64,000 bases of DNA from a virus: positions 1 to 64,000 of the IMG/VR virus record IMGVR_UViG_3300045911_000567, one strand, 5' to 3'. Shown here in pieces: positions 1 through 64,000 of this stretch (position 1 is its first letter; every line of letters begins with the position of its first letter). The position numbers and the translations under genes are program-made. The notes below the pieces were generated by a model. That model had not been told where the DNA came from. It ran no database searches and was given only the letters and a program-made list of their open reading frames with translations.

Positions 1-249
1 GATCTCTCTCATGCGAATCTGTCTTATACTGTTCTGAGTCGTGCAGATCTGTCTCAGGCTAATCTGTTTTGTGTCACTCTAACTGGCGCAAGACTTCGCT
101 ATGCAAACCTGTCTTGCGCGAATCTGGCTGACGCAGATTTGTCAAAAGTCGATCTTTCTGGCGCTGATCTGACCGATGCCGATTTTTCTCGCACGATTTT
201 GTCTGGAGCTAAAATTATCAACCACAACTTAGAACTGGAACTTGCATGA
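1..249 (+). CDS. Pentapeptide-repeat protein (5'-truncated at window edge)
   Basis: Frame 1 is open from base 1: DLSHANLSYTVLSRADLSQANL...ADLTDADFSRTILSGAKIINHNLELELA*. A(D/N)Lxx repeats; not in the ORF track. Confidence 0.85.
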   Translation, partial: DLSHANLSYTVLSRADLSQANLFCVTLTGARLRYANLSCANLADADLSKVDLSGADLTDADFSRTILSGAKIINHNLELELA

Positions 250-608
250 AAATTGTCATCAAAGATAGAACTGGAAAAAATCTCTTCGAAACAGAAGCAG
301 ACAGCGTTAAAGCTGCTGTCGAGCAAGCTGTTAGGCAAAAGGTTTCTTTGGCTGGGGCAGATCTGTCTGGAGCGTATCTGGTTGCAGTCCAATTGGCTGG
401 CGCAGATCTGTCTGGAGCGAATCTATACGCAGCAAATCTTTTGCGAGCTTGTCTGGTTGGAGCAGATCTGTCCGGAGCGTATCTGGTTGCAGTCCAATTG
501 GCTGGCGCAGATCTGACCGGAACAAATCTGACTGAAACAGTTCTAGCCAGAACAATCTTCACCGGAGCTAGAATCGTAGACGGCGATTTAGAACTTGAAC
601 TGGCATGA
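246..608 (+). CDS. Pentapeptide-repeat protein
   Basis: ADLSGAYL/ANLYAANL repeats; ATGA overlap with the upstream paralog; ends LELELA*. Confidence 0.9.
   Translation: MKIVIKDRTGKNLFETEADSVKAAVEQAVRQKVSLAGADLSGAYLVAVQLAGADLSGANLYAANLLRACLVGADLSGAYLVAVQLAGADLTGTNLTETVLARTIFTGARIVDGDLELELA
357..515 (+). repeat. 54-bp near-perfect direct repeat (357-410 and 462-515) inside the pentapeptide gene
   Basis: gcagatctgtc(t/c)ggagcgtatctggttgcagtccaattggctggcgcagatctg occurs twice with 1 mismatch and a 105-bp period. Confidence 0.9.
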
Positions 609-762
609 AAAGAGCAAAATTTCTAAAGTTTTGCAAATCTCGCACAACTATTTTGTGAATCCTTGTCCTGATAACGCAACCTTATAATAGCAATAACTAC
701 ATTGCTTTTTTGATTGTCTGTTTTTCTTGTGTGAATCTTTTTCGATCTGAACTGATGCTATC

Positions 763-1191
763 TTATCTTGCATACAATTTCTTGGATGTTGCTCTTTCGT
801 ACTTGATTATGGCTTCTGGTGTTACTTCCAATTCGTGTGAATATAGCTGTCTGTCTACTACGACAAAAGCAGTTTTGTTCTTTGTTGTGATCTCGAAGAC
901 TTCATAGGTTTTCAGCAAGTTTTCCAATTTGGAGAAAAACTGAAAATCTTCCGATTTTAAATAATCTTCCAAGGCTTTCAATTCTTGCTCTGCATTTCTA
1001 AGATTGATTCTGAGATCGAGATAGTAGCAAGAACCTCTCACCTCAAACTCAGGCGGTCTTCTATGAGAGGTACTTTTTCGAAAAGAGAACTGAAGTTTAT
1101 TGTCCGGCAGCGGATGCACCGCAGTCACATTATACTTATCCAGCAAGGCTTTGAAATCGTCAACAAAGTTATCGGTAAATTTCTTGGTCAT
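763..1191 (-). CDS. Hypothetical protein
   Basis: 142-aa ORF coupled to its upstream neighbour. Confidence 0.7.
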   Translation of the reverse strand: MTKKFTDNFVDDFKALLDKYNVTAVHPLPDNKLQFSFRKSTSHRRPPEFEVRGSCYYLDLRINLRNAEQELKALEDYLKSEDFQFFSKLENLLKTYEVFEITTKNKTAFVVVDRQLYSHELEVTPEAIIKYERATSKKLYAR

Positions 1192-1466
1192 GGTGTTTCC
1201 TTTTTTTCGAAGAGTAAGAATAGAACAGGCTTGTTATCTGACGTTGACATATTGAACATCGTCTTGAAATTATACCCTCTTTCGGCAAAAAAATCAATCA
1301 GATTGTTTCTGAATTTCGAAAATATCGGCAAAAATGTCATTTTGTTCGAGATGTGCAAAATGCACTTATCGTCGTCGAGTTTGAAATTAATCATCTGCTC
1401 TGGATATTTCTGAGCAACCTCTTCTAGTTCGACGAAAATGGCGCTGGTTTCTTTCTTCATTTGCAA
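1188..1466 (-). CDS. Hypothetical protein
   Basis: ORF in a tightly packed minus-strand run; probable start at 1460. Confidence 0.65.
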   Translation of the reverse strand: MQMKKETSAIFVELEEVAQKYPEQMINFKLDDDKCILHISNKMTFLPIFSKFRNNLIDFFAERGYNFKTMFNMSTSDNKPVLFLLFEKKETP

Positions 1467-1600
1467 TTGAACCAGAGAGTGAAGAAAACCGCGAAAAAAA
1501 TCACACCATAAAGAGGCGAATCGAGCGCGATCAGAAAAGATCCAGAGACGACCAAGAACAATTGAAACCAGATCAGAAAAGTGATGAATAACTGTATCAT
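1457..1600 (-). CDS. Small membrane protein (47 aa)
   Basis: Read manually: MIQLFITFLIWFQLFLVVSGSFLIALDSPLYGVIFFAVFFTLWFNCK*; fills the gap with an ATGA overlap. Confidence 0.55.
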   Translation of the reverse strand: MIQLFITFLIWFQLFLVVSGSFLIALDSPLYGVIFFAVFFTLWFNCK

Positions 1601-1603
1601 CTT

Positions 1604-1870
1604 CTATCTATCCGGTTTTCTGATATAGATTTCTGTAAATGTAGGATGATTCGTGATAACGGCATATATTTGGTATTTTTCTTTCAGGTATTCTTCGATT
1701 CGTGCGACTAGTGCAGAATGTGTATCTGATTTTACAATGGGAACACGAATTACATAGCTATTTTCGGAGAATTTTTCCATGAATTTTATGCTGTTTATGG
1801 TCCAGATAGGATATTTTTGATCCATATGTTTGCGATAGCTCACGAGATCGTTTTCGAGTGTATCTTTCAT
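1604..1870 (-). CDS. Hypothetical protein
   Basis: 88-aa ORF with GAGG upstream. Confidence 0.65.
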   Translation of the reverse strand: MKDTLENDLVSYRKHMDQKYPIWTINSIKFMEKFSENSYVIRVPIVKSDTHSALVARIEEYLKEKYQIYAVITNHPTFTEIYIRKPDR

Positions 1871-2056
1871 TTTAAGCCTCTCTGATGAAAATTTCGAAAT
1901 AATAACAACTCCACTGAATAATTCTTAGCCATATATTCGGCATAGGATTCGCAATCTTCTTCTATTTTCAAAGATTTGATTTTATTCATATTCACTCGAT
2001 AGTAAGTTTCACCAATTTTCAATAAAAATCTTCTTTAAATTCTATTGCTATGTCGT

Positions 2057-2401
2057 TCACGGCTCCCTTTTTTTACAATATATGAAATAATTTTTACCTT
2101 CGTATTGTGCAAATTTCAGAGAAATAAATTTTCTCATATGTCTGCGTAGTCTTTTGATTTGCGAGTCAGACAAATTCGGTTCTATGAAAACAAGATTCAG
2201 AGAATGAAAATCTGGATGAGAGAACAATTGCATCCACTCTCCCTCTACCGTGGGCTTGCCGTTCTTCAGATGAAACTTGTATTGCTCCATCGTTTCTGTA
2301 GTTTTTTTATAGAGATAAATTGCAACATGTATCGCAAGCGAGGATTGCTCAGAACTTAGTTCCTGCAATTCTTTGCCAAGCCTAGAAATTGAATATTCCA
2401 T
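2057..2401 (-). CDS. Hypothetical protein
   Basis: 114-aa ORF in operon context. Confidence 0.65.
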   Translation of the reverse strand: MEYSISRLGKELQELSSEQSSLAIHVAIYLYKKTTETMEQYKFHLKNGKPTVEGEWMQLFSHPDFHSLNLVFIEPNLSDSQIKRLRRHMRKFISLKFAQYEGKNYFIYCKKREP

Positions 2402-2557
2402 TCAGAATAAAAAAGCATGAAAAACGAAAGATAGAACAAACAATATACCCAACAAAACCATCGTAGCATAGATGAACAAGCCTATTGATAGAATAGTCTT
2501 GGTCAATAACCAAAGAGCTTTGAACGGCAACAATAAAATGGATTCTAAAAAATTCAT
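2402..2557 (-). CDS. Small membrane protein (51 aa)
   Basis: Read manually: MNFLESILLLPFKALWLLTKTILSIGLFIYATMVLLG...; G-rich SD and a promoter upstream. Confidence 0.55.
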   Translation of the reverse strand: MNFLESILLLPFKALWLLTKTILSIGLFIYATMVLLGILFVLSFVFHAFLF

Positions 2558-2580
2558 ATCAAATAACCCCCATTACCTAT

Positions 2581-2610
2581 ATTATACCAAACTTACAATA
2601 GGATTGACAA
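2581..2610 (-). promoter_or_regulatory. Sigma70-like early promoter
   Basis: TTGTCA-N18-TATAAT with extended -10 TG, in an intergenic gap. Confidence 0.65.
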
Positions 2611-2636
2611 AGGCTTTTTTTATTTAATCAAATCAA

Positions 2637-2954
2637 CTACTTAGAAAGCAAAATTTTGTTGATCGTGAGTGGTAAGTGTGACGATATGGCCTCTTTTGCT
2701 TTCTTGAGTAGTGTTTCTCCGGTAGGAGATTCCAAGAATTGCTTGAACTCGCTTGGACTATATCCATCATCTAGTCTATTCATACTAAAAACTATCAACA
2801 ACATATCGAGAGCCATCATTTCGACGCGGCTCTCGAAGGAGGGAATTTCGCTCTCGTCGAACGAATCGGTTTCTGTGATAGGAGAAAACGATTTCTTAAT
2901 TCCTAGTATTTTTTGATCGTATTGGTAAACTATTTCTTGGGTAGATCTTTTCAT
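2637..2954 (-). CDS. Hypothetical protein
   Basis: 105-aa ORF with ATGA coupling. Confidence 0.65.
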   Translation of the reverse strand: MKRSTQEIVYQYDQKILGIKKSFSPITETDSFDESEIPSFESRVEMMALDMLLIVFSMNRLDDGYSPSEFKQFLESPTGETLLKKAKEAISSHLPLTINKILLSK

Positions 2955-3541
2955 AATATAGACTCAAAATATGGCTTCAATTGTTCCGGTGTTTCGGGCA
3001 ATGGAAATAATGAAATTACTAAAACATCACAATAAGAAACCGAACCGAGCTTAGTGTGGTAGCCTTTATTTTCCAGGTCATTAATGATATTATTCAACTC
3101 TTTTTTCATTTCTGGATGAATCAAGAAAACAGAGTCAATTCTGACGGCGGTATAATTTCCTTCGAGGCGCTGCATTACTGACATGCCACTTATAATCATC
3201 TTTATCAAATCTTTCAGATTGTCTGCAAAAACATCTTTTGATTGACTTAATATTTCTGTCACCGAAGGAATACTGTTTTTCAATTCTTGCGGATCCAGTG
3301 ACGGCGGACAAGCAACTTCGATAGTATCTACAAATGAAAATTTTGTCTTTATTTCCTTTGATATGGTGTTTTTTTGTTCATTGTTTAGCTGGTCTTTGAA
3401 TTTTAGTGTTAGTTTTACATAAGGCTCACTGGAATAATTGAAATAATTAAAATTAATATCAGCAGAAATCAGAAGACCTGTGTTAATTAATTCGCCAATT
3501 TCTTTTTGTAGCTCGCCTATTTCTTCGTATGATGTTTTCAT
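2951..3541 (-). CDS. Hypothetical protein (C-terminal domain resembles 3873-4574)
   Basis: 196-aa ORF; IPSV...LENKGY...LVISL. Confidence 0.7.
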   Translation of the reverse strand: MKTSYEEIGELQKEIGELINTGLLISADINFNYFNYSSEPYVKLTLKFKDQLNNEQKNTISKEIKTKFSFVDTIEVACPPSLDPQELKNSIPSVTEILSQSKDVFADNLKDLIKMIISGMSVMQRLEGNYTAVRIDSVFLIHPEMKKELNNIINDLENKGYHTKLGSVSYCDVLVISLFPLPETPEQLKPYFESIL

Positions 3542-3543
3542 GT

Positions 3544-3894
3544 TTATGATATTAATTCATCGAGAATATGAACATTGAATTCTATCTTTCGTGTGACCTT
3601 GCCTAAGACTAAGGCTTTTTCTTTTTCGAGAGGCACAACAACTTTTGAATATGTATTTTTGCATAATGTATGCAATTTCATATATAAAATATGAAATGTA
3701 TCAAACTTAAGTGGCTTTGTCAAGACAGTAATATGAAATAACCTACATTTCCATTTTTGTCCTGCATCGAAGGTTAAGATACATTGGTCATTCACTAAAG
3801 ATCTTCTTACCGACTCTATTAAATCATCGGCAAAACAATCTGATAATTCTTTGAGAAATTTTTTACCACAAATTATATTCTGATCAGATGCCAT
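3544..3894 (-). CDS. Hypothetical protein
   Basis: 116-aa ORF. Confidence 0.65.
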   Translation of the reverse strand: MASDQNIICGKKFLKELSDCFADDLIESVRRSLVNDQCILTFDAGQKWKCRLFHITVLTKPLKFDTFHILYMKLHTLCKNTYSKVVVPLEKEKALVLGKVTRKIEFNVHILDELIS

Positions 3895-4574
3895 AAAGCT
3901 GAAATTAAAATGAAAGCTATCATTATGTAATGCAGAAGAGAGAGTTTTATTTGTTTTATTCCGGGCTTATCTAGTGAAATGTGTAATGTTTTATTGTTCA
4001 GATGATCGGTTCCCCAATGATAAAAATATCCTTTCTCTCTCAGTTCTTCTAAGAGTGGTAAAATGTCTTTTTTAGAGAGAAAATTTAGCCATTTGTGAGA
4101 AATGGAAATATGGTTATTATACAAAAGATCATTCAATGATGATCTTATTTGTCTCCTCAGTTCGTCCAATTTTATTTTGGAATTGTCCTCTTTGGCTTTT
4201 TTTATCTTATCGACTGATGGAAAATCGTTGTCGATTAACGCACACAATAAAATTCTATCTGTTTTTTCTATTTCTTCTTGCACAAAGGTTATGTGATGAT
4301 AATCAGTTTCCAGCATAGATTTTAGTTTCTCGATTTTTGCCCAGAGAGTGGCACTATATGGAACTGTTATCTGATAAATTTTGATTACATCATTTTTGAT
4401 TTTATCGAACTGTGGCGTGCAGATAGGACTGCTTGCACCAGGAACATCCGGCTGATAAAAATAATCATAATAATTGATGATGGCGCCATCATTTTTTGCC
4501 TCTTCGAGAGATTCTAAGAAAAGAGAATCTTCCAGTCGATAATTTTTATTATCGAATTTATCAAAAAGTGACAT
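3873..4574 (-). CDS. Hypothetical protein with C-terminal TM helix
   Basis: 233 aa; FPSV...LREKGY...LHISL; hydrophobic C-terminus. Confidence 0.7.
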   Translation of the reverse strand: MSLFDKFDNKNYRLEDSLFLESLEEAKNDGAIINYYDYFYQPDVPGASSPICTPQFDKIKNDVIKIYQITVPYSATLWAKIEKLKSMLETDYHHITFVQEEIEKTDRILLCALIDNDFPSVDKIKKAKEDNSKIKLDELRRQIRSSLNDLLYNNHISISHKWLNFLSKKDILPLLEELREKGYFYHWGTDHLNNKTLHISLDKPGIKQIKLSLLHYIMIAFILISALWHLIRI

Positions 4575-4888
4575 TACAATAAATTTTTGGATCTCACATA
4601 TAGAGTGACTTGAGTCAAGCCCGAACCATTGGTCTTAGTCTTACTTGCATACCTGAGGCTGAGAGTCTCGAACTTACTCAATTCCGCTTTAACCTTATCG
4701 ACGAATTTCTGTGCATTAGCTTCTGGAATGCTTCTCGTGACGATCTTAATGCCTTTTCTTGCGTCGTGAATTTCCCCAACTTCTACCTGAACCTCCTCTA
4801 CTGAGACATATTGGCCTGCTTGTAGTGCTTGATTGGCTGCATGTAAGTACGAATAGTATTCTCTTTCTTCTTTTGATTTCTGTTCCAT
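4574..4888 (-). CDS. Hypothetical protein
   Basis: 104-aa ORF, coupled to neighbours. Confidence 0.7.
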   Translation of the reverse strand: MEQKSKEEREYYSYLHAANQALQAGQYVSVEEVQVEVGEIHDARKGIKIVTRSIPEANAQKFVDKVKAELSKFETLSLRYASKTKTNGSGLTQVTLYVRSKNLL

Positions 4889-5181
4889 CAGACGTCTCCA
4901 TTTTCTATAGATTTTATCACTTCATATGGTGTAATAGCAGTCCTATAAAATTCCTGCTTACAACATTCTAGCATACCTATGATTGCATTATAGTCTTCGT
5001 AGCGCAAATTATTTCCTGTTGCCTTTCTGTATGTATCTTTGATTAGCTTGGTCAGAATGAAATTTAAATTTCCTGGAATTTCATTTTTCGGCGATTGTGA
5101 TACGCTATCAGATAATTGATTCACTGAGTCGAGAAAGGGTTCTCTATTTTCTTTTCTTATATACGGCATCATCGTCTCCAT
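4888..5181 (-). CDS. Conserved phage protein (DUF6899-like)
   Basis: MPYI..GNLNF..RYEDYNAIIGMLECCKQEFYR..PYE..K..NGDV pattern. Confidence 0.7.
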   Translation of the reverse strand: METMMPYIRKENREPFLDSVNQLSDSVSQSPKNEIPGNLNFILTKLIKDTYRKATGNNLRYEDYNAIIGMLECCKQEFYRTAITPYEVIKSIENGDV

Positions 5182-5836
5182 AATTATCTTTCAATGCTTC
5201 ACAGATATAATCGGCAATCGTCTTTTTTGCAGAATAGATATTTTTACTAGGCAGTCCTAGTCTATCCAACATCATTCTGGAATAATAAGTTGCCGATTCT
5301 TTGCCAGCAAAATCAACCGACTCAAACGTAAAGCTGCGGTGATTTTTCATTTTGGTGTAGTAATCGCCGATAGCGTTAGCTTTCCATTTGCCTATTACAA
5401 CTTCTACACCCAGTCCTGGATACCTTCCAGAGGCGGTTCCTAACAATACTGCGGTGTCACTATTATAAGATTTAAACAAGACTGAATCTTGATCATATTT
5501 TTTCCCTGCTTTGAATAGAAAATCTTTCAGTTTACCTGTTGATTCTGGATTGGCAGCAATCAAAAACGATTTTTCAGCAACAGGCCTCTTGTTTCCTTTT
5601 CCGTCATCCTCGATATAGTATCCAGCTACAGGAACAAATCCAAATCCTGCTGACCGAATGTCATTCGCGAGTGCTTTAGTATTAAATTCGTTGCGCCTCT
5701 TTGCTTCTTCTGCTGTCTCGGTATCTTTCTTTCCTCTCGAAGCAGAAATCATTCCTATACTCTTTTCTTGAGTATATTGGTACATCCTTGCCAGATTTAT
5801 TTCATTCAGTAAATGTTTTTTAAATTTCTTGAGCAT
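5144..5836 (-). CDS. Conserved T4-like protein with capsid-targeting-like N-terminus
   Basis: MLKKFKKHLLNE; GMISASRG..GFGF..GYYIE..EKSF..KYDQDSVL; ATAAATA late motif at 5870-5876. Confidence 0.7.
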   Translation of the reverse strand: MLKKFKKHLLNEINLARMYQYTQEKSIGMISASRGKKDTETAEEAKRRNEFNTKALANDIRSAGFGFVPVAGYYIEDDGKGNKRPVAEKSFLIAANPESTGKLKDFLFKAGKKYDQDSVLFKSYNSDTAVLLGTASGRYPGLGVEVVIGKWKANAIGDYYTKMKNHRSFTFESVDFAGKESATYYSRMMLDRLGLPSKNIYSAKKTIADYICEALKDNYGDDDAVYKKRK

Positions 5837-6212
5837 AATCAATTAAATTGAGAAAATTTTCGTCTTTATTATTTATTTGTTCTGGATGAACTATGATTAC
5901 ACTCAAACCCAACTTCCGGGCGTGTTCAATCTCTGCTTGAACACCAACAGATTCTTCCCATCCGTCTAGTGCAAGAACAATCAAACCGTCCATTCTCTCT
6001 ATAAAAGTCTCATCGAACGATTTCCAAAATTCCCAATCGCCCCTAATACCCAATTCAACCCATGAGCCGTTATATGCGATAGGAGAAAATACGAAAATTC
6101 CCATATTGAGCAATTTAATGCTATATTCTATGGCTTTATTTGTTCTTTCAATTTCGATATTTCGGTCTTTTGACGAAAAGGGACTAGCCAAATAATATAT
6201 CTTATGTTTCAT
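5820..6212 (-). CDS. DUF1937 / nucleoside 2-deoxyribosyltransferase-like protein
   Basis: YLASPFS, VFSPI, LDGWEESVGVQAEI motifs. Confidence 0.75.
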   Translation of the reverse strand: MKHKIYYLASPFSSKDRNIEIERTNKAIEYSIKLLNMGIFVFSPIAYNGSWVELGIRGDWEFWKSFDETFIERMDGLIVLALDGWEESVGVQAEIEHARKLGLSVIIVHPEQINNKDENFLNLIDYAQEI

Positions 6213-6421
6213 ATAGTTTTTAATAACATGCCAACAATCATTATCCCTATGATTATATAAAATATAGCACAGAAAAAACTAATATAAAAATATATTTTAT
6301 AATTATTGGTGGATGTCTCGTGCCAGCCGTCTCGCATCATTTTGGATAAAAGTGCGAAGTGAGCTTCAAATCCAAAAACCATCAGAATAAGTATAGTTAT
6401 ACCGAAAAGTTTCGCAAACAC
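6209..6421 (-). CDS. Two-TM membrane protein
   Basis: Two hydrophobic segments in 70 aa. Confidence 0.6.
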   Translation of the reverse strand: MFAKLFGITILILMVFGFEAHFALLSKMMRDGWHETSTNNYKIYFYISFFCAIFYIIIGIMIVGMLLKTI

Positions 6422-6588
6422 TATTTGTCCAATTTACTAAGTAATGCTAAAGTTTTCTCGTCTAGGTCTTCTTCCATTGCAGTCAATTCATCGATCCATG
6501 ATTGTTCTTGCAATGTTTCTTTGATTTCTTTTTTATGCTTTTTCTTCCTCAGATGAATATCCGAGGGCTTAATCTTTTCTTTATTCAT
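6421..6588 (-). CDS. Small hypothetical protein (55 aa)
   Basis: Read manually: MNKEKIKPSDIHLRKKKHKKEIKETLQEQSWIDEL...; fills the gap. Confidence 0.55.
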   Translation of the reverse strand: MNKEKIKPSDIHLRKKKHKKEIKETLQEQSWIDELTAMEEDLDEKTLALLSKLDK

Positions 6589-6925
6589 GTTCCGGTAACA
6601 GCTCTATTTTCTCCTTTTGTTGCAATGTGTCTTCTAGTGCAATAATTCTGTCTCCCATTTGCATTATGACATCTCGCATTATCTCTACTTGTTTATATAT
6701 TTCTGGTTTGGTAACAAGTATATGAGGTATTATTTCTATTTGAAGTTCCTCGGGTATTACTAAAACATTCACCCCAATATCTTTTCCCCATTCTTTTGCT
6801 TGACTGGATAATATAGCAACCTCTTGTGAATTCAATTTAGCTGGATATCTGAAAACAACACATCCAGCTTCTTGGATCTTTAACAGATCCACTCCACACG
6901 ATTTCATCACTTCTTCAAATCTCAT
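6581..6925 (-). CDS. Hypothetical protein
   Basis: 114-aa ORF. Confidence 0.65.
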   Translation of the reverse strand: MRFEEVMKSCGVDLLKIQEAGCVVFRYPAKLNSQEVAILSSQAKEWGKDIGVNVLVIPEELQIEIIPHILVTKPEIYKQVEIMRDVIMQMGDRIIALEDTLQQKEKIELLPEHE

Positions 6926-6926
6926 A

Positions 6927-8354
6927 TTACTTTATATTTTTATATTCTTCAACCGGATCTCTATGTTCTATATTACTAAAGAATGTATCTTTAATCAACT
7001 CTAAATTCATTTTATATGACGTGGGCTTAATTTCATGAGATACGCCGAGGACGAGATATTTTCCCTGAAAATATGCACTTAATTCTTCTGGATTTTCCTT
7101 ACTGGTTTTACCGAGCATTTCGGGCATCAGGAAATTTATCACATCTCCTGCCCTTATTCGCGGATCTCCAGACATTGTGACCTTGACTGAATTTTTTAAA
7201 ATTTGCGCTTTTTGCGAATCGCGAGCCAGTTTTACTTCTTCTAAAAAAGTGGGAAAAATTTCTTCATCTGCTGAGAAATTGGCATTGGTGTTTTGTTCGC
7301 TATTAGTTATAATAAGTTTTTGAATTGCCTGTTTAGCACCGGCATATCTACTATTTTCCGTGAATGGCTTTGACCGATCAATGTGAACTTGTTTATCGAA
7401 ATTATCCTTCAGGCTATATTCTGTCTTTTTATATTTTTTTCTCAGCGGATCTATAGTAATTAATGTTCCTCCTCCTTCGCCACTCTGAATCGAGGCAAGA
7501 ACATCAAAAGGCGACTCATTATGAAAATAATCTATATTATAGATATCTTTTTCTATTTGCTTGTCGCGAGGTCCTTGACCAGACCCATCATCAAAAGAAT
7601 TTTTTACATCAAAACGTATATCAATTTTCGGAGATCTTTGAAATAATTTACTGACGGTGGTGAAGTAATATCTGTCGGTATCTTCATAATAACAGAAAAA
7701 CGAACCATTAGGAATTCCATTGGTGCTCTCTGCACTCAGTGCTCGATGTGCAATTTTCTTGATTGCCGTTATTGGCCTTTCGTTCTGAATCAGATAATTC
7801 ATCTGATGCATTGTTTTTTCAACTTCAATCGGCTTATGTGTAATATATTGATTGTGAATTTCTTCAACAATGTCAGAGTATAGTTTTCCTTTGTATGCCG
7901 AAAATACTCTCTGTGTCGTGTTTTTGAACGCACCTTCCGAGATGTAGTTGAGAGTGTAAATTTGACGTTTTCTTGATCCCTGATCTTGATTTCTTCCGGT
8001 CATTGCATAGATCCACATCTCAAAATCTAATGAGGGCAATAACCGTCCTGCTTCGCCGGCTCGTGCGGTTTCGTCTTGTCTCGTAAACGATGCTCTTATC
8101 TTTTCTTCGCCTATGAGCGGCAGCAATGAATAATAATCTACCGCATCAACAACGGTGATCGATCCGTGAGGAAGGGTGAAAATCGACTCTTCGTATGTGA
8201 CCTTAGCAAAATGACCCAAGAAACTATATGTTTGTCCATTATATGCAATTATGTCGAGATAATTCAAGACATAATCATATTCTCCGCGAATTTCTTCTCC
8301 AGGAGTACCACGAGTGCTTCCAGTAAAAGATTGCTTTGAGTCAAATGCTACCAT
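6927..8354 (-). CDS. gp27: Baseplate hub protein (gp27-like)
   Basis: ESIF..GSITVVD..LPLIGEEK and GDPRIRAGDVI..GKYLV..VSH motifs; next to gp53/gp48. Confidence 0.75.
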   Translation of the reverse strand: MVAFDSKQSFTGSTRGTPGEEIRGEYDYVLNYLDIIAYNGQTYSFLGHFAKVTYEESIFTLPHGSITVVDAVDYYSLLPLIGEEKIRASFTRQDETARAGEAGRLLPSLDFEMWIYAMTGRNQDQGSRKRQIYTLNYISEGAFKNTTQRVFSAYKGKLYSDIVEEIHNQYITHKPIEVEKTMHQMNYLIQNERPITAIKKIAHRALSAESTNGIPNGSFFCYYEDTDRYYFTTVSKLFQRSPKIDIRFDVKNSFDDGSGQGPRDKQIEKDIYNIDYFHNESPFDVLASIQSGEGGGTLITIDPLRKKYKKTEYSLKDNFDKQVHIDRSKPFTENSRYAGAKQAIQKLIITNSEQNTNANFSADEEIFPTFLEEVKLARDSQKAQILKNSVKVTMSGDPRIRAGDVINFLMPEMLGKTSKENPEELSAYFQGKYLVLGVSHEIKPTSYKMNLELIKDTFFSNIEHRDPVEEYKNIK

Positions 8355-8356
8355 GA

Positions 8357-8872
8357 TTAGCGAAAGAGGTTTTTAAATTCGTTTGAAATTTGTCTTAGGT
8401 AAAAAGCATCAACAATAACGATATTTCTTTTGGCCTCATTTAAATTAAATTCGTGCTCATATACACTAACAGCTCTTTTTCTGGATGCGGGAATACTATT
8501 GTCCAAAAATGTAGTTTCATCTATTACATATGTATCATCTAAAAGGTAATGATGCGGTTTCTCGCTCAGGCTTTTAGTTTTACTAACACTGCCGTACTTA
8601 CTCATCAGATAAAAATAAAACTCGTCTGTTTTTTTAGGCCAGTCATGTACTGGATGAAAAATATTATTTGCGTAATATATTATCCATGTGTAGTCTGGAT
8701 TTCCATAATATTTGGTGGCTATTACGTCGGCTCGATCTCCATCTGCTATAGTGTATTGATAATAGAGAGCATTTTGACTCTTGACATAATCTCTTACCTT
8801 TCCTCTGACGAGAAGATTAACTGCATGATTATCAGAATATTCTATTCTAGGAAAATATTTGAAGTGTATCAT
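8357..8872 (-). CDS. gp53: Baseplate wedge subunit
   Basis: YTIADGDRADVIATKYYGNPDYTWII..NNI..P..DWP (LysM-like) and EHE..LNEAKRNI. Confidence 0.9.
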   Translation of the reverse strand: MIHFKYFPRIEYSDNHAVNLLVRGKVRDYVKSQNALYYQYTIADGDRADVIATKYYGNPDYTWIIYYANNIFHPVHDWPKKTDEFYFYLMSKYGSVSKTKSLSEKPHHYLLDDTYVIDETTFLDNSIPASRKRAVSVYEHEFNLNEAKRNIVIVDAFYLRQISNEFKNLFR

Positions 8873-9660
8873 TAGTAACCCTGTTCTACTCTTTCTCTTG
8901 TAAGAACTTCCATTTCTTTGAATTGTAGGTTCATATTAATTTGAACGGGCGCTCCGGTTTCATCGAAAAATACAGGTATTCCCGATCCTCCATATTCTAC
9001 TGTCATATCTGTTAATACTGATGTTGATATATTAAACATAGTATCAGCAGGCGTTCGTAGAACTATATCAAAGTTATCGGGATAATTCCACCATCTAGTT
9101 GGCTCTTGTTTGGGAACACTTGGATGCATAGCTTTTTTAAATTCATTTATAATTTTTTGAATTGTCACGCTCTCCTCTCGACTTCTGGCCATCATCTGAA
9201 AGTCAAATGAAAAGGTTCTAAACTGAACTCCCTTGAACATTAGTGCCATGTGCGGATTGACCGTGCGACCTTCTATTACTTGAAATTCTTGTCCGAAATT
9301 TGATCCGGCAACGTAATCAAGCGCGTCAAGAAGGTATTGCGGAGCTGACGTTTTCATTAGTGCACCAATATTCCTCTCGGCCATAGCAGAAAGAGCGTTG
9401 GATACATCATATCCGAAAGATTTATACTGTGCCAAAGTCATTTGAATGTCTTCCCACTGCGATCCATAATTAACTTTGATTGAGGGGGGCATGTATAAAG
9501 CAATCTTCGCTTTAGGCTCTTTGGCTCTAGCAACACCATCTTTGATAAAAAAAAGTATGTATGCTTCCGTACCAGGACTAAATAAGTCCTCTGGATATAT
9601 CAAATTGTTGTTTTTGGTTGGTTGTGCGACCAAATTTTTGAAAAATGTAAAGTAGCTCAT
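8872..9660 (-). CDS. gp48: Baseplate tail-tube cap
   Basis: LIYPEDL, IALYMP, NPHMALMFKGVQFRTFSFDF, PVQINMNLQFKE. Confidence 0.85.
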   Translation of the reverse strand: MSYFTFFKNLVAQPTKNNNLIYPEDLFSPGTEAYILFFIKDGVARAKEPKAKIALYMPPSIKVNYGSQWEDIQMTLAQYKSFGYDVSNALSAMAERNIGALMKTSAPQYLLDALDYVAGSNFGQEFQVIEGRTVNPHMALMFKGVQFRTFSFDFQMMARSREESVTIQKIINEFKKAMHPSVPKQEPTRWWNYPDNFDIVLRTPADTMFNISTSVLTDMTVEYGGSGIPVFFDETGAPVQINMNLQFKEMEVLTRERVEQGY

Positions 9661-10102
9661 GAAAAGTAGATATAAGCCGTTAAACTACAAAAAATACATA
9701 GGCAATCCAGCTAACATATACTATAGATCAAGCTGGGAGTTTGCCGTCATGAGATATTTAGATACATCCTCGACGGTTGAACTCTGGTCCTCTGAAGAAT
9801 TTACAGTAAAATACCTATGTCCTACCGATAACCGCCTACATACATATTATATTGATTTTTTCGTAAAATTTTCTAATGGCACATCATGGCTCATTGAGCT
9901 AAAACCTAAAAATCAGGTAGAAAAACCCAAAAAAACCAAACGGAAAAGAGAGAAAACATATTTGACTGAAGTAAAAACATATCTCAAAAATCAGGCTAAA
10001 TGGTCAGCGGCACATCACTATGCAGAAAAGCAGGGTTGGAAATTTGTCATTTGGACCGAAGATACTCTAAAAAAGTTAGGTATATTGGTGATAAATAGCT
10101 AA
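9659..10102 (+). CDS. gp4: Head completion nuclease
   Basis: YKP.NYKKYIGNP..YRSSWE..WSSEE..YYIDF..IELKP..NQAKW.AA (TnsA-like). Confidence 0.92.
   Translation: MKSRYKPLNYKKYIGNPANIYYRSSWEFAVMRYLDTSSTVELWSSEEFTVKYLCPTDNRLHTYYIDFFVKFSNGTSWLIELKPKNQVEKPKKTKRKREKTYLTEVKTYLKNQAKWSAAHHYAEKQGWKFVIWTEDTLKKLGILVINS
10091..10097 (+). promoter_or_regulatory. T4-type late promoter core ATAAATA
   Basis: Just upstream of the gp2-54-26 genes; resembles T4 TATAAATA. Confidence 0.6.
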
Positions 10103-10704
10103 TGAAAAATCTTCAACTATTTCATAGACTGGTAGAAAAATCTATCAAGGAAAAAACCATCGATAAGCGAACAGAAGACAGCTTAAATTGGTATCGCAAG
10201 AAAGTTAGTGCTTTCTGGGGCGATAAGAATTATGTCAATCCGGCTTCGGTTTTTGGAAGAAAAGCAAAAGATAAATTTTCTGGAATTATGCCCGGAATGT
10301 TTTATGCGTTCAAATATGATCCTGTTGGTAAAACAACATTACCATATTATGATAAGTTTCCTCTAATTTTATGTTTAAAAAAAGTTGAGAGAGGTTTTTT
10401 AGGATTAAATTTTCATTATTTGAGTCCGAAGGATCGAGCATATTTTATGGATAAGTTATATAGATATCGACATTTTGACGAAGATCTCGGAGAGGTAATA
10501 AATATATCATATGAAGAACTCAAAAAAAAATTTTCTCTTCGGCACTACAAAGCGTGTATTAAACGATATAGATTCGGTCACATAAAAAATATGTTTATGC
10601 AAATTCATGGATATGAGTGGAAAGTCGCTCTATTTTTGCCTAGTGATGTTTTTAATGCTCCCAGATCTGTTGTCTGGAAAGATTCTAAAGAAATAAGTAA
10701 ATGA
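10102..10704 (+). CDS. gp2: DNA end-protector protein
   Basis: FKYDP..K.TLPYYDKFPL..GFLGLNFHYL..R; CIKRY. Confidence 0.9.
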   Translation: MKNLQLFHRLVEKSIKEKTIDKRTEDSLNWYRKKVSAFWGDKNYVNPASVFGRKAKDKFSGIMPGMFYAFKYDPVGKTTLPYYDKFPLILCLKKVERGFLGLNFHYLSPKDRAYFMDKLYRYRHFDEDLGEVINISYEELKKKFSLRHYKACIKRYRFGHIKNMFMQIHGYEWKVALFLPSDVFNAPRSVVWKDSKEISK

Positions 10705-11504
10705 CACTACCAATAAGCGTATTAAAAACCACTCTAAATGCTCTTGGCGGTCCGGCCCAGCCCTGTCATTATCAGGTTATAATTACTCCTCCATTGGGAA
10801 TGTTAGCGGGACTTTCTGGCATTTCTAGTTCTGGAGGTTTTCTCGGTTCTGTTGCTGGCGGTATTCTAGGTCTTGCTGGTGCTGCAAATGTTAGCATCAT
10901 GGCAACAGAAGTATCTTTGCCTGGCAGATCTCTAGCAACTCAGCCGTTTAGTATGTATGGAACAACTCGAAAAATGCCTTATGCTGCTATATATGATGAT
11001 TTAATGATCACCTTTTTATGTTCTAATAGTATGGTGGAGCGAGCGTTTTTTGATGTTTGGTTTTCGTATATTATGAACCCCAGACGACAATATATGCACT
11101 ACTACAAGGATTATGTTTCCACGATTGCAGTAATAAAATTGGCACCAGATCCGATATATTCTGGGGTATCGGCATCCTTGGCTAACTACGCATTTCTCGA
11201 AGCATATCCACTCAGCATCGAAACTCAAAATTTAAGTTATGATTCCGACGGATTGTTGACTGTTACTGTTAATTTCGCGTATCGTAGATGGACTACCGCA
11301 ATCGAAACGGCAGTGGGATTTTTTTCTGCTTCTCCTGCTGCCACTGATGCAACTCAAGCCTTTGAACAAGGATTCAAAGATACAGTTAATAACGATAAGA
11401 GTGTTGTGACTGATCTAAGAAAGAGTTATGATCAAATAAAATCATCACTGGGAAATTCTATTGGACAATTGGGAGATTTGATCACAAAATTCAATCCGTT
11501 TTAG
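10701..11504 (+). CDS. gp54: Tail tube initiator / tube-like protein (gp54/gp19 family)
   Basis: VSLPGRSL..YG..RKMPY..YDD..ITF; AYP..I..LSY..VNFAYRRW. Confidence 0.7.
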   Translation: MTLPISVLKTTLNALGGPAQPCHYQVIITPPLGMLAGLSGISSSGGFLGSVAGGILGLAGAANVSIMATEVSLPGRSLATQPFSMYGTTRKMPYAAIYDDLMITFLCSNSMVERAFFDVWFSYIMNPRRQYMHYYKDYVSTIAVIKLAPDPIYSGVSASLANYAFLEAYPLSIETQNLSYDSDGLLTVTVNFAYRRWTTAIETAVGFFSASPAATDATQAFEQGFKDTVNNDKSVVTDLRKSYDQIKSSLGNSIGQLGDLITKFNPF

Positions 11505-11531
11505 CACTATATATTGATGAGGTTATAGATT

Positions 11532-12263
11532 ATGGCATTACCGAAAATATCCACACCAACATTTGAGGCTGAGATTCCCTCTCTAAAAAGAAGGATAACC
11601 ATGCGTCCGTTTTTAGTTAAAGAGGAAAAAATACTATTATTAGCTGTAAAGTCTGATGATGTCGAAGAATACGTAAGGGCAACGAAACAAATTATCAGAA
11701 ATTGTATAATAGATGAAGATGTTGATGTTGAGAAATTTCAAATCTATGACATAGAATATCTTCTTCTTCAGCTTAGAATAAACTCTGTCGGAGAATTTCT
11801 CACATTAAAATTTCATCCACGAAAAAATACAGATTGTGTAGAGTGCTCCAAAGAAAGAGAGGTTAAGATCTCTCTAAAAGATGCCAAGGTCGAAGCGGAA
11901 GAAAATCACAGCAATAAAATTCAATTATCCGATAACCTCGGCATTATAATGAGGGCGCCAAGCATAAAGATATTAACTCAGATTGAAAAAGCAAGAATAG
12001 AAAATAATATAGATATACTATTTTCAGTTATCTGGAGTTGCATAGAGTCTTTTTATACATCCGATGAATTATATTCGACTGCGGACGAAAATGTAGAAAA
12101 AGGAATTGAATTTCTCGAAAGTCTATTGCCAGATCAGTTTGCAAAGATCGAAAATTTCTTCAAGACCATGCCTACTGTTAGGCAACATGTTTTGGTGAAG
12201 TGTTCGACATGTGATTTTCAGTTTACACATACACTATCAGGAATATCCGATTTTTTCGACTAG
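11532..12263 (+). CDS. gp26: Baseplate hub assembly protein
   Basis: MALPKI.TPTFE..RPFLVKEEKILL..DIEYLLLQLRINSVGE..FF.TMP; CxxC pairs; ends ISDFFD*. Confidence 0.92.
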   Translation: MALPKISTPTFEAEIPSLKRRITMRPFLVKEEKILLLAVKSDDVEEYVRATKQIIRNCIIDEDVDVEKFQIYDIEYLLLQLRINSVGEFLTLKFHPRKNTDCVECSKEREVKISLKDAKVEAEENHSNKIQLSDNLGIIMRAPSIKILTQIEKARIENNIDILFSVIWSCIESFYTSDELYSTADENVEKGIEFLESLLPDQFAKIENFFKTMPTVRQHVLVKCSTCDFQFTHTLSGISDFFD

Positions 12264-12322
12264 TGCTGAGTCACAACACGATTGAAAGTTATTACATAAA
12301 TCAATTCGTACTGGCTCAGCAC
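12239..12322 (+). promoter_or_regulatory. Putative -1 programmed ribosomal frameshift signal (gp26 to gp51)
   Basis: AGGA at 12239-42; in-frame T_TTT_TTC at 12251-57; 5-nt spacer; stem GTGCTGAGTCA (12263-73) / TGGCTCAGCAC (12312-22) with inner stem ACGATTGA/TCAATTCGT. Confidence 0.7.
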
Positions 12323-12439
12323 CACAAATATAGCATAGCAGATATAGAAAATTTGATTCCATTTGAATTGGATTACTACATAACAATGCTACAGAATTAC
12401 CTAAAAGAACTCGAAGAACAATCCAAACAAAAGAGATAA
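12263..12439 (+). CDS. gp51: Baseplate hub assembly catalyst (58 aa from GTG; -1 frame relative to gp26)
   Basis: Read manually: VLSHNTIESYYINQFVLAQHHKYSIADIENLIPFELDYYITMLQNYLKE...; matches the L.QHHKYS..IE.L.P.E..Y..L family pattern. Not in the ORF track. Confidence 0.85.
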   Translation: MLSHNTIESYYINQFVLAQHHKYSIADIENLIPFELDYYITMLQNYLKELEEQSKQKR

Positions 12440-12447
12440 ATAAGCGG

Positions 12448-12735
12448 ATGACTTCGAAAAATTTAGAAAAAGCAAAAGAGCAATCAAAAATAGAAGCTAT
12501 TCTTGGCTCCAATCGCTGGCGGCATCGCAGACGCATGGCATACACATCACTGATTGCTATGTTGGTTGTAACATATTGGTGCATGTTTGAAGTATCAGAA
12601 GAGAGACTGAAATTACTCGATCAAATTATAACTTGGTTCTATACTATCATGGGAGCCATAGTCACCGGATATCTCGGTTTCGCAACTATTGACGATAAAT
12701 GGAAAGAATCTAAAAAAGATGGCCCGAGACAGTAA
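12448..12735 (+). CDS. Two-TM membrane protein, possible holin
   Basis: RWRHRRRMAY followed by two TM helices and a charged tail; ATAAATA at 12436-42. Confidence 0.55.
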   Translation: MTSKNLEKAKEQSKIEAILGSNRWRHRRRMAYTSLIAMLVVTYWCMFEVSEERLKLLDQIITWFYTIMGAIVTGYLGFATIDDKWKESKKDGPRQ

Positions 12736-15217
12736 TTTAGAAAAAATTCTAGCTCAAGAAATGAGAAAAAATCTCGATGAACGAGAGGCTATCTATTATG
12801 GACTTGACAGTGAACTTAACCAAGGAAGCTCGGAAATAGGCAACCAGATAAATTCTATTCTAAAAGATGTGGTAAGGGGTGCCGATAAAACCACTCTTGA
12901 AGCTCTCAGGCTCAGAAAACAACGATTAGAGCAAGCAAGAAAAGTTTTAGATTCCGCAAATCTTCAAGAAGAAGAAATGCTAAAATTAAATGAGAATATT
13001 GCTAGGGTACAAGAAGCAATCACCCGAGACATACAACAACGAACCTCAATTTTCACAAAAGCTCGCGCTGCAATAACAAAATCTGCGTTTGGTTTCGGTG
13101 CATTACTGGTCGCAGTCAGCAAAGGAGATCCATTGGTAGCGTTCGGAGCTAGTCTTTTGGGAAATTATGTTAAATCCAGAAAAGAAAAAAAACTACAACA
13201 AGAATCGGAGAGAAGAGAAACACTAAGATCTGATTTAGAGGGATTTTCTGGAGCTGCCGCCAAAGATTTAATGTCAGAGTCAAAGCCATTATTAATTGAA
13301 CCATCTTCATACGGAGAAGATTTATTTGAACGGCCCCTAAGAAACAGATCAGAAGAAAGCGATAATAGCATTATTGAAATATTGGCTTTGCTGCTAACAA
13401 CAAATCAAAAAATGCTTACAGTGCAAGAAGATATTCTTGCGGCAAATGAATTGATGTTAGAAATGCAAAACCTCGATATTCAAAGAAAGCGACGAGGAGA
13501 TATAGAATCGGAACTAGAATCTAGGTATAGTAGCAGCGGCAAAATATTTGCGTTACCTACAGCAGAGACATCAAAAAAGGGCGGAATCCTAAAAAACATT
13601 GGCGGAGTAGTCCAAGCGATTGGGGGGGCGGTGGGAGGTATTGGTACCGGAATATTAGGCGGTCTTTTAGGAGTGCTCGGTTTAAAGGGTTTGGTATCTG
13701 GTGGTGCGGGATTAGCAAAAGTGCTGAAACTAAGCAATTTAGGAAAATTCGGAGGATTAGTTGCAAGAGGAGCAAGTGCCCCTGTTGCTCTTGCGACGCT
13801 CATATTGGGTGCTAGTTATGATATTTTTTCTTCTTTATTTTCAAAAGGAGATCTGAGCAAAAGCAAAATTTTTCAATTTATCAACGGAGCCGAAGATTTT
13901 CTCATAGGAAAGATGGGCGGCATATCTGAATCTGCCAAAGAAGAGGCTCAGAGAGCAAGAGGATTGTTGGGTTTTCCGTTTGTTGGTGTTTTGGTGGGCG
14001 GAGTAATCGGCGGCATCAAGGACATGTTAGTACACCTATGGACTGGCACCCAAGAAAAACTTAGCAACAGTCAATATGTACAGGATAGCGTTGGATTTAT
14101 ATTCGAAGATGTGGCGGGATTTTTTAAAGGTCTAATTGAAGGATTTTTTAATGGGGTAAAATCTCTCGCAGAGGGAGTTTTCGGATACATTCCCGGATTC
14201 AAAGAAAAAGTAGATTCTATAACTGTCCGACTAAAGGATGCCATTCTTCCCGATGCACTAAAGCCGTCAGATACTTTAACTGCGGATGAAATATATCGAG
14301 ATAGATTAATAAAAGAGATGGATAAAGCCGATAGTAATAAAGGAGAATATGCATCACTGAGTCAAGATGAAAAAGATGCATTGTTGCGACAAAAAAATCA
14401 AGAATTTCTTGCTCAAAAAGAAAAGATAAAAAATCGAATTAAGAAACTCAATTATAATACGAAAGAAAATCGTTCACAGCCGAGTTTAAGCAAACAAGAC
14501 AACGAAACTATATTGTTGAATGAGATTGCTGCCGCAGGAATTACAGATCCAGTAGAAATAGCAGCGCTTATGGCACAAGCAGCACACGAATCTGGTAACT
14601 TTAAGTACATGAAGGAAATTCCATCGGCAAAAAGCGGTCTTAATTTTGAAAATTATGATTTTAAAGGCAAGGGAAGTTTGGGTAATATGGGAGCGGGCGA
14701 TGGAGCAAAGTATCGCGGCAGAGGACATTTACAAATAACCGGCAGAGACAACTACACACGAATTGGAAAAATGATTGGCATTGATTTAGAAAACCACCCT
14801 GAACTATTAGAAGACCCCGTAATAGCAGCGAAAGCGTCTGTCGCATACTGGAAAATGCGAGTATCGCCTAATGTTAGCGATTTTTCCGATGTTGGTAGAG
14901 TCACTAAATTAATTCAAGGAACGAGCACCGATGCAATAGAGCGAAGAACTCGCAAATTTCGTGAATATTCAGCTAAACTAGGAGCCGATTCGCCTCTACA
15001 ACTCGCTGCAAATTATATGCCGGCGCTCAAAAGAAGTATTGATTTGAAAAATATGAGTTCCGGAAATAAATCATCGAATCAATCCGGACCAGTTACGGTG
15101 ATAGATAACAAAAAAATTGTTAATCAAAACATAAATCAAGCATCCGGCGGAGTTAATGCTCAAACTCCGCCGGTTGTCAGTTCTTTGTCGCCATCTGCTA
15201 TCGGTGCGATAAGCTAG
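12719..15217 (+). CDS. Tape-measure-like tail protein with GH19 (chitinase-class) lytic domain
   Basis: Coiled-coil and Gly/Ala-rich hydrophobic segments; AQAAHESGNF..GN...GDG.KYRGRG.LQITGRDNY..PELL..A.YW; follows gp26/51. Confidence 0.85.
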   Translation: MARDSNLEKILAQEMRKNLDEREAIYYGLDSELNQGSSEIGNQINSILKDVVRGADKTTLEALRLRKQRLEQARKVLDSANLQEEEMLKLNENIARVQEAITRDIQQRTSIFTKARAAITKSAFGFGALLVAVSKGDPLVAFGASLLGNYVKSRKEKKLQQESERRETLRSDLEGFSGAAAKDLMSESKPLLIEPSSYGEDLFERPLRNRSEESDNSIIEILALLLTTNQKMLTVQEDILAANELMLEMQNLDIQRKRRGDIESELESRYSSSGKIFALPTAETSKKGGILKNIGGVVQAIGGAVGGIGTGILGGLLGVLGLKGLVSGGAGLAKVLKLSNLGKFGGLVARGASAPVALATLILGASYDIFSSLFSKGDLSKSKIFQFINGAEDFLIGKMGGISESAKEEAQRARGLLGFPFVGVLVGGVIGGIKDMLVHLWTGTQEKLSNSQYVQDSVGFIFEDVAGFFKGLIEGFFNGVKSLAEGVFGYIPGFKEKVDSITVRLKDAILPDALKPSDTLTADEIYRDRLIKEMDKADSNKGEYASLSQDEKDALLRQKNQEFLAQKEKIKNRIKKLNYNTKENRSQPSLSKQDNETILLNEIAAAGITDPVEIAALMAQAAHESGNFKYMKEIPSAKSGLNFENYDFKGKGSLGNMGAGDGAKYRGRGHLQITGRDNYTRIGKMIGIDLENHPELLEDPVIAAKASVAYWKMRVSPNVSDFSDVGRVTKLIQGTSTDAIERRTRKFREYSAKLGADSPLQLAANYMPALKRSIDLKNMSSGNKSSNQSGPVTVIDNKKIVNQNINQASGGVNAQTPPVVSSLSPSAIGAIS

Positions 15218-16131
15218 GATTTGGCAAGTTTCTTCAGATAAGAAAGATCATCATCCTCGTCTAAATCGGTATCAGGGAATGATTCCATATCTTCTTCGTC
15301 TTCTATCGATGAGGCAACTTGTCTGACATTAGAAGAAGCTATAGGCGGAACAGAAGAACCAACCGGCATGCCGCCCGACAATCCTAGAACTTTATCTAAT
15401 CTTGCTTTCAGTTCATCGTAGCTTTTAAATGTCTCAGGAGCAACCAATTCTTTCAGTGAATACTCAGTTTTCCATAGAGCATCAATCTGATCGTCATCGC
15501 CTCCAAACAGTGCAGATGGCTTTGAAAAAGACGAATCTGCATAAGAAATATACCCGTCAACTTTCGATGCTTTCAGTTTGAAATTTGCACCAGTCCACGG
15601 GCAGAAAGGATTAATCGGTTCAATTTCATCAATGCCGTCCGATTGAGGATACATAACTTGCTCAAGTTTATCAAAGATTTTCTTGCCAAACTTGAAAAGA
15701 AATACTTTTCCTTCGTTTTCAGGAGCGGCAGGATCTTTCACTACGAGAATATTAGCAATATAGCTTAACTTGCGTTTCTGTTTTCGCGCCACTTCTTTAT
15801 CAGCATCAGAACCTTTCCACAATCGTGCGTTTAACTCAGAAACAGGATCAGGAAGAGAAAGTGTGGTAAGAGATCGTTCGATATAATATCCACCCGGACC
15901 TTTGAAATGATGCTCGAATAGTCTAACGAATGGAAGGTTTTCCCCTTCGGGCGCAGGAAGGAATCGAATCACTGCTGCACCAACATCAGTCTTATCTCTT
16001 TTTAAAGACCAGAATCTATCATCTTGAAATTTATTATCTTCTCCGGATTTGCCCTTGATTTTTTCGAGTTGCTCTTGCAGCGCACTGATGCCTGCCAAAC
16101 CTTTTTGTTGCTTCAATTTACTTAATGACAT
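15214..16131 (-). CDS. gp32: Single-stranded DNA-binding protein
   Basis: DDRFW..GAAVIRFLPAP..HHFKGPGG.YIE..ANILVVKDP..EGKVFLFKFGKKIFDK; acidic tail. Confidence 0.97.
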   Translation of the reverse strand: MSLSKLKQQKGLAGISALQEQLEKIKGKSGEDNKFQDDRFWSLKRDKTDVGAAVIRFLPAPEGENLPFVRLFEHHFKGPGGYYIERSLTTLSLPDPVSELNARLWKGSDADKEVARKQKRKLSYIANILVVKDPAAPENEGKVFLFKFGKKIFDKLEQVMYPQSDGIDEIEPINPFCPWTGANFKLKASKVDGYISYADSSFSKPSALFGGDDDQIDALWKTEYSLKELVAPETFKSYDELKARLDKVLGLSGGMPVGSSVPPIASSNVRQVASSIEDEEDMESFPDTDLDEDDDLSYLKKLAKS

Positions 16132-16145
16132 ATGTATTCTCCATT

Positions 16146-16802
16146 CTATTGTTGTATAATATCACGTTCAGTTTCGCTTTGCAAAAAAATTTTTTTCATC
16201 ACCTCTTTCATTCTCTCAATTTCGTCGGATGAAAGATTTAAAAATGGCGTCAGTTTTAAACATTTATGTTTATATGATTTCCATAATTTACCGTTAGTTC
16301 CAGACAAGTTTTTGTCAAACTTAGGGAAAAAATTCAATATTTCATTCATGATGATAAAACTTTCAATTTTGATATTTCCGTGTTTTACCATCCAGAAAAT
16401 GGGAGGAATGTCATCATAGAAACTAAAGAGTGAATCAAATGTATCATACACTGTATGAGTATCCAAAAAATTCTTGATATACTGCATGTCTTGCTTGAAA
16501 CGATATAGTCTGGCTTGATTGTATTTGCGCCATAGTATCATATTATTGTGAGCATGTTCTTCTCTCAGTTCTGATATATAACAAGCTGGATGATACATGA
16601 AATTAGAAACAAATAAATCTAATATATCTTTTTTGCTATATTTTCTGGCAATTGCCTCGAAGTATCCTTTGTCATGTCGTTTTTCGTATGTTGATAGTTT
16701 AACGGGACGTAGACCGTTAGCAGTTTTGAAATGATCGTAGTGCTCCTTATTGAAATGGAGCTTTATTGAAAGATACATTCTATAGACATCATACCCTGTC
16801 AT
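16146..16802 (-). CDS. gp59: Helicase loader
   Basis: YRMYLSIKLHF..YD.F..KRHDKGYF; synteny 33-59-32. Confidence 0.9.
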   Translation of the reverse strand: MTGYDVYRMYLSIKLHFNKEHYDHFKTANGLRPVKLSTYEKRHDKGYFEAIARKYSKKDILDLFVSNFMYHPACYISELREEHAHNNMILWRKYNQARLYRFKQDMQYIKNFLDTHTVYDTFDSLFSFYDDIPPIFWMVKHGNIKIESFIIMNEILNFFPKFDKNLSGTNGKLWKSYKHKCLKLTPFLNLSSDEIERMKEVMKKIFLQSETERDIIQQ

Positions 16803-17035
16803 TTTAGTGGCAGTTTCGCGTGTTTTTTCCCTCGATTGATCAAATTTAATTCTGTTGCCTCAACTTCCAGTTTATGTTTTATTGGTTTCGATAGAAGTCT
16901 GCCTATCGTATCAACTTCTATTTTCGCTTCAGCGCAATAGTGCATTATGGCATCTAGATATGAAATATTTAATTTACTGACCAGTCTTTCTATTTCATCC
17001 GAAAAACTTTGTTGTGTGTGTAATTTTAGGGACAT
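16799..17035 (-). CDS. gp33: Late transcription coactivator
   Basis: FSDEIE.LV..SYLDAI.HYC..IE..LLSKPIK.KLE.EA..LN..LP. Confidence 0.9.
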   Translation of the reverse strand: MSLKLHTQQSFSDEIERLVSKLNISYLDAIMHYCAEAKIEVDTIGRLLSKPIKHKLEVEATELNLINRGKKHAKLPLK

Positions 17036-17036
17036 C

Positions 17037-17273
17037 TTACGCTATTAGTGATTGCTCTTTCAACAATTTCAATAAATCTTCATCGCTCATATATCCTCCA
17101 AGATCGAATTCGTGCTTTTCGGTTTGAAAGATTGTCTGATCGTCTTTAATAAAATTTAGTTTACCATATCTATACGATAAAACAATTTTTTCTTCATTTG
17201 ATGTAAGAGCTGTCCATTCGCTCGGGAAGCCGATATTTGTCCTAGATATTGTTTCTAATTTAACTTTAATCAT
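17037..17273 (-). CDS. Hypothetical protein (paralog of 17266-17556)
   Basis: FPSEW..I..SYRYGKL..YMSDEDLL..LKE. Confidence 0.65.
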   Translation of the reverse strand: MIKVKLETISRTNIGFPSEWTALTSNEEKIVLSYRYGKLNFIKDDQTIFQTEKHEFDLGGYMSDEDLLKLLKEQSLIA

Positions 17274-17556
17274 GATAGAAATCGTCCTCAAGTAAATCTT
17301 CTTCTTTGAGTACAGCAACTAGATCTTCATGTGTCATAAAATTTGAAAAAGTATCTTGACTGATTCTGCCTGCAAAAATTATATGACCGTCATCTGGATT
17401 TTCTAGTCTGTTGTTTATTTCGTTAGAAAGATATATGATTAGGCTTCCGTGTTGATATATGATTCGTATAAAATGTCCAGTATGCACTTGGCCGAGCCAA
17501 ATACTAGGATTAGAGAAATTAATTCTCATCAATTTCTCAGGATTAATTCTAATCAT
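17266..17556 (-). CDS. Hypothetical protein (paralog of 17037-17273)
   Basis: NPSIW..I..IYQHGSL..FMTHEDLV..LKE. Confidence 0.65.
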   Translation of the reverse strand: MIRINPEKLMRINFSNPSIWLGQVHTGHFIRIIYQHGSLIIYLSNEINNRLENPDDGHIIFAGRISQDTFSNFMTHEDLVAVLKEEDLLEDDFYHD

Positions 17557-18428
17557 AGATCCAATTCTGATCTGAATCCAATAAAAACAGGGAATCTTGG
17601 CAAATCGAGCATACCAAGTTCCTGATACTTATACTTTATAATCTTATTTAGATATTTTTCTTTATTTGTCCATATCTCTTTACGAAGATCGTCGTCGAAA
17701 CCCGAACCTATATTAAAAACTTGTCCTGTTTTGATATTTTTCACAACGAGCGCGCCGAGCGTGTCAGATGCAACTAAGCCATCTTTTTTGCTGGATCTTT
17801 TTGACAATCCCAGTTCGTCTTTTTCTTTCTCGTTTGTGTTTTTGAATCTCTCTTCAAATCCAATTACTTCTGCTTCATCGTCTTTAAATCTTTTCAATTT
17901 AAGTAGTATCTGTTCACGAAGAGTCGATCTGCCGCATTTATATCTGCCCTTCGGACATCTAATCATAACTCCTTCATAGCCCATGGAAAGATATTTTTCT
18001 TCTATCTTCAGCAACTCTTCTTGGTTTTCTATCAGAACAGAAGGGACCAATTTGATCCTAGAGTCGGCAATCGAAGAATACCAGTTTTCTAATGACTTCA
18101 ATCTATTTTCATATGAAACATCGAGACTATCCTGAACATAATCAAAAGCATGAAATGTGAAATCTGGTTCTCCATCAAAACTCATAATTTTTGATTGTAT
18201 GTCTTGAAAAGATCCTGATGACATTACTTCGCCATCAATGCCATCGGGCAGTATAGTTTCTAACTGCTTTCTCACGAACCTATTCGGAAGGTCTTTGAAT
18301 TTTCTTGTGACTGCCTTTCCGTTTACTTTAAGGACTCTAATTCCATCTAACTTTGGTGTAACTATAACTGGAAATCTCAACAAACTTACATCTTCCAAAG
18401 TTTCTGCTAACAAGGGACGAGTTATCAC
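17553..18428 (-). CDS. Minimal ATP-dependent DNA ligase
   Basis: KLDGIR, DGEV, FHAFD, EGVMIR, LKLK, OB fold GSGF..PRFPVF; 291 aa. Confidence 0.95.
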   Translation of the reverse strand: MITRPLLAETLEDVSLLRFPVIVTPKLDGIRVLKVNGKAVTRKFKDLPNRFVRKQLETILPDGIDGEVMSSGSFQDIQSKIMSFDGEPDFTFHAFDYVQDSLDVSYENRLKSLENWYSSIADSRIKLVPSVLIENQEELLKIEEKYLSMGYEGVMIRCPKGRYKCGRSTLREQILLKLKRFKDDEAEVIGFEERFKNTNEKEKDELGLSKRSSKKDGLVASDTLGALVVKNIKTGQVFNIGSGFDDDLRKEIWTNKEKYLNKIIKYKYQELGMLDLPRFPVFIGFRSELDL

Positions 18429-18898
18429 GGCAGAAAAATCCCCCCTTTCGATTGCTTCAATTTTTTATTTTTAATTTTATCGGCAAATTCTTTTCTTTTT
18501 GCTATTTCACTGCTAGTAAAGTCTTTGTCTACTAGAAGTCCTGGCTGAGATTTTCTGTCTAACTCTTCGATTATTTTTTCTTCGGGTATGGGCGGCTCGT
18601 ATGTTGCATTTACCGACATCACATCTTCTACTATTTCTAAAACATCACACCTACCATCTTCTAGGTTAGATAATTCCTCTAAATCTTTTTTTTCGTCGAT
18701 TAATGTCCAGGGAACAAGCCAGTTTTTCTCTCCGTCAATTATTTCTACCAGAGGAAGATTCTTCTCCTTGAATCTCTTAATCTTTCTTTTTTTTACAAAA
18801 TCGAATATAAATTTCCATCTAGTTTCAAATAAAACTAATTCATCAGGAAAAAATGCCGAAATTTTATATGTTATAAGTCTATATTTTTTCATACTCAA
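18425..18898 (-). CDS. Hypothetical protein
   Basis: ~155-aa ORF coupled to the ligase. Confidence 0.65.
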   Translation of the reverse strand: MSMKKYRLITYKISAFFPDELVLFETRWKFIFDFVKKRKIKRFKEKNLPLVEIIDGEKNWLVPWTLIDEKKDLEELSNLEDGRCDVLEIVEDVMSVNATYEPPIPEEKIIEELDRKSQPGLLVDKDFTSSEIAKRKEFADKIKNKKLKQSKGGIFLP

Positions 18899-18906
18899 TT
18901 TTTAGG

Positions 18907-18978
18907 CTGGCAAGGTAGGACTCGAACCTACAACCGTCGCATTAACAGTGCGCTACTCTGCCATTGAGTTACTTGCCA
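18907..18978 (-). tRNA. tRNA-Asn(GTT)
   Basis: TGGCAAG/CTTGCCA acceptor stem, ACTC/GAGT D-stem, anticodon loop CTGTTAA, GTAGG-TTCGAGT-CCTAC T-arm, discriminator G. Followed by CCT, so CCA is not encoded. Confidence 0.93.
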
Positions 18979-19349
18979 ATAATTCCTTTAATATTTTTTG
19001 GTTGTTTCAATTTCATGGAGAGCTCACGATATCCATTGGCTGTCCATCCCAATAATTCTAATTCGTCTTTTACCCTGACCGTGAGCATGCCCTCGGCTCC
19101 CCGAAGATACCAATCCAAATAATCTTCATCATACTTCGGTTTTCTTAAATCCGCAACAAGTCCCGCTGCCGATCTCCAGGAAAGAGACGCTTGGTGAGTT
19201 TTTGGCAGATCTTTTCTCGTATATTGAATATTACACATAGCAGAATATAATTCTGCTGCAAATGTCTCATCAAGCACTAGTTTCCTGATTCTCTGAGAGT
19301 TAGTTAAATCCTCGATAAATTGCTGGGTGATGTCAAGAACGTCGCTCAT
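18969..19349 (-). CDS. Conserved phage hypothetical protein
   Basis: FAAELYSAMCN..SWRSAAGLVADLR..DYLDWY..EG..LGW; sigma70-like promoter upstream. Confidence 0.75.
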   Translation of the reverse strand: MSDVLDITQQFIEDLTNSQRIRKLVLDETFAAELYSAMCNIQYTRKDLPKTHQASLSWRSAAGLVADLRKPKYDEDYLDWYLRGAEGMLTVRVKDELELLGWTANGYRELSMKLKQPKNIKGIIGK

Positions 19350-19374
19350 ATCAATTATAGTATCATATAACATC

Positions 19375-19474
19375 AGCATTTAGCAAATAAAAAAGCACGA
19401 ACAACTAAAAACCCGAAAAGGAATTTATGCGCTACTTCCTGTCCCGTTTTAGTTGTTTGTGCTGCGCTAAAGCT
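19375..19474 (-). ncRNA. Candidate ~100-nt long-hairpin ncRNA or attenuator
   Basis: Intergenic. 17-bp arms at 19394-19410 and 19447-19463, outer arms agcatttagc/gctaaagct, apical AGGAA/TTCCT stem; GTAAATA late motif at 19478-84. Confidence 0.45.
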
Positions 19475-19497
19475 AGTTATTTACCATTATTTTTCTT

Positions 19498-20376
19498 TCA
19501 CGTCAACTTTTTATGATCGTCTAATGCTTTTTTTAAGACTTTAATCTCAGATTTGGATATTTCTCCATCGGAAATTATTTTATTGACAGTTTTCAATAGT
19601 TTAAGATAATGGTATTTTTCAAGAAGTTTATAAATTACATTTCCAGGAAGATAACTATTAGTTCCGTATGTTCTTATTTCTTCGGGTGTCAAAGTTTTAT
19701 TATATGCATCTTCGCGTTTGGTCTTTATGTCATCATAAATCGCACTAATTTCTTCTGCATTTAGTTCCATATCTTCGATTGTCTGCTTTAACCTCTGTTT
19801 CAGTTGTCTTGCATCTGCATCGGTCATATTTTTTATGGACTCGTAATCGAATAAAACATCATCTAATCGATCTGCAAGTAAATCGATTGCTTTAACTTTG
19901 TCGGCGTAATCTTGTAAATATAACTCTATCGAAAATTTTATATCTTTCGGTTTTTTGATAAACTCGTTATTTTTAATATCAAAAGATGCGTCAGCGGCTT
20001 CTGTTTTTCTTCTTTCATATTCTTTTGCATCATTCATAATAAAATAGTTAATGGGATAGGGCGTATTTTTATATTTTTTCCCTGATATTTTAGAAGTTAT
20101 TTTTTTACTCTTCTCTAAGTCTTTTTCGGCTACAAGAACCGTGACATCTATATCACTATTTTCATCATATCTAAGAGTTAATATACTTCCAAGAAGTACA
20201 TAGTCAAGTACCTTAACTTCAGCTACCAGCGGAGCCATTCTTTTAAGAATTTCATCACGTAAGTCGTCTTTTAATTTTGGATTAACCGCATTGGGGTCTT
20301 CGAATATATCAGGCGAAAGACTATCTTGCCTTTGACTTATTATAGACTCTTCGATGTAAGTACTAAATCGTTTCAT
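19498..20376 (-). CDS. Pol-beta-superfamily nucleotidyltransferase with capsid-targeting N-terminus
   Basis: LLGSI..YDENSDIDVTV motif; starts MKRFSTYIEE; CTAAATA at 20393-99. Confidence 0.8.
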   Translation of the reverse strand: MKRFSTYIEESIISQRQDSLSPDIFEDPNAVNPKLKDDLRDEILKRMAPLVAEVKVLDYVLLGSILTLRYDENSDIDVTVLVAEKDLEKSKKITSKISGKKYKNTPYPINYFIMNDAKEYERRKTEAADASFDIKNNEFIKKPKDIKFSIELYLQDYADKVKAIDLLADRLDDVLFDYESIKNMTDADARQLKQRLKQTIEDMELNAEEISAIYDDIKTKREDAYNKTLTPEEIRTYGTNSYLPGNVIYKLLEKYHYLKLLKTVNKIISDGEISKSEIKVLKKALDDHKKLT

Positions 20377-20500
20377 TTTTCCGGTCGCACTATATTTAGC
20401 TAAAGGGGAGAGCGAGCTACGGGCACTTAAATGCACTATTGCGGCTGAATATCAGATGTCGATTTCTAAATGCTATATTACTAATAGGACATCTTCACAA

Positions 20501-21028
20501 TTATCTCAACTCTAATCTGCTATGTACATCTTTAACAACAATAAAATCTTTGCCCATAACTTTGCATGGGACCTCTATTCCATCAATAAAAGCAGTGAAT
20601 GACACGGATATTGGAGCCTTGTTTTCAAAATCTTTGGGAAACCCACCCGGCTTGAAATTGAATCTACCAAATTTATGATTGGGCAAACGATTGCCTCTGA
20701 GGTGACCTCCCTCATTGAAAGTTGTCTTGATCTTTATATTTTTGCCGTTTTTGTCAACGAACTTAATTCTTACATCGCGGGCTCTCAGCGTATCAGAACT
20801 CACAGAAACTACCACCCCCTTGGGAAAAGTATCAGAATCTGGCTTCCATAAAAAAGAAGTGATAACCGGAATGGTTGATTTTTCCGGCTCCTCTAACGTC
20901 ACCTCTGATTTTGGACTTTCGGTTGGTTTGACCGGTTCAGGCTTAGGCTTTGGTTCAGTAGCTTTTTCAGTTGATTTGCGAAAAAGTTTTTCTAACAATT
21001 CTTTAATTGCTGACAATATCTCGTTCAT
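20501..21028 (-). CDS. Hypothetical protein with Pro/Lys/Glu linker and FLWKP-type domain
   Basis: EPKPKPEPVKP linker then FLWKPDSD..VVVSV; resembles 31943-32437. Confidence 0.65.
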   Translation of the reverse strand: MNEILSAIKELLEKLFRKSTEKATEPKPKPEPVKPTESPKSEVTLEEPEKSTIPVITSFLWKPDSDTFPKGVVVSVSSDTLRARDVRIKFVDKNGKNIKIKTTFNEGGHLRGNRLPNHKFGRFNFKPGGFPKDFENKAPISVSFTAFIDGIEVPCKVMGKDFIVVKDVHSRLELR

Positions 21029-21062
21029 AATTGCTCATTATAAATGCGATCCGAATACTATA

Positions 21063-21449
21063 TTATATATCAGTTGATGTAGATTGTTCTTTTGAAGTGA
21101 AATAATTTTTCATTGCATCTAGGCTCTCATCTGACAATTTCGGGCGGTCGTCTCGTCCTGTCTTTCTGAGGCTAAAAGCCAACAAAAAAAATATACAGCA
21201 GCCAGCATGAGCCAGATGGGATAATCCGGTTTCCTCGTCTTTGTCTTGACCCTGAAACCAGAGTGTTAAATGTCTCTGTAATGCACCAAAAACTCTGGAC
21301 CAATCAAAGCCCAATTCCCAGTTCCTGGCATTATATTTCTTTGCACCAAATGTTAATACTTTTGCAATTTCAGTTACAGAATCCCATGGAACCAGATCCA
21401 TCCTAATTTTATTCTGATCGTATTTTATTCCTTCTTTTTTATCACTCAT
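21063..21449 (-). CDS. dATP/dGTP diphosphohydrolase (DUF5664 family)
   Basis: GIKYD..K.R.DLVP..VLTFGAKKY..NW..G..RHL..D.ETGLSHLAHA.C. Confidence 0.88.
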   Translation of the reverse strand: MSDKKEGIKYDQNKIRMDLVPWDSVTEIAKVLTFGAKKYNARNWELGFDWSRVFGALQRHLTLWFQGQDKDEETGLSHLAHAGCCIFFLLAFSLRKTGRDDRPKLSDESLDAMKNYFTSKEQSTSTDI

Positions 21450-22189
21450 ATCAATCCAGCTTTCATTCTAGCAAGCAAATACTCTTTTACAAATCCCGAA
21501 CGAACTATATCTTCTATATCAAAGTCGACTATATCAAAACTTTTCATATAATTAGCACAAATTAATAATGAAAGCAAGCCGGACGTCTGCGATTTTTTTC
21601 CCAGATGCTTTAGGTCGTCTTGATATGTATCACCACAAACAATAATTCTTGTATTATGTCCTACTCTAGTCAATACTGAGGATAACTCATGGTCACTGAG
21701 ATTTTGCGCCTCATCTATAATGATGACTGCATCATCAATCGTCAATCCCCGCAGAAAAGACGTGCTCATGAATTCGAGCGCATCTTTTTTCTGTAGCAAT
21801 TCATATGCATCTTTTCTATTGTTCATCAAATCTGAAACTATATTTTTGTATGGCTGTTCATACATCGACATTTTTTCGACTATTGTTCCGGGAAGAAAGC
21901 CCTGATCGCGAGTTGAAACCGCAGACCTAACAATCACTACTTTTTTTGCCAAGCCCTGCATTAAGTCATTCAGTGCAAGATAAAGTCCAACGAAAGTTTT
22001 TCCTGTTCCTGCACAGCCAGTCATTATCACGTTCTTTCCACTAAAATATGAGTGAAAGACTTTCTCTTGATTTTTCGTTAATGGTTTTAGTTCAGATAAT
22101 CTTAGATTATGATTCAATATTTTTTTCTGTCTTCTATTAGGTTCTTCTATATCTACTTGCGGGGCGGACTTTCGAGACCTTTTTCCCAT
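21446..22189 (-). CDS. phoH: PhoH-family ATPase
   Basis: PLT.NQ, GCAGTGKTF, GFLPG, FLRGLT, DEAQN, GD..Q.DL, DIVRSG.VK. Confidence 0.95.
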   Translation of the reverse strand: MGKRSRKSAPQVDIEEPNRRQKKILNHNLRLSELKPLTKNQEKVFHSYFSGKNVIMTGCAGTGKTFVGLYLALNDLMQGLAKKVVIVRSAVSTRDQGFLPGTIVEKMSMYEQPYKNIVSDLMNNRKDAYELLQKKDALEFMSTSFLRGLTIDDAVIIIDEAQNLSDHELSSVLTRVGHNTRIIVCGDTYQDDLKHLGKKSQTSGLLSLLICANYMKSFDIVDFDIEDIVRSGFVKEYLLARMKAGLI

Positions 22190-22194
22190 ATATT

Positions 22195-22458
22195 TTAGTA
22201 ATCTTTTAATTTAACACTTTTAACGTTTTTATACCCATGTTTAATTTGTTGCATACGTTCTCTGAAATCGCTCTGTGGCTTTTTCAGACCATCTACTGCA
22301 AAGGGCGATATTAGCGACGATGCGCCAATGATTAGCTTTACTGACAGCTGCTTACATTTAGCACAAGGAGAATTTTCTGGGTCGAATCTTTTTGAAATAG
22401 AACAGAACTCAGTAAAAGTATGGTTGCAATTAGAACATTCATAATCATAAGTAGGCAT
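22195..22458 (-). CDS. FmdB-family zinc-ribbon protein
   Basis: MPTYDYECSNC..F..CAKC. Confidence 0.85.
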   Translation of the reverse strand: MPTYDYECSNCNHTFTEFCSISKRFDPENSPCAKCKQLSVKLIIGASSLISPFAVDGLKKPQSDFRERMQQIKHGYKNVKSVKLKDY

Positions 22459-22999
22459 TGATTACTCCTTCTTCATAATACCAATCCGGCTTAGATCTCA
22501 GTGACCATTTTGCCAAATGATTTTTTTCGTGTATGTAGTAATTGCGATATGCTTTTACTGCATCGGCGTCTTTATATTTATCCGGCATTGCCTGTGCAAA
22601 TGGAGTCAAACCTATATGAGGAATGTTTTTAGGAAGCGCAGATAGCAAATCTTTCAAGTCGATATATGTTTTATGATCTTTGTTTCGGCGATATCGAAAC
22701 TCTTCTCCTAATGAAATAAAAAGTTTGTTTAACCAGATGTAATTTTGTGCAGAGCTTCTTGTCCAGATCGCACATGGATGGTTGATGTGCGTAGCCTGAT
22801 AAAAGCTATCATTTTCTAGTTTATATCTGGTAACAAGTCTATTTGTTCGTGGATGTTTCTCTTGTATTTTTGTTCCATCCAGTACTCTATGAGCAGTAGA
22901 CAATAATTGTGCGGTTTCCAATATCATCTTGGTTAGATGAGCATCGTTGTGATAAATTGCAGCTATTCGTGGATTTATATCTAGTACAAATATATTCAT
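22445..22999 (-). CDS. Pyrimidine-dimer DNA glycosylase (DenV-related family)
   Basis: MNIFVLD..H.D.H..KMILE.AQLLSTAHR..THINHPC..W..NY.WL..QAMPDKYK..AYRNYY. Confidence 0.8.
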   Translation of the reverse strand: MNIFVLDINPRIAAIYHNDAHLTKMILETAQLLSTAHRVLDGTKIQEKHPRTNRLVTRYKLENDSFYQATHINHPCAIWTRSSAQNYIWLNKLFISLGEEFRYRRNKDHKTYIDLKDLLSALPKNIPHIGLTPFAQAMPDKYKDADAVKAYRNYYIHEKNHLAKWSLRSKPDWYYEEGVINAYL

Positions 23000-23087
23000 A
23001 AGTGCCTATTACTATTATATTATATAGTATAGCACAACTAAATCAATAAGAAAAGCTAAATAATTTGGTATTTCTATCAGGAATTTT

Positions 23088-23222
23088 ATGAAAAAATTAG
23101 TATCCAAAGTAAAATGTTTGCTGGCAAGAGTAATGGTCGCCCTGAAACTCAAGAAAGTTGAAGAATGTAAGGCTCCTGCTCTAAAGAAGACACCTAAGAA
23201 GGTAGTCAAGAAAAAGAAGTAA
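23088..23222 (+). CDS. Small, very basic protein (44 aa)
   Basis: MKKLVSKVKCLLARVMVALKLKKVEECKAPALKKTPKKVVKKKK*; AGGA SD and CTAAATA (23056-62) upstream. Confidence 0.6.
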   Translation: MKKLVSKVKCLLARVMVALKLKKVEECKAPALKKTPKKVVKKKK

Positions 23223-23225
23223 ACT

Positions 23226-23858
23226 TCATTTGTCTGACAATACTGCACCAAGTATTTTTGTTTTCAGCGACGGTTTGTAGTATGGTCCCTCGCATTTTTG
23301 CCAAATATCTTGGTGGTGTCCGCTACCGGCTGTTGATGGATCATGTAGATGCAAAAACCAATGCTGCAATTCGTGCCTATATGTTTCATCCGCATCAATG
23401 TTTTCGACAATATAAACTGTCTGAGTCTCTGGATGATAAAAACCAACAACTGCGCCGATGCCGGTAAATGTTACAACTGGAACAAAATTATAAGCACTTT
23501 CCGTTGAAGCAACATCAAGAGATTCCGTGGATATCACGAAACATCTGGGCGGAACCAATTCTTCAGATAATGGATTATCAGCCCAGACTTTCGTATTGAC
23601 ACAACTCAACGCTTGTTTAAAATTTTCCTTTTCGTCGAAATAAACGCCACACGGCTTCAGATGTGCCCATTTGGTATTTGGTATTATTGGATGAATATCA
23701 GAATTCTTGGAAATCGTGGTTAGTTTGACAGGCGGATCTAAATTTATAGTGGGAGTAGTGAGTATTATTAGAACTAAAATTGATGGTAAAAAGGCAAAAA
23801 ATAGGTAACTAAACGATTTAACAGAAAATTTTATCGCTTCGATTATGATCTTTCTCAT
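23226..23858 (-). CDS. Membrane-anchored HExxH zinc metallopeptidase-like protein
   Basis: N-terminal TM; GFY..VYI..RHELQHWFLH; CTAAATA at 23881-87. Confidence 0.6.
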   Translation of the reverse strand: MRKIIIEAIKFSVKSFSYLFFAFLPSILVLIILTTPTINLDPPVKLTTISKNSDIHPIIPNTKWAHLKPCGVYFDEKENFKQALSCVNTKVWADNPLSEELVPPRCFVISTESLDVASTESAYNFVPVVTFTGIGAVVGFYHPETQTVYIVENIDADETYRHELQHWFLHLHDPSTAGSGHHQDIWQKCEGPYYKPSLKTKILGAVLSDK

Positions 23859-23912
23859 ATTTGCCTCCCGTGGATATTTTTATTTAGAAAAATCCACAAC
23901 GGAAGGCTGCCA

Positions 23913-24155
23913 TCACTCTAAGTCGTCAGCATTGTATAGTTTTACTCCTAGTTTAATAGATCGGTTTTCATCTAGGGAGATTTGCGGAAGGGTATCTTTT
24001 ATGTTTTTTAATAACAGTTCATTTATCTGATTCAAGATTCGACGAAATTCTGCCATTAAATTTTCGTCGGCTTCGGTCGTATCAAAAGACAAAATAAGAT
24101 TATACGCCCTGACTGTCGCTCTCGGTAGAATCTTTTTCTTCCTCGTCTTTTTCAT
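23913..24155 (-). CDS. Hypothetical protein
   Basis: Basic N-terminus; overlaps the end of the upstream gene. Confidence 0.5.
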   Translation of the reverse strand: MKKTRKKKILPRATVRAYNLILSFDTTEADENLMAEFRRILNQINELLLKNIKDTLPQISLDENRSIKLGVKLYNADDLE

Positions 24156-24612
24156 CGCCTTTCTCCGCACTATTATCTATCAGTCCGGGAAAGGCTTCTT
24201 CTATCATTTTACGAGTAACTCCAATATCCAGTTTCTTGTCTTTAGCAAGAAGAAGGACTTGCGCCTCTTCTTTGTCGAGTGATTCTAATAATGAAGCAAA
24301 GAGAACTTCTCTTTTCTTTTGTCGCAGGCCAGGAGAGAATTTTTTGAAAAACACATACATGGATTTAGCACAAGTTTTTAGTGTTGCGTTTCCAAAACCC
24401 GGAATATTATTGTTGCCTCTATAATCTTCGGGTATTCCCTCGGCGAGATCAAAATTGCAATTTGGATCGAAATTCAGCTTCAAGATTTGTCGAAGTGACT
24501 GGGAATCATTTTCTTTGAGCAATTTTATTCTTGCTGATTTAGTTTTTGCCAGAGAAACCTGATGAAGAAGCTCGGCAATGGTTGGTGGCGGATTGTATGT
24601 TTTTGGTGTCAT
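24100..24612 (-). CDS. Conserved T4-like protein (DUF6433-like)
   Basis: K.K.ARIKLLKE..SLRQIL..NFDP..KRE.LF..LLE.L..EA; located after rnh. Confidence 0.7.
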   Translation of the reverse strand: MTPKTYNPPPTIAELLHQVSLAKTKSARIKLLKENDSQSLRQILKLNFDPNCNFDLAEGIPEDYRGNNNIPGFGNATLKTCAKSMYVFFKKFSPGLRQKKREVLFASLLESLDKEEAQVLLLAKDKKLDIGVTRKMIEEAFPGLIDNSAEKGDEKDEEEKDSTESDSQGV

Positions 24613-24613
24613 G

Positions 24614-25501
24614 TCAAAAATCTCCTATCGACTCCATTAAATATCTCAATTTATTCCTTATGAAATATGTCATCAGGTGTTTTGTGTTTCCCAGTTTAGC
24701 ATTTTCATATGTATATATAATTTTTTCTTGAATTTCGGCAGGAATCTTATCGAAATCAATCAGCGCTTCATTTCTTTTAAAATTTCTCAGCATATATTCA
24801 TCGCAAAATTCTTGTGGATTGCCACACTTAAGCCACTCTTCTAGTTTCTTGGATTGAATTGATTTCTGTTTCTTCCCTTCGACGAGGAATATATTATCTT
24901 CCGATAGAAAATTAGGAATTCCATCTCCGGAATCTCCTCTAATGATATGTTCAAGTAAAACCTTTTTTGGATTTAAAGTAACGAGAAATTTCTTCTGCAT
25001 AGGACTAAACTGCTTTACGTTTGCATATTTCTGTAGCTGTAAAAAATCCTTATCCGCAGAGAGAATCAGTACCGGCCTAGGTTCACGAACTAGCACGTTT
25101 TCTAGTAATTCATTATCCTGACTATATTTTGAAAGAACAGCTATTATGTCATCTGCTTCTGCTTTTTCGACTTGTAAAACCTTGTACGGAAAATATTCTT
25201 TCAATTCTTCTCTTATTTTATTTAATAAGGTAAAGATTACTTTCCAGTCATACTTTGAATCGTCTCTTGCTTTTTTTCTACCAGCCTTATAGTATGGAAA
25301 AATCTCCTTGCGCCAGTAGTCTTTATCGTCTACACATAACACGACATTTCCAAACTCACCTGAAAATTTTTTCTTATAGTATAGAATCGAGCTAAGAACT
25401 ATATGACGGATCAAATCTTCTGACACTTCCGTCGTTGGAGATGATCCTACATGAGACATAAAAGATGATATGAATGTTTGATGAAAATCGACTAATATCA
25501 C
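24614..25501 (-). CDS. rnh: T4-type RNase H (5'-3' exonuclease)
   Basis: MILVDF..YWRK..FPYYKAGR..EADDII..SADKDFLQLQ..GDSGDGIPN. Confidence 0.96.
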   Translation of the reverse strand: MILVDFHQTFISSFMSHVGSSPTTEVSEDLIRHIVLSSILYYKKKFSGEFGNVVLCVDDKDYWRKEIFPYYKAGRKKARDDSKYDWKVIFTLLNKIREELKEYFPYKVLQVEKAEADDIIAVLSKYSQDNELLENVLVREPRPVLILSADKDFLQLQKYANVKQFSPMQKKFLVTLNPKKVLLEHIIRGDSGDGIPNFLSEDNIFLVEGKKQKSIQSKKLEEWLKCGNPQEFCDEYMLRNFKRNEALIDFDKIPAEIQEKIIYTYENAKLGNTKHLMTYFIRNKLRYLMESIGDF

Positions 25502-25755
25502 TGTTTCATCTCCGTCTTAAAATAAAATTTCTGGAAATCTTCGAAATATTCCAATGCTCTTTTTTCGACATATGCTTCTGGATCATATTCGCCCAGAGCA
25601 TGAAAGAGAGAATCTTTCCATGCGGAAAGATATGCATGTTTTGCAATAGTGCGTTCTCGTGTTTTAATAATTTTATTGACTCGTATATGATACCAAATCA
25701 ATAATGCATATACCAGCAGTGCTCCAGTGCACAATCCCAAAAAGAACAAAATCAT
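25498..25755 (-). CDS. Membrane-anchored hypothetical protein
   Basis: N-terminal TM helix. Confidence 0.6.
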   Translation of the reverse strand: MILFFLGLCTGALLVYALLIWYHIRVNKIIKTRERTIAKHAYLSAWKDSLFHALGEYDPEAYVEKRALEYFEDFQKFYFKTEMKQ

Positions 25756-25970
25756 TCGTCTCCGGTCGTCAGTCTTTTTGTCAACAGTTTTAAAAACTCT
25801 TCATCGGTTACTTTTTTTCCACTCAATTCAATTTGTTTTTGCAAACGGTCCGCTTCTTTTATGATTTTTTCGGCAAGTATAGGTCCGGTAGATATTCCTC
25901 TACTAAAGCCAAGATATTCCCCCCACAAAAAAGAAAGTAAGCACAGTATCAGTGTCAATATTGTCAACAT
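25752..25970 (-). CDS. Membrane-anchored hypothetical protein
   Basis: N-terminal TM helix. Confidence 0.55.
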   Translation of the reverse strand: MLTILTLILCLLSFLWGEYLGFSRGISTGPILAEKIIKEADRLQKQIELSGKKVTDEEFLKLLTKRLTTGDE

Positions 25971-26722
25971 TTTATTCTTAAACTACTAATATCTATTTGT
26001 ATTATATCACTCTTTGCTGGCTCTGTCGAATTTAATTTGACGCACGTTAAAGCACGACCTTTTGCCGCTCCGGTATCTACATTTATTCTGACCGGCAGGT
26101 TCGATAATACTTCATTCCTTGGAATTGGTGTGTGTGCATGGACGACCAGTTTGCTCCACGGTTTAGTTTTAATGCGAGCGAAAAATGCGTTTCGATTGTC
26201 ATCCGCCCAAATAAGTGTAAATTTTGTCTGTTCTTCTAGGGCTAGGTGAGAATTAACAGCAGCATGAACAAATAATGCTTCTGGTGTATCGTGGTATAAC
26301 TTCAGAGAATTAAGAAAATCATAATGTTCCGGAAAATCTTCTCTAAATCGACTCGCAAAATTTTCTGCATAGTCTTTAAATTCTTTAGTAGAGTTCCAGT
26401 ATCTAAGGATTTCATTCGGATAAAAACTCTGTATAGTGGCATCGCCGCCATTTTGTATGAAGGCACTTCCAAACATGGCACCTTCTATGTTCATATACGA
26501 CATGAACATATCTTCGTGATTTCCTAGAAGGCATATTGTGGTATATGATTTCTTAAAATTTATTAGATGACTAATAACTTCCTTGGAATTTGGTCCTCTA
26601 TCAATGTAGTCTCCTAGAAAAATTACCACATCATCTCTACTTAATTGTTTGCTCAAATGTGCAGTTAATACGTCAAGAGGACGAATCAATCCATGAATAT
26701 CTCCTATAGCATAATAGTTCAT
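25964..26722 (-). CDS. Ser/Thr protein phosphatase (PPP/NinI-like metallophosphoesterase)
   Basis: GDIHG, GDYIDRGP, GNHE, FVHA, HTP, DTGA. Confidence 0.92.
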   Translation of the reverse strand: MNYYAIGDIHGLIRPLDVLTAHLSKQLSRDDVVIFLGDYIDRGPNSKEVISHLINFKKSYTTICLLGNHEDMFMSYMNIEGAMFGSAFIQNGGDATIQSFYPNEILRYWNSTKEFKDYAENFASRFREDFPEHYDFLNSLKLYHDTPEALFVHAAVNSHLALEEQTKFTLIWADDNRNAFFARIKTKPWSKLVVHAHTPIPRNEVLSNLPVRINVDTGAAKGRALTCVKLNSTEPAKSDIIQIDISSLRIKC

Positions 26723-28083
26723 TGGCGTATAATAGATTTTAAATGGGGAGCCACTTTCATGATATACGAATGATCGTAAAATTGTTTCAGTTTATTCAAC
26801 AATTCTCGATCATCTTTGTCTGTTGTTTTGTCTGCCAGTAGATTATCTATATCTCGATATAATTCTCCTAGTGTCGGATGAAAAGCTGGATTAAAAACGC
26901 CGTCAATTGGTTCTGTGATTGTGTCGGTTTTGTCTATTTTTAATTTGCCACCATACCTATATTCTGCATATTCTTTCAACTGCTCAAGATATTTGTCAGG
27001 CTGTTCGTTTATTTTGTGTCTAATATAGAGTTCTATTTCGTGCTTGTCTGCCCTCGACTCCATAGCTTGTCGAGAACGATTCCATATACTATTATTCAGC
27101 GATGTAATTCCATCAAAATCTAATAGATAAATGAATTGTTCAATATCACAATTTTTAGGAGGAAAGAAATTATCTAGGTTTATATCTGATAGATCTTTCA
27201 GTGCGTTTTTTGCAATATCTTTCCACTCATCCAATTGATTGGCGACATTATTGTCTACAAAGAATGGACTAGTTCTTGTATTATACCAAAAGACGCATCT
27301 TTTATCCGGTATCTCGCCTGCATCAATTAATTTTTGATACTCTAATAAATCTATCCATAGAGCTTGGGTCGATTTTTCAACCAATAACACCATAGGCGAC
27401 GTATCGTTATGGCTCTCCTCTTCTCTTTCATAGACACGAAGGAACTTAGGGCGAGTCCTTAAGACCAAAGATTTTCTAGGTTCATAACAATCAAAATCGG
27501 ACCAATTCATATTATAGCGTTTCTTAAATTCTTGCGCCACTTTGATTGTTAGTCGAACATCAAAAGAAGACTCGTGTAATTGTTTTCCTTCTAGTAGACC
27601 CAAACTTTTAGCGACTGATTCGAGTGTCATATTATCATGTTGATGCAATGAATCATAGAAATTGCGATCAATCAATGAGACTTTCTGTGCCATATAAAAG
27701 ACATCACAATAATTTAGGTTTTTATTGAAATAGGGGTTGAGTCCATTCCTAATCATGCTTGTTCTGAGAAAAGGAACATCGAATCTATTTGAATTATACC
27801 CAACCAACACAGTCGGGTGTTTTTCAACTATAGACCAAATATAACTATGAATTCTTTGCAACGAAGATCTTTCATCTTCTGAGGTATTCTGATGTGCGAG
27901 TACATCCACTTTATTTGCTAGAATCGCACGTGGAGTTGGTAGTTGAGTTGGATTTATTTTGATCTTGCCTGATAATTCAGACAAAGCCTTTCCTTCTTCG
28001 TTTGTTTCAATGAAACAATAATTGAGAATTTGTCCTACATATAATAGGTCTGTTGTTTCCAGATCGAAAAAAATGCTTCTCAT
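26719..28083 (-). CDS. DEDDh 3'-5' exonuclease, exonuclease I (SbcB)-like
   Basis: FFDLETT, GYNSNRFD..FLR, LE..A....H.S..DV. Confidence 0.8.
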   Translation of the reverse strand: MRSIFFDLETTDLLYVGQILNYCFIETNEEGKALSELSGKIKINPTQLPTPRAILANKVDVLAHQNTSEDERSSLQRIHSYIWSIVEKHPTVLVGYNSNRFDVPFLRTSMIRNGLNPYFNKNLNYCDVFYMAQKVSLIDRNFYDSLHQHDNMTLESVAKSLGLLEGKQLHESSFDVRLTIKVAQEFKKRYNMNWSDFDCYEPRKSLVLRTRPKFLRVYEREEESHNDTSPMVLLVEKSTQALWIDLLEYQKLIDAGEIPDKRCVFWYNTRTSPFFVDNNVANQLDEWKDIAKNALKDLSDINLDNFFPPKNCDIEQFIYLLDFDGITSLNNSIWNRSRQAMESRADKHEIELYIRHKINEQPDKYLEQLKEYAEYRYGGKLKIDKTDTITEPIDGVFNPAFHPTLGELYRDIDNLLADKTTDKDDRELLNKLKQFYDHSYIMKVAPHLKSIIRQ

Positions 28084-29150
28084 ATGACACGAAGTAGTAT
28101 CGTATCTTTATTGATTCTTCCTGTCAACTTTTTCTCTTTAGTTTTCAGTGCGGGAAGTATTTTCTTGAGTGCCACTTTCCCGGCTTCTAGCACTTGAGGA
28201 AGCACCTCTTCTGGTTTTCGTAATACTTTAACGATGCTTTCTTTTACATCAAAATTTTGAATAGTGGAACCCTTCACGGTAAAGCCGTGATTGTTTGAAC
28301 ATATATAAACTCCTAATGTTTTATATCTCACATTATAAACCCATAACTGTGTCGCTCCAACTATCTTAGATGGCAGCACACTTTTCAGATTCTCGTATTC
28401 CTTGAGATAATAAAGTTTCGCGACTTGAACGCCGGCGGGTTTTTGCTTTCTTGTCTGTGTGCGTTTGGATGCTAATGCTATGGTCTTAGCATCATATAAC
28501 CAAGACTCAGCACTTTTAATTAATTGCTGTAGCGTAGATATGGTGTGTTTAACTCTCTGGCGGGATAAATGTTTGTATGCTTCTGTGAGCTGTTCATCTT
28601 TTTCATTCAGAAGATCGACAAATTCATTTAATTGTTTTTTGTATGTTTTGATGATTGGTGGAATATACTGATGCTTGATATTGTTTTTTCTGAAGAATAA
28701 ATCGAAATCATGCGATTTTCCTGAATCTATAGATTCATCTAATTTTTCGTCGATCTGCGAACAAATTCTATACAATTCATTTTTTATATTTTCTTGAACA
28801 TTCTGCTTCGGAAGCACTTTTGATGTTATAACATTCTCTTTATTTTTCTTCTGGAGTTTTTGTTTTTTAATACGAAGAACCTCTTGTTCGATGCGAGGCA
28901 AAAACCTGTCTCTTAGATCTTCATTTAAGGTTATAATTCTCGATAAAAATCCTATAGTTAATGGAGTCGATCTTAATTCAGCTGCGGTTAAATCTAGTTT
29001 AAATTCTCGCTTGATTAATTCTGCAAGATATTTGTATGCATCTGAGTTTTCTTTATTAGCGTGGTACCACGACAACAGATATATCAGGTCGGAATCTTTT
29101 TTTATTGATGTTGCAGATGGTTCGGAGGGTAGTTTTGCAGTTTTTCTCAT
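28080..29150 (-). CDS. Conserved T4-like hypothetical protein
   Basis: KIVGATQLWVYN..Y.TLGVY..FTVKGSTI..LRKP..GRIN..ILL; early promoter directly upstream. Confidence 0.75.
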   Translation of the reverse strand: MRKTAKLPSEPSATSIKKDSDLIYLLSWYHANKENSDAYKYLAELIKREFKLDLTAAELRSTPLTIGFLSRIITLNEDLRDRFLPRIEQEVLRIKKQKLQKKNKENVITSKVLPKQNVQENIKNELYRICSQIDEKLDESIDSGKSHDFDLFFRKNNIKHQYIPPIIKTYKKQLNEFVDLLNEKDEQLTEAYKHLSRQRVKHTISTLQQLIKSAESWLYDAKTIALASKRTQTRKQKPAGVQVAKLYYLKEYENLKSVLPSKIVGATQLWVYNVRYKTLGVYICSNNHGFTVKGSTIQNFDVKESIVKVLRKPEEVLPQVLEAGKVALKKILPALKTKEKKLTGRINKDTILLRVI

Positions 29151-29155
29151 GACTC

Positions 29156-29185
29156 ATTATATCACATCAATCAATGACTTGTCAA
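29156..29185 (-). promoter_or_regulatory. Sigma70-like early promoter (consensus)
   Basis: TTGACA-N18-TATAAT with extended TG; ATG only 5 nt downstream. Confidence 0.8.
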
Positions 29186-29236
29186 TTCCCTATTTTGCGC
29201 CCAATAATATCAGCTAGTTATATGACGAAAAAAATC

Positions 29237-29821
29237 CTATTGAACGAAGTGATGTTCGTGTATATATTTCGCTATAAAGTATGAATCCACTATATCTGCG
29301 AGAGGACTGGCACCCGCCTTAATGTCGAATATCGCCAATGGATCGAATCCAGTCTGAGAAACAAAAGATTCGAGCATTTTTATCTTATCTGCGCTTCCTT
29401 TTCCACAGGCATATTTTTTTATTACTGTTGGCGGTATTGTGTGAAACGCGCGCCCTGATTTCCATAAATTATACTTTAAAATGCCAGCACATTCGGCTAT
29501 ATGAAAAACTCTGCCTTTCGATCCCATAGAATAATCTTCTATGGCTATCAGTGCATTTTTGTTTATTATTGATTCTGCCCAACAGGATAATTTATCGAAT
29601 CTTTCCATACTAGTTTCGTGAACATCAAATGGTTGTTTATCATATCCAATGAATTGATTGCTGGGGAAAAGACATTTTTTCTTGTCTGTGATATAATAAA
29701 ACTTACAGTTGGAAAAGTGCCAAACTTTTCCTTTATGTATTGTTATTGCCGGAGACGACATAGACCAGTCTATTCCGACCGTTACACTATTCTTCGTCTT
29801 CATCTTGTTCTGAGTCATCAT
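29237..29821 (-). CDS. RuvC-like Holliday junction resolvase
   Basis: VGIDWSMSSP, IAIEDYS, IAE..GILK, PTVIKK..GKGSADK, DIVDSYF. Confidence 0.85.
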   Translation of the reverse strand: MMTQNKMKTKNSVTVGIDWSMSSPAITIHKGKVWHFSNCKFYYITDKKKCLFPSNQFIGYDKQPFDVHETSMERFDKLSCWAESIINKNALIAIEDYSMGSKGRVFHIAECAGILKYNLWKSGRAFHTIPPTVIKKYACGKGSADKIKMLESFVSQTGFDPLAIFDIKAGASPLADIVDSYFIAKYIHEHHFVQ

Positions 29822-29945
29822 GCTCTAAAATATCGGATTCGCCGCAAAATGGACAAACCTCAACATAAAAAGCCGCTGGGTGAGTGATTGTAAAAACAAC
29901 ATCACAATCCACACATTTCAATTTATGTTTTTTTGCTCTCGCCAT
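29787..29945 (-). CDS. Small zinc-ribbon protein with acidic tail (52 aa)
   Basis: Read manually: MARAKKHKLKCVDCDVVF...CPFCGESDILEHDDSEQDEDEE*. Confidence 0.7.
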   Translation of the reverse strand: MARAKKHKLKCVDCDVVFTITHPAAFYVEVCPFCGESDILEHDDSEQDEDEE

Positions 29946-29950
29946 GCTTA

Positions 29951-31855
29951 TTATATATCACATGAGCCTGCTGTACATGCCAATTCATGACTTGCAGCAG
30001 TATTATCTGTGGATTCATATTGTTGAAGTTTACTCCAATCTATGTTCTTGGGCATCTTGTCGCTCAATTCGATATATGTTTTCTCGTCTATTTTCGTGTA
30101 TGGAGCTTGTCTATATATATGTTCCGTGTAAGGAAGAAATGAGACTCCTGCTATCTCGTCAAAATGTTTATATACAAATGCCGCAACCGATAACCACTCA
30201 TCTTCTCTCACATAAACTGTGATGGAAACCATATGTTCAGTCCAGTGTTTTCTGTATAATAGATATAACTCAAGCTGTTCAAGAGCGGATACATCATGCG
30301 CTTTTTTAACATCAAGCGGAGATTTCATCGGAAAGGAAAACACCGTCGTGTGTTCTGGTTTAGTTACATCTGGTTCGTTTGGAAAACCAGCATCTTTCAT
30401 AAAAACACATAAAGGATCTTTATTATCGGATCTAACAGTTCTGATGTAATAATCAGAAAATCTGGGATGAATTCCCGGCGCCGAATTTACCAAAGAAGAA
30501 ACTGTTCCCGAGGGCTTTATACACGTAATCGCAACCGAAGGATTTATATTCAGTTTTTTCGCCCACTTTTTATTTACTGCGATTGCATGTTCTCTTATTT
30601 CCGTTAAGAACGATGCAAGCTCTTTGCTCGGCGTTGACATGAAAACATTATCATAAATTCCTGTAAGAGAAACTCCAAGTAATCTTTCTTCTTCGCAATT
30701 TTTCTGCCAATCTTTAGAAAGGTATCTAAACTCGGTTAGTGTAGATTGAAACGTGCCCAATATTGTTGCTATTTCAACTTTTTGTTTAATTGTCTTTTTT
30801 GTATCTTCTGGTCGAATTACAACTTCACTTAAATTGCAGGTCTCCTTCGATCTCAGACTTATCTCCCCGCAAGGGTTGGTTCCGGCTATTTTATCTGCGT
30901 CTCTTCTGCCAATACTCTTTACGAATTTTTTAAGTCCGTGCAAGTTGAAAATGCCTCTCTCTCCCGACTTAGAATCGTATAATGATTTCCATTCATCCAT
31001 AAAAATTCCCATGTCCGGATGTTCGGTATAACAAGCAGAGTTATTGGCTAATGCTCTCTGTGGATGAATTTCCCACCAGTTTCCTGATTTAGCATGTCTC
31101 ATTCTATCATCTGAAAGATTGGACAGCGATATCAGTGCTGATCGTCGGACTCCGCCTACGACAATCGTATCTGCTACTTTACACACAATATCGTGACACT
31201 CTACACTTTGAAGTTTTCTACCAGATGCTGATTTGAAGGTTTTTATACAAAAATTACACAGGTCAATAAATGGTTCTGGACCTGATGCTCTCCCGCCGAA
31301 AGTCTTTAGTGGGGTTCCCGCCGGTCTGACCTCTGAAACATCTATTTTAGGAATCATGCCCTGATATAGCATACCTATTAATTCCTTCAGAGCTTTTGCC
31401 CATCCAATTCTAGAATCTTTTACTTTGATTGTAGTTTCAGTCTCATAGAAAGTTTCTGCGATCTCGGGCAATTTTGAAACGTATTGACGCTCAACAGAAA
31501 ATCCTACTCCGGTGCCACACGAAAGAATATATAAAATTTCATCAAAAGCTCTAGGCGAATCTATAGCTATAAATGAACAGTTGAAGCCAGACATTTCATC
31601 GCGTTCTAATGCCTTGCCGGCAGTCATCAGGCATCGCATAGAAGGCATGACATCTAATCGTAAAACAGCATTTTCTAATCTGTTTCTTGTCTTATTGTCT
31701 AATTTATACGATGTTCTTTTCTCTAAATGTTTCTCAAAAAAATCAAAATATCTTTTTACTGTTTCCTCCCATGTCTCTCTTCTCTTTTTATCCTCCAACC
31801 ACCGAGAATATCTGCTGAGATGAATGTATGACTGGTATTGTGTGGGTAATGACAT
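29951..31855 (-). CDS. nrdJ: Class II (adenosylcobalamin-dependent) ribonucleotide reductase
   Basis: MPSMR, FNCSF, G.GVGFS, GGVRRSALI, TNPCGEI, IKPSGTVS, C-terminal CxxxxC; no beta subunit adjacent. Confidence 0.9.
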   Translation of the reverse strand: MSLPTQYQSYIHLSRYSRWLEDKKRRETWEETVKRYFDFFEKHLEKRTSYKLDNKTRNRLENAVLRLDVMPSMRCLMTAGKALERDEMSGFNCSFIAIDSPRAFDEILYILSCGTGVGFSVERQYVSKLPEIAETFYETETTIKVKDSRIGWAKALKELIGMLYQGMIPKIDVSEVRPAGTPLKTFGGRASGPEPFIDLCNFCIKTFKSASGRKLQSVECHDIVCKVADTIVVGGVRRSALISLSNLSDDRMRHAKSGNWWEIHPQRALANNSACYTEHPDMGIFMDEWKSLYDSKSGERGIFNLHGLKKFVKSIGRRDADKIAGTNPCGEISLRSKETCNLSEVVIRPEDTKKTIKQKVEIATILGTFQSTLTEFRYLSKDWQKNCEEERLLGVSLTGIYDNVFMSTPSKELASFLTEIREHAIAVNKKWAKKLNINPSVAITCIKPSGTVSSLVNSAPGIHPRFSDYYIRTVRSDNKDPLCVFMKDAGFPNEPDVTKPEHTTVFSFPMKSPLDVKKAHDVSALEQLELYLLYRKHWTEHMVSITVYVREDEWLSVAAFVYKHFDEIAGVSFLPYTEHIYRQAPYTKIDEKTYIELSDKMPKNIDWSKLQQYESTDNTAASHELACTAGSCDI

Positions 31856-31942
31856 TCAGAAGTTCCTTATTATCTCGACTATAACAAAAAAAGAGCAAAC
31901 AGTAAATTCTTTTTGCTCGATCATATTTACATTTTCAAAAAT

Positions 31943-32437
31943 CTAAATGTGCCACTCCTTCGGCGAAGAAGGATCAACAATTACTATATTTGCCTCATCG
32001 GATAATTTTGTTTTAATTGAAACGGGAGAAGTAGTGCCGTTTATGGTTGCATAAAAATATAGTTTCAGAGGGGAACAATTTATCAGATGTCTTTTATTGA
32101 TATTGAGGCGAAAAACTAATCTGGCATATCTATCTTTTATGTGTTTCTGTGATCTGCATGTGGGAAAAAATGTTCCGACTAGATCATTTTTATAATCATA
32201 TATGTTCATGTGTATTTGAGTTCTGCAAATGCCATCTAAAGAAACCAGTAGATAGGGAGTGTTGTTTTTGATTTTCCAGGAATATCCCTTCACGAACATT
32301 TCAGAAAAATTTATTTGTTTTGGCTCATAGTTGAAATATTGATTTCCAACCAACCTCAATCCAACATATTCCCCCGAGTGCGAAGATAAGCCTCTAATCG
32401 TTTCTAATGCGCGGATTATCAACTTTATAACAAACAT
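31943..32437 (-). CDS. Hypothetical protein (paralog of the 20501-21028 domain)
   Basis: YSWK..LLVSL..RYARLVF..PLKLYFYATING..IVIVD. Confidence 0.6.
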   Translation of the reverse strand: MFVIKLIIRALETIRGLSSHSGEYVGLRLVGNQYFNYEPKQINFSEMFVKGYSWKIKNNTPYLLVSLDGICRTQIHMNIYDYKNDLVGTFFPTCRSQKHIKDRYARLVFRLNINKRHLINCSPLKLYFYATINGTTSPVSIKTKLSDEANIVIVDPSSPKEWHI

Positions 32438-33797
32438 TATTAGAGAACCTTAATACTACCTGAAATGGGTATGATAGCGGCGTTTTAGTTGATCTATAGA
32501 TGGGTCTTCCGTCTGTGAAATTTCCACTTCTATTATATGTATCTATAACTCGTCCGCGATGAATAACTCTAATATGTTTGCTTCTTGCAAGATCGCTCGG
32601 AGCAATAACGACTCCGCCCCTATTCGAGAACTCCGACTGCTTTAACAGAAAACCTTTCTTAAATCCATCATTTGGTTTTCTTACAGAAGAACACCCACGC
32701 AATGATATATTCTCCATTTCAGTCCAAATGAATTGAGCTGGAAATCTAACTCCATTTCTTCTAATTCTTATTAGCTCTTGTCTGATTTTAGAATGAATTG
32801 ATCTATATTTTGAGCATTGACGCTTCGTGGGACCAATAAAACCTTTTCTATCTGGATCGAGACAGTTATATTCATCTACCCAAAAATAGGCAGTTTCGCA
32901 CCTATTAGCAAACTCCTCGAAGTATTGTTGTAATGGACGGCCGCTGTTTATCCAATTCTTCGATACGTTTGGCACACCCAACGCTCTGAGTCGTCTATAT
33001 TCTTTTTCCCAGAATGATTTTCTTTCAGGAAACCCTATATCTAATCCATCTGTGTTTACTATACAAGGGGCTTTAACTAATGGAAATAATCCATGATCTT
33101 CTATATAATCTGCTCCAGTTCTGCGCCGATTGATGCTATTTCCTCCCAAAGGATTCCAGATTACTCTACAATTAGGAAACAATTCTCTCGTCCAATTCAC
33201 CAAAATTTTTCCAGATTGCCAGGATAAATTGCTCTCTAATACCGGAGAAATTCTACATTGAGTGTGCGCTGGCAAATGCTTAGCCAAAAATTTTCTAAGA
33301 TTAGCTGTGTATTTGATGAAGTCTCGCTTCAGTTGTACATTATTTCTCGATTTAACTGCGGAATCAAAATCTTTCAGAGATTTGAACCTCCATAAAAATT
33401 CATGATTTTCCAGTCTATTATTTCTTAGTCCTGGGTTATTCATTAAATGAATATCGAGATATTCAACTATATTTTGGTTTAATGTTTTCTTTAAACAGTC
33501 ATATCTTCTATCATAGCTGTCAGATTTCAATTCGGACTCTTTACCAAAAGTATTATAAAGGAATGCAATTTGAATTGGAGTTATGCCTTGAATAGATGAC
33601 AAAAACTCTCTGCATCTAAATCCAGGATGGGCAATGGCAAATGGAGCTACACCGATGTTTGGAAGTGAGTCTTTGCTGTCCAACGCGGTATTTGCATATG
33701 TATATATGTCGGTTTTAATATCTGGTCGATTGACTGCAAAAAAAGCTGCAACCAAAATAAGAACAAATGCTGATATCCATTTAATCATAATTGCCAC
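32394..33797 (-). CDS. Secreted or membrane-anchored Cys-containing protein
   Basis: Signal/TM at N-terminus; C-terminal DGFKKGFLLKQSE..VVIAP..DGRPIYR..PRIRND domain. Confidence 0.7.
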   Translation of the reverse strand: MAIMIKWISAFVLILVAAFFAVNRPDIKTDIYTYANTALDSKDSLPNIGVAPFAIAHPGFRCREFLSSIQGITPIQIAFLYNTFGKESELKSDSYDRRYDCLKKTLNQNIVEYLDIHLMNNPGLRNNRLENHEFLWRFKSLKDFDSAVKSRNNVQLKRDFIKYTANLRKFLAKHLPAHTQCRISPVLESNLSWQSGKILVNWTRELFPNCRVIWNPLGGNSINRRRTGADYIEDHGLFPLVKAPCIVNTDGLDIGFPERKSFWEKEYRRLRALGVPNVSKNWINSGRPLQQYFEEFANRCETAYFWVDEYNCLDPDRKGFIGPTKRQCSKYRSIHSKIRQELIRIRRNGVRFPAQFIWTEMENISLRGCSSVRKPNDGFKKGFLLKQSEFSNRGGVVIAPSDLARSKHIRVIHRGRVIDTYNRSGNFTDGRPIYRSTKTPLSYPFQVVLRFSNNVCYKVDNPRIRND

Positions 33798-33809
33798 ACT
33801 TAATATATA

Positions 33810-34799
33810 TCAAACTTTTGCCCATGACGCCAGACGCAATTTCGCTTCCAATCCTGAATATGTTCGATTTTCGATTTCGGCGAGGATTTCATTCTCTGTA
33901 AGTCCAGACAATATCATATCATTAATATCCTTTGCTTGATTTTTTTCGTTCCATATGCAAATCGAAAATCCATGATCGATTGCCTTTCTCATTAGTGCTA
34001 TGATTTGTTTGTTTCTTGGTTCGTTGTCAAATATGTAAGTTACATTATATTCAGAAAAAATGCTCTTAACTTTTTCTAAATTCGAACCAATTGCAGCAAC
34101 GCAATTGGGTAAAAACAAACTATCTATCGGTCCTTCGACCACGTATATTTTTTTATTAAAATCTATCGTCTCCAGCCCGAAAATCAATTCTTCGTTTGTT
34201 TTATTTTTTACTGTAATATACCTCAAATTACTGTTACCAAGTGCCCTGCCTTGCAATCCTATTAAATTTCCAGAGCGACTAAAAATTGGAAAAACGATTC
34301 TGGGTTCTTTTCTGAGAGAATATTCTTCTTGAAATAAATCCTCTACTAATGCTGCAAAATTTTCTGTATAATATATGCGTTCTTGATTTATTATTTTACG
34401 CGAGTCTAGATATTGTCTGGCTGGATGATTGTCGGTCAAATCGACAATTTTTTTGATTAGAATACTCGATAGTTCAATAGAAGGGGATTCTGTTTTTTCT
34501 GGTTCTGAAGTAGACTGAATGGAATTGTTAGCTCCAAACTTTTCAAAAATATATTCTTTATAGATGTTATGAAAATTGTTTTTCAGAAAAGATGCAAATG
34601 TCGTTCCTACTCCGCAATTATGACACCGATAAAATAATGATTGATTTTTCTCGTATATATAGCCCCTTGCCTTCGTTGAATTAGTTTTGCTATCTCCGCA
34701 AATAGGGCAAGAAAAATTATATAAATGACTTTTCTTTTGTCTGAAATTTCTTACATACGGAGAAATGTAAGAAACATATTTTAAGTCAATATAAAGCAT
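33810..34799 (-). CDS. gp61: DNA primase
   Basis: CPICGDS..KARGY..CHNCG zinc finger; QGRAL; VVEGPIDSLF; DNEPRN; KDINDM. Confidence 0.96.
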   Translation of the reverse strand: MLYIDLKYVSYISPYVRNFRQKKSHLYNFSCPICGDSKTNSTKARGYIYEKNQSLFYRCHNCGVGTTFASFLKNNFHNIYKEYIFEKFGANNSIQSTSEPEKTESPSIELSSILIKKIVDLTDNHPARQYLDSRKIINQERIYYTENFAALVEDLFQEEYSLRKEPRIVFPIFSRSGNLIGLQGRALGNSNLRYITVKNKTNEELIFGLETIDFNKKIYVVEGPIDSLFLPNCVAAIGSNLEKVKSIFSEYNVTYIFDNEPRNKQIIALMRKAIDHGFSICIWNEKNQAKDINDMILSGLTENEILAEIENRTYSGLEAKLRLASWAKV

Positions 34800-34819
34800 C
34801 GATCTAATATATCAGATCT

Positions 34820-35095
34820 TTATGTTTTTACCAAATCGCTAATTTTTTCCTTTAACTCTTCAACCGCAAGTTCAAGATGTATAATTCTTGATAATAAGTC
34901 ATGTTTTTTCAGTGGACGAATTTGAGGCTTATCTACCACTGGCTTTGGTTTTTCTTTCTTTGCTTTTTTCAATTCTTTTGATTTCTCATTAACTCTGCGA
35001 GCTTTTGATAAATCTAAGTGCTGAACAATCTCTTCAGCATTATCGTCAAACTTCTTATCTAATTCTTTAGATGTTAGTTTATTCTTTTTAGGCAT
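34820..35095 (-). CDS. Hypothetical protein
   Basis: ELDKKFDD..I..HLDLSKARRVN N-terminus (antitoxin-like); coiled-coil C-terminus. Confidence 0.6.
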   Translation of the reverse strand: MPKKNKLTSKELDKKFDDNAEEIVQHLDLSKARRVNEKSKELKKAKKEKPKPVVDKPQIRPLKKHDLLSRIIHLELAVEELKEKISDLVKT

Positions 35096-35097
35096 AA

Positions 35098-35448
35098 TTA
35101 TTCTCCATAATGTTCTTTATATGTATCTAGTGATTTTCTAAGAAGAATAATGTGCTGTTTAATCTCTTCGATATTTATCGCAAGATTCTCATAATTTGAA
35201 CTTGTTAATCCAAAAACAACAGGATCTATATTCTTATCTCGTAAACTCTGAAAAACCTGATCTGCATTATCTTCATGTATGACGACAAATGAAACATCCC
35301 TCAGTTTCAACTCAGGAGGGTAGGGCAAATTCAGCGCAAATTTTTTATTACACGGGGGACATGGAAGTTTTGTTGCTGAGCAAGAAGTCATAAGCAACAT
35401 AATGCAAATTGCACTCATGATGTGTTTTATTTTCTTTACAGAATTCAT
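35098..35448 (-). CDS. Outer-membrane spanin (lipoprotein)
   Basis: Lipobox LMTSC, Pro-rich segment, YENLAINIEEIKQHI..Y; downstream of the i-spanin. Confidence 0.75.
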   Translation of the reverse strand: MNSVKKIKHIMSAICIMLLMTSCSATKLPCPPCNKKFALNLPYPPELKLRDVSFVVIHEDNADQVFQSLRDKNIDPVVFGLTSSNYENLAINIEEIKQHIILLRKSLDTYKEHYGE

Positions 35449-35608
35449 TTCTATCCTTCAAGTCATACACTACATTTATCGGTCTAATGATAGGTTCCAT
35501 TATCGTTACTATCATTCTATCTATTTCATGTATTGTCGAACATCCAAACAAACATATTGCTGTTAATATTATGAGCAATCTTTGCCCTTTGAAATATCCT
35601 TGAAACAT
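35348..35608 (-). CDS. Possible additional lipoprotein overlapping both spanin genes
   Basis: RLLIILTAICLFGC lipobox; bridges the i-spanin and o-spanin. Confidence 0.5.
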   Translation of the reverse strand: MFQGYFKGQRLLIILTAICLFGCSTIHEIDRMIVTIMEPIIRPINVVYDLKDRNEFCKENKTHHECNLHYVAYDFLLSNKTSMSPV

Positions 35609-35976
35609 TTAAATACTTCTTTAGTTGCTAAGTTAGCTTTCTTTTCGATTAAAGAAGACTTTTTTAGCGCAAGCTCTCCCAGTGACTTCTTTCCTCTCGC
35701 TTTTCTATTTAGCTTATCTTCTAACTCTTTAATTTTCTCGCCTGCTTTTCGTTCTGCTAATTGAAAAGTTAGCAGTCTTTGTCGAACTGCTTCTGACTCT
35801 TTAATCAATAATTCTATTGCTTTCTCTTGAGAATGAACTAAAATAGTCAACTCCGCATTTTCTTTGGATAATCTTTCTATCTTTGCGCTTGTGCGATAAT
35901 AGTAAACACCGGCAGTAGACAAAACTGATGCTATTAGTAAAAATCCTATAACATATCTATTTGCTAATAGTGACAT
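35569..35976 (-). CDS. Inner-membrane spanin (Rz-like)
   Basis: N-terminal TM, long coiled coil, LGELALKKSSLIEKKAN..T; C-terminal Cys residues. Confidence 0.75.
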   Translation of the reverse strand: MSLLANRYVIGFLLIASVLSTAGVYYYRTSAKIERLSKENAELTILVHSQEKAIELLIKESEAVRQRLLTFQLAERKAGEKIKELEDKLNRKARGKKSLGELALKKSSLIEKKANLATKEVFKCFKDISKGKDCS

Positions 35977-36003
35977 AAAAATGCGGGGAGACAAGCTCCC
36001 CGC
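35977..36003 (-). terminator. Rho-independent terminator
   Basis: GCGGGGAG-5nt-CTCCCCGC stem followed by ATTTTT on the minus strand, right after the 36011 stop. Confidence 0.8.
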
Positions 36004-36010
36004 TCCATTA

Positions 36011-37525
36011 TTATTTTAAACACACCTTCTTTTTATCTGGACACTTAGAAATTTCGGTTTGCACCTTGTTTCTAAGTTTTAGGGTATCGGGAGCAGTTTT
36101 TTCGCGATTGCGGCAAGCTAATCTAGCTCCTCTTTGGGCATCACTTGCTTGTTTATACAATCTTTCTGTTAACCGTCGCAGCTTTCTCAACTTAGCTGTA
36201 TTGACTATGTTAGCGCACTCTCCCGGACACAGAAATACTGTTGTTTCTAGTGAGTCTACAGTTAGAAGATATTCTTCCAGTAGTTTTTTTACTGTTCTAA
36301 TAGATTTTTTGGATCTATTAGTTAGTCTTCTGTCGCACTTCGACTGTTTTTGAAAATAAGGAACACTCCTATTACTTAGTTGTCTTCCCAGTCTTTTCAA
36401 ACTAGGCTTATTGATGTATATCTCAGTCGGAAGATCACATTTTGGGCTCTCCGGTGTGGGAGTTGGCTCCGGTGTGGGAGTTGGCTCCGGTTCTGGCTCT
36501 TGACAAGAAGAACCATCGCCGCCACAGACGCCGCACGAATCGACTACGGAAGAGCCGTTAGGAACTCCGGCGCAATCTAAACATGTCGAGTTATTTCCGC
36601 CACAGACGCCGCACGAATCGACTACAGAAGAGCCGTTAGGAACTCCGGCGCAGTCAGCACAAGTGGAACCATCACCACCACAGACACCACACTCGTCTAT
36701 TAGTTTATCTCCGTTTGGTGTTCCTGCACAATCCTGACAAGTCAACCCATCGTTTGATTTGTCGTTGTCACAAACACCACAAACATCGATGCTATTGTTT
36801 CCGTTAGGAACTCCAGCACAATCGGCACATGTAGAGCCATCGCCACCGCAGACTCCGCAAGCATCAACCACCGATACCTTATCAGGAGGAGTCAATTTGA
36901 TGAGCTTTCCTGCGCAATCCACTTCACATGCTTTGCTATTTGAACTGGCTGTTGCAGTTTTACCCGTCAAAGACCAGACCAAATTACTTCCATTAAATGG
37001 AACTGAGAAAACAAAAGTTTGTCTGCCGACCAAAAATTGTGTTGGCTGTCCTCTGTTTTCTGGGCTAGGAGTAAACTTATTTCTGCTTCCTACAGGAACA
37101 TTAACTGTTACTCCATTAGTATTATTTGTTCCGAAAAAAGCCACAAATTCATTATCTCCCTTTTTCTGAACACACTCTAAAACAGGAGAAACCTGAAGTT
37201 CCGGTTCTGGTGTAGGAACTACACACTGCCGATAAAACCACTTACCGTCACAGCCCGCTTTCACATATACCCCCGAGAGCTGTTTATTTTTTGTGAAGGT
37301 TCCGGATTTTCCTTGTTTTAGATTATCAAATTTAAACTGAGAGTTATCGCAAAATTTCAATATGACATGCGACAAGTCCTTAGATGAAGAGACAGAAACA
37401 GAGTTTCCGTCTCCTGAGAAATTAGCTATAAAAGGTGCGCCACTGGGGTTTGTAGCATTACTCGTAGAAAGACAACAAGCAAAGATCAATAAAACAAACA
37501 CATTTTTTTTCATAATAAGTCTCAC
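36011..37525 (-). CDS. Secreted Cys-rich repeat protein
   Basis: Signal peptide; VSPVLECV..RGQPTQF..LVWSL domain; five DCAG.PNG..D.CGVC(GG) repeats; PEPTPT linker. Confidence 0.85.
   Translation of the reverse strand: MRLIMKKNVFVLLIFACCLSTSNATNPSGAPFIANFSGDGNSVSVSSSKDLSHVILKFCDNSQFKFDNLKQGKSGTFTKNKQLSGVYVKAGCDGKWFYRQCVVPTPEPELQVSPVLECVQKKGDNEFVAFFGTNNTNGVTVNVPVGSRNKFTPSPENRGQPTQFLVGRQTFVFSVPFNGSNLVWSLTGKTATASSNSKACEVDCAGKLIKLTPPDKVSVVDACGVCGGDGSTCADCAGVPNGNNSIDVCGVCDNDKSNDGLTCQDCAGTPNGDKLIDECGVCGGDGSTCADCAGVPNGSSVVDSCGVCGGNNSTCLDCAGVPNGSSVVDSCGVCGGDGSSCQEPEPEPTPTPEPTPTPESPKCDLPTEIYINKPSLKRLGRQLSNRSVPYFQKQSKCDRRLTNRSKKSIRTVKKLLEEYLLTVDSLETTVFLCPGECANIVNTAKLRKLRRLTERLYKQASDAQRGARLACRNREKTAPDTLKLRNKVQTEISKCPDKKKVCLK
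36449..36870 (-). repeat. Coding tandem repeats: 18-bp PEPTPT units and ~75-bp DCAGVPNG/CGVCGG units
   Basis: ctccggtgtgggagttgg occurs twice; ccgccacagacgccgcacgaatcgactac..gaagagccgttaggaactccggcgca occurs twice nearly identically, plus diverged copies. Confidence 0.85.
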
Positions 37526-37545
37526 TCCTATATGTATATATTAAA

Positions 37546-37574
37546 ATTTTAACACACCACTCTTTCGAAGTCAA
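37546..37574 (-). promoter_or_regulatory. Sigma70-like promoter for the Cys-rich secreted gene
   Basis: TTGACT-N17-TAAAAT with extended TG; AGGAG SD downstream. Confidence 0.7.
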
Positions 37575-37579
37575 TAATA

Positions 37580-37912
37580 TCAGTGCATAATAATATCTTT
37601 TGGTGGATATGGAAGTGAATCTATTTCCATCTGACCCAACAGATAAACATCCATAGCATCCTCTTGAATCATCTTGGATTTCTGATAAAACCGATTGATC
37701 ATTAGTATGGTGTCTAATGGATCGTTTTCCAAGTATGCTTTTTTTAATCTTTCCAATTCCTCAAACATAGTGGCCATCATGGATAGATACAAATCAATAC
37801 GAGAATCCATTACCGAGCCTTTTTTACTTTTATTCTTGGCTTTGAGTATTTCTTGATACAAAGACTCTAGACTTTCTGGTAAAACTTTTTCTATGAGATC
37901 CTTTAAATTCAT
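37580..37912 (-). CDS. Hypothetical protein
   Basis: Probable start MNLKDLIEK. Confidence 0.6.
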   Translation of the reverse strand: MNLKDLIEKVLPESLESLYQEILKAKNKSKKGSVMDSRIDLYLSMMATMFEELERLKKAYLENDPLDTILMINRFYQKSKMIQEDAMDVYLLGQMEIDSLPYPPKDIIMH

Positions 37913-37913
37913 A

Positions 37914-38255
37914 TTAATGAACCTGCGATGATTGGTGTTTTCCAAAAATAACACCCCTACAGAAAGCATGTAAGTCTTTGCCGTTTTCTGTTATTGCACA
38001 TATGAATATCGCAGTTTCGAATATTCTCGATTTCAATAAATCAACATCAGATTCATGCCCGAATGTTTTTCTAAATGTCACGGATATTAAATCATTGAGG
38101 CGAAATGTTAGGGTGTCTAGATCTTCTGATATGATTGATGTTATTGCTGCCACAAAAGGATAAATTTTTCCAACTTCCAGGCCACCGGCTTCTATAAGTT
38201 CAGTTGAAAGGATTTTTGTTAATTGCTTACTCATTTTTTTTATCATAGCTAACAA
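37914..38255 (-). CDS. Hypothetical protein
   Basis: ~106-113-aa ORF. Confidence 0.6.
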   Translation of the reverse strand: MLAMIKKMSKQLTKILSTELIEAGGLEVGKIYPFVAAITSIISEDLDTLTFRLNDLISVTFRKTFGHESDVDLLKSRIFETAIFICAITENGKDLHAFCRGVIFGKHQSSQVH

Positions 38256-39014
38256 TTATCTTTCTAGCAAATAATCTTTAAATTTCTTTTTAGGAAGTTT
38301 CTTAACTATCGGTTCTTGCAAACCAGCAACGCCGCCGGCGCCTACTGAATTAGCAGGAATATCTTCTTCAACTTTTTTGAGTCTTGTATAATAATCCGGC
38401 TTTTCTTTCAGGTGTGCCAGCACTATTTTGGCTAAATCTTCTTTTGTATTCGCTACACGAAGTTCTGGATCTGTGCTATGTTCTTGTTCAACCTCCAGCC
38501 CTTGTCTAAATTGATTCAAATCGACTTTGGTCCAATCCACGCCCAATCTATTGCCTATTTCCTGTGCTTCCTGCTTTGAAATTTTTTCTATCTTTTCTTC
38601 AAGTAGTGCTAAATGATTAAGAGCAGAAATATTTTCTTGTAGTAGTTGCAGTTGATTTGTAAAACTGGAATATAATAGATCAATGTCTTCATATTTTTCG
38701 AGATTATTCTCTTCTTTCAGCAAAAATAGTGCGGCGGCGAAATTTGCAAGACGAGTCCTGCCAGCCGGTAGTTTAGATATGATTTTCTTGAGGTTGAGAA
38801 TTATCACATCAAAAATAGTAAATGATAATTTTTCTTCGCTTTTGGTGAGAGTGCTGCGTTTTCTGAGTATATTTCCTTCGGCATCTATAATACCAAATTT
38901 ATATGCCTTCCAATTCGAAAAAGGCGTAGCAAGTCGTTTTATAAACTGATAAATCAAAAAAGAATCGAATACAACCGACTCGTTAATTAATTCCGATTTG
39001 AGTTTATTCCTCAT
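38256..39014 (-). CDS. Conserved T4-like protein with DUF5661-like domain
   Basis: FIKRLATPF..W.AYK.GIID.EG; GLEVEQEH..KIVLAHLKE.PDYYTRL; EDIPANSVGAGG. Confidence 0.75.
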   Translation of the reverse strand: MRNKLKSELINESVVFDSFLIYQFIKRLATPFSNWKAYKFGIIDAEGNILRKRSTLTKSEEKLSFTIFDVIILNLKKIISKLPAGRTRLANFAAALFLLKEENNLEKYEDIDLLYSSFTNQLQLLQENISALNHLALLEEKIEKISKQEAQEIGNRLGVDWTKVDLNQFRQGLEVEQEHSTDPELRVANTKEDLAKIVLAHLKEKPDYYTRLKKVEEDIPANSVGAGGVAGLQEPIVKKLPKKKFKDYLLER

Positions 39015-39427
39015 TAGATTTGCCTCAGTGCAGCAGCAATTTTCATGTCTATGGGTATATCACTACTAATAATTGGTTTATCGTCTATTCCATAAATTAC
39101 CGAAGGCATATAATTTAGAAAAACCAAAAAAGTCTTTAGCTGCACCCAGAACTTTTTGTTCACTTTATAAAACAAAATTTTGGTTGCGGCTTCTGGACCA
39201 AAGACATTATAAAGCACAATGATATGATTTAGAATCAATCTCTCTTTCAGTTCGCCGTCCATAACATAACGATTCAATAGTCGTTTGATGTATTTAATTC
39301 TGGTCAGATCATCATGAAATTCTTTAATATCAAGACAGCCAGGATTATTGTATGCCTTCATCGCATACATCATGAAACTATCTTCTGTTAGACACTCAAA
39401 TCTTGGATCGAATCCCATAGCAAACAT
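39014..39427 (-). CDS. Conserved T4-like protein (DUF7207-like)
   Basis: YAMKAYNNP.C..EF.DDL.RIKYIKRL..ELKERLILNH..LYNVFG. Confidence 0.8.
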   Translation of the reverse strand: MFAMGFDPRFECLTEDSFMMYAMKAYNNPGCLDIKEFHDDLTRIKYIKRLLNRYVMDGELKERLILNHIIVLYNVFGPEAATKILFYKVNKKFWVQLKTFLVFLNYMPSVIYGIDDKPIISSDIPIDMKIAAALRQI

Positions 39428-39434
39428 TTATTGC

Positions 39435-40256
39435 TTACGGAACTACTCTGGTTCCAGCTCCTTGTGCCAACGCAGCCGTAATAGTCAATATCGCCGATTG
39501 TGCTGTATTTGCAGTTCTAACAATTGTACCAGAGATTGACTGTGCATCAATTGATAGTTCTGCGCTTTCGGCAGGAACGGTTCCTGCAAAAACAACTTCA
39601 GTTGTGTTCAATTGCTGCGATGCTGTTAGAATTATTGGACCTAGTGTTCCATCTGTAGTGAGTTGCAAAGTTGCTCCTGCCGAAGCATCGACCTCCTCAC
39701 TAAATGTAACTGCTACGCTCACAGGATCGTTTTGTTGCAAGGATGCTTGTACGAATTGAACATCTTCGATAGAAACTTCGACTAACGGTATTATCCTGGT
39801 TCCAGCTGCCGTAATTGCAGATACAGGAACAACCAAGTTAGTAGCAGTATTGTCGGTTGCATCTTGAATTGCTCCTGTTAAGGGAGATGTTACAGCTAAT
39901 GTTACTTCTTCGCTTTCTAGTGGAACTGTTCCACTAAATACTGCCTCGTTCGTATTCAGTTGCTGTAGGGCGGTTAATGTAATTGGACCTAAAGGACCTG
40001 TGTTCGACAATGTTAAAGTTGCTCCAGCAGGAACATTAACCCTTTCATTGAATCTAACGGTTACAGAGATTGGATCTCCTTGTGCATATGATGTTGCATC
40101 GAAAGCTACTGATAATACATCGCCAGGACCAGCTTTTGTTGTGAGCTTTCCTATGGCAACGAAGATTTCTCCGGTGTCAGGATCGACCCACCCCTGATCT
40201 GTTGCTACTGCGTTTGGTGCAAATGCTGGTGGTCCGTTTAAAGTCCATAATGGCAT
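39435..40256 (-). CDS. Virion structural/decoration protein with two Ig-like repeats
   Basis: MPLW..ATDQGWV N-terminus; duplicated DP(I/V)SV.V.F.E.V...AGATL.L...G.LGPI.LTA.QQLNT.E.VF.GTVP.ES; ATAAATA at 40296-302. Confidence 0.7.
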   Translation of the reverse strand: MPLWTLNGPPAFAPNAVATDQGWVDPDTGEIFVAIGKLTTKAGPGDVLSVAFDATSYAQGDPISVTVRFNERVNVPAGATLTLSNTGPLGPITLTALQQLNTNEAVFSGTVPLESEEVTLAVTSPLTGAIQDATDNTATNLVVPVSAITAAGTRIIPLVEVSIEDVQFVQASLQQNDPVSVAVTFSEEVDASAGATLQLTTDGTLGPIILTASQQLNTTEVVFAGTVPAESAELSIDAQSISGTIVRTANTAQSAILTITAALAQGAGTRVVP

Positions 40257-40272
40257 GGTATGTTACTCCTGA

Positions 40273-40830
40273 TTAAAATCCTAATTTTCTTAACTTATTT
40301 ATCACTTCCGATGCCGATGTCCTTTGTATTGCTAGACCGCCGGCTGTTCTCCATTCATTGCAATTCTTATCGTAATCATCTATCAGTAGGTTTGGTTCGC
40401 CCTTGACATTTTTTGCAAATAACTGTTTTTGTGAGCGAGAAACCAAATGAATATTATCTACATTATTTATTCCAAGATGATCCTTAACCCATTGAAGTTT
40501 GTCGCGTTCGCAAATGTCTCTATTCATTGAAGTTGTTGCACTCAAGATGTTTGGTTTGTATTTTTTGACTGCTTCCCATAATTTTTTGCCGTCTCTTAAC
40601 CATCTCAAAGTCTGCCAAAAGTTTGGTTGTTGATATATGATTGACCAGCGAATATCATTAGCTTCGGTTTCGGAATATTCCTTAAGCCAAAATGAATGAT
40701 GAAATTTCGGATAACCAAATTTTTCTAAAATTTGATCTGCGCCTCTAGTAAAATCAACCAAGGTTTCGTCTAAATCCAGATATATTGTGGGCAAAGATTT
40801 GTCAATAATATAAGATTTCAAACTTTTCAT
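40273..40830 (-). CDS. HAD-family 5'(3')-deoxyribonucleotidase-like phosphatase
   Basis: IYLDLDETLVDF, ILSA, K..W, LLIDD..N..W..AGG.AI. Confidence 0.85.
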   Translation of the reverse strand: MKSLKSYIIDKSLPTIYLDLDETLVDFTRGADQILEKFGYPKFHHSFWLKEYSETEANDIRWSIIYQQPNFWQTLRWLRDGKKLWEAVKKYKPNILSATTSMNRDICERDKLQWVKDHLGINNVDNIHLVSRSQKQLFAKNVKGEPNLLIDDYDKNCNEWRTAGGLAIQRTSASEVINKLRKLGF

Positions 40831-40844
40831 TATCTTAAATCAAA

Positions 40845-41444
40845 CTAATCTCTGTCATTTCCTTTGAATTGAGGCTGCTCATGCGGAAGATCGCCCATAG
40901 CATCAATTAATAAAGGAAGTAGAACAGATTCATAATTTTCATACACACTTAATATATCATATAGATCCTCTTTTCTCTTTGCTCCCGGAAGGTGAGGCGC
41001 AGGAATTATTTCAGGCATTCCTGTAGCATATGTCACTAGTGCTCTATAGGCTGTTCTTTCTGAATCGGGTCTAATATCGTCCGCTGCTCGTTGTGTCAAA
41101 TCTATATCGGAAATAATGTCGATGTGTTTCGGTAGATTCCTATCTCTCATTGTCACAGCAGATGCCGGTTCTTTGGAAGCGACCTGACACGATTCATTTA
41201 CTGATGCTAGTTCGGATTCTTTTTCCTGTTCTGACTCAAGCTGCTCGTTTTCTTCTGCCTCATCTTTTGCTTCGGTTTCTCCTAGTGTAGGTAAGCCAGA
41301 ATGGGCTGCGGTTTTTTTTGCTTTGCTAGTGCAGTCACACCCTTGTTCGTGCACAGTGCACGTTTGTTCGGATAAACTTTTGTTCAATATACTGGAAACC
41401 GCATCAATTAATGATTGTGATATACCTAAATCTTTGAATGACAT
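40845..41444 (-). CDS. Acidic late protein, possibly head-associated
   Basis: AGGAG SD; CTAAATA at 41469-75; SLIDAV..IL; several L/V-x-E sites. Confidence 0.65.
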   Translation of the reverse strand: MSFKDLGISQSLIDAVSSILNKSLSEQTCTVHEQGCDCTSKAKKTAAHSGLPTLGETEAKDEAEENEQLESEQEKESELASVNESCQVASKEPASAVTMRDRNLPKHIDIISDIDLTQRAADDIRPDSERTAYRALVTYATGMPEIIPAPHLPGAKRKEDLYDILSVYENYESVLLPLLIDAMGDLPHEQPQFKGNDRD

Positions 41445-41480
41445 ATTTCTCTCCTTGCAGTAGTATATTATTTAGTTATT

Positions 41481-41693
41481 TTAATCATCTGGCGATTTTT
41501 TCTTAGATTTATAATCGGTTTGATAAAATCCCGATCCCTTGAAAATTGGGGCAGATACGACTGAAAGAACTTTAGCTATCTCAGATTGACAATACGGACA
41601 ATTTTTGATCGCGGCGTCTGAGATTTTTTGCTGTATCTCAAGAATTCCACAGGACTTACATTCGTATTCATATAACGGCATATTGTCACTCAC
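41481..41693 (-). CDS. FmdB-family zinc-ribbon protein
   Basis: MPLYEYECKSCG..CPYC..FKGSGFYQTDY. Confidence 0.88.
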   Translation of the reverse strand: MSDNMPLYEYECKSCGILEIQQKISDAAIKNCPYCQSEIAKVLSVVSAPIFKGSGFYQTDYKSKKKSPDD

Positions 41694-42115
41694 ATCACTT
41701 TTTTGACGGATCCGTTCGGTAGATAATGATATACTGCAACTTTTTGATTGAATCTTAATGCTTTCCTAATATTATTAGCTTTCATCACCGCACCAAGTTT
41801 CGTTTTTTCTTTTTCTGAAAAGAGTTGCTTTCCTCCTGCATCGTATACCACAACCACGAACAGATCGGATTGTTCTTGTACTACACTACCTAATTGTTCT
41901 GGATCGGCTTGCTCATTTGCTCTCTTCTCTGCATCTTTTCGTGCTTGATCCTGCTTGCGCTGTGCTTCTTTGGCGGCGAAATCTGCTCGTCGAGCTTGTT
42001 CTATCTCTCGGGTGTGTTTTTTTTGTAGTTGTTCTTTCTCTCGTTTCTGACGTTCCCGTACTTTTTGAGCTTGGGACTCAAACTCTTCTTGTAAGTATTT
42101 TCTAAATCGTTTCAT
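41690..42115 (-). CDS. Putative internal head protein
   Basis: MKRFRKYLQE; charged coiled coil; CTAAATA at 42173-79. Confidence 0.65.
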   Translation of the reverse strand: MKRFRKYLQEEFESQAQKVRERQKREKEQLQKKHTREIEQARRADFAAKEAQRKQDQARKDAEKRANEQADPEQLGSVVQEQSDLFVVVVYDAGGKQLFSEKEKTKLGAVMKANNIRKALRFNQKVAVYHYLPNGSVKKVM

Positions 42116-43112
42116 AAATTTTTTTTCTAGTGCTATAACGAGATTTCTTTGCTAGATTCAATAATTCTCTTATATTTAGAGAAACGACATGAGCTATAAC
42201 TTTTTGTTTTTCATCTATATTTCTGAGTGCAAATAGTTGATGATGACCATCCAGAATATAATCATCTGACGAAACTACAAACGGCTTTTTAGCATCTGGA
42301 TGTTTTTTGAAATGCTCATATTTCTGTTTAACTTTTTGTAGATTTATTTCTGATTGAGTTGGCTTCAATTTGTCCAGTCGAATGTATTTTTTCGAGACTA
42401 AAATGCCCTGTTCTTTCAGTTCATCCAAAAAAGAGGATATGTCCCTCTCCGCAATCTGTGGCATCTCATTTCTGGTAAAACCTAATCCTTTTATTTTATG
42501 AATAATAGACTCGGCGATTTTCATACTCTTTTTCAATTCGTCGAACATTTCTCTGGCAAATCTTTCTGATAGACCAGATAGAGTCATCGAATAAAATGAT
42601 GCAAAATCATTTCGTTTGACTGCATCTCGCACTCTGGAAGCCGAAAACCCTTCCACTCCTTCGGCATCGGGATCTCTCAAACCAGCCGAGATAACCGCAA
42701 AATTTTTAATCGGCAGTCTTTTACTCTTATCTGGATGGTTTATGTATTTCTTTATCAAAGTATCGAATTCGGATACTCTATCGGCTCCAACTACCATCAC
42801 CAAATTTGCGTAGCCAATTGAATGTAGATATTGTATCACATCGAAGATTGTTTTGATTTGACTATTTGCTACGATATATTTCTTATGATTCGAAATTCCC
42901 ATAGCCAGATATTTTATTTTCTGTTGATATGATAGGGGATTCTTTCTAATATCTTGAGTCTGACTTAAAAAAATAAATGGTGTGGCATTTTCTTTTCTGG
43001 AAACCAACAGCATATTTTCAATAACTTTCTCATGTCCTCTATGAGGAGGATTCATTCTACCGAAGGTAAATACTGCTTTTTTACCCGATAAAATTTCACT
43101 TAAAAATTTCAT
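42102..43112 (-). CDS. HxGH cytidylyl/nucleotidyltransferase fused to a ParB/Srx-like domain
   Basis: FGRMNPPHRGH, NPL, VVGADR, SAG.RDPD..SASRVR; C-terminal LKPTQ..VSSDDYILDGHH. Confidence 0.85.
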   Translation of the reverse strand: MKFLSEILSGKKAVFTFGRMNPPHRGHEKVIENMLLVSRKENATPFIFLSQTQDIRKNPLSYQQKIKYLAMGISNHKKYIVANSQIKTIFDVIQYLHSIGYANLVMVVGADRVSEFDTLIKKYINHPDKSKRLPIKNFAVISAGLRDPDAEGVEGFSASRVRDAVKRNDFASFYSMTLSGLSERFAREMFDELKKSMKIAESIIHKIKGLGFTRNEMPQIAERDISSFLDELKEQGILVSKKYIRLDKLKPTQSEINLQKVKQKYEHFKKHPDAKKPFVVSSDDYILDGHHQLFALRNIDEKQKVIAHVVSLNIRELLNLAKKSRYSTRKKIYETI

Positions 43113-43114
43113 TA

Positions 43115-43657
43115 TTAATCTTTTACTATCGCGTCGTAATAGTTATGTCTTAGTTCGTGTTTTAGTAGATCGCTGTCTCTGATAATATCTCGTAAAACTA
43201 ATTCAGCATCGCCGTTCTGGAGAGAAAATAGTAAAATTTTATTCGAATCTTTAGTTTGTTTAAGCATCTTGTTTATTGTTGAAAGGTCGAATCCATATTC
43301 TCTCAACTTATCTTTCTTGATTGCAGGAAGATTGGGATAAATTTTTACAGATTCTTTGAGTGAAACATCATTGGACTCGGAGAAACTCGCCGATGCTAAA
43401 TCTGATACATTATATAATATATGAGATGGTTCAACGCCGTGCGATTTTACTATATGTTCTACTGCGGCTCTCAACGAAGAAAATCTTTCATTCTTATTGG
43501 TTACATAACGTCCCGATGGTCTGTGGTATGCTACTGCACCAACACGGGCTTTATTAACGTAAACTGCTGCAAATGCAACAGAACGATTTGATGCCAGCCT
43601 TTCTAGTTTGACCACTGCACCTGACGACTCTTTAAGGTATGTGTTAAATTTTTTCAT
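43115..43657 (-). CDS. Putative internal head protein
   Basis: MKKFNTYLKE; CTAAATA at 43664-70. Confidence 0.65.
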   Translation of the reverse strand: MKKFNTYLKESSGAVVKLERLASNRSVAFAAVYVNKARVGAVAYHRPSGRYVTNKNERFSSLRAAVEHIVKSHGVEPSHILYNVSDLASASFSESNDVSLKESVKIYPNLPAIKKDKLREYGFDLSTINKMLKQTKDSNKILLFSLQNGDAELVLRDIIRDSDLLKHELRHNYYDAIVKD

Positions 43658-43666
43658 ATACTATAT

Positions 43667-44398
43667 TTAGTTTGCTTGTTGCTTATATAAAACTTTGCTT
43701 ATTTTACCTAAATCTTCAATATTCGACGTTTTTGTGTCGTAGTTTGCCACAGTTTTATATGACCACTTCATATTAACTTTAAATCTATGGTGTAACTTAG
43801 TATCAATAACAACAATCATGCCTTCTTTTAGTTTAGGAATAACCTTGCCAGATGTAAATAAATTTATGTGCTCAGAAGCGGGCTGCATGATTTCATTTTG
43901 TTTAGATAAAGGAAATAATGCTATAAAGTAATTGTCTATGTTCTCTTTTCTATAAATGAAGGCAATCATTGTTTTACTTGGAAGATGGTCATATTCATCG
44001 GGGTGGCCTGTATGATCTATTGGAATATCCATCCCTAGTTTTTGACTAAACTCTTTTCTATATTTCTGAAATACAGGACCATGCATACCATAATCACTAA
44101 TGCTATTTTTAGCGATAAAGGCATGTATCATTTCATGAGCCACAATCTTAGTCAAAGTTTCTTCTGTAAAATTCAGGGGAGCGATCACGATTTCGATTGT
44201 TTCAGGCAAAACAACTCTGCTCTGTTTGTATATTTTATATGTAGTCAATCCCATTTGTTGTTTAGGAAGTTTACCGAATTTGATAGGGATTTCTTTGAGG
44301 GCACCATTAAAAAGTTTAGCATCAAGCTCTCGGTAAATCTTCTGAAGAGTAGCATTATCTTGGACTTTTTCTGTTATGAATTGCTTGAATTTTTTCAT
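43667..44398 (-). CDS. SprT-like zinc metalloprotease with capsid-targeting N-terminus
   Basis: MKKFKQFITE; LFNG.L..HEMIH..HGPVF; CTAAATA at 44406-12. Confidence 0.8.
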   Translation of the reverse strand: MKKFKQFITEKVQDNATLQKIYRELDAKLFNGALKEIPIKFGKLPKQQMGLTTYKIYKQSRVVLPETIEIVIAPLNFTEETLTKIVAHEMIHAFIAKNSISDYGMHGPVFQKYRKEFSQKLGMDIPIDHTGHPDEYDHLPSKTMIAFIYRKENIDNYFIALFPLSKQNEIMQPASEHINLFTSGKVIPKLKEGMIVVIDTKLHHRFKVNMKWSYKTVANYDTKTSNIEDLGKISKVLYKQQAN

Positions 44399-46401
44399 AA
44401 TAGTCTATTTAGTACCTCTGGTACTGCCAAACCTTCGTTTCTTAGTGCTTCATCTGTTCCTTTTAGGATAGATTTAACCGCCTCTGGATAGATAAAATCT
44501 GGAGACAACACCGCCGAGAGAACTTTTTCGAATACCAGTAAATCTGAAGGAGAAAATTTAGGACCAAATAATAATTCTGTTATGATTTTTGGTGTAGTAG
44601 ATATGAAAGCCGACGATTTTGTCTGAAAATTTTTTGTTATGCCTCTTTTACCTTCTCTGGACTGGGTGGAAAAGAATAATCCCTTAGAATAATCTAATAG
44701 TAAGCGCTGTTGCTCAATTGGCTGTCCAGAATTTGATTTTGTTATTCTGAGTGCCACAAACTTTGCTATTTGATTCAATAATATATTTCTATAAATTCCT
44801 TTAAATTCACTTTCTGATGTTGCCGGACCATAATAAATCCATTCGCTATAATCCAAATTATTAACTAACATCAAATCAACCTGTACCGATTTATTGTGTT
44901 GTTTTTTATTTATGTTTACAATCGGAAATGCGAAAGACACGATTCCAAGACCTCTACTATCTTTAACAGAAGCAGAAATTCGTTTAATCTTAGAAACAAC
45001 AAAATCAAACAACTCTTCTCTATTAAAGGATTTTGTACTCAAAATAGATTTAGCTGATATTGCTATGTCGATGTCACCAGAAGATTCTCCTGGCAATTTT
45101 TTTCCCGCCGAACCCAGTACCCTGAGATCGCTTTTTTCTATATTTAAAACAGAAGAAACGGCGGATATGGCTGCTTTTATCGTCTCGGCTGCATTCTCTT
45201 GATCTAATCGCGAGACTCCTATTATTGCGTTTCCTCCTTCATTGAGTGAGGCATGGAAAGAAAAATTCAGTCGAGAGAATTCAAGTCTATCCACCAATTT
45301 TATCACACGACCAGATCTGCTATTAAGAGCAACAAAACCTTCCTGTCCCGTAACTCTGAAACCATCGCCGGTTTGAATGAAGGTGCTCATAGAAGATATT
45401 TGATTTAATTTTTTAAGAATGATCGATTTTAGTTCTACTATGTAAAGTTGATATTTTAACAACTCTACCAAACTTGATTGATTATCAACGAGAAATTTTA
45501 TATGTCTTTCTTTTCCGTATGCAGACCTATACTTTGATGAAACATACTCAATCAGGCCAGGAATATCGGAAACTGTCATTTGCTTGCCCGTTCTCACTAA
45601 TATATTGCTATACGCCTTGACGTGGGTAGATATAGGAGAGTTAGATAATTCATCTGCGAATGACCGGATACTTTTTAGTGATTGTTTTGCCTTTTCTATT
45701 AATGAATTTAAATACGAAATTTCGGTTTTATTAAATTGAACGCCGGAACTTACATTTTTTAATGTTGCATCGTCAAACCAAACATCTTTTATTTTTTTCA
45801 GTTTGGTTATATCAGGGCTGAAGCTGGCTTTCATTTTGCTCATCTCGGAACCCTTATATTCGGTGTGCCATACTATTCCCAACTGGGCAGAGAGTATGTC
45901 TTTTGCTAAGGGACTGTTGAGTGGAACGCCATACGTTAGGGTATTTGGTTTAAATAGCACCATTTCTTGACCATCTATTGAGTCCAGAAAAAGACTACTT
46001 TTAGTGAAGATTACATCACCCTGTAGGACCCCTTTTATTCCCAGAGCCGGAAGAGTTGCCAGAGCAATTTTTAATATCTCTTGTACCCTGTCACTATTAG
46101 CATGATTTAACTCTATATCTTTTGGCGTAAAATTCAATTTTGGATTATTAGATAAAACAGCTTTTGTTCCAACAAAAAATTTCTTTGTTTTGGGATCAAT
46201 TCCGGCAAAGATAGCAAGGGAGCCATCCCATTTAGTTGTAATCTTCGAATCAGAAACAGATCCCTCTAAATTTTTAATGATATCTGATAGAACATCGAGA
46301 GCATATTTTCCTCCTCGGGCACCATCATTAATGATGTAGTCCTCTACATGCTCAATGTGGGTATTTTTTGCTTCCGAGATGTATTGAAAAAACTTTTTCA
46401 T
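44395..46401 (-). CDS. DUF6267-like ligase-fold protein fused to a Pol-beta nucleotidyltransferase
   Basis: MKKFFQYISE; NTHIEH.ED, TTKWDG, QGD, EGFV, KLVDRLEFS; then LNEGGN..LGSAGKK..SGDIDIA..VQVDLM. Confidence 0.75.
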   Translation of the reverse strand: MKKFFQYISEAKNTHIEHVEDYIINDGARGGKYALDVLSDIIKNLEGSVSDSKITTKWDGSLAIFAGIDPKTKKFFVGTKAVLSNNPKLNFTPKDIELNHANSDRVQEILKIALATLPALGIKGVLQGDVIFTKSSLFLDSIDGQEMVLFKPNTLTYGVPLNSPLAKDILSAQLGIVWHTEYKGSEMSKMKASFSPDITKLKKIKDVWFDDATLKNVSSGVQFNKTEISYLNSLIEKAKQSLKSIRSFADELSNSPISTHVKAYSNILVRTGKQMTVSDIPGLIEYVSSKYRSAYGKERHIKFLVDNQSSLVELLKYQLYIVELKSIILKKLNQISSMSTFIQTGDGFRVTGQEGFVALNSRSGRVIKLVDRLEFSRLNFSFHASLNEGGNAIIGVSRLDQENAAETIKAAISAVSSVLNIEKSDLRVLGSAGKKLPGESSGDIDIAISAKSILSTKSFNREELFDFVVSKIKRISASVKDSRGLGIVSFAFPIVNINKKQHNKSVQVDLMLVNNLDYSEWIYYGPATSESEFKGIYRNILLNQIAKFVALRITKSNSGQPIEQQRLLLDYSKGLFFSTQSREGKRGITKNFQTKSSAFISTTPKIITELLFGPKFSPSDLLVFEKVLSAVLSPDFIYPEAVKSILKGTDEALRNEGLAVPEVLNRLL

Positions 46402-46410
46402 ATAACATAT

Positions 46411-46417
46411 TATTTAG
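46411..46417 (-). promoter_or_regulatory. Late promoter core CTAAATA (representative of a recurring NTAAATA motif)
   Basis: The same motif lies just upstream of late-type genes at 5870, 9755, 19478, 20393, 23881, 40296, 41469, 42173, 43664, 44406, 52721, 54245 (-) and 10091, 12436, 23056 (+). Confidence 0.7.
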
Positions 46418-46430
46418 TTCGCCCTGATGT

Positions 46431-47876
46431 TTATATGTCATCGTCATAATTGAAAGATCTAAATCTGCTGATCTTTTCGGCTTTCATTCGCAAACCGAAC
46501 TGAGATTTATCAAATGCTGGTGTATCTTTCTCTGCCTTGCGGTCGGATTGTTTTTTTTCTAAAAGATCACTTTGAGCACTTTCTTCTACATCATATAACC
46601 TCATTTTCGACCTATCTATTCCTAGAATAAATCGTTTGTTAGACATTACATTATTATATCTATTCTTGAGTTGTTTTACTAATATCTGCCCCATCTTCTC
46701 GAGGTCTTCTGTAGAAATCAATGCTGCCATGAAATCTGCTGTTGCTGGCAATCCCCACGATTCTGATGTATGATCGAGATCGACATCATTGTTTGAAAAC
46801 CCCTTGCGAGAAGTTTGGGTTGCCGACCAAATGGGAACATTCTGTTCTTGTGCAAGTCCTCTAAATTCTTCTGCTATCGCTTTAATATAAAGATAAGAAT
46901 TGCTGCTTGCATCCGAACTAAGCCTTGATGATGCGGCTATATTCAAATAATCGACGAGAATAACATCGGGTATGAAATTCTTTTTGATCTTTAATTCATG
47001 AAGCAGTGCCCTAAAGTGCGTAACGGTTGCTGATGCCGTAGGATATTCTTTTATGATAATCTTACCTTTTGTTTTCGATCTAATTGCTTCTATTTTCTTG
47101 TCGTACACATCTTTAGGAAGAACTGCCAGGTCAACTATAGGAACATCTAAAAGGTTGGCATCAATTCTTTCTGCAATTCTTTCTTGTGACATTTCAAGCG
47201 TGATATACAAAACATTATAGCCGCGCATCATGTATGCACCGGCAAGATGGCATAAAGTCAGAGATTTGCCAATTCCGGTACTCGACATAAAGATATTAAG
47301 GGTTTTTCTCGGAACGCCACCCCCAGTAATCTTATTCATATAATCTAAGTCGAATGGAAGTTTATCCTCGATATTACGATAAGATTGAAATCTTTCGTTG
47401 AAATCTTCCAAATAGTTATGCCCGACACTGTTGTCGAATGTCACGGCAAGAGCATCCGAAAATAACTGTGGAATAACTGCTTTGCTCTTTTTGCCAGATT
47501 TGTCTTGCATAATCTCTACCGTTGCCTGTGCGGCTAGATTAAATGCACAAAACTGGCACCATTTTTCTGTTTCTTTTATTAGAAAATCAAGATCACTGAA
47601 AATATCAGGTTTGGTCAATTTTGATATTGTGTCTTTTATACTCTTAAATGACGAAGTATCTGCGGTGGTATTATTCGAGAGTTTAATCATCAATCCTTCG
47701 ATGGTAGGATTGACATCATATGTATCTATGAAACTCTTTATTTCGTGAAAGATCGTTCGTTCGGCATAATCAAAAAAGTAATCTTCTTTGATATAAGGTA
47801 TCACCCGTTTCATGTATTCGGGATACCATATCAAATTCGTTAATATTACTAATTCAATCCTTTCATTCAGAAGCAT
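46431..47876 (-). CDS. gp41: Replicative DNA helicase
   Basis: KITGGG.P.KTLN, TGIGKS, TLEMS, IKEYPT, VDYLNI, SESWGLPATAD, KQLKNRY. Confidence 0.96.
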   Translation of the reverse strand: MLLNERIELVILTNLIWYPEYMKRVIPYIKEDYFFDYAERTIFHEIKSFIDTYDVNPTIEGLMIKLSNNTTADTSSFKSIKDTISKLTKPDIFSDLDFLIKETEKWCQFCAFNLAAQATVEIMQDKSGKKSKAVIPQLFSDALAVTFDNSVGHNYLEDFNERFQSYRNIEDKLPFDLDYMNKITGGGVPRKTLNIFMSSTGIGKSLTLCHLAGAYMMRGYNVLYITLEMSQERIAERIDANLLDVPIVDLAVLPKDVYDKKIEAIRSKTKGKIIIKEYPTASATVTHFRALLHELKIKKNFIPDVILVDYLNIAASSRLSSDASSNSYLYIKAIAEEFRGLAQEQNVPIWSATQTSRKGFSNNDVDLDHTSESWGLPATADFMAALISTEDLEKMGQILVKQLKNRYNNVMSNKRFILGIDRSKMRLYDVEESAQSDLLEKKQSDRKAEKDTPAFDKSQFGLRMKAEKISRFRSFNYDDDI

Positions 47877-48249
47877 CTGATTTATTCAAAAATGGATTTT
47901 CGAGATCGAGTATCATTTTTCCTGAGGGAGATTTTGTCAATCTATCAGAATATTTTTCAATAATAGAAATCAGTATATCTCCGACTAATTTTTTAAAATC
48001 TTTCTCATCTTCTTCTGAAAAATCTACACCTCTAAATCTATCAGGAACATACCATATATCCTGTTCAAATGACATAGTTGGGTTTGGCTTTAGCAATGAA
48101 GGCTCTTTGATTTGAATTTTGCCATAAGAATACACTATGCCTTCCCATTTTCCTGCGGAGGCGGTTAATTTTACACACCACCTCTTATGTTTCTTCGCAC
48201 TCGGAGATGGATCGTGGATTATCTGATATTTCGATTCTAAATCACTCAT
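47863..48249 (-). CDS. Hypothetical protein at the gp40 position
   Basis: Lies between uvsX and gp41; GIVYSYGK..VGDILISII. Confidence 0.6.
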   Translation of the reverse strand: MSDLESKYQIIHDPSPSAKKHKRWCVKLTASAGKWEGIVYSYGKIQIKEPSLLKPNPTMSFEQDIWYVPDRFRGVDFSEEDEKDFKKLVGDILISIIEKYSDRLTKSPSGKMILDLENPFLNKSDASE

Positions 48250-49303
48250 TTTCTAATATTTCATCAACTAAAGATTCAGGCGAGGAAATTCCATATTCAA
48301 ATTTACTCTTAACAAAAGCGTCGAGTTGTTTTAAAACATCTTCAGTAAAATACTTTTCGGGATTTTTAATAATAGCATTACCAAAAACAGAAGTGCCGTC
48401 AGGCAAAACAATTTTGGTGGAACTTTTTTTAAATATATTAGCTTCTATAGCAAGTTCGAGTAATCCAAAATACCTGTCGAGGCCCTTATCAAAAGATAAA
48501 GCAGTGAAAATTTCGGAACCCTCTCTGGTCAATCTGCCTTTTACTGTCTTGCATCTAATCTTAACACCTTTCTGAACTCCCTCTGTGTCTTTATCTTTAC
48601 TCTTGCCCAGAGCAACAATAATACTTGCTGAATATTTCAATCCGGAACCTCCTGCTAACTCTTTTGTGGGAAACATTCCCATTGTTTGATACACATGATT
48701 CGTTACAAGCATGGGGATTCCTGCTCGAGCTAGTTTTAGAGTTAGAACGCGAAAAGCTGCCTTAATTTCTTGCGTTCGTGTCATGTCTTTCACTTCTTTG
48801 CCTGACTCAGTATCTGCCATTTCCTTTGAGGTCGATAACATTCCCAGAGAGTCCAACAAGAACATCATGTTTCTTCTGTCTTTTTCGTTTTTATTGAGGT
48901 GGTTGTCAACAATTTTCAGTGCTTGTGTTTTGAATTGTTGAACCGTTTCAACTGGAACAACCAACACTCTAGAAACATCAATTTGCCTATCAATAAGGAG
49001 ATCTTTTGTAATAGCTCCTTCTGATTCAAAAATGATTCCGAGGTTCTTTTTATCCAGCGATAGAAAATGCTTTAATACAGACAAGACGAAGTAGGTTTTT
49101 CCTGTTGCTTCCTCGCCGGCAAAAGCCACAATTTTATTCGATGGAATTCCTTTATAGATAGATCCTGATAAGAGGGCATTGAGTGTATAAGAACCGGTGT
49201 CAATAAAACCTGCAATATCTGCATAGGTTCCATCTTCTGCGACGGAAGCATTTTCATTTGCTATTAATGATATAATTTCACCTAAATCATTATTCTTCGA
49301 CAT
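48242..49303 (-). CDS. uvsX: RecA-like recombinase
   Basis: IDTGSY.LNALLSG, GEEATGKT, DSLGMLST.KE, DMTR, GGSGLKYSAS. Confidence 0.95.
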   Translation of the reverse strand: MSKNNDLGEIISLIANENASVAEDGTYADIAGFIDTGSYTLNALLSGSIYKGIPSNKIVAFAGEEATGKTYFVLSVLKHFLSLDKKNLGIIFESEGAITKDLLIDRQIDVSRVLVVPVETVQQFKTQALKIVDNHLNKNEKDRRNMMFLLDSLGMLSTSKEMADTESGKEVKDMTRTQEIKAAFRVLTLKLARAGIPMLVTNHVYQTMGMFPTKELAGGSGLKYSASIIVALGKSKDKDTEGVQKGVKIRCKTVKGRLTREGSEIFTALSFDKGLDRYFGLLELAIEANIFKKSSTKIVLPDGTSVFGNAIIKNPEKYFTEDVLKQLDAFVKSKFEYGISSPESLVDEILENE

Positions 49304-49311
49304 ATGTACTC

Positions 49312-51867
49312 CTATCCAAAAAAATATTCTAGTGATGTTTCTTGTTCTGCCTTCCAGTTGATCGCGGCAAGAATGTGTTGCATCGGTTCTAGGAACGCCT
49401 TTTCAAACTGTTTATCGTAATCGACATACTTATGTAAGTTTAATTCTTGCGGAAGTCCAGTTTCAGGAACAGCTATTACATGTGATTGAACGGGATTTGG
49501 CTCTCTTAAATACATAAACTTAATCTTATCACCATCACGAATCAAAGGCAAAATTTTATCTAATCCTTTTGAATTAACAAAATGATTGTATAATAAAGCC
49601 CCTCGAACATGAATTGGAGTTCCTCCCTTAAAAAGTTCGACCTCATCTGTATATTTGACTAATCCATTCATGCCACGAGGAAAAGCTACATCTGCCGGAT
49701 TTAAGGTTCTAAATTCCTCTTTTTTTTCTGATATAAATTTTTGTAGGGTTGCTTCATCTGTATCAAATATGAGCTGGGTTGCCTCAGTAATATACCTTCG
49801 ACATATTTCTGGAGTTGATGATCGAACCGCTTCAATGCCCATGATCTTTAATTTTTTCTTTCGTATGCCTTCAATATCATATGTGTTGAGCATATATCTC
49901 TTCTTGGCAGTCCATACCCCTTTGTTGGCAATGACTTCTCGTTTCATGTTGATTGACTGAGAATAGCAATTCAAATATTCACTAAGCGCAAAAGCGGATT
50001 TTGATATAACTGGCTTTATCTTATTTTCAGAGAATTGATCCAATACATCTACTATTTTATCATTAGAATCTAATTTTAATTGCTTGATCAAATCTCCTAA
50101 AGTAATATAGATGGAGTCTGTGTCTATGGCAACAATTCGATTCTTATTATCTTTCATCAGAGAGGATAGATATAGATCAACGTCTTTTGCAATCCACTTA
50201 ATAGCAAGTTGACCAGATAGGGTTACGGCTTCGGCAAGTCGAGTGTCATAAAATCGAAAATAATTGGTTCCCATTGCTCCGTATGCCGAATTCAATTGAA
50301 TCTTTTTCGTCAATTGAAAATTGTTGTATTTAGAAACATCAAATTCGAGTTGTTTAACTTTATTTTTAAGATTAATGTCGTCTGGTCGTATTTGAAGTAT
50401 CTTCAATGTTTCTTCTAATTCCCGCTTTGCCTCTGCAAGTTTTTTCTTATATAACTTTCGATCTTCTATCATTCGGTTTAATATGTCAGGTAAAAACCCT
50501 CTTTTTTCTTTACTGAAAGTAAACCCATTGACCGCTAGAGTTTCGTCTTTCTCGTTCAAAAACTTGGTATCAATTTTTTTATTGAGTAGGTCGTCTACAT
50601 TATATTCATCTCTCTCTTCGATGTATTTAAATGTATCGGAAACAAAAGTTCCTGTAATTGTTTCAGGAGAAATATTAAACTGAACAATAAGGTGTGGATA
50701 TAATGAATCTATGTCAAAAGAAACTATCCAATCATACATACCGGGAATAACATCCTTGACATAGGCTCCTGCGTATTTTTCTAATTTATTTTTATGTTCA
50801 TGCTGGGGTAGAACTAGATTGTGCTGTTTAAAATAGTTGAAGATAATCGAATCCCACAATCTTACTTGAGTGAAAACGTCTGTGTAATTAGTCTTTGCAT
50901 CATATGCAATATTGATACTCATTTCTATCAACTTCAATTTTTCTTCGAGGCGATATACTAACTCAACATCTTTGATGTTATAATCGATGAACTTCTGATA
51001 ATTTTCATGATATAAGTTATGCAATGAACCATATTCATCATACGATAACTTATGTTCATTCAGTTCGACATATGCAATATAATTCAACTTTTCGCTTTCT
51101 TGTTTTGGTTGAAACTTTCTATACAACTCATAATAATCAAGAACTGCTATCCCAATCAACTCCACTACGTCTTGTTTTTTTCCTTTGTGTATTACTTGTC
51201 TTATGCCGATCTGCCTCCACGGAGATAACTTTGATGCGGTCTTTTCATCTAAGACTCTAATAATTCTGTTCACTAGATAAGGAAGATCGAAAAATTGAAT
51301 ATTCCAGCCTGAGACGATATCTATTTCCTTGGAACGCCACAGTTCTATAAATTTTTTCAATAAGTCTTCTTCACTTTCACAGAAAATAAATTTGACATTA
51401 TTTCTGGTATTTTTATATCTATTAAGACCAAAAACAAAATAGCAACCATTAATTAACATAGTAATGGCTGTTATTTTTTGCCAAGGATTTTCGGGAGAGG
51501 CATAACCATTTGCTGTATCAACTTCTATATCAATATATGCGGTATTGATATATTTAAAATCATAGTCTATCTTTTGCTCTTTGTGGTAATCTGCTATGAA
51601 TGCATAAATGAATTTCGTGTTACCAAAAAAGGATAAATTTGAGATGTCCTTGGTTTCCCGTATGAACCTATTTGCATCAGAGATCGATTCGAATTGAATT
51701 CTTTCTACTGGCTCGTCTTGTAATGTTTTATAGTCAGTGGGCTTGTTTGTTTTGACGAACAATGATGGTTTGTATTCAATTTTTTTCTTGACCCGTTCTC
51801 CGTTTGAAACGCCACGGTATAAAATATTATTCCCCAATAGGGATACATTAGTATAAAACTCAGACAT
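49312..51867 (-). CDS. gp43: Family B DNA polymerase
   Basis: DIE, GWN..FD, YNIKDV, DIDSLYPH, K..LNSAYG, DTDS, KKRY; no intein-sized insertion. Confidence 0.98.
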   Translation of the reverse strand: MSEFYTNVSLLGNNILYRGVSNGERVKKKIEYKPSLFVKTNKPTDYKTLQDEPVERIQFESISDANRFIRETKDISNLSFFGNTKFIYAFIADYHKEQKIDYDFKYINTAYIDIEVDTANGYASPENPWQKITAITMLINGCYFVFGLNRYKNTRNNVKFIFCESEEDLLKKFIELWRSKEIDIVSGWNIQFFDLPYLVNRIIRVLDEKTASKLSPWRQIGIRQVIHKGKKQDVVELIGIAVLDYYELYRKFQPKQESEKLNYIAYVELNEHKLSYDEYGSLHNLYHENYQKFIDYNIKDVELVYRLEEKLKLIEMSINIAYDAKTNYTDVFTQVRLWDSIIFNYFKQHNLVLPQHEHKNKLEKYAGAYVKDVIPGMYDWIVSFDIDSLYPHLIVQFNISPETITGTFVSDTFKYIEERDEYNVDDLLNKKIDTKFLNEKDETLAVNGFTFSKEKRGFLPDILNRMIEDRKLYKKKLAEAKRELEETLKILQIRPDDINLKNKVKQLEFDVSKYNNFQLTKKIQLNSAYGAMGTNYFRFYDTRLAEAVTLSGQLAIKWIAKDVDLYLSSLMKDNKNRIVAIDTDSIYITLGDLIKQLKLDSNDKIVDVLDQFSENKIKPVISKSAFALSEYLNCYSQSINMKREVIANKGVWTAKKRYMLNTYDIEGIRKKKLKIMGIEAVRSSTPEICRRYITEATQLIFDTDEATLQKFISEKKEEFRTLNPADVAFPRGMNGLVKYTDEVELFKGGTPIHVRGALLYNHFVNSKGLDKILPLIRDGDKIKFMYLREPNPVQSHVIAVPETGLPQELNLHKYVDYDKQFEKAFLEPMQHILAAINWKAEQETSLEYFFG

Positions 51868-51890
51868 ATGTGATTATATAGCACGTATTT

Positions 51891-52196
51891 CTAGCGTGGA
51901 CTAATAATTTGGGACGACGGCGTAATTATTTTACTGTGTATTTTCTGATAATGTTGAACTATCGAGGATGCCGGCTCATATGTAAAAAGTACCTTATCTT
52001 TACTAATCACAAAACTTGTTTCGGCAGCAAAAGGCAAAAAGGGATGAAACTGGACACCGATACTGCCTCTGTCATTCGACGGAGTTGGAATTATTACAGT
52101 AGGATTTATTAATCTATAACTTGAACCGAGATCCTCAAATTCTGCTAACACCTCAACCGATGTTTGTAGAGCAAATATCATTATCTTCTGAGCCAT
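51891..52196 (-). CDS. Conserved T4-like protein (Sm-like fold)
   Basis: EVLAE..NP..I..PFLPF..V.F..EP..Y..S.IITP; upstream of gp43. Confidence 0.65.
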   Translation of the reverse strand: MAQKIMIFALQTSVEVLAEFEDLGSSYRLINPTVIIPTPSNDRGSIGVQFHPFLPFAAETSFVISKDKVLFTYEPASSIVQHYQKIHSKIITPSSQIISPR

Positions 52197-52705
52197 CGTC
52201 TCCTCTTGCTTGGTTGTTCTGCGACTTCTTCGGGTTTTGTTTTCGGTTCCTCAACTCTAATCGGCGTGTCGAATAATCTCTTTTCCGCTTCTCTTCTTCT
52301 AACCAGACCCGGCAGCACTTGACCGTTAGCTCTTGTCCATCTCAATAATTGTTCGCTTGCGCCCTCATAGTTTCCACTATTCAATAACTTCAGTAAAGTG
52401 GATGATCGAAAATTACCTTCTCCTACATTATACACAAAAGACACTAATGCGTCAAATTGATTTTGATTTAATTCAACTGTTGTGTGTCTTGTAACCGCTG
52501 CCTCAAATGCTTTTAAATCCTCCTTCAATAGACGTTCGGCCTCTTCGACTGTAATTTTTGTGCCCAAGTTAATGGGCTTTCCATTAATTCTGGTAGTTCC
52601 ATATCCTATTGTTACCACTTTTGCAGGACACAGATACGCTTCGAGTTTTAGTCCCTCGAAGTGTTTTATTATACTAAGACCATTATTACTTGTCTTCATG
52701 CTCAT
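52181..52705 (-). CDS. Endolysin, GH24 phage lysozyme
   Basis: FEG..AY.CPA...TIGYG, QNQFDALVSF.YN.G, GLVRRREAE; GTAAATA at 52721-27. Confidence 0.95.
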   Translation of the reverse strand: MSMKTSNNGLSIIKHFEGLKLEAYLCPAKVVTIGYGTTRINGKPINLGTKITVEEAERLLKEDLKAFEAAVTRHTTVELNQNQFDALVSFVYNVGEGNFRSSTLLKLLNSGNYEGASEQLLRWTRANGQVLPGLVRRREAEKRLFDTPIRVEEPKTKPEEVAEQPSKRRRWLRR

Positions 52706-53360
52706 GTGAAAATCCCTTCTTATTTACTTCAATTATTATAGGATCATTAACTAGTGCATATCTATGATCTAACATCGAAACATTATAAAAACTTATGCCA
52801 TCGACTGATGTGTGTCCATATGCCTCATGTATATGACCAAAAATATGAAACTTCGGCTTAATCTTCAACACCCGTTCCAATAGTGCTTGACATCCCACGG
52901 ATTGTCCGGAAACAGTTTTATCGAGTATTCCTTTCGGAGGACCGTGTGTTATTAAAAAGTCTATATCGTCGGGTATTAAATCCCAATAATAATGCATTTC
53001 ATCGCGGGAAGCCATAAATGCCCAATTATAAAATTCCGGAGTCATCGGAGACCCCCAGAATTTCACTTCATCTATTATATAACCAGAATTTTCCAAATAT
53101 ACAATACCACTCGATTCTAAAATGGCTATAGCTTCATGTTTTGGAATTTTTGCACGAGGATGTCTGTCGAAAGATAAATCATGATTACCAGCTATAACTA
53201 ACTTATGTTGATATTGTTTCTTTGAGAGAATTTCAGCAAATTTTATTATGTCTCGCTTCTCTCCCACGGACGAAAGATCGCCTGCGAAAACTAAAACATC
53301 CGCATCAGGAAGTTCAAAATTGCTGATGCCATGCGTATCGCTGAACGCTAAGACTTTCAT
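52686..53360 (-). CDS. Metallophosphoesterase (239FB-like)
   Basis: SDTH, AGD, GNHD, THGPP, FGHIHE. Confidence 0.9.
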   Translation of the reverse strand: MKVLAFSDTHGISNFELPDADVLVFAGDLSSVGEKRDIIKFAEILSKKQYQHKLVIAGNHDLSFDRHPRAKIPKHEAIAILESSGIVYLENSGYIIDEVKFWGSPMTPEFYNWAFMASRDEMHYYWDLIPDDIDFLITHGPPKGILDKTVSGQSVGCQALLERVLKIKPKFHIFGHIHEAYGHTSVDGISFYNVSMLDHRYALVNDPIIIEVNKKGFSHEHEDK

Positions 53361-53824
53361 GATTTTCCTGTGCTGCCAAAACCACCGGTCCGGTTGCCTT
53401 TCAAAGCCGGTTTTTGTTTTGTTTCCTTAATAGTGAATCGTAAATCTTTTACAATTTCTCCTTGAGCAATTCTATCACCATGCTGAATTATCGCAATTTT
53501 TTCTGGATGAAGATTTATCAATGCAACGAAAATTTGATCCACATAATCAGCGTCAATAATACCTTGACCATTAATTAAAGTCAGTCCATCTCTGGCTGCA
53601 AGACCGGATCTGGCATGAATTCGTAAGGAATATCCTTCGGGTAAATCTACAAACAGCCCAGTAGGAACTAGAAACTTTTCTCCTGGGCGTAGGGTAATTG
53701 TTGAGTCTCTGTTGTCGAAGTGTGCTCTAATGTCAAAACATGCAGACTGTAGTGTTGAATATTCTGGCAACCTTGCTCCTTCGGCAAGATAAAATTTTAC
53801 CTCATTTTTTCTTTTTGCTTCCAA
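53357..53824 (-). CDS. dut: Trimeric dUTPase
   Basis: ACFD, RSGLA, GIIDADY, RIAQ, RTGGFGSTG. Confidence 0.95.
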   Translation of the reverse strand: MEAKRKNEVKFYLAEGARLPEYSTLQSACFDIRAHFDNRDSTITLRPGEKFLVPTGLFVDLPEGYSLRIHARSGLAARDGLTLINGQGIIDADYVDQIFVALINLHPEKIAIIQHGDRIAQGEIVKDLRFTIKETKQKPALKGNRTGGFGSTGKS

Positions 53825-54215
53825 TGTTATATTTTGCCTCTAATTGCCATTCATTTTTTTCCTTGAAGGATAGTATTTTTAAATTCCCCACGGGAATTGT
53901 TTTTTCTACCCGGTTCTTGTCACGAATAACCAATAAATTCCATTCTTCAAGAATTTTTACAATAGTGTTTCTTCGTGCTATGTCGTCGTCTGTTAGAGTT
54001 GCTTGCTTTCCATCAAGTTTGAATAACTCCTTGAAATGTAGTATAGCATATTCTCCGCGCTTATGCAAGATATGGCAACTCTGAAAAAGTTTTTTTTCTT
54101 TTGCCGAAGATATTCCAATGCGAGTGAGTGTCTCGCGGATTTTAAGGAAATCCTTCTGATCTATAAGATTTATGCGAACGCCCAAACCTAGAAAAACATC
54201 ATTATCTACAATCAT
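53802..54215 (-). CDS. regA: Translational repressor
   Basis: DFLKIRETLTRIG..LFQSCHILHK.G.Y..HFKELF.LDG..RRNTI..W.L..KY.IG. Confidence 0.96.
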   Translation of the reverse strand: MIVDNDVFLGLGVRINLIDQKDFLKIRETLTRIGISSAKEKKLFQSCHILHKRGEYAILHFKELFKLDGKQATLTDDDIARRNTIVKILEEWNLLVIRDKNRVEKTIPVGNLKILSFKEKNEWQLEAKYNIGSKKKK

Positions 54216-54257
54216 AATAATCCACCGATAAAATATTACTATCTTATTTAGTGGATA

Positions 54258-54422
54258 TTAAATTCTAAATAATCGTTTCCATAGAGATTTTTTCGGAGGA
54301 TATAGCTTTTTAAATATGGGCAATAGCAATTTTTCACAGTCTTTAAGAGACTGTTTATTATCTTCAAGTTGTTTTAATATCTCTAAAAGAAGTTTATTTC
54401 TTTCTGCTTCTTCTCTGTTCAC
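54258..54422 (-). CDS. Small hypothetical protein (54 aa)
   Basis: Read manually: GTG start with GGAG SD; NREEAERNKLLLEILKQL...SLWKRLFRI*. Confidence 0.45.
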   Translation of the reverse strand: MNREEAERNKLLLEILKQLEDNKQSLKDCEKLLLPIFKKLYPPKKSLWKRLFRI

Positions 54423-54858
54423 TAACTCCACCCGTTTCGTATGTCTTTTTTATTGCTGCTATCTGATCTTCATTATGCAAATGGAGAACTTCTTTGGCTC
54501 TCCTTCTACTGTATGTATAATATTTCATCAATAGTTCTACTGTTTCGTCCTTGGGAGACTTATGCCACTTTAGGTATCTTTTACTAGGTCTAATTGAATG
54601 TAAATAATAATCATATTGTAGTCGTATTGGTGCCCTATGGTGACAATTCATCTCCTCAGCATATAATATCGTGGAAACATCGGCTGAAAGAAATCGATTG
54701 ATTAGATAAGGAACATACTTACTCTGATTCTCTTCGGTAAGAATATCTTTCTTCTCTTTAGTTATGTCATTGAGAAAATCGAAAAGCTCTGTTCCTTTCT
54801 CTTTAAGTGAAGGCTCTTCTGACTCAGACTCATTCTTTAAAAGATCAAAAATGTTCAT
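54394..54858 (-). CDS. gp62: Clamp loader small subunit
   Basis: LFDFLN.I..Y.PYLINR.LS..A.EMN..QYDY..SIRP.KR..YY.YS..TGG. Confidence 0.92.
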   Translation of the reverse strand: MNIFDLLKNESESEEPSLKEKGTELFDFLNDITKEKKDILTEENQSKYVPYLINRFLSADVSTILYAEEMNCHHRAPIRLQYDYYLHSIRPSKRYLKWHKSPKDETVELLMKYYTYSRRRAKEVLHLHNEDQIAAIKKTYETGGVSEQRRSRKK

Positions 54859-55793
54859 GCGAATTCGCAATCAACCATGATTCTGATTAGACATGCCATT
54901 AGTGTAATTTCTTGATCTGCACTTCTCGAACTTCTGTCGAGAGCATCATCTATATGAATAACAGCAGCAGGAATAGATTGTGGTTTTAGTACACTCTTCA
55001 ATGAGTCGTATATCTTTCGATATATCCTAGCAGGATCATTGTCGCTATTTTCTATTACCCACTCGTGAACTTTATTATATTTCTGCTCCTTAAGTGCCGT
55101 TATAAGTTTACTCAATGAGATATCCTGAACTGCTGAAAGTATCGCTTCGGAAATTTCCCCATTCCTCTGTGCAAATGTTTGCAGTTCATTAACGGTCCGC
55201 CTAAAATCGGGAAAAAACTTCATCACAACATGAGCGAGGACCTTAGAATCAAAAGTCACCGACTCCTTCTTTAGTATCATGGCAACTCTTTTATAGAATT
55301 CTTCTATGATTGCTTCTTTATCTTCGCTTGGAATTTTAAAATCTTTAACAGCACATCTAGATTGTAGCGGAACAATTATTCTATCTTTATAATTACATGT
55401 TAAAATAAAAGCACAATTCGAAGCGCATTGTTCCATTACTCCTCTAAGACCCGCTTGAGCATTGGGAGAGAGAAAATCTGCTTCGTCATAAATCAAAACT
55501 CGTCTTCCGCCAGAAAATGATAGAGCAGATGCAAATGTAGTTATAGTGTTTCTAACATCATCAATGCTGTTATCTGTAGAACCATTCAGCATCATCCACT
55601 CAAGACCAAGCTCATTACATATAGCTTTTGCTACTGTCGTTTTTCCAGAGCCTTGTTGACCAACTAGCAGTAAATGTGGAACATCACCAGATTTGACAAT
55701 CCCTCGAAAGATTTCTTTGAGAGATTTTGGTAATATGCACTCATCAATAGTAGCTGGACGGTATTTCTCCGTCCATAAAATATGCTCTCTCAT
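54855..55793 (-). CDS. gp44: Clamp loader large subunit
   Basis: LWTEKYRP..ECILP, GSGKTT, DEAD, LQSRC, FPDFRR..NELQ. Confidence 0.96.
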   Translation of the reverse strand: MREHILWTEKYRPATIDECILPKSLKEIFRGIVKSGDVPHLLLVGQQGSGKTTVAKAICNELGLEWMMLNGSTDNSIDDVRNTITTFASALSFSGGRRVLIYDEADFLSPNAQAGLRGVMEQCASNCAFILTCNYKDRIIVPLQSRCAVKDFKIPSEDKEAIIEEFYKRVAMILKKESVTFDSKVLAHVVMKFFPDFRRTVNELQTFAQRNGEISEAILSAVQDISLSKLITALKEQKYNKVHEWVIENSDNDPARIYRKIYDSLKSVLKPQSIPAAVIHIDDALDRSSRSADQEITLMACLIRIMVDCEFA

Positions 55794-55805
55794 TGAAATA
55801 TCGGA

Positions 55806-56159
55806 TTACTTTTTTTCTTCTTCTGATTGTAAGCGATTTTTGGTATCTAAGTCAAGTTCTTGCATCAATTTATTTGTCGTTTCTGCTGCCAAAATCAGTA
55901 ATTCATCTGCACTATGTTTCCTTCCCACCAATCGGTTATCTTTTTCGAGAAGAACTGTTGTTATAGCAGAGAATACTACACTTTTCGAGAGAAGATAGAG
56001 ATTATATTTAATATAATCTGCTATAATCAATCCTTGCTGTACTGCGGCATTATTAAATTTAACCGACTCTGATAAAGCATCAACTCTCATTGAAAGCTCA
56101 GCAAGACTTATCGGTGCATTCTGTGTTGTCTTATTTTCCGCCTGTTTCGCTTTTTTCAT
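55806..56159 (-). CDS. Hypothetical protein
   Basis: 117-aa ORF with AGGAG SD. Confidence 0.65.
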   Translation of the reverse strand: MKKAKQAENKTTQNAPISLAELSMRVDALSESVKFNNAAVQQGLIIADYIKYNLYLLSKSVVFSAITTVLLEKDNRLVGRKHSADELLILAAETTNKLMQELDLDTKNRLQSEEEKK

Positions 56160-56334
56160 TTTCTTTCTCCTGTAAAATTTCTAAAGTTGTTTTCCACTGT
56201 GATAGTTTTTGTTCTAGCTTGACTCTTCGCTTAGAAGATTTCACAGAGGCTAATTGTTTTTCCAAAGATTCTATTGCTCCTTGTGCATATAGAACCGGAA
56301 ACGCAAGTAACTTGATGTGGTTTGGCAATGTCAT
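56131..56334 (-). CDS. Hypothetical protein
   Basis: Probable start MTLPNH, overlapping the gp45 stop. Confidence 0.55.
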   Translation of the reverse strand: MTLPNHIKLLAFPVLYAQGAIESLEKQLASVKSSKRRVKLEQKLSQWKTTLEILQEKENEKSETGGK

Positions 56335-57011
56335 GAAAACCGACTCTCCTTTTCGAGTGCCACCCAATATTGAATCGGACATGAAAGGTTCTTAAAATTG
56401 CCAACTATGACACCCGATTTTCCTTCTGCTTTAGAAAATGCTACTTCATAATCGCCATCGACAATCTTTAAGTTCTCTACCTTGATGACAAGCCGAAAAT
56501 TTTTGTTGGGATTGACTGATACATCAACTTTAAACGCATCTGTCGCGCTGTTGTTAATATCTTGTACGTTTACCCTGATACTATCTCCAGAAGATTCCAC
56601 AACTAGATGCGGAGCTTTCAATATCAATGCGGCTTTCTGTAGTATAGATAATTCTTCTTTCTTGAGAGTGAATTTAATCTGCGCTTCAGGCACCTCGATG
56701 TTTTTGGACAAACCCTTGACGGTGCTAGGATCCGCAAAACCATAGCGAATTGATTTATTTCCGGCTTTAACTAATAAATGATCATCTTTAATTTCAAAAT
56801 CAGGATCATTAAATAAGCTCTCTATTGCCAGAAATTTATTCAAATCATATATCGTAAAGTCTCTTGGTATTTCCTCTTTGATTACCGCCTCTGCAACAAT
56901 CGAACTCTTCGGACTGATAGTTTTTAAAACCGTGCCCTGTTTAAAATGCAGACCAGTATTAATCTCTGCAAAATTTTTTAAAATAGCAAATGTGTCTTTT
57001 GAGAATTTCAT
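56331..57011 (-). CDS. gp45: Sliding clamp
   Basis: MKFS..T..ILKNF..IN..F.IYDL..FL..ENLK...GDY.V..YWVALE. Confidence 0.95.
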   Translation of the reverse strand: MKFSKDTFAILKNFAEINTGLHFKQGTVLKTISPKSSIVAEAVIKEEIPRDFTIYDLNKFLAIESLFNDPDFEIKDDHLLVKAGNKSIRYGFADPSTVKGLSKNIEVPEAQIKFTLKKEELSILQKAALILKAPHLVVESSGDSIRVNVQDINNSATDAFKVDVSVNPNKNFRLVIKVENLKIVDGDYEVAFSKAEGKSGVIVGNFKNLSCPIQYWVALEKESRFS

Positions 57012-57021
57012 AATTAAATTA

Positions 57022-57049
57022 AAAATAAGGGGCGGCGCTCGGCCGCCCC
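57022..57049 (-). terminator. Rho-independent terminator
   Basis: GGGGCGGC-loop-GCCGCCCC followed by TTATTTTT on the minus strand. Confidence 0.85.
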
Positions 57050-57055
57050 ACTGAA

Positions 57056-57301
57056 TTATGCCAATGCGTTAGTGTTGAGTCTGTAAGCTGTAACCTTACG
57101 CTTAACGAAGCGATTGCCCTGCTTACGAACTACATTAACCTTATTGGTATAAATCGGAAAACCATCTTCCCTCAACTCAAAAATTCTTGCTGAGAGTCGA
57201 TTGATTCCTAGCTTTTGCTTTGCTTCATCAACAGGAAGGTTCTTTCCCGTTAGAAGTCTGTTTAACAGTCTTTTTGATTGTGTTTGTGTTTTGCGTGCCA
57301 T
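57056..57301 (-). CDS. Small winged-helix DNA-binding protein
   Basis: EA..LGINRLSARIFELREDGFPIYT..V.AYRL; own promoter, AGGAG SD and terminator. Confidence 0.8.
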   Translation of the reverse strand: MARKTQTQSKRLLNRLLTGKNLPVDEAKQKLGINRLSARIFELREDGFPIYTNKVNVVRKQGNRFVKRKVTAYRLNTNALA

Positions 57302-57335
57302 GTTTCTCCTATAATAATATTATGCAAGGCTCTGT

Positions 57336-57364
57336 TACTATATCATACCTCTTATTAAAATCAA
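57336..57364 (-). promoter_or_regulatory. Sigma70-like promoter
   Basis: TTGATT-N17-TATAGT with extended TG. Confidence 0.55.
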
Positions 57365-57367
57365 ATA

Positions 57368-57395
57368 AAAAAGAGGGAGGCGATTGCCTCCCTCT
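57368..57395 (-). terminator. Rho-independent terminator
   Basis: AGAGGGAGGC-AATC-GCCTCCCTCT then TTTTATTT on the minus strand. Confidence 0.88.
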
Positions 57396-57427
57396 CCAAA
57401 CTACTTCTTCGATGTGGGGAATATGGA

Positions 57428-58378
57428 TTAAGAAGAAGTTGCTTGTTCGAATATGTCCTTGAGCGAATTGGTTCGCTTCTCTTCCTTTTTCTTTAATGCT
57501 TCGAGTTCCTCTTGCTGTAATTGCTTTGCTCTAAGTACACTTTCATCTAGTATAGATTCATCAAACTTTTCATATAATTCCATAAACGCTTGCTTATTAT
57601 GTGAATCAAACCTAGATATACACAACTCAATTGCCTTTCGTTTATCTTTCAATATAGAAAATGCTTTCACAATATGAACTAATCTACGAGTAGTAATGAT
57701 TTCCGAAGAGACATCAGCATAAAAATTCTGTCTGGATTGAGCTGCCCAATCAAGAAGAGCACGCACAAAAGCAGGATCTTTGATTCCTTCGTGCTCTAAA
57801 ACTAAATTGAGTATTTTTTCTTCAACCCTAGAATCGGGATAATTATGTTCAAATGTTACAGGAAATCTTTCCAAGAACGCTTCGTTCATTATATTAGTTC
57901 CAATAAACTTTCCGGACTCGGATCCTTGTCCCTTAGTGTTTGCTGTGGCTACTATATTAAATCCTTTTGCTGGTTGAATATATTGATTGATTTTCTTCAA
58001 AAAAATGCCCTTGCCTTCTAATACGGGCTGTAAACACATGATTTTCGTTGAAGCAAGATCCACCTCATCTAACAGTAATACTGCACCAGATTTCATCGCT
58101 CTGATTACTGGTCCATCAAACCACTTAGTAGAATCGTTAATTAGTCTAAATCCTCCCAATAAATCGTCCTCGTCAGTTTCAATCGTGATATTCACTCTAA
58201 TTAATTCTCTGTTAGCATGAGCACAAGATTGCTCAATCATAAATGTCTTACCATTTCCGGACAGTCCAGTTACAAACAAGGGATAGAATAGCTTCGACTC
58301 TATAATCTTTCTAATATCCTCGAATGGTCCGAATTGTACAAAAAGCGGATCTTTAGCCGGTATTGTATTTGTTTCCAT
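57428..58378 (-). CDS. MoxR-type AAA+ ATPase (CobS-like)
   Basis: GLSGNGKT, ETDEDDLLGG, LLLDEVD, ATANTKG.G, NEAFLERF, TRRL. Confidence 0.92.
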   Translation of the reverse strand: METNTIPAKDPLFVQFGPFEDIRKIIESKLFYPLFVTGLSGNGKTFMIEQSCAHANRELIRVNITIETDEDDLLGGFRLINDSTKWFDGPVIRAMKSGAVLLLDEVDLASTKIMCLQPVLEGKGIFLKKINQYIQPAKGFNIVATANTKGQGSESGKFIGTNIMNEAFLERFPVTFEHNYPDSRVEEKILNLVLEHEGIKDPAFVRALLDWAAQSRQNFYADVSSEIITTRRLVHIVKAFSILKDKRKAIELCISRFDSHNKQAFMELYEKFDESILDESVLRAKQLQQEELEALKKKEEKRTNSLKDIFEQATSS

Positions 58379-58437
58379 GATTATTCCCCCACTATTTTAA
58401 TTACTATTATTATTATACTTTATAACATCAGTTGGTG

Positions 58438-60450
58438 TCAAGAGATTAAATCTATGAATGTATTCAATAACTTACGTGAATTTTTGATATTTCTATAAAA
58501 CTCTCGCAATGAACTTTCGATTTCTGATTTGGCAATTCCGTCAATTTTTTTATTTTCTATCTCTAGCGACTTGCCGCCTTTGATTAGAAAAAATGCATCG
58601 TATGCTTCGTTGGTGATTTTGATTATTCCATCAGCATTAAATTTCTGTTCATTGTATTCTTCTGATATTCCCTCTATCTCGTGCGTAATATAAAATCCAA
58701 TAACATTGCAGTCAAATCTCTCTTTCAATGTTTTTAGAAAAAAATCGGAAGTTTTCTTTGTATTATAATCTAGGCTCGACCATGTTATCTGATACTTATT
58801 ATCCCTGAGAATTATTTCGGCATTTTTAACCAAAGACTCACCTAGAATCTTTTTTTCTTTGCCAGTTTTAACTTTATTAATAACCGAAGGGGCACTTGTA
58901 GCATCTCCATCAGTTAAGGTTATTAAATTCACAATCTGAAGGTTGTGTTTATTTTTGAAATTCTCGAATAAGTAATGAGCACAATAGGTTGCTTCAATCA
59001 GCGGAGTGCTACCCAATTTATCTGTTATGGGCATATACGATTGATCACGCAAAAGCATCATATGTTCGAGCATAGCATTAAATTCATTCATCTTCATAGA
59101 AGATGTGAAGTATTGTCTAAGACTGAATCCTTCGTTTTTGAGATCTGGTGTATATTGAATATACGTACTCTTCGGCAAAGATGCGGCCGAGTAATGATTA
59201 TCAGTAAATCCATAAACTTCAAATGGAATCCCCACTTGCTTGCAGAATAAAACAAGGACCAATAATTGTTCGATTGCTCCTTTCATATTTGGTGACATAC
59301 TAGCCGAAAGATCCAATAGCATTAAAAGTCCATGATTTTTGCCCGTTGGCACTTCGGTGGATTTAAAAAATACATCCTCGTTATATCTATAACTGTAGAG
59401 TTTATTTACATCCAATTTGCCGGTGGAAGCTGTTTTAGCTTTAAGTAATTGAATTGCCCTCTTCTTCTGTTCAAAAAGCTGAGCCAATAAACCAACAGAG
59501 GACTTATTTTCTGCTCTAAACTTTCTTAGGCTCTCGGATGCTTTAATTCGCAGAGTACTAAGATTCTGATAGAATTCTTGAAAGTCAGACAAAATTCTCT
59601 CGTATGGAACCACATAATCCTTCACATTAAAATTCTTAGTAATTTCTACATATATTTTATTCTTCAGTTTTTTCGATCCGGTTTTTGAGAAATAATCTGA
59701 AAGTGCCTTCTGTAATTTCGACATCAGTTCTATCTCTTTATCACCATTGTCGCAGTTTCCTTTTGAAGCCGGAACGGAAAATGGTTGGGGTGGATATTTG
59801 TCCGGGTGTTTTTGTGCCTCTTCTTTAGCGAACTCATATAAAATTCTGGCTACTTCTATTGCATCTTGTTGGGTTTTACATGAATCAACGAGTAGTAGAT
59901 ATTTTTGCTGCTCTTCTGTAAACTCAATCTTAGTATTTTTGAATGGTCTTCCTGAAAGTTTAAAGAAAAGATTAATTTTATCTAAGATAGAAAGATTATT
60001 CTCATCTATCTTATCTGATATGAAAGGCATATCAAATAACTCTTGTGTGCCGTAGTGATATGCCTTTAGGGTGCCTGGATATCTCTTCTGCATCAGCTTG
60101 TCGATTCTTGCATCCTCGACCAGATTCCATACATTGAAAAATCCTGGCTTATCTTCTGCTTCTTTTTTAATTTCGCTGAGATCGTTTTGACTGAATAGAG
60201 CATGACCTATTTCATGAGTCACTAGCATTGCCGATACATCATAAGATATATCTCCCCAATCTGGAAGAAATAGTTTTCTATTTTCAGTATCAAATGCAGC
60301 TATTGGTGCTACCGAATTCTGTATTAAAACATCATTAACAAAATCCACCGAAATATTCTCGGTTGCCATTAGTCTAGCAAGGGTGGCCTGTAGCTCTTGC
60401 TTTCGTCTGATTTCTCTGTCTTGTATGATTTTATTTGTGTCTGTCCCCAT
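58438..60450 (-). CDS. Metallopeptidase-VWA protein (CobT-like partner of the MoxR ATPase)
   Basis: LARLMATENI, HEIGHAL, N.VEDARI, MIDAS DLSASM, TPL.E, LTDG. Confidence 0.88.
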   Translation of the reverse strand: MGTDTNKIIQDREIRRKQELQATLARLMATENISVDFVNDVLIQNSVAPIAAFDTENRKLFLPDWGDISYDVSAMLVTHEIGHALFSQNDLSEIKKEAEDKPGFFNVWNLVEDARIDKLMQKRYPGTLKAYHYGTQELFDMPFISDKIDENNLSILDKINLFFKLSGRPFKNTKIEFTEEQQKYLLLVDSCKTQQDAIEVARILYEFAKEEAQKHPDKYPPQPFSVPASKGNCDNGDKEIELMSKLQKALSDYFSKTGSKKLKNKIYVEITKNFNVKDYVVPYERILSDFQEFYQNLSTLRIKASESLRKFRAENKSSVGLLAQLFEQKKRAIQLLKAKTASTGKLDVNKLYSYRYNEDVFFKSTEVPTGKNHGLLMLLDLSASMSPNMKGAIEQLLVLVLFCKQVGIPFEVYGFTDNHYSAASLPKSTYIQYTPDLKNEGFSLRQYFTSSMKMNEFNAMLEHMMLLRDQSYMPITDKLGSTPLIEATYCAHYLFENFKNKHNLQIVNLITLTDGDATSAPSVINKVKTGKEKKILGESLVKNAEIILRDNKYQITWSSLDYNTKKTSDFFLKTLKERFDCNVIGFYITHEIEGISEEYNEQKFNADGIIKITNEAYDAFFLIKGGKSLEIENKKIDGIAKSEIESSLREFYRNIKNSRKLLNTFIDLIS

Positions 60451-60456
60451 ATTTCT

Positions 60457-60486
60457 ATATTACAACAAAAACCGACTTAATGTCAA
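60457..60486 (-). promoter_or_regulatory. Sigma70-like early promoter
   Basis: TTGACA-N18-TAATAT; ATG 6 nt downstream. Confidence 0.7.
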
Positions 60487-60513
60487 TAGTATCATTATAA
60501 TGAATATTATCAA

Positions 60514-60768
60514 CTACTTATTATAGATCCTATATAATAGGTAGTTGAACGTGGAAAGAAATGATGTCACCGAGTAATTTAAAATCAATGGAAACCCAGA
60601 TTTAACTAAGAGTGAATAAACAATCATTATTGAGCTTCCGATCATTAGAAGAATTAACATCAATTCGCTGATGCCGGAAGTTTCTTTAGTCACAATAAAC
60701 TTAATTGTCTGAGGAACCGCCGATAGAATCAAACAGGCCGATCCGATATATCCAAAAAACTCGATCAT
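60514..60768 (-). CDS. PQ-loop / SemiSWEET-like membrane protein
   Basis: FGYIG..C...AVPQ..K....TSGIS; three TMs; PLILNY. Confidence 0.8.
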   Translation of the reverse strand: MIEFFGYIGSACLILSAVPQTIKFIVTKETSGISELMLILLMIGSSIMIVYSLLVKSGFPLILNYSVTSFLSTFNYLLYRIYNK

Positions 60769-62366
60769 GGTTTTCTAAAAATAAAAATCGGCTCATATTT
60801 AAAATATCCTTCATCTCCAGAACCAGACAATTTCACCTTACAGAAATTTTTCATCATAGGATCTCCGGTCTCTGGGTCAAGTCTGTTGCGTCCAGGCATT
60901 CTAGACAATACCATTTTTAGTGTTTCAATATGCTGCATACCCAACGATTTTAGGTAATCTATAGAATCTTGTTCTAATGGAAGAATATCCTTCTTACCAA
61001 ACTTAACATCGGCTATATTCCAAGCGATATAGCCTCCTGGTTTTAACCAATCAAAAGCGGTTTTTAGTGTTCGTTTTAAAAAATTATCTCTCCATGAATC
61101 ATATGTATCAAACTTAATCGCACTCTGTGCAGGATCGTCACTATACAGTTCCTTACAAAAATAGGCTGGACTCGTAAACACTAAATCTAGATTTCCTTTG
61201 TATTTTTGAAAATTGTCTTGAAGATGCATTTCTTCCGAACCACATTGATAGATTTCATATGTATTAAGTGGCGCACAGAATGGACCAGATCTATATGTTT
61301 GAGTATTATAAAAATCTGCAAGCTCGTGATATTTTGTTCTTCCTGGTGTCGTTGTATGATCTGGATTAGGATCGGTTCCTATATAATGAATTCCCCTGTC
61401 TTGACTTACTGCCATGGCTCCTAATATTCTTCCTCCCCAGCCAGAAGAAGGATCCCAGACTATAGCTTTTGTATTTGGCTTAGTGTATCTTTCGTAAATT
61501 AACTTTGCCGTAAGTGGAGGAAAGTTAACTGCTTGCTGACATACCGAAACTCTAAATGCTCTGAGTCCTGCTGGAAAAATTCGCTGACCTTTCTTAAAAA
61601 GTCTTATTCTATATTGGGTTGCCTCCGGAAAATATTCAAGAATTGTTTTGCATCTGGGTCTAATCAAATCTCCGCTAGTCTCTAATTCTTCTTTACTTAT
61701 AGATAGACATGTTATTTCTCGCAATTCATCAATATACCCAGAATAAAAATTTTCTTCGGTTTTTGGCTCCAAGAAATAATCGTATTCACCTCCTGAATAA
61801 TACCGTTCAAAAATTTCAATCCATCTGAGACCAATATTTTCATGTTCGGCTATGAGATATGTTTTCTTATATTCATGTAAATCCGTTTTATCAGGATGAA
61901 AAGTTCTAACGGGAGAAGCATAAACATAAAAAGAATCTCTCTTGAAATGTCTCCTAGCATAAGTAATCATCTTGTTGAGTAGGGCGGGATCCTTAAAGTG
62001 GTCATATATAGATAAACCCGCATTTACTTGAGTTGTATAATTTATTTTTGTTTTCATCATAGTAGGAAACCATTCGTTAGCGGCATTACCTACTATGCTC
62101 GTGTTCCGAATACAATCTATAGTATTGGTTAATTCGTCTTTAACCAAAAACTTATGAACAGGAAAAGATTCTAACTGATTAAATTGGTCAATTATCTCGG
62201 GTTCATCTAATCCTAATCTAGGAGGAAGACCATAGTTATCCCATAGATCAACTACAACAGCTCGCATTTCTGCGACCCATGCACAAAATTCTGCATCTGA
62301 CATCCACAACAATTCTTCAAATGTTTTATTGACAGAATGCTCTATGAGTCTATTGTTTCTTGGCAT
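60765..62366 (-). CDS. SAM-dependent DNA methyltransferase-like protein
   Basis: NFPPLTAK, WDPSSGWGGR (SAM binding), FTSPAYF..E.Y, LKPGG..WNIAD, KYEPIF.F.K. Confidence 0.85.
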   Translation of the reverse strand: MPRNNRLIEHSVNKTFEELLWMSDAEFCAWVAEMRAVVVDLWDNYGLPPRLGLDEPEIIDQFNQLESFPVHKFLVKDELTNTIDCIRNTSIVGNAANEWFPTMMKTKINYTTQVNAGLSIYDHFKDPALLNKMITYARRHFKRDSFYVYASPVRTFHPDKTDLHEYKKTYLIAEHENIGLRWIEIFERYYSGGEYDYFLEPKTEENFYSGYIDELREITCLSISKEELETSGDLIRPRCKTILEYFPEATQYRIRLFKKGQRIFPAGLRAFRVSVCQQAVNFPPLTAKLIYERYTKPNTKAIVWDPSSGWGGRILGAMAVSQDRGIHYIGTDPNPDHTTTPGRTKYHELADFYNTQTYRSGPFCAPLNTYEIYQCGSEEMHLQDNFQKYKGNLDLVFTSPAYFCKELYSDDPAQSAIKFDTYDSWRDNFLKRTLKTAFDWLKPGGYIAWNIADVKFGKKDILPLEQDSIDYLKSLGMQHIETLKMVLSRMPGRNRLDPETGDPMMKNFCKVKLSGSGDEGYFKYEPIFIFRKP

Positions 62367-62985
62367 CTTTCTTTTCTATTTTCTTTTTAAGAGTCGGCTT
62401 TTTTTCTTTCTTCGGTGCTGGGAATTGAAGAAGTCCTAATGTTTGCATTTCAGAAAAATAAGGAATACCTACATGATCTACTATTTTGTGTTTTCGTGCT
62501 TCTTCTGCCGAAAGAAACCAGTCGATGTGTTTTCTTTTTTCAACTTCTTTTTTGAAATAATCTGTGGGTTGATTGCATTTTTCTGATAGAAGTTTATATA
62601 AAACTTCGTTTAGTCTCTCGGCTTCTCTGACATCTGCTTTAAGATCCTCAATTTTTCCCCACGACACCTTACCTGCATCATGAATCATCACAGTAGAATA
62701 TTTCCCTATAAATCTCAAGCCAGGATTTCCGCTGGCAAGAAGTATACTACCGCATGACATTGCTTTTCCTAATGCTATGGTGGCTTTTGGTATTTCAACA
62801 CTTTCCATTATGTCGAGCATTGCCATCAGTGAATATATTTCTCCACCAAAAGAATCGATGAAAATTGGGATGCAAGGAAGATCGGAATGTTTCAGACGAT
62901 CAAAATCTTCTTTGAATTTCTTAACGGCATCCTCTGTAAATTCATTAACAAGAATATATGGTTGATGTTTTCTGGGGTCTTCCAT
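62350..62985 (-). CDS. clpP: ClpP-family protease
   Basis: IDSFGG, GKAMSCG (Ser), MIH (His), DWFLSAEEA (Asp). Confidence 0.9.
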   Translation of the reverse strand: MEDPRKHQPYILVNEFTEDAVKKFKEDFDRLKHSDLPCIPIFIDSFGGEIYSLMAMLDIMESVEIPKATIALGKAMSCGSILLASGNPGLRFIGKYSTVMIHDAGKVSWGKIEDLKADVREAERLNEVLYKLLSEKCNQPTDYFKKEVEKRKHIDWFLSAEEARKHKIVDHVGIPYFSEMQTLGLLQFPAPKKEKKPTLKKKIEKKDAKKQ

Positions 62986-63037
62986 TCAAATCTCCATTTA
63001 TTCATTATAGTATAATATTAAATATCAAATGTAAAGT

Positions 63038-64000
63038 TTATTTTTCTGAATACAAGAACACCAGATTGCCGCTATCATATAGGCGATAGTATCCATTCTT
63101 TTTCATATTTTCCTCTTCTGATAATAATGGATCATAGTTCTGTAGCTTGAATGTAAGTTTCTTCTTTTGGTATTGGTATCTACTAATAAGTTTTCCTCCA
63201 ACGAGATATTTGTAATTTGGTTGAGTTTTTCCTAATAATTTAAATCCCAATTTTTTATATAAATTTCCATCTGAATATGTTCTGTCTGCATAAGACACAA
63301 CGGTCGATGGCTGCCTTCTGATAAAGGTTTTAAACAACCTAGACGCTCCTGCAATGACTCTATATCCGCATTTCGTTGAGAATCTAGTCAACTCAAAATC
63401 GGCATCTTTATTCCACCTAGACTTAGAAAACGTCATTACTGCATAAATTTCTTCGCTATCATCTACCAGAGCATAAGCAAATCTATATCCAAGGGAACCA
63501 TATAGATGATTTTCGCGAAGAAAATTCTGTATTTTAAGAAAATCTAGGTCATCTCTGACTGTTAGGTTTCTTGCATAGATGGGTTTAGTTTTTCCTAATT
63601 TATTCAGGATCATTGATTTTATGATATGCTCTTTGCTGCGCCAGTCATGGTCAAAAATATGAATTAGTTGAATATTCTTGTTCTCACATAGTTCAGTCTT
63701 ATTCATATGCATAAATTTGCTTCTGAATTTTGTGGTATGATAATACACACCGTTACACTCTATTGCAAGATTCAAGTCAGGAAGATATATGTCCAATTCT
63801 TTTGGTGGTATTATATTGCGGGCATTTCTAAGGATTTTTCCGCTATAGTTATCGGCAATAAATTCAAATACTTCAACTTCGAATCCGTTCGTTCTTTCTA
63901 TTTTTTCTATACCGAAATAATTTTTCAGTTTGCTTCCTAACCAAGAATCCGATACTTCATATTCTCGTGCTATTCTACTGATCGATTTTCCATTTTTTAT
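63038..64000 (-). CDS. Hef-like homing endonuclease (PD-(D/E)xK plus GNAT-like domain), 5'-truncated
   Basis: Frame open to the window edge; ELDIYLP..LAIECNGVYYH..K..C..I.LIHIF; ELTRF..GASRL..SYADR..LY..LGF..P.Y..YDSG. Confidence 0.8.
   Translation of the reverse strand: MKNGKSISRIAREYEVSDSWLGSKLKNYFGIEKIERTNGFEVEVFEFIADNYSGKILRNARNIIPPKELDIYLPDLNLAIECNGVYYHTTKFRSKFMHMNKTELCENKNIQLIHIFDHDWRSKEHIIKSMILNKLGKTKPIYARNLTVRDDLDFLKIQNFLRENHLYGSLGYRFAYALVDDSEEIYAVMTFSKSRWNKDADFELTRFSTKCGYRVIAGASRLFKTFIRRQPSTVVSYADRTYSDGNLYKKLGFKLLGKTQPNYKYLVGGKLISRYQYQKKKLTFKLQNYDPLLSEEENMKKNGYYRLYDSGNLVFLYSEK

Follow-up and report, generated by a model that had tools for sequence, protein, structure and literature searches.

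Enzymes with probable T4-type capsid-targeting leaders in a T4-like phage: predicted packaging in the virion and injection with the DNA

The window analysed here (64,000 nucleotides, positions 1 to 64,000 of IMG/VR record IMGVR_UViG_3300045911_000567) comes from a T4-like phage of a hot-spring microbial mat. On its minus strand, between 40273 and 46417, lies a cluster of genes whose products start alike. A 668-aa probable polyprotein (44395..46401, leader MKKFFQYISE at residues 1-10) is followed by a 243-aa protein (43667..44398), in which the leader MKKFKQFITE precedes a SprT-like zinc metalloprotease (HEMIH at residues 88-92; Pfam PF10263, E = 3.5e-9, matching from residue 18), and by a 180-aa protein (43115..43657), in which MKKFNTYLKE precedes a domain without an assigned function (no match in Pfam and PHROG searches, weak leads in the protein atlas). 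Then come a 336-aa HxGH nucleotidyltransferase with a ParB/Srx-like domain (42102..43112), with the short leader-like start MKFLSE, and a 141-aa protein (41690..42115, leader MKRFRKYLQE) in which a strongly charged helix rich in K, E, Q and R is followed by a small domain at the C-terminus; this protein had no match in the family search, and its relative in locus L073 has the leader MKNFRAFIHE. Two cluster members lack such a start, namely a 70-aa FmdB-type zinc-ribbon protein (41481..41693; Pfam PF09723, E = 2.4e-13) without leader and a 199-aa acidic protein (40845..41444) without a canonical one but with its own CTAAATA core 31 nt upstream. The cluster closes with a 185-aa NT5C/HAD phosphatase (40273..40830; DLDET at residues 19-23; Pfam PF06941, E = 3.4e-7, from residue 16), whose leader variant MKSLKSYIID has Asp at position 10 and whose relatives have the canonical MKSFCTYLKE. 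Outside it, on the same strand, are a 292-aa Pol-beta-type nucleotidyltransferase (19498..20376, leader MKRFSTYIEE; GS...DxD at residues 63-77, weak Pfam Polbeta/NTP_transf_2 matches, E ~2e-4 to 7e-4) and a 230-aa SAM lyase (5144..5836, leader variant MLKKFKKHLLNE; Pfam PF23780, E = 3.8e-11). A ClpP-family protease is encoded at 62350-62985. All eight leaders, including those starting at 20376 and 5836, read as the initial annotation had quoted them, and Pfam or PHROGs matches bear out its SprT-like, HxGH nucleotidyltransferase plus ParB-like and NT5C/HAD assignments, to which the SAM lyase is now added.

The 336-aa protein has cytidylyl/adenylyltransferase motifs (HRGH at 24-27, SASRVR at 157-162), a KIAE linker (198-201) and a ParB/Srx-like domain with DGHHQ (288-292) and a Gln in place of the usual Arg. 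It matches the PHROG 'cytidyltransferase' (E = 6e-50), and Pfam PF01467 and PF08857 exceed their cut-offs, although the NMNAT assignment of the nucleotidyltransferase goes no further than family level (23 bits, the cut-off being 21). Its ParB-like part resembles proteins of other phages annotated as virion, structural or DarB-like. What had been called a ligase-fold/nucleotidyltransferase fusion in the 668-aa protein is indeed a fusion, of domains that can now be named more closely. The N-terminal part (about residues 11-381; Pfam DUF6267, E = 4e-91) is a ligase-like domain with K57-W-D-G60, E354-G-F-V and K368 in invariant columns of alignment A1; its fold matches are RNA and DNA ligases at modest Z scores of 5.1-6.4, RNA ligases being best in a tie with DNA ligases. 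Residues 389-668 are family-X polymerase-like (G430-S431, D443, D445, D509), and the model of this domain (pLDDT 95.6) matches Pol X, TdT, Pol beta, ASFV Pol X and Pol lambda at Z 9.6-10.8 over palm and thumb (164-199 residues aligned), above generic nucleotidyltransferases (Z up to 8.4, about 100 residues).

Six genes begin with M-K-x-F/L-x-x-Y/F-I/L-x-E/D and two more with looser variants. These two imperfect leaders out of eight are MKFLSE, which retains just the F-L-x-E end, and that of the SAM lyase, which is one residue longer. The leader motif is almost confined to ORF starts: of 12 occurrences of K.[FL]..[YFH][IL].[ED] in the six frames of the entire 76.9-kb contig, 6 are at ORF residue 2, and the background comparison suggested in the initial annotation gives, for a looser core, 8 N-terminal matches where the internal rate predicts 0.8 (Poisson P ~2e-6). 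Rather than being equally frequent among replication genes, the leader is absent from the identifiable replication and recombination genes on the contig (gp41, gp43, clamp, clamp loader, gp46/47, UvsW and UvsY). In 80 related loci it stands at the N-terminus of 125 of 1185 ORFs, against 11 internal matches, and the tagged ORFs cover many cargo families. Synonymous codons vary across leaders (TAC/TTC/TAT; ATC/ATA/CTT/TTA/ATT; GAA/GAG) while residues 4, 7, 8 and 10 are kept, so that the conserved thing is the peptide and not the RNA. In the structure model residues 1-16 are predicted disordered (pLDDT <50).

A late-promoter-like TAAATA lies within 60 nt upstream of five of the eight tagged genes, compared to 12 of 100 other genes (Fisher P = 0.002). 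In all, the core precedes 17 genes, among them those for capsid, scaffold and tail tube, where [TA]TAAATA is found 34-46 nt upstream. The core before the 668-aa gene, CTAAATA at 46411..46417 on the minus strand, is 16 nt from the ATG; similar cores occur at 44406-44412, 43664-43670, 42173-42179, 41469-41475 and 20393-20399, the last being the CTAAATA 23 nt upstream of the 292-aa nucleotidyltransferase gene. In three genes the core is just 13-16 nt ahead of the ATG and no Shine-Dalgarno sequence is visible. The upstream core described in the initial annotation thus holds for these five genes; the others adjoin or overlap the upstream gene and are probably co-transcribed with it.

The leader aligns in register with MKTYQEFIAE of T4 ipII/ipIII (taken from the T4 record), and its conserved positions 4, 7, 8 and 10 are those mapped experimentally in the T4 capsid-targeting sequence (CTS), where targeting depends on 4 and 7 and cleavage on 8 and 10 (review PMC9026906). 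The same review reports that Asp at position 10 blocks cleavage and leaves targeting intact. In the capsid protein of this phage the T4 gp23 cleavage site LTE/A (the slash marks the cut) is invariant; a gp21 protease gene (PF03420) was not found on the contig, which is a fragment (CheckV 47% complete).

Homologues with such leaders do occur in virions. A six-frame scan of S-CREM2 finds the leader at the N-terminus of four ORFs (ORF6, 13, 14 and 154), all four within the published virion proteome (52 of 221 proteins; hypergeometric P = 0.003); ORF154 is a homologue of the 336-aa protein (E = 1e-20), and ORF6, starting MKDFDSFLEE, of the 230-aa SAM lyase (E = 3e-17). The NMNAT-like virion protein ORF91 of S-SCSM1 (MKSFLQFLKE) matches the 336-aa protein at E = 5e-37; virions of S-SM1 were found to contain its orthologue, a T4-GC190 protein (PMC3037559), and the S-SSM5 orthologue begins MKKFSAFLTE. 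Published proteomes of this kind establish presence in CsCl-purified particles, for which their authors consider carry-over of abundant proteins possible. The P-HM2 and S-PM2 orthologues are without leader, therefore packaging is not universal for these families. Since leaders end at domain boundaries and leaderless homologues begin exactly at the predicted mature end, the leader reads as a separable add-on module ending at a protease-type L/I-x-E site. This, the in-register T4 match and the tagged virion homologues speak for the capsid-targeting reading of the initial annotation.

The prohead protease is also predicted to cut at a site of the same type, L386-N-E388/G389-G-N-A (45235..45243, minus strand), which links the ligase-like to the PolX-like domain; the two being joined in this way, the 668-aa protein is probably a polyprotein that is split inside the head. 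In fused homologues, [LIMVF]-x-E stands directly before GGNA in 17 of 19 when scored by regular expression, and two further fusions fit by eye (KLNE/GGNM, VVTE/GGNI). Stand-alone PolX-like homologues have a prefix ending in [LIMVF]-x-E/GGNA in 77 of 109 cases (modal length 10), whilst 19 begin M-GGNA without it; DUF6267 homologues start mostly with MKFSEYITE, some beginning directly at the domain. Elsewhere the ligase-like, PolX-like and cytidylyltransferase domains co-occur in proteins of 900-1800 aa. Single internal sites such as KIAE weigh little, as L/I-x-E is short and common.

For the tagged enzymes of this phage we infer packaging, for which the support is good though indirect, as well as cleavage, injection and a biological role; they probably travel inside the virion and enter the host together with the DNA. 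That the N-terminus is a T4-type CTS whose cargo is packaged, cut, ejected and active early on nucleic acids and cofactors we would put at about three chances in four. The tagged genes would be transcribed late from gp55-type promoters, and aromatic residues 4 and 7 would dock the proteins onto the scaffolding core while the prohead assembles. A gp21-type prohead protease would then cut after Glu10 (position 8 being I/L and position 10 E), a second cut at L-N-E388/GGNA freeing the KxDG ligase-like and family-X polymerase-like enzymes, whereas the HAD phosphatase would still be targeted and, having Asp10, stay uncut. The mature enzymes would stay trapped in the head and leave with the DNA. This cargo (ligase-like, PolX-like, SprT-like protease, HxGH nucleotidyltransferase-ParB, HAD phosphatase, second nucleotidyltransferase and SAM lyase) would most probably be at work during the first minutes of infection, with nucleic acids and cofactors as its targets; it may heal, fill and seal breaks in the incoming genome (or cleaved RNA), and SAM removal may blunt restriction or BREX-type defence.

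T4 IPI, IPII and IPIII (Mullaney & Black 1996; reviews PMC3012670, PMC9026906) likewise carry a ten-residue N-terminal M-K-x-aromatic-x-x-aromatic-I/L-x-E ahead of variable cargo; their prohead-protease cleavage after Glu (L/I-x-E), late expression and delivery with the DNA are predicted here. However, they are small, non-enzymatic basic proteins or inhibitors, whereas this phage has enzymes of 140-670 aa, a probable polyprotein of two enzymes joined at an L-x-E site and at least 6-8 tagged genes, mostly in one block downstream of gp41, known from sequence. T4 Alt is a head-loaded, gp21-processed and injected enzyme acting before phage gene expression (PMC5512222, PMC9026906), but with another propeptide and another chemistry, and no ADP-ribosyltransferase is seen here. 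The T4-like cyanophages S-SM1, S-SCSM1, S-CBWM1 and S-CREM2 have a virion-associated NMNAT-like cytidylyltransferase, SAM hydrolase and kinase (PMC3037559, PMC9602691, PMC10665884), with direct homologues of the 336-aa and 230-aa proteins, the same leader and an upstream late-promoter core; these papers report virion presence and, in the texts searched, make no link to a T4-type CTS. The cargo of the present phage goes beyond theirs, with ligase-like, PolX-like, SprT-like and HAD members. Zincin-type protease, ParB-like and Pol-beta nucleotidyltransferase domains are shared with polyvalent proteins and phage P1 Dar/DdrB (Iyer et al. 2017, PMC5512222), for which packaging and delivery are predicted or shown, and database relatives of the PolX-like domain are also found in multi-domain proteins of 900-1800 aa; here, in contrast, most domains have a gene and a tag to themselves, and processing would fall to a prohead protease at L-x-E instead of an in-built metalloprotease. 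Jumbo phages of the phiKZ/SPN3US type also cut many head-internal proteins, their ejection proteins included, after Glu with a gp21 homologue (PMC9026906), but at S/A-x-E, with no short conserved N-terminal address known, and in another lineage. African swine fever virus has a minimal palm-plus-thumb Pol X working alongside a ligase; it is an animal virus, the two are not fused, and the likeness is one of predicted fold only (5hr9, Z 9.8, 166 residues).

The conserved N-terminus could in principle be no capsid address but a translation-initiation feature, a tag for another fate or a remnant of module shuffling. A/U-rich first codons could help initiation on near-leaderless late mRNAs, given that three genes have CTAAATA as close as 13-16 nt to the ATG with no Shine-Dalgarno sequence visible, and the encoded ClpP-family protease could recognise the peptide, or another localisation be served. 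Such a reading, already disfavoured, is improbable: residues 4, 7, 8 and 10 are kept despite synonymous codon variation, the motif stops exactly at domain boundaries with leaderless homologues beginning at the predicted mature end, it fits the experimentally defined T4 CTS, and virions contain tagged homologues.

If the capsid-targeting reading is correct, what the cargo does is a further matter, on which both readings below rest on domain identities only. The packaged enzymes may, tentatively, mainly repair the phage's own genome, damaged outside the host or broken at entry, with end-healing by the HAD phosphatase, gap-filling by the PolX-like domain, sealing by the ligase-like one and removal of DNA-protein crosslinks by the SprT-like protease. 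Pol X and ligase are paired in ASFV base-excision repair, SprT/Spartan proteases remove DNA-protein crosslinks, and T4 Pnkp has a HAD-type 3'-phosphatase. The family-X resemblance, its fusion to a KxDG ligase-like domain and the recurrence of both with cytidylyltransferase domains in large proteins suit this view, but RNA ligases are among the tied best ligase matches, so the substrate could be RNA; the cluster is without AP endonuclease or kinase; and a SAM lyase and an NMNAT-like enzyme are ill-suited to pure repair. Slightly less likely, and equally tentative, is the counter-defence reading favoured in the initial annotation, by which the enzymes would chiefly remove SAM to counter restriction or BREX, manipulate NAD or nucleotide signals, mend tRNAs cut by anticodon nucleases or cleave defence proteins. 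It would agree with the packaging of a SAM lyase homologue by S-CREM2, the anti-restriction role of T4 internal proteins (PMC3012670), the DarB-like, virion or structural relatives of the ParB-like domain, the fact that injected polyvalent proteins typically contain ParB, metalloprotease and nucleotidyltransferase domains (PMC5512222), and a ligase fold closest to RNA ligases (in a tie with DNA ligases), although the NMNAT assignment is by family only and the PolX-like fold suggests DNA synthesis over signalling.

In conclusion, capsid-targeting leaders are widespread in T4-superfamily phages. Among the cargo of this one, a clear precedent in anti-restriction exists for the SAM lyase alone, and the ligase/PolX/HAD/SprT/ParB set would suit repair of DNA or RNA breaks at least as well as counter-defence.

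Within the run of eight close-packed genes that stretches from 46401 down to 40273 (minus strand), immediately downstream of gp41, five begin with M-K-K/R/S-F/L-x-x-Y/F-I/L-x-E/D and a sixth, encoding the 336-aa protein, with the short form MKFLSE. Outside the cluster, the motif recurs in the window in the gene starting at 20376 and, one residue longer, as MLKKFKKHLLNE in the gene starting at 5836, which encodes the 230-aa SAM lyase. The initial annotation took such N-termini for capsid-targeting sequences (CTSs) of the T4 type, and we consider it probable, at about three chances in four, that they are functional targeting and cleavage signals and that most of the enzymes bearing them are carried in the phage head, judging from sequence and from analogy with relatives. 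The excess of the motif over background that such a reading predicts is borne out by a scan of the whole contig: the strict pattern has 12 matches in the six-frame translation, half of them (6) at residue 2 of an ORF, and a looser core has 8 N-terminal matches where 0.8 are expected (P about 2e-6). The motif is not shared with the replication machinery, being absent from every recognisable replication or recombination gene of the contig. Synonymous codons vary whilst the residues are kept, and therefore selection acts on the peptide. A single-sequence scan of viral contigs returned one relative, and related loci were obtained with an alignment-based scan; across 80 such loci from viral metagenomes (900 kb, 1185 ORFs) the leader stands near the start of 125 ORFs, against 11 internal matches. 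When ten more leader-bearing families from these loci were compared with Pfam, adenylate kinase was the sole identification (L091:2954-3541, plus strand; E = 1e-38; leader MKTFRDFIFE), which adds another enzyme family with the tag.

In the T4 record (NC_000866), ipII and ipIII begin MKTYQEFIAE and ipI begins MKTFKEF. Six of our leaders stand in register with those of ipII and ipIII, position 4 being F (L in a single case) and position 7 being Y/F, the exceptions being MKFLSE, which is without position 4, and the SAM lyase variant, which is offset by one residue. The first ten residues are enough for head incorporation in T4, where targeting depends on positions 4 and 7, processing on positions 8 and 10, and gp21 cleaves after L/I-x-E (PMC9026906). 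The gp21 motif (L/I at position 8, Glu at position 10) is present in five of the proteins, and the leader of the HAD phosphatase (185-aa protein) ends I-I-D, with Asp at position 10. This substitution stops cleavage and not targeting in T4 (PMC9026906), and the phosphatase is therefore predicted to be loaded yet uncut. In form, the likeness to the T4 signal proposed from the first reading thus holds in register at positions 4, 7, 8 and 10. No match to the gp21-family protease (Peptidase_S77, PF03420) was found on the contig, which IMG/VR classes as a fragment (CheckV completeness 47%) and which stops a short way upstream of the gp22 scaffold gene. The usual position of the gp21 gene is just upstream of gp22, that is, beyond the contig end. 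When the capsid protein is aligned to T4 gp23, the L-T-E-A block at the T4 cleavage site (LTE/A) is invariant here and in S-CREM2, and its conservation argues for a protease of like specificity.

The virions of relatives provide independent evidence on the tag. The virion proteome of S-CREM2 comprises 52 of 221 proteins (PMC10665884). A six-frame scan of this phage yields exactly four ORFs with an N-terminal leader, namely ORF6 (SAM hydrolase, MKDFDSFLEE), ORF13 (MKDLHSFLTE), ORF14 (kinase, KRFDAFLTE) and ORF154 (cytidylyltransferase, MKNFSSFLTE); all four are in the virion list (P = 0.003) and none lies inside the structural gene block. ORF154 is homologous to the 336-aa protein and ORF6 to the 230-aa protein. 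Similarly, the NMNAT-like ORF91 of S-SCSM1, also detected in virions, starts MKSFLQFLKE and matches the 336-aa protein with E = 5e-37. The orthologous group that includes proteins of this type, T4-GC190, was found in S-SM1 virions (PMC3037559); its S-SSM5 member begins MKKFSAFLTE, and in Melnitz and the soil phage DLP_6 the corresponding genes carry the leader too. By analogy, the presence of tagged homologues in the virion proteomes of S-CREM2 and S-SCSM1 may serve as a proxy for packaging here. The cyanophage virion texts that we searched note the recurrence of these enzymes and make no link to a T4-type tag, and a literature search for capsid-targeting sequences together with cyanophages returned a T4 review only.

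Some leader-like stretches occur in less regular settings. The virion-detected ORF12 of S-CREM2 (L004:4705-7314, minus strand), annotated as a Cas9-like protein of 869 aa, contains L-R-F-A-S-F-M-A-E at residues 17-25, and its true start may therefore lie downstream of the annotated one. A 178-aa ORF just downstream of the gp55 gene (67384-67920 in contig coordinates, G000, minus strand; L005:5385-5921) starts with the weakly leader-like MKHNMKEFIVD, and the equivalent position in S-CREM2 is where its tagged cytidylyltransferase is found. Finally, a 252-aa DUF5661 protein (38256-39014, minus strand) ends in the leader-like K-K-F-K-D-Y-L-L-E-R before its stop, after which an ORF at 37914-38255 (minus strand) resumes the same frame; it also has N-H-L-A-L-L-E-E internally, ahead of the DUF5661 domain, and a relative at L073:11274-11615 comprises just that domain behind a canonical leader, MKSFKQHLTE, at its N-terminus. 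Possible readings of the terminal motif are a tag at the C-terminus, a leader that has been fused or has decayed, and chance.

The tagged proteins are a varied set of enzymes. The 668-aa protein starts with a DUF6267 domain (Pfam E = 4e-91), in which 30 homologues share K57, D59 and G60 (KxDG, with the lysine expected to be catalytic), E354, G355 and K368 without exception. These residues correspond to motifs I, IV (EG) and V (K) of ligases and capping enzymes, the superfamily of ATP-dependent ligases and covalent nucleotidyltransferases. Its model (pLDDT 79.7, with the leader disordered) had no Foldseek match in the PDB at E <= 0.001, and an exhaustive aligner placed about 15 RNA/DNA ligases at Z 5.1-6.4 over 148-188 residues, under the tool's confidence level. 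The domain thus appears ligase-like by convincing sequence motifs and modest fold evidence. The same protein continues with a PolX-like domain (residues 389-668; model pLDDT 95.6), which Foldseek relates to Pol beta (E = 2e-6) and for which VIA Z is 9.6-10.8 with Thermus PolX, TdT, Pol beta, ASFV Pol X and Pol lambda, against at most 8.4 with other nucleotidyltransferases. The predicted model has the palm and thumb architecture, and over 57 homologues G430-S431, D443 and D509 are invariant and D445 nearly so, which gives the GS motif and the three catalytic carboxylates. The 8-kDa lyase and fingers (helix-hairpin-helix) domains are absent, the alignment spanning Pol beta residues about 142-335 only, and ASFV Pol X is likewise without both. 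In makeup, this would be a minimal PolX, for which we make no claim to canonical Pol beta/lambda membership. Close paralogy between it and the 292-aa nucleotidyltransferase was considered and dropped, as BLASTP found no significant similarity between the two. Comparison of the 668-aa, 336-aa and 292-aa proteins with PDB chains by sequence gave nothing usable.

The SprT-like protein (243 aa) has HEMIH at residues 88-92 and scores 36.9 bits with PF10263 (cut-off 25.6). The 336-aa protein combines the HxGH and SxxxxR motifs of a nucleotidyltransferase (HRGH at 24-27, SASRVR at 157-162; PF01467 23 bits, cut-off 21; PHROG cytidyltransferase E = 6e-50) with a ParB/Srx-like part (PF08857 26.4 bits, cut-off 23.6), in which DGHHQ (288-292) has Gln for the active-site Arg of DGHHR; by sequence, membership of the ParB/Srx fold family is likely and catalytic competence uncertain. 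The rest of the cargo consists of an NT5C/HAD phosphatase (DLDET), a weakly matching Pol-beta-type nucleotidyltransferase, the SAM lyase and two proteins without assigned function, for one of which (180 aa) atlas scores below 0.8 offered no usable lead. The ParB-like part matches proteins of unrelated phages annotated as virion-associated, structural or DarB-like, which fits the domain set of the injected 'polyvalent proteins' (PMC5512222). These are single polypeptides with 2-15 conflict-related domains, usually with a metalloprotease (Iyer et al. 2017), whereas the window spreads its cargo over separate tagged genes, none of which encodes more than two domains, although database relatives do form long proteins of that kind. 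Six of the latter (P0121, P0138, P0188, P0195, P0236 and P0262; 900-1800 residues) join an HxGH nucleotidyltransferase, other domains and a PolX-like domain with L-x-E before GGNA, some with an N-terminal leader, and look like polyvalent-type forms of the same cargo.

The leader behaves as a module that comes and goes at domain boundaries. The database homologues of DUF6267 number more than 6000, and the majority of the top 120 begin MKFSEYITE followed by a conserved K-N-x-H-L-E-H block, and about ten begin right at this block, as do those of S-PM2 and P-HM2. Where the PolX-like domain is N-terminal (n = 109), 19 proteins begin M-GGNA, and another 77 open with a prefix, most often of 10 residues, that closes with [LIMVF]-x-E directly before GGNA; in fused proteins L-x-E immediately precedes GGNA at 17 of 19 junctions by regular expression, and at two further ones by eye, so a protease-type site separates whatever stands upstream from the PolX-like domain. 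The predicted mature end of the tagged forms is the natural start of the untagged ones. The junction in the 668-aa protein has the same form (L386-N-E388/G389-G-N-A), which is why we read this protein as a likely polyprotein that would be processed at two sites inside the head. Cytidylyltransferase, DUF6267 and PolX-like domains co-occur elsewhere in single proteins of 900-1800 residues, which suggests a joint function.

Upstream signals resemble those of late genes. The capsid, scaffold and tail-tube genes have [TA]TAAATA 34-46 nt before their starts, and capsid and scaffold also have a Shine-Dalgarno sequence (AGGAG) and longer leaders on their mRNAs. In three tagged genes, CTAAATA cores (46411-46417, 44406-44412 and 43664-43670, minus strand) lie 13-16 nt before the ATG without a Shine-Dalgarno sequence, so their late mRNAs would be nearly leaderless; CTAAATA also precedes the 141-aa, 199-aa and 292-aa genes. 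As a sequence motif only, TAAATA is enriched upstream of tagged genes with P = 0.002. The literature on transcript timing of the cytidylyltransferase held nothing usable, and the run search listed no RNA run among the sequencing runs containing the contig.

The window covers the opening 64 kb of a linear contig of 76.9 kb with T4-like genes for a gp23-type capsid, gp22-type scaffold, gp19 tail tube, gp55 late sigma factor, UvsW and UvsY, and with a DnaB/gp41 helicase; clamp-loader subunit and gp46/47-type nuclease genes also appear to be present, by N-terminal similarity. Among named phages it is closest to Kyanoviridae cyanophages and to the Methylophilales phage Melnitz. The public runs containing it are labelled hot-spring and microbial-mat metagenomes, whereas these cyanophages and this methylophage are marine. 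Distant from the head genes lies a ClpP-family protease (62350-62985, minus strand; Pfam E = 5e-27) with the PHROGs label head maturation protease. There are also two large homing/HNH-endonuclease-like genes (phrog_3339, E = 1e-95 to 1e-101), at 63038-64000 (minus strand, extending to G000 64549) and at G000 72428-73768 (plus strand; L005:10429-11769), one of which sits between the tail-tube and capsid genes on the opposite strand.

A conserved N-terminal peptide could in principle do something other than packaging, for instance act as a translation signal or as a degron for the phage ClpP-like protease. This is unlikely given the codon variation, the behaviour at domain boundaries and the virion data. 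If the leaders are packaging signals, as we favor, the question becomes what the cargo is for. The ligase, PolX, HAD and SprT set resembles break repair of DNA, possibly of RNA, and may thus mend the incoming genome; for the SAM lyase the rationale is plainly anti-restriction, which points to counter-defence. We rate these roles about equally, they are not exclusive, and the NMNAT-like enzyme could serve either.

That T4 internal proteins carry a CTS and that enzymes such as Alt are among the cargo is textbook T4 biology, and a T4 review already suggests that T4-like phages can use the CTS to load a variety of proteins (PMC9026906). What appears new is the conservation of the tag far beyond the T-even phages, its presence on enzymes repeatedly found in cyanophage virions, the breadth of tagged families, the polyprotein junctions and a ligase-PolX cargo. 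The observation has practical value in that proteomic data already in existence allow a direct test. Tentatively, and knowing it to be rather improbable as a whole, we propose that the decapeptide is a portable address of the T4 superfamily, common to coliphage T4, Kyanoviridae, a soil Stenotrophomonas phage and this hot-spring phage, and that in this lineage it loads a complete break-repair set. The set would include a ligase-PolX polyprotein (brought to maturity by prohead-protease cuts at internal L-x-E junctions), the HAD phosphatase, the SprT-like protease and the ParB-like domain, and would repair or protect the genome as it enters.

If all this is true, a ten-residue motif would be enough to predict the injected proteins of T4-like phages, including abundant ocean cyanophages and pelagiphage relatives, and for thousands of uncultured phages the set of injected proteins could be deduced from nothing but sequence. 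Natural short tags would also be at hand for loading foreign proteins into non-coli T4-type capsids. It would become clear why NMNAT-like enzymes, kinases and SAM hydrolase have repeatedly been reported from cyanophage virions, so far with no explanation, and the prohead protease would prove to mature enzyme polyproteins as well. Enzymes of DNA repair carried in the virion would give phage internal proteins a new function, and the finding would indicate that a set made of ligase-like DUF6267, minimal PolX, SprT and HAD acts ahead of phage gene expression.
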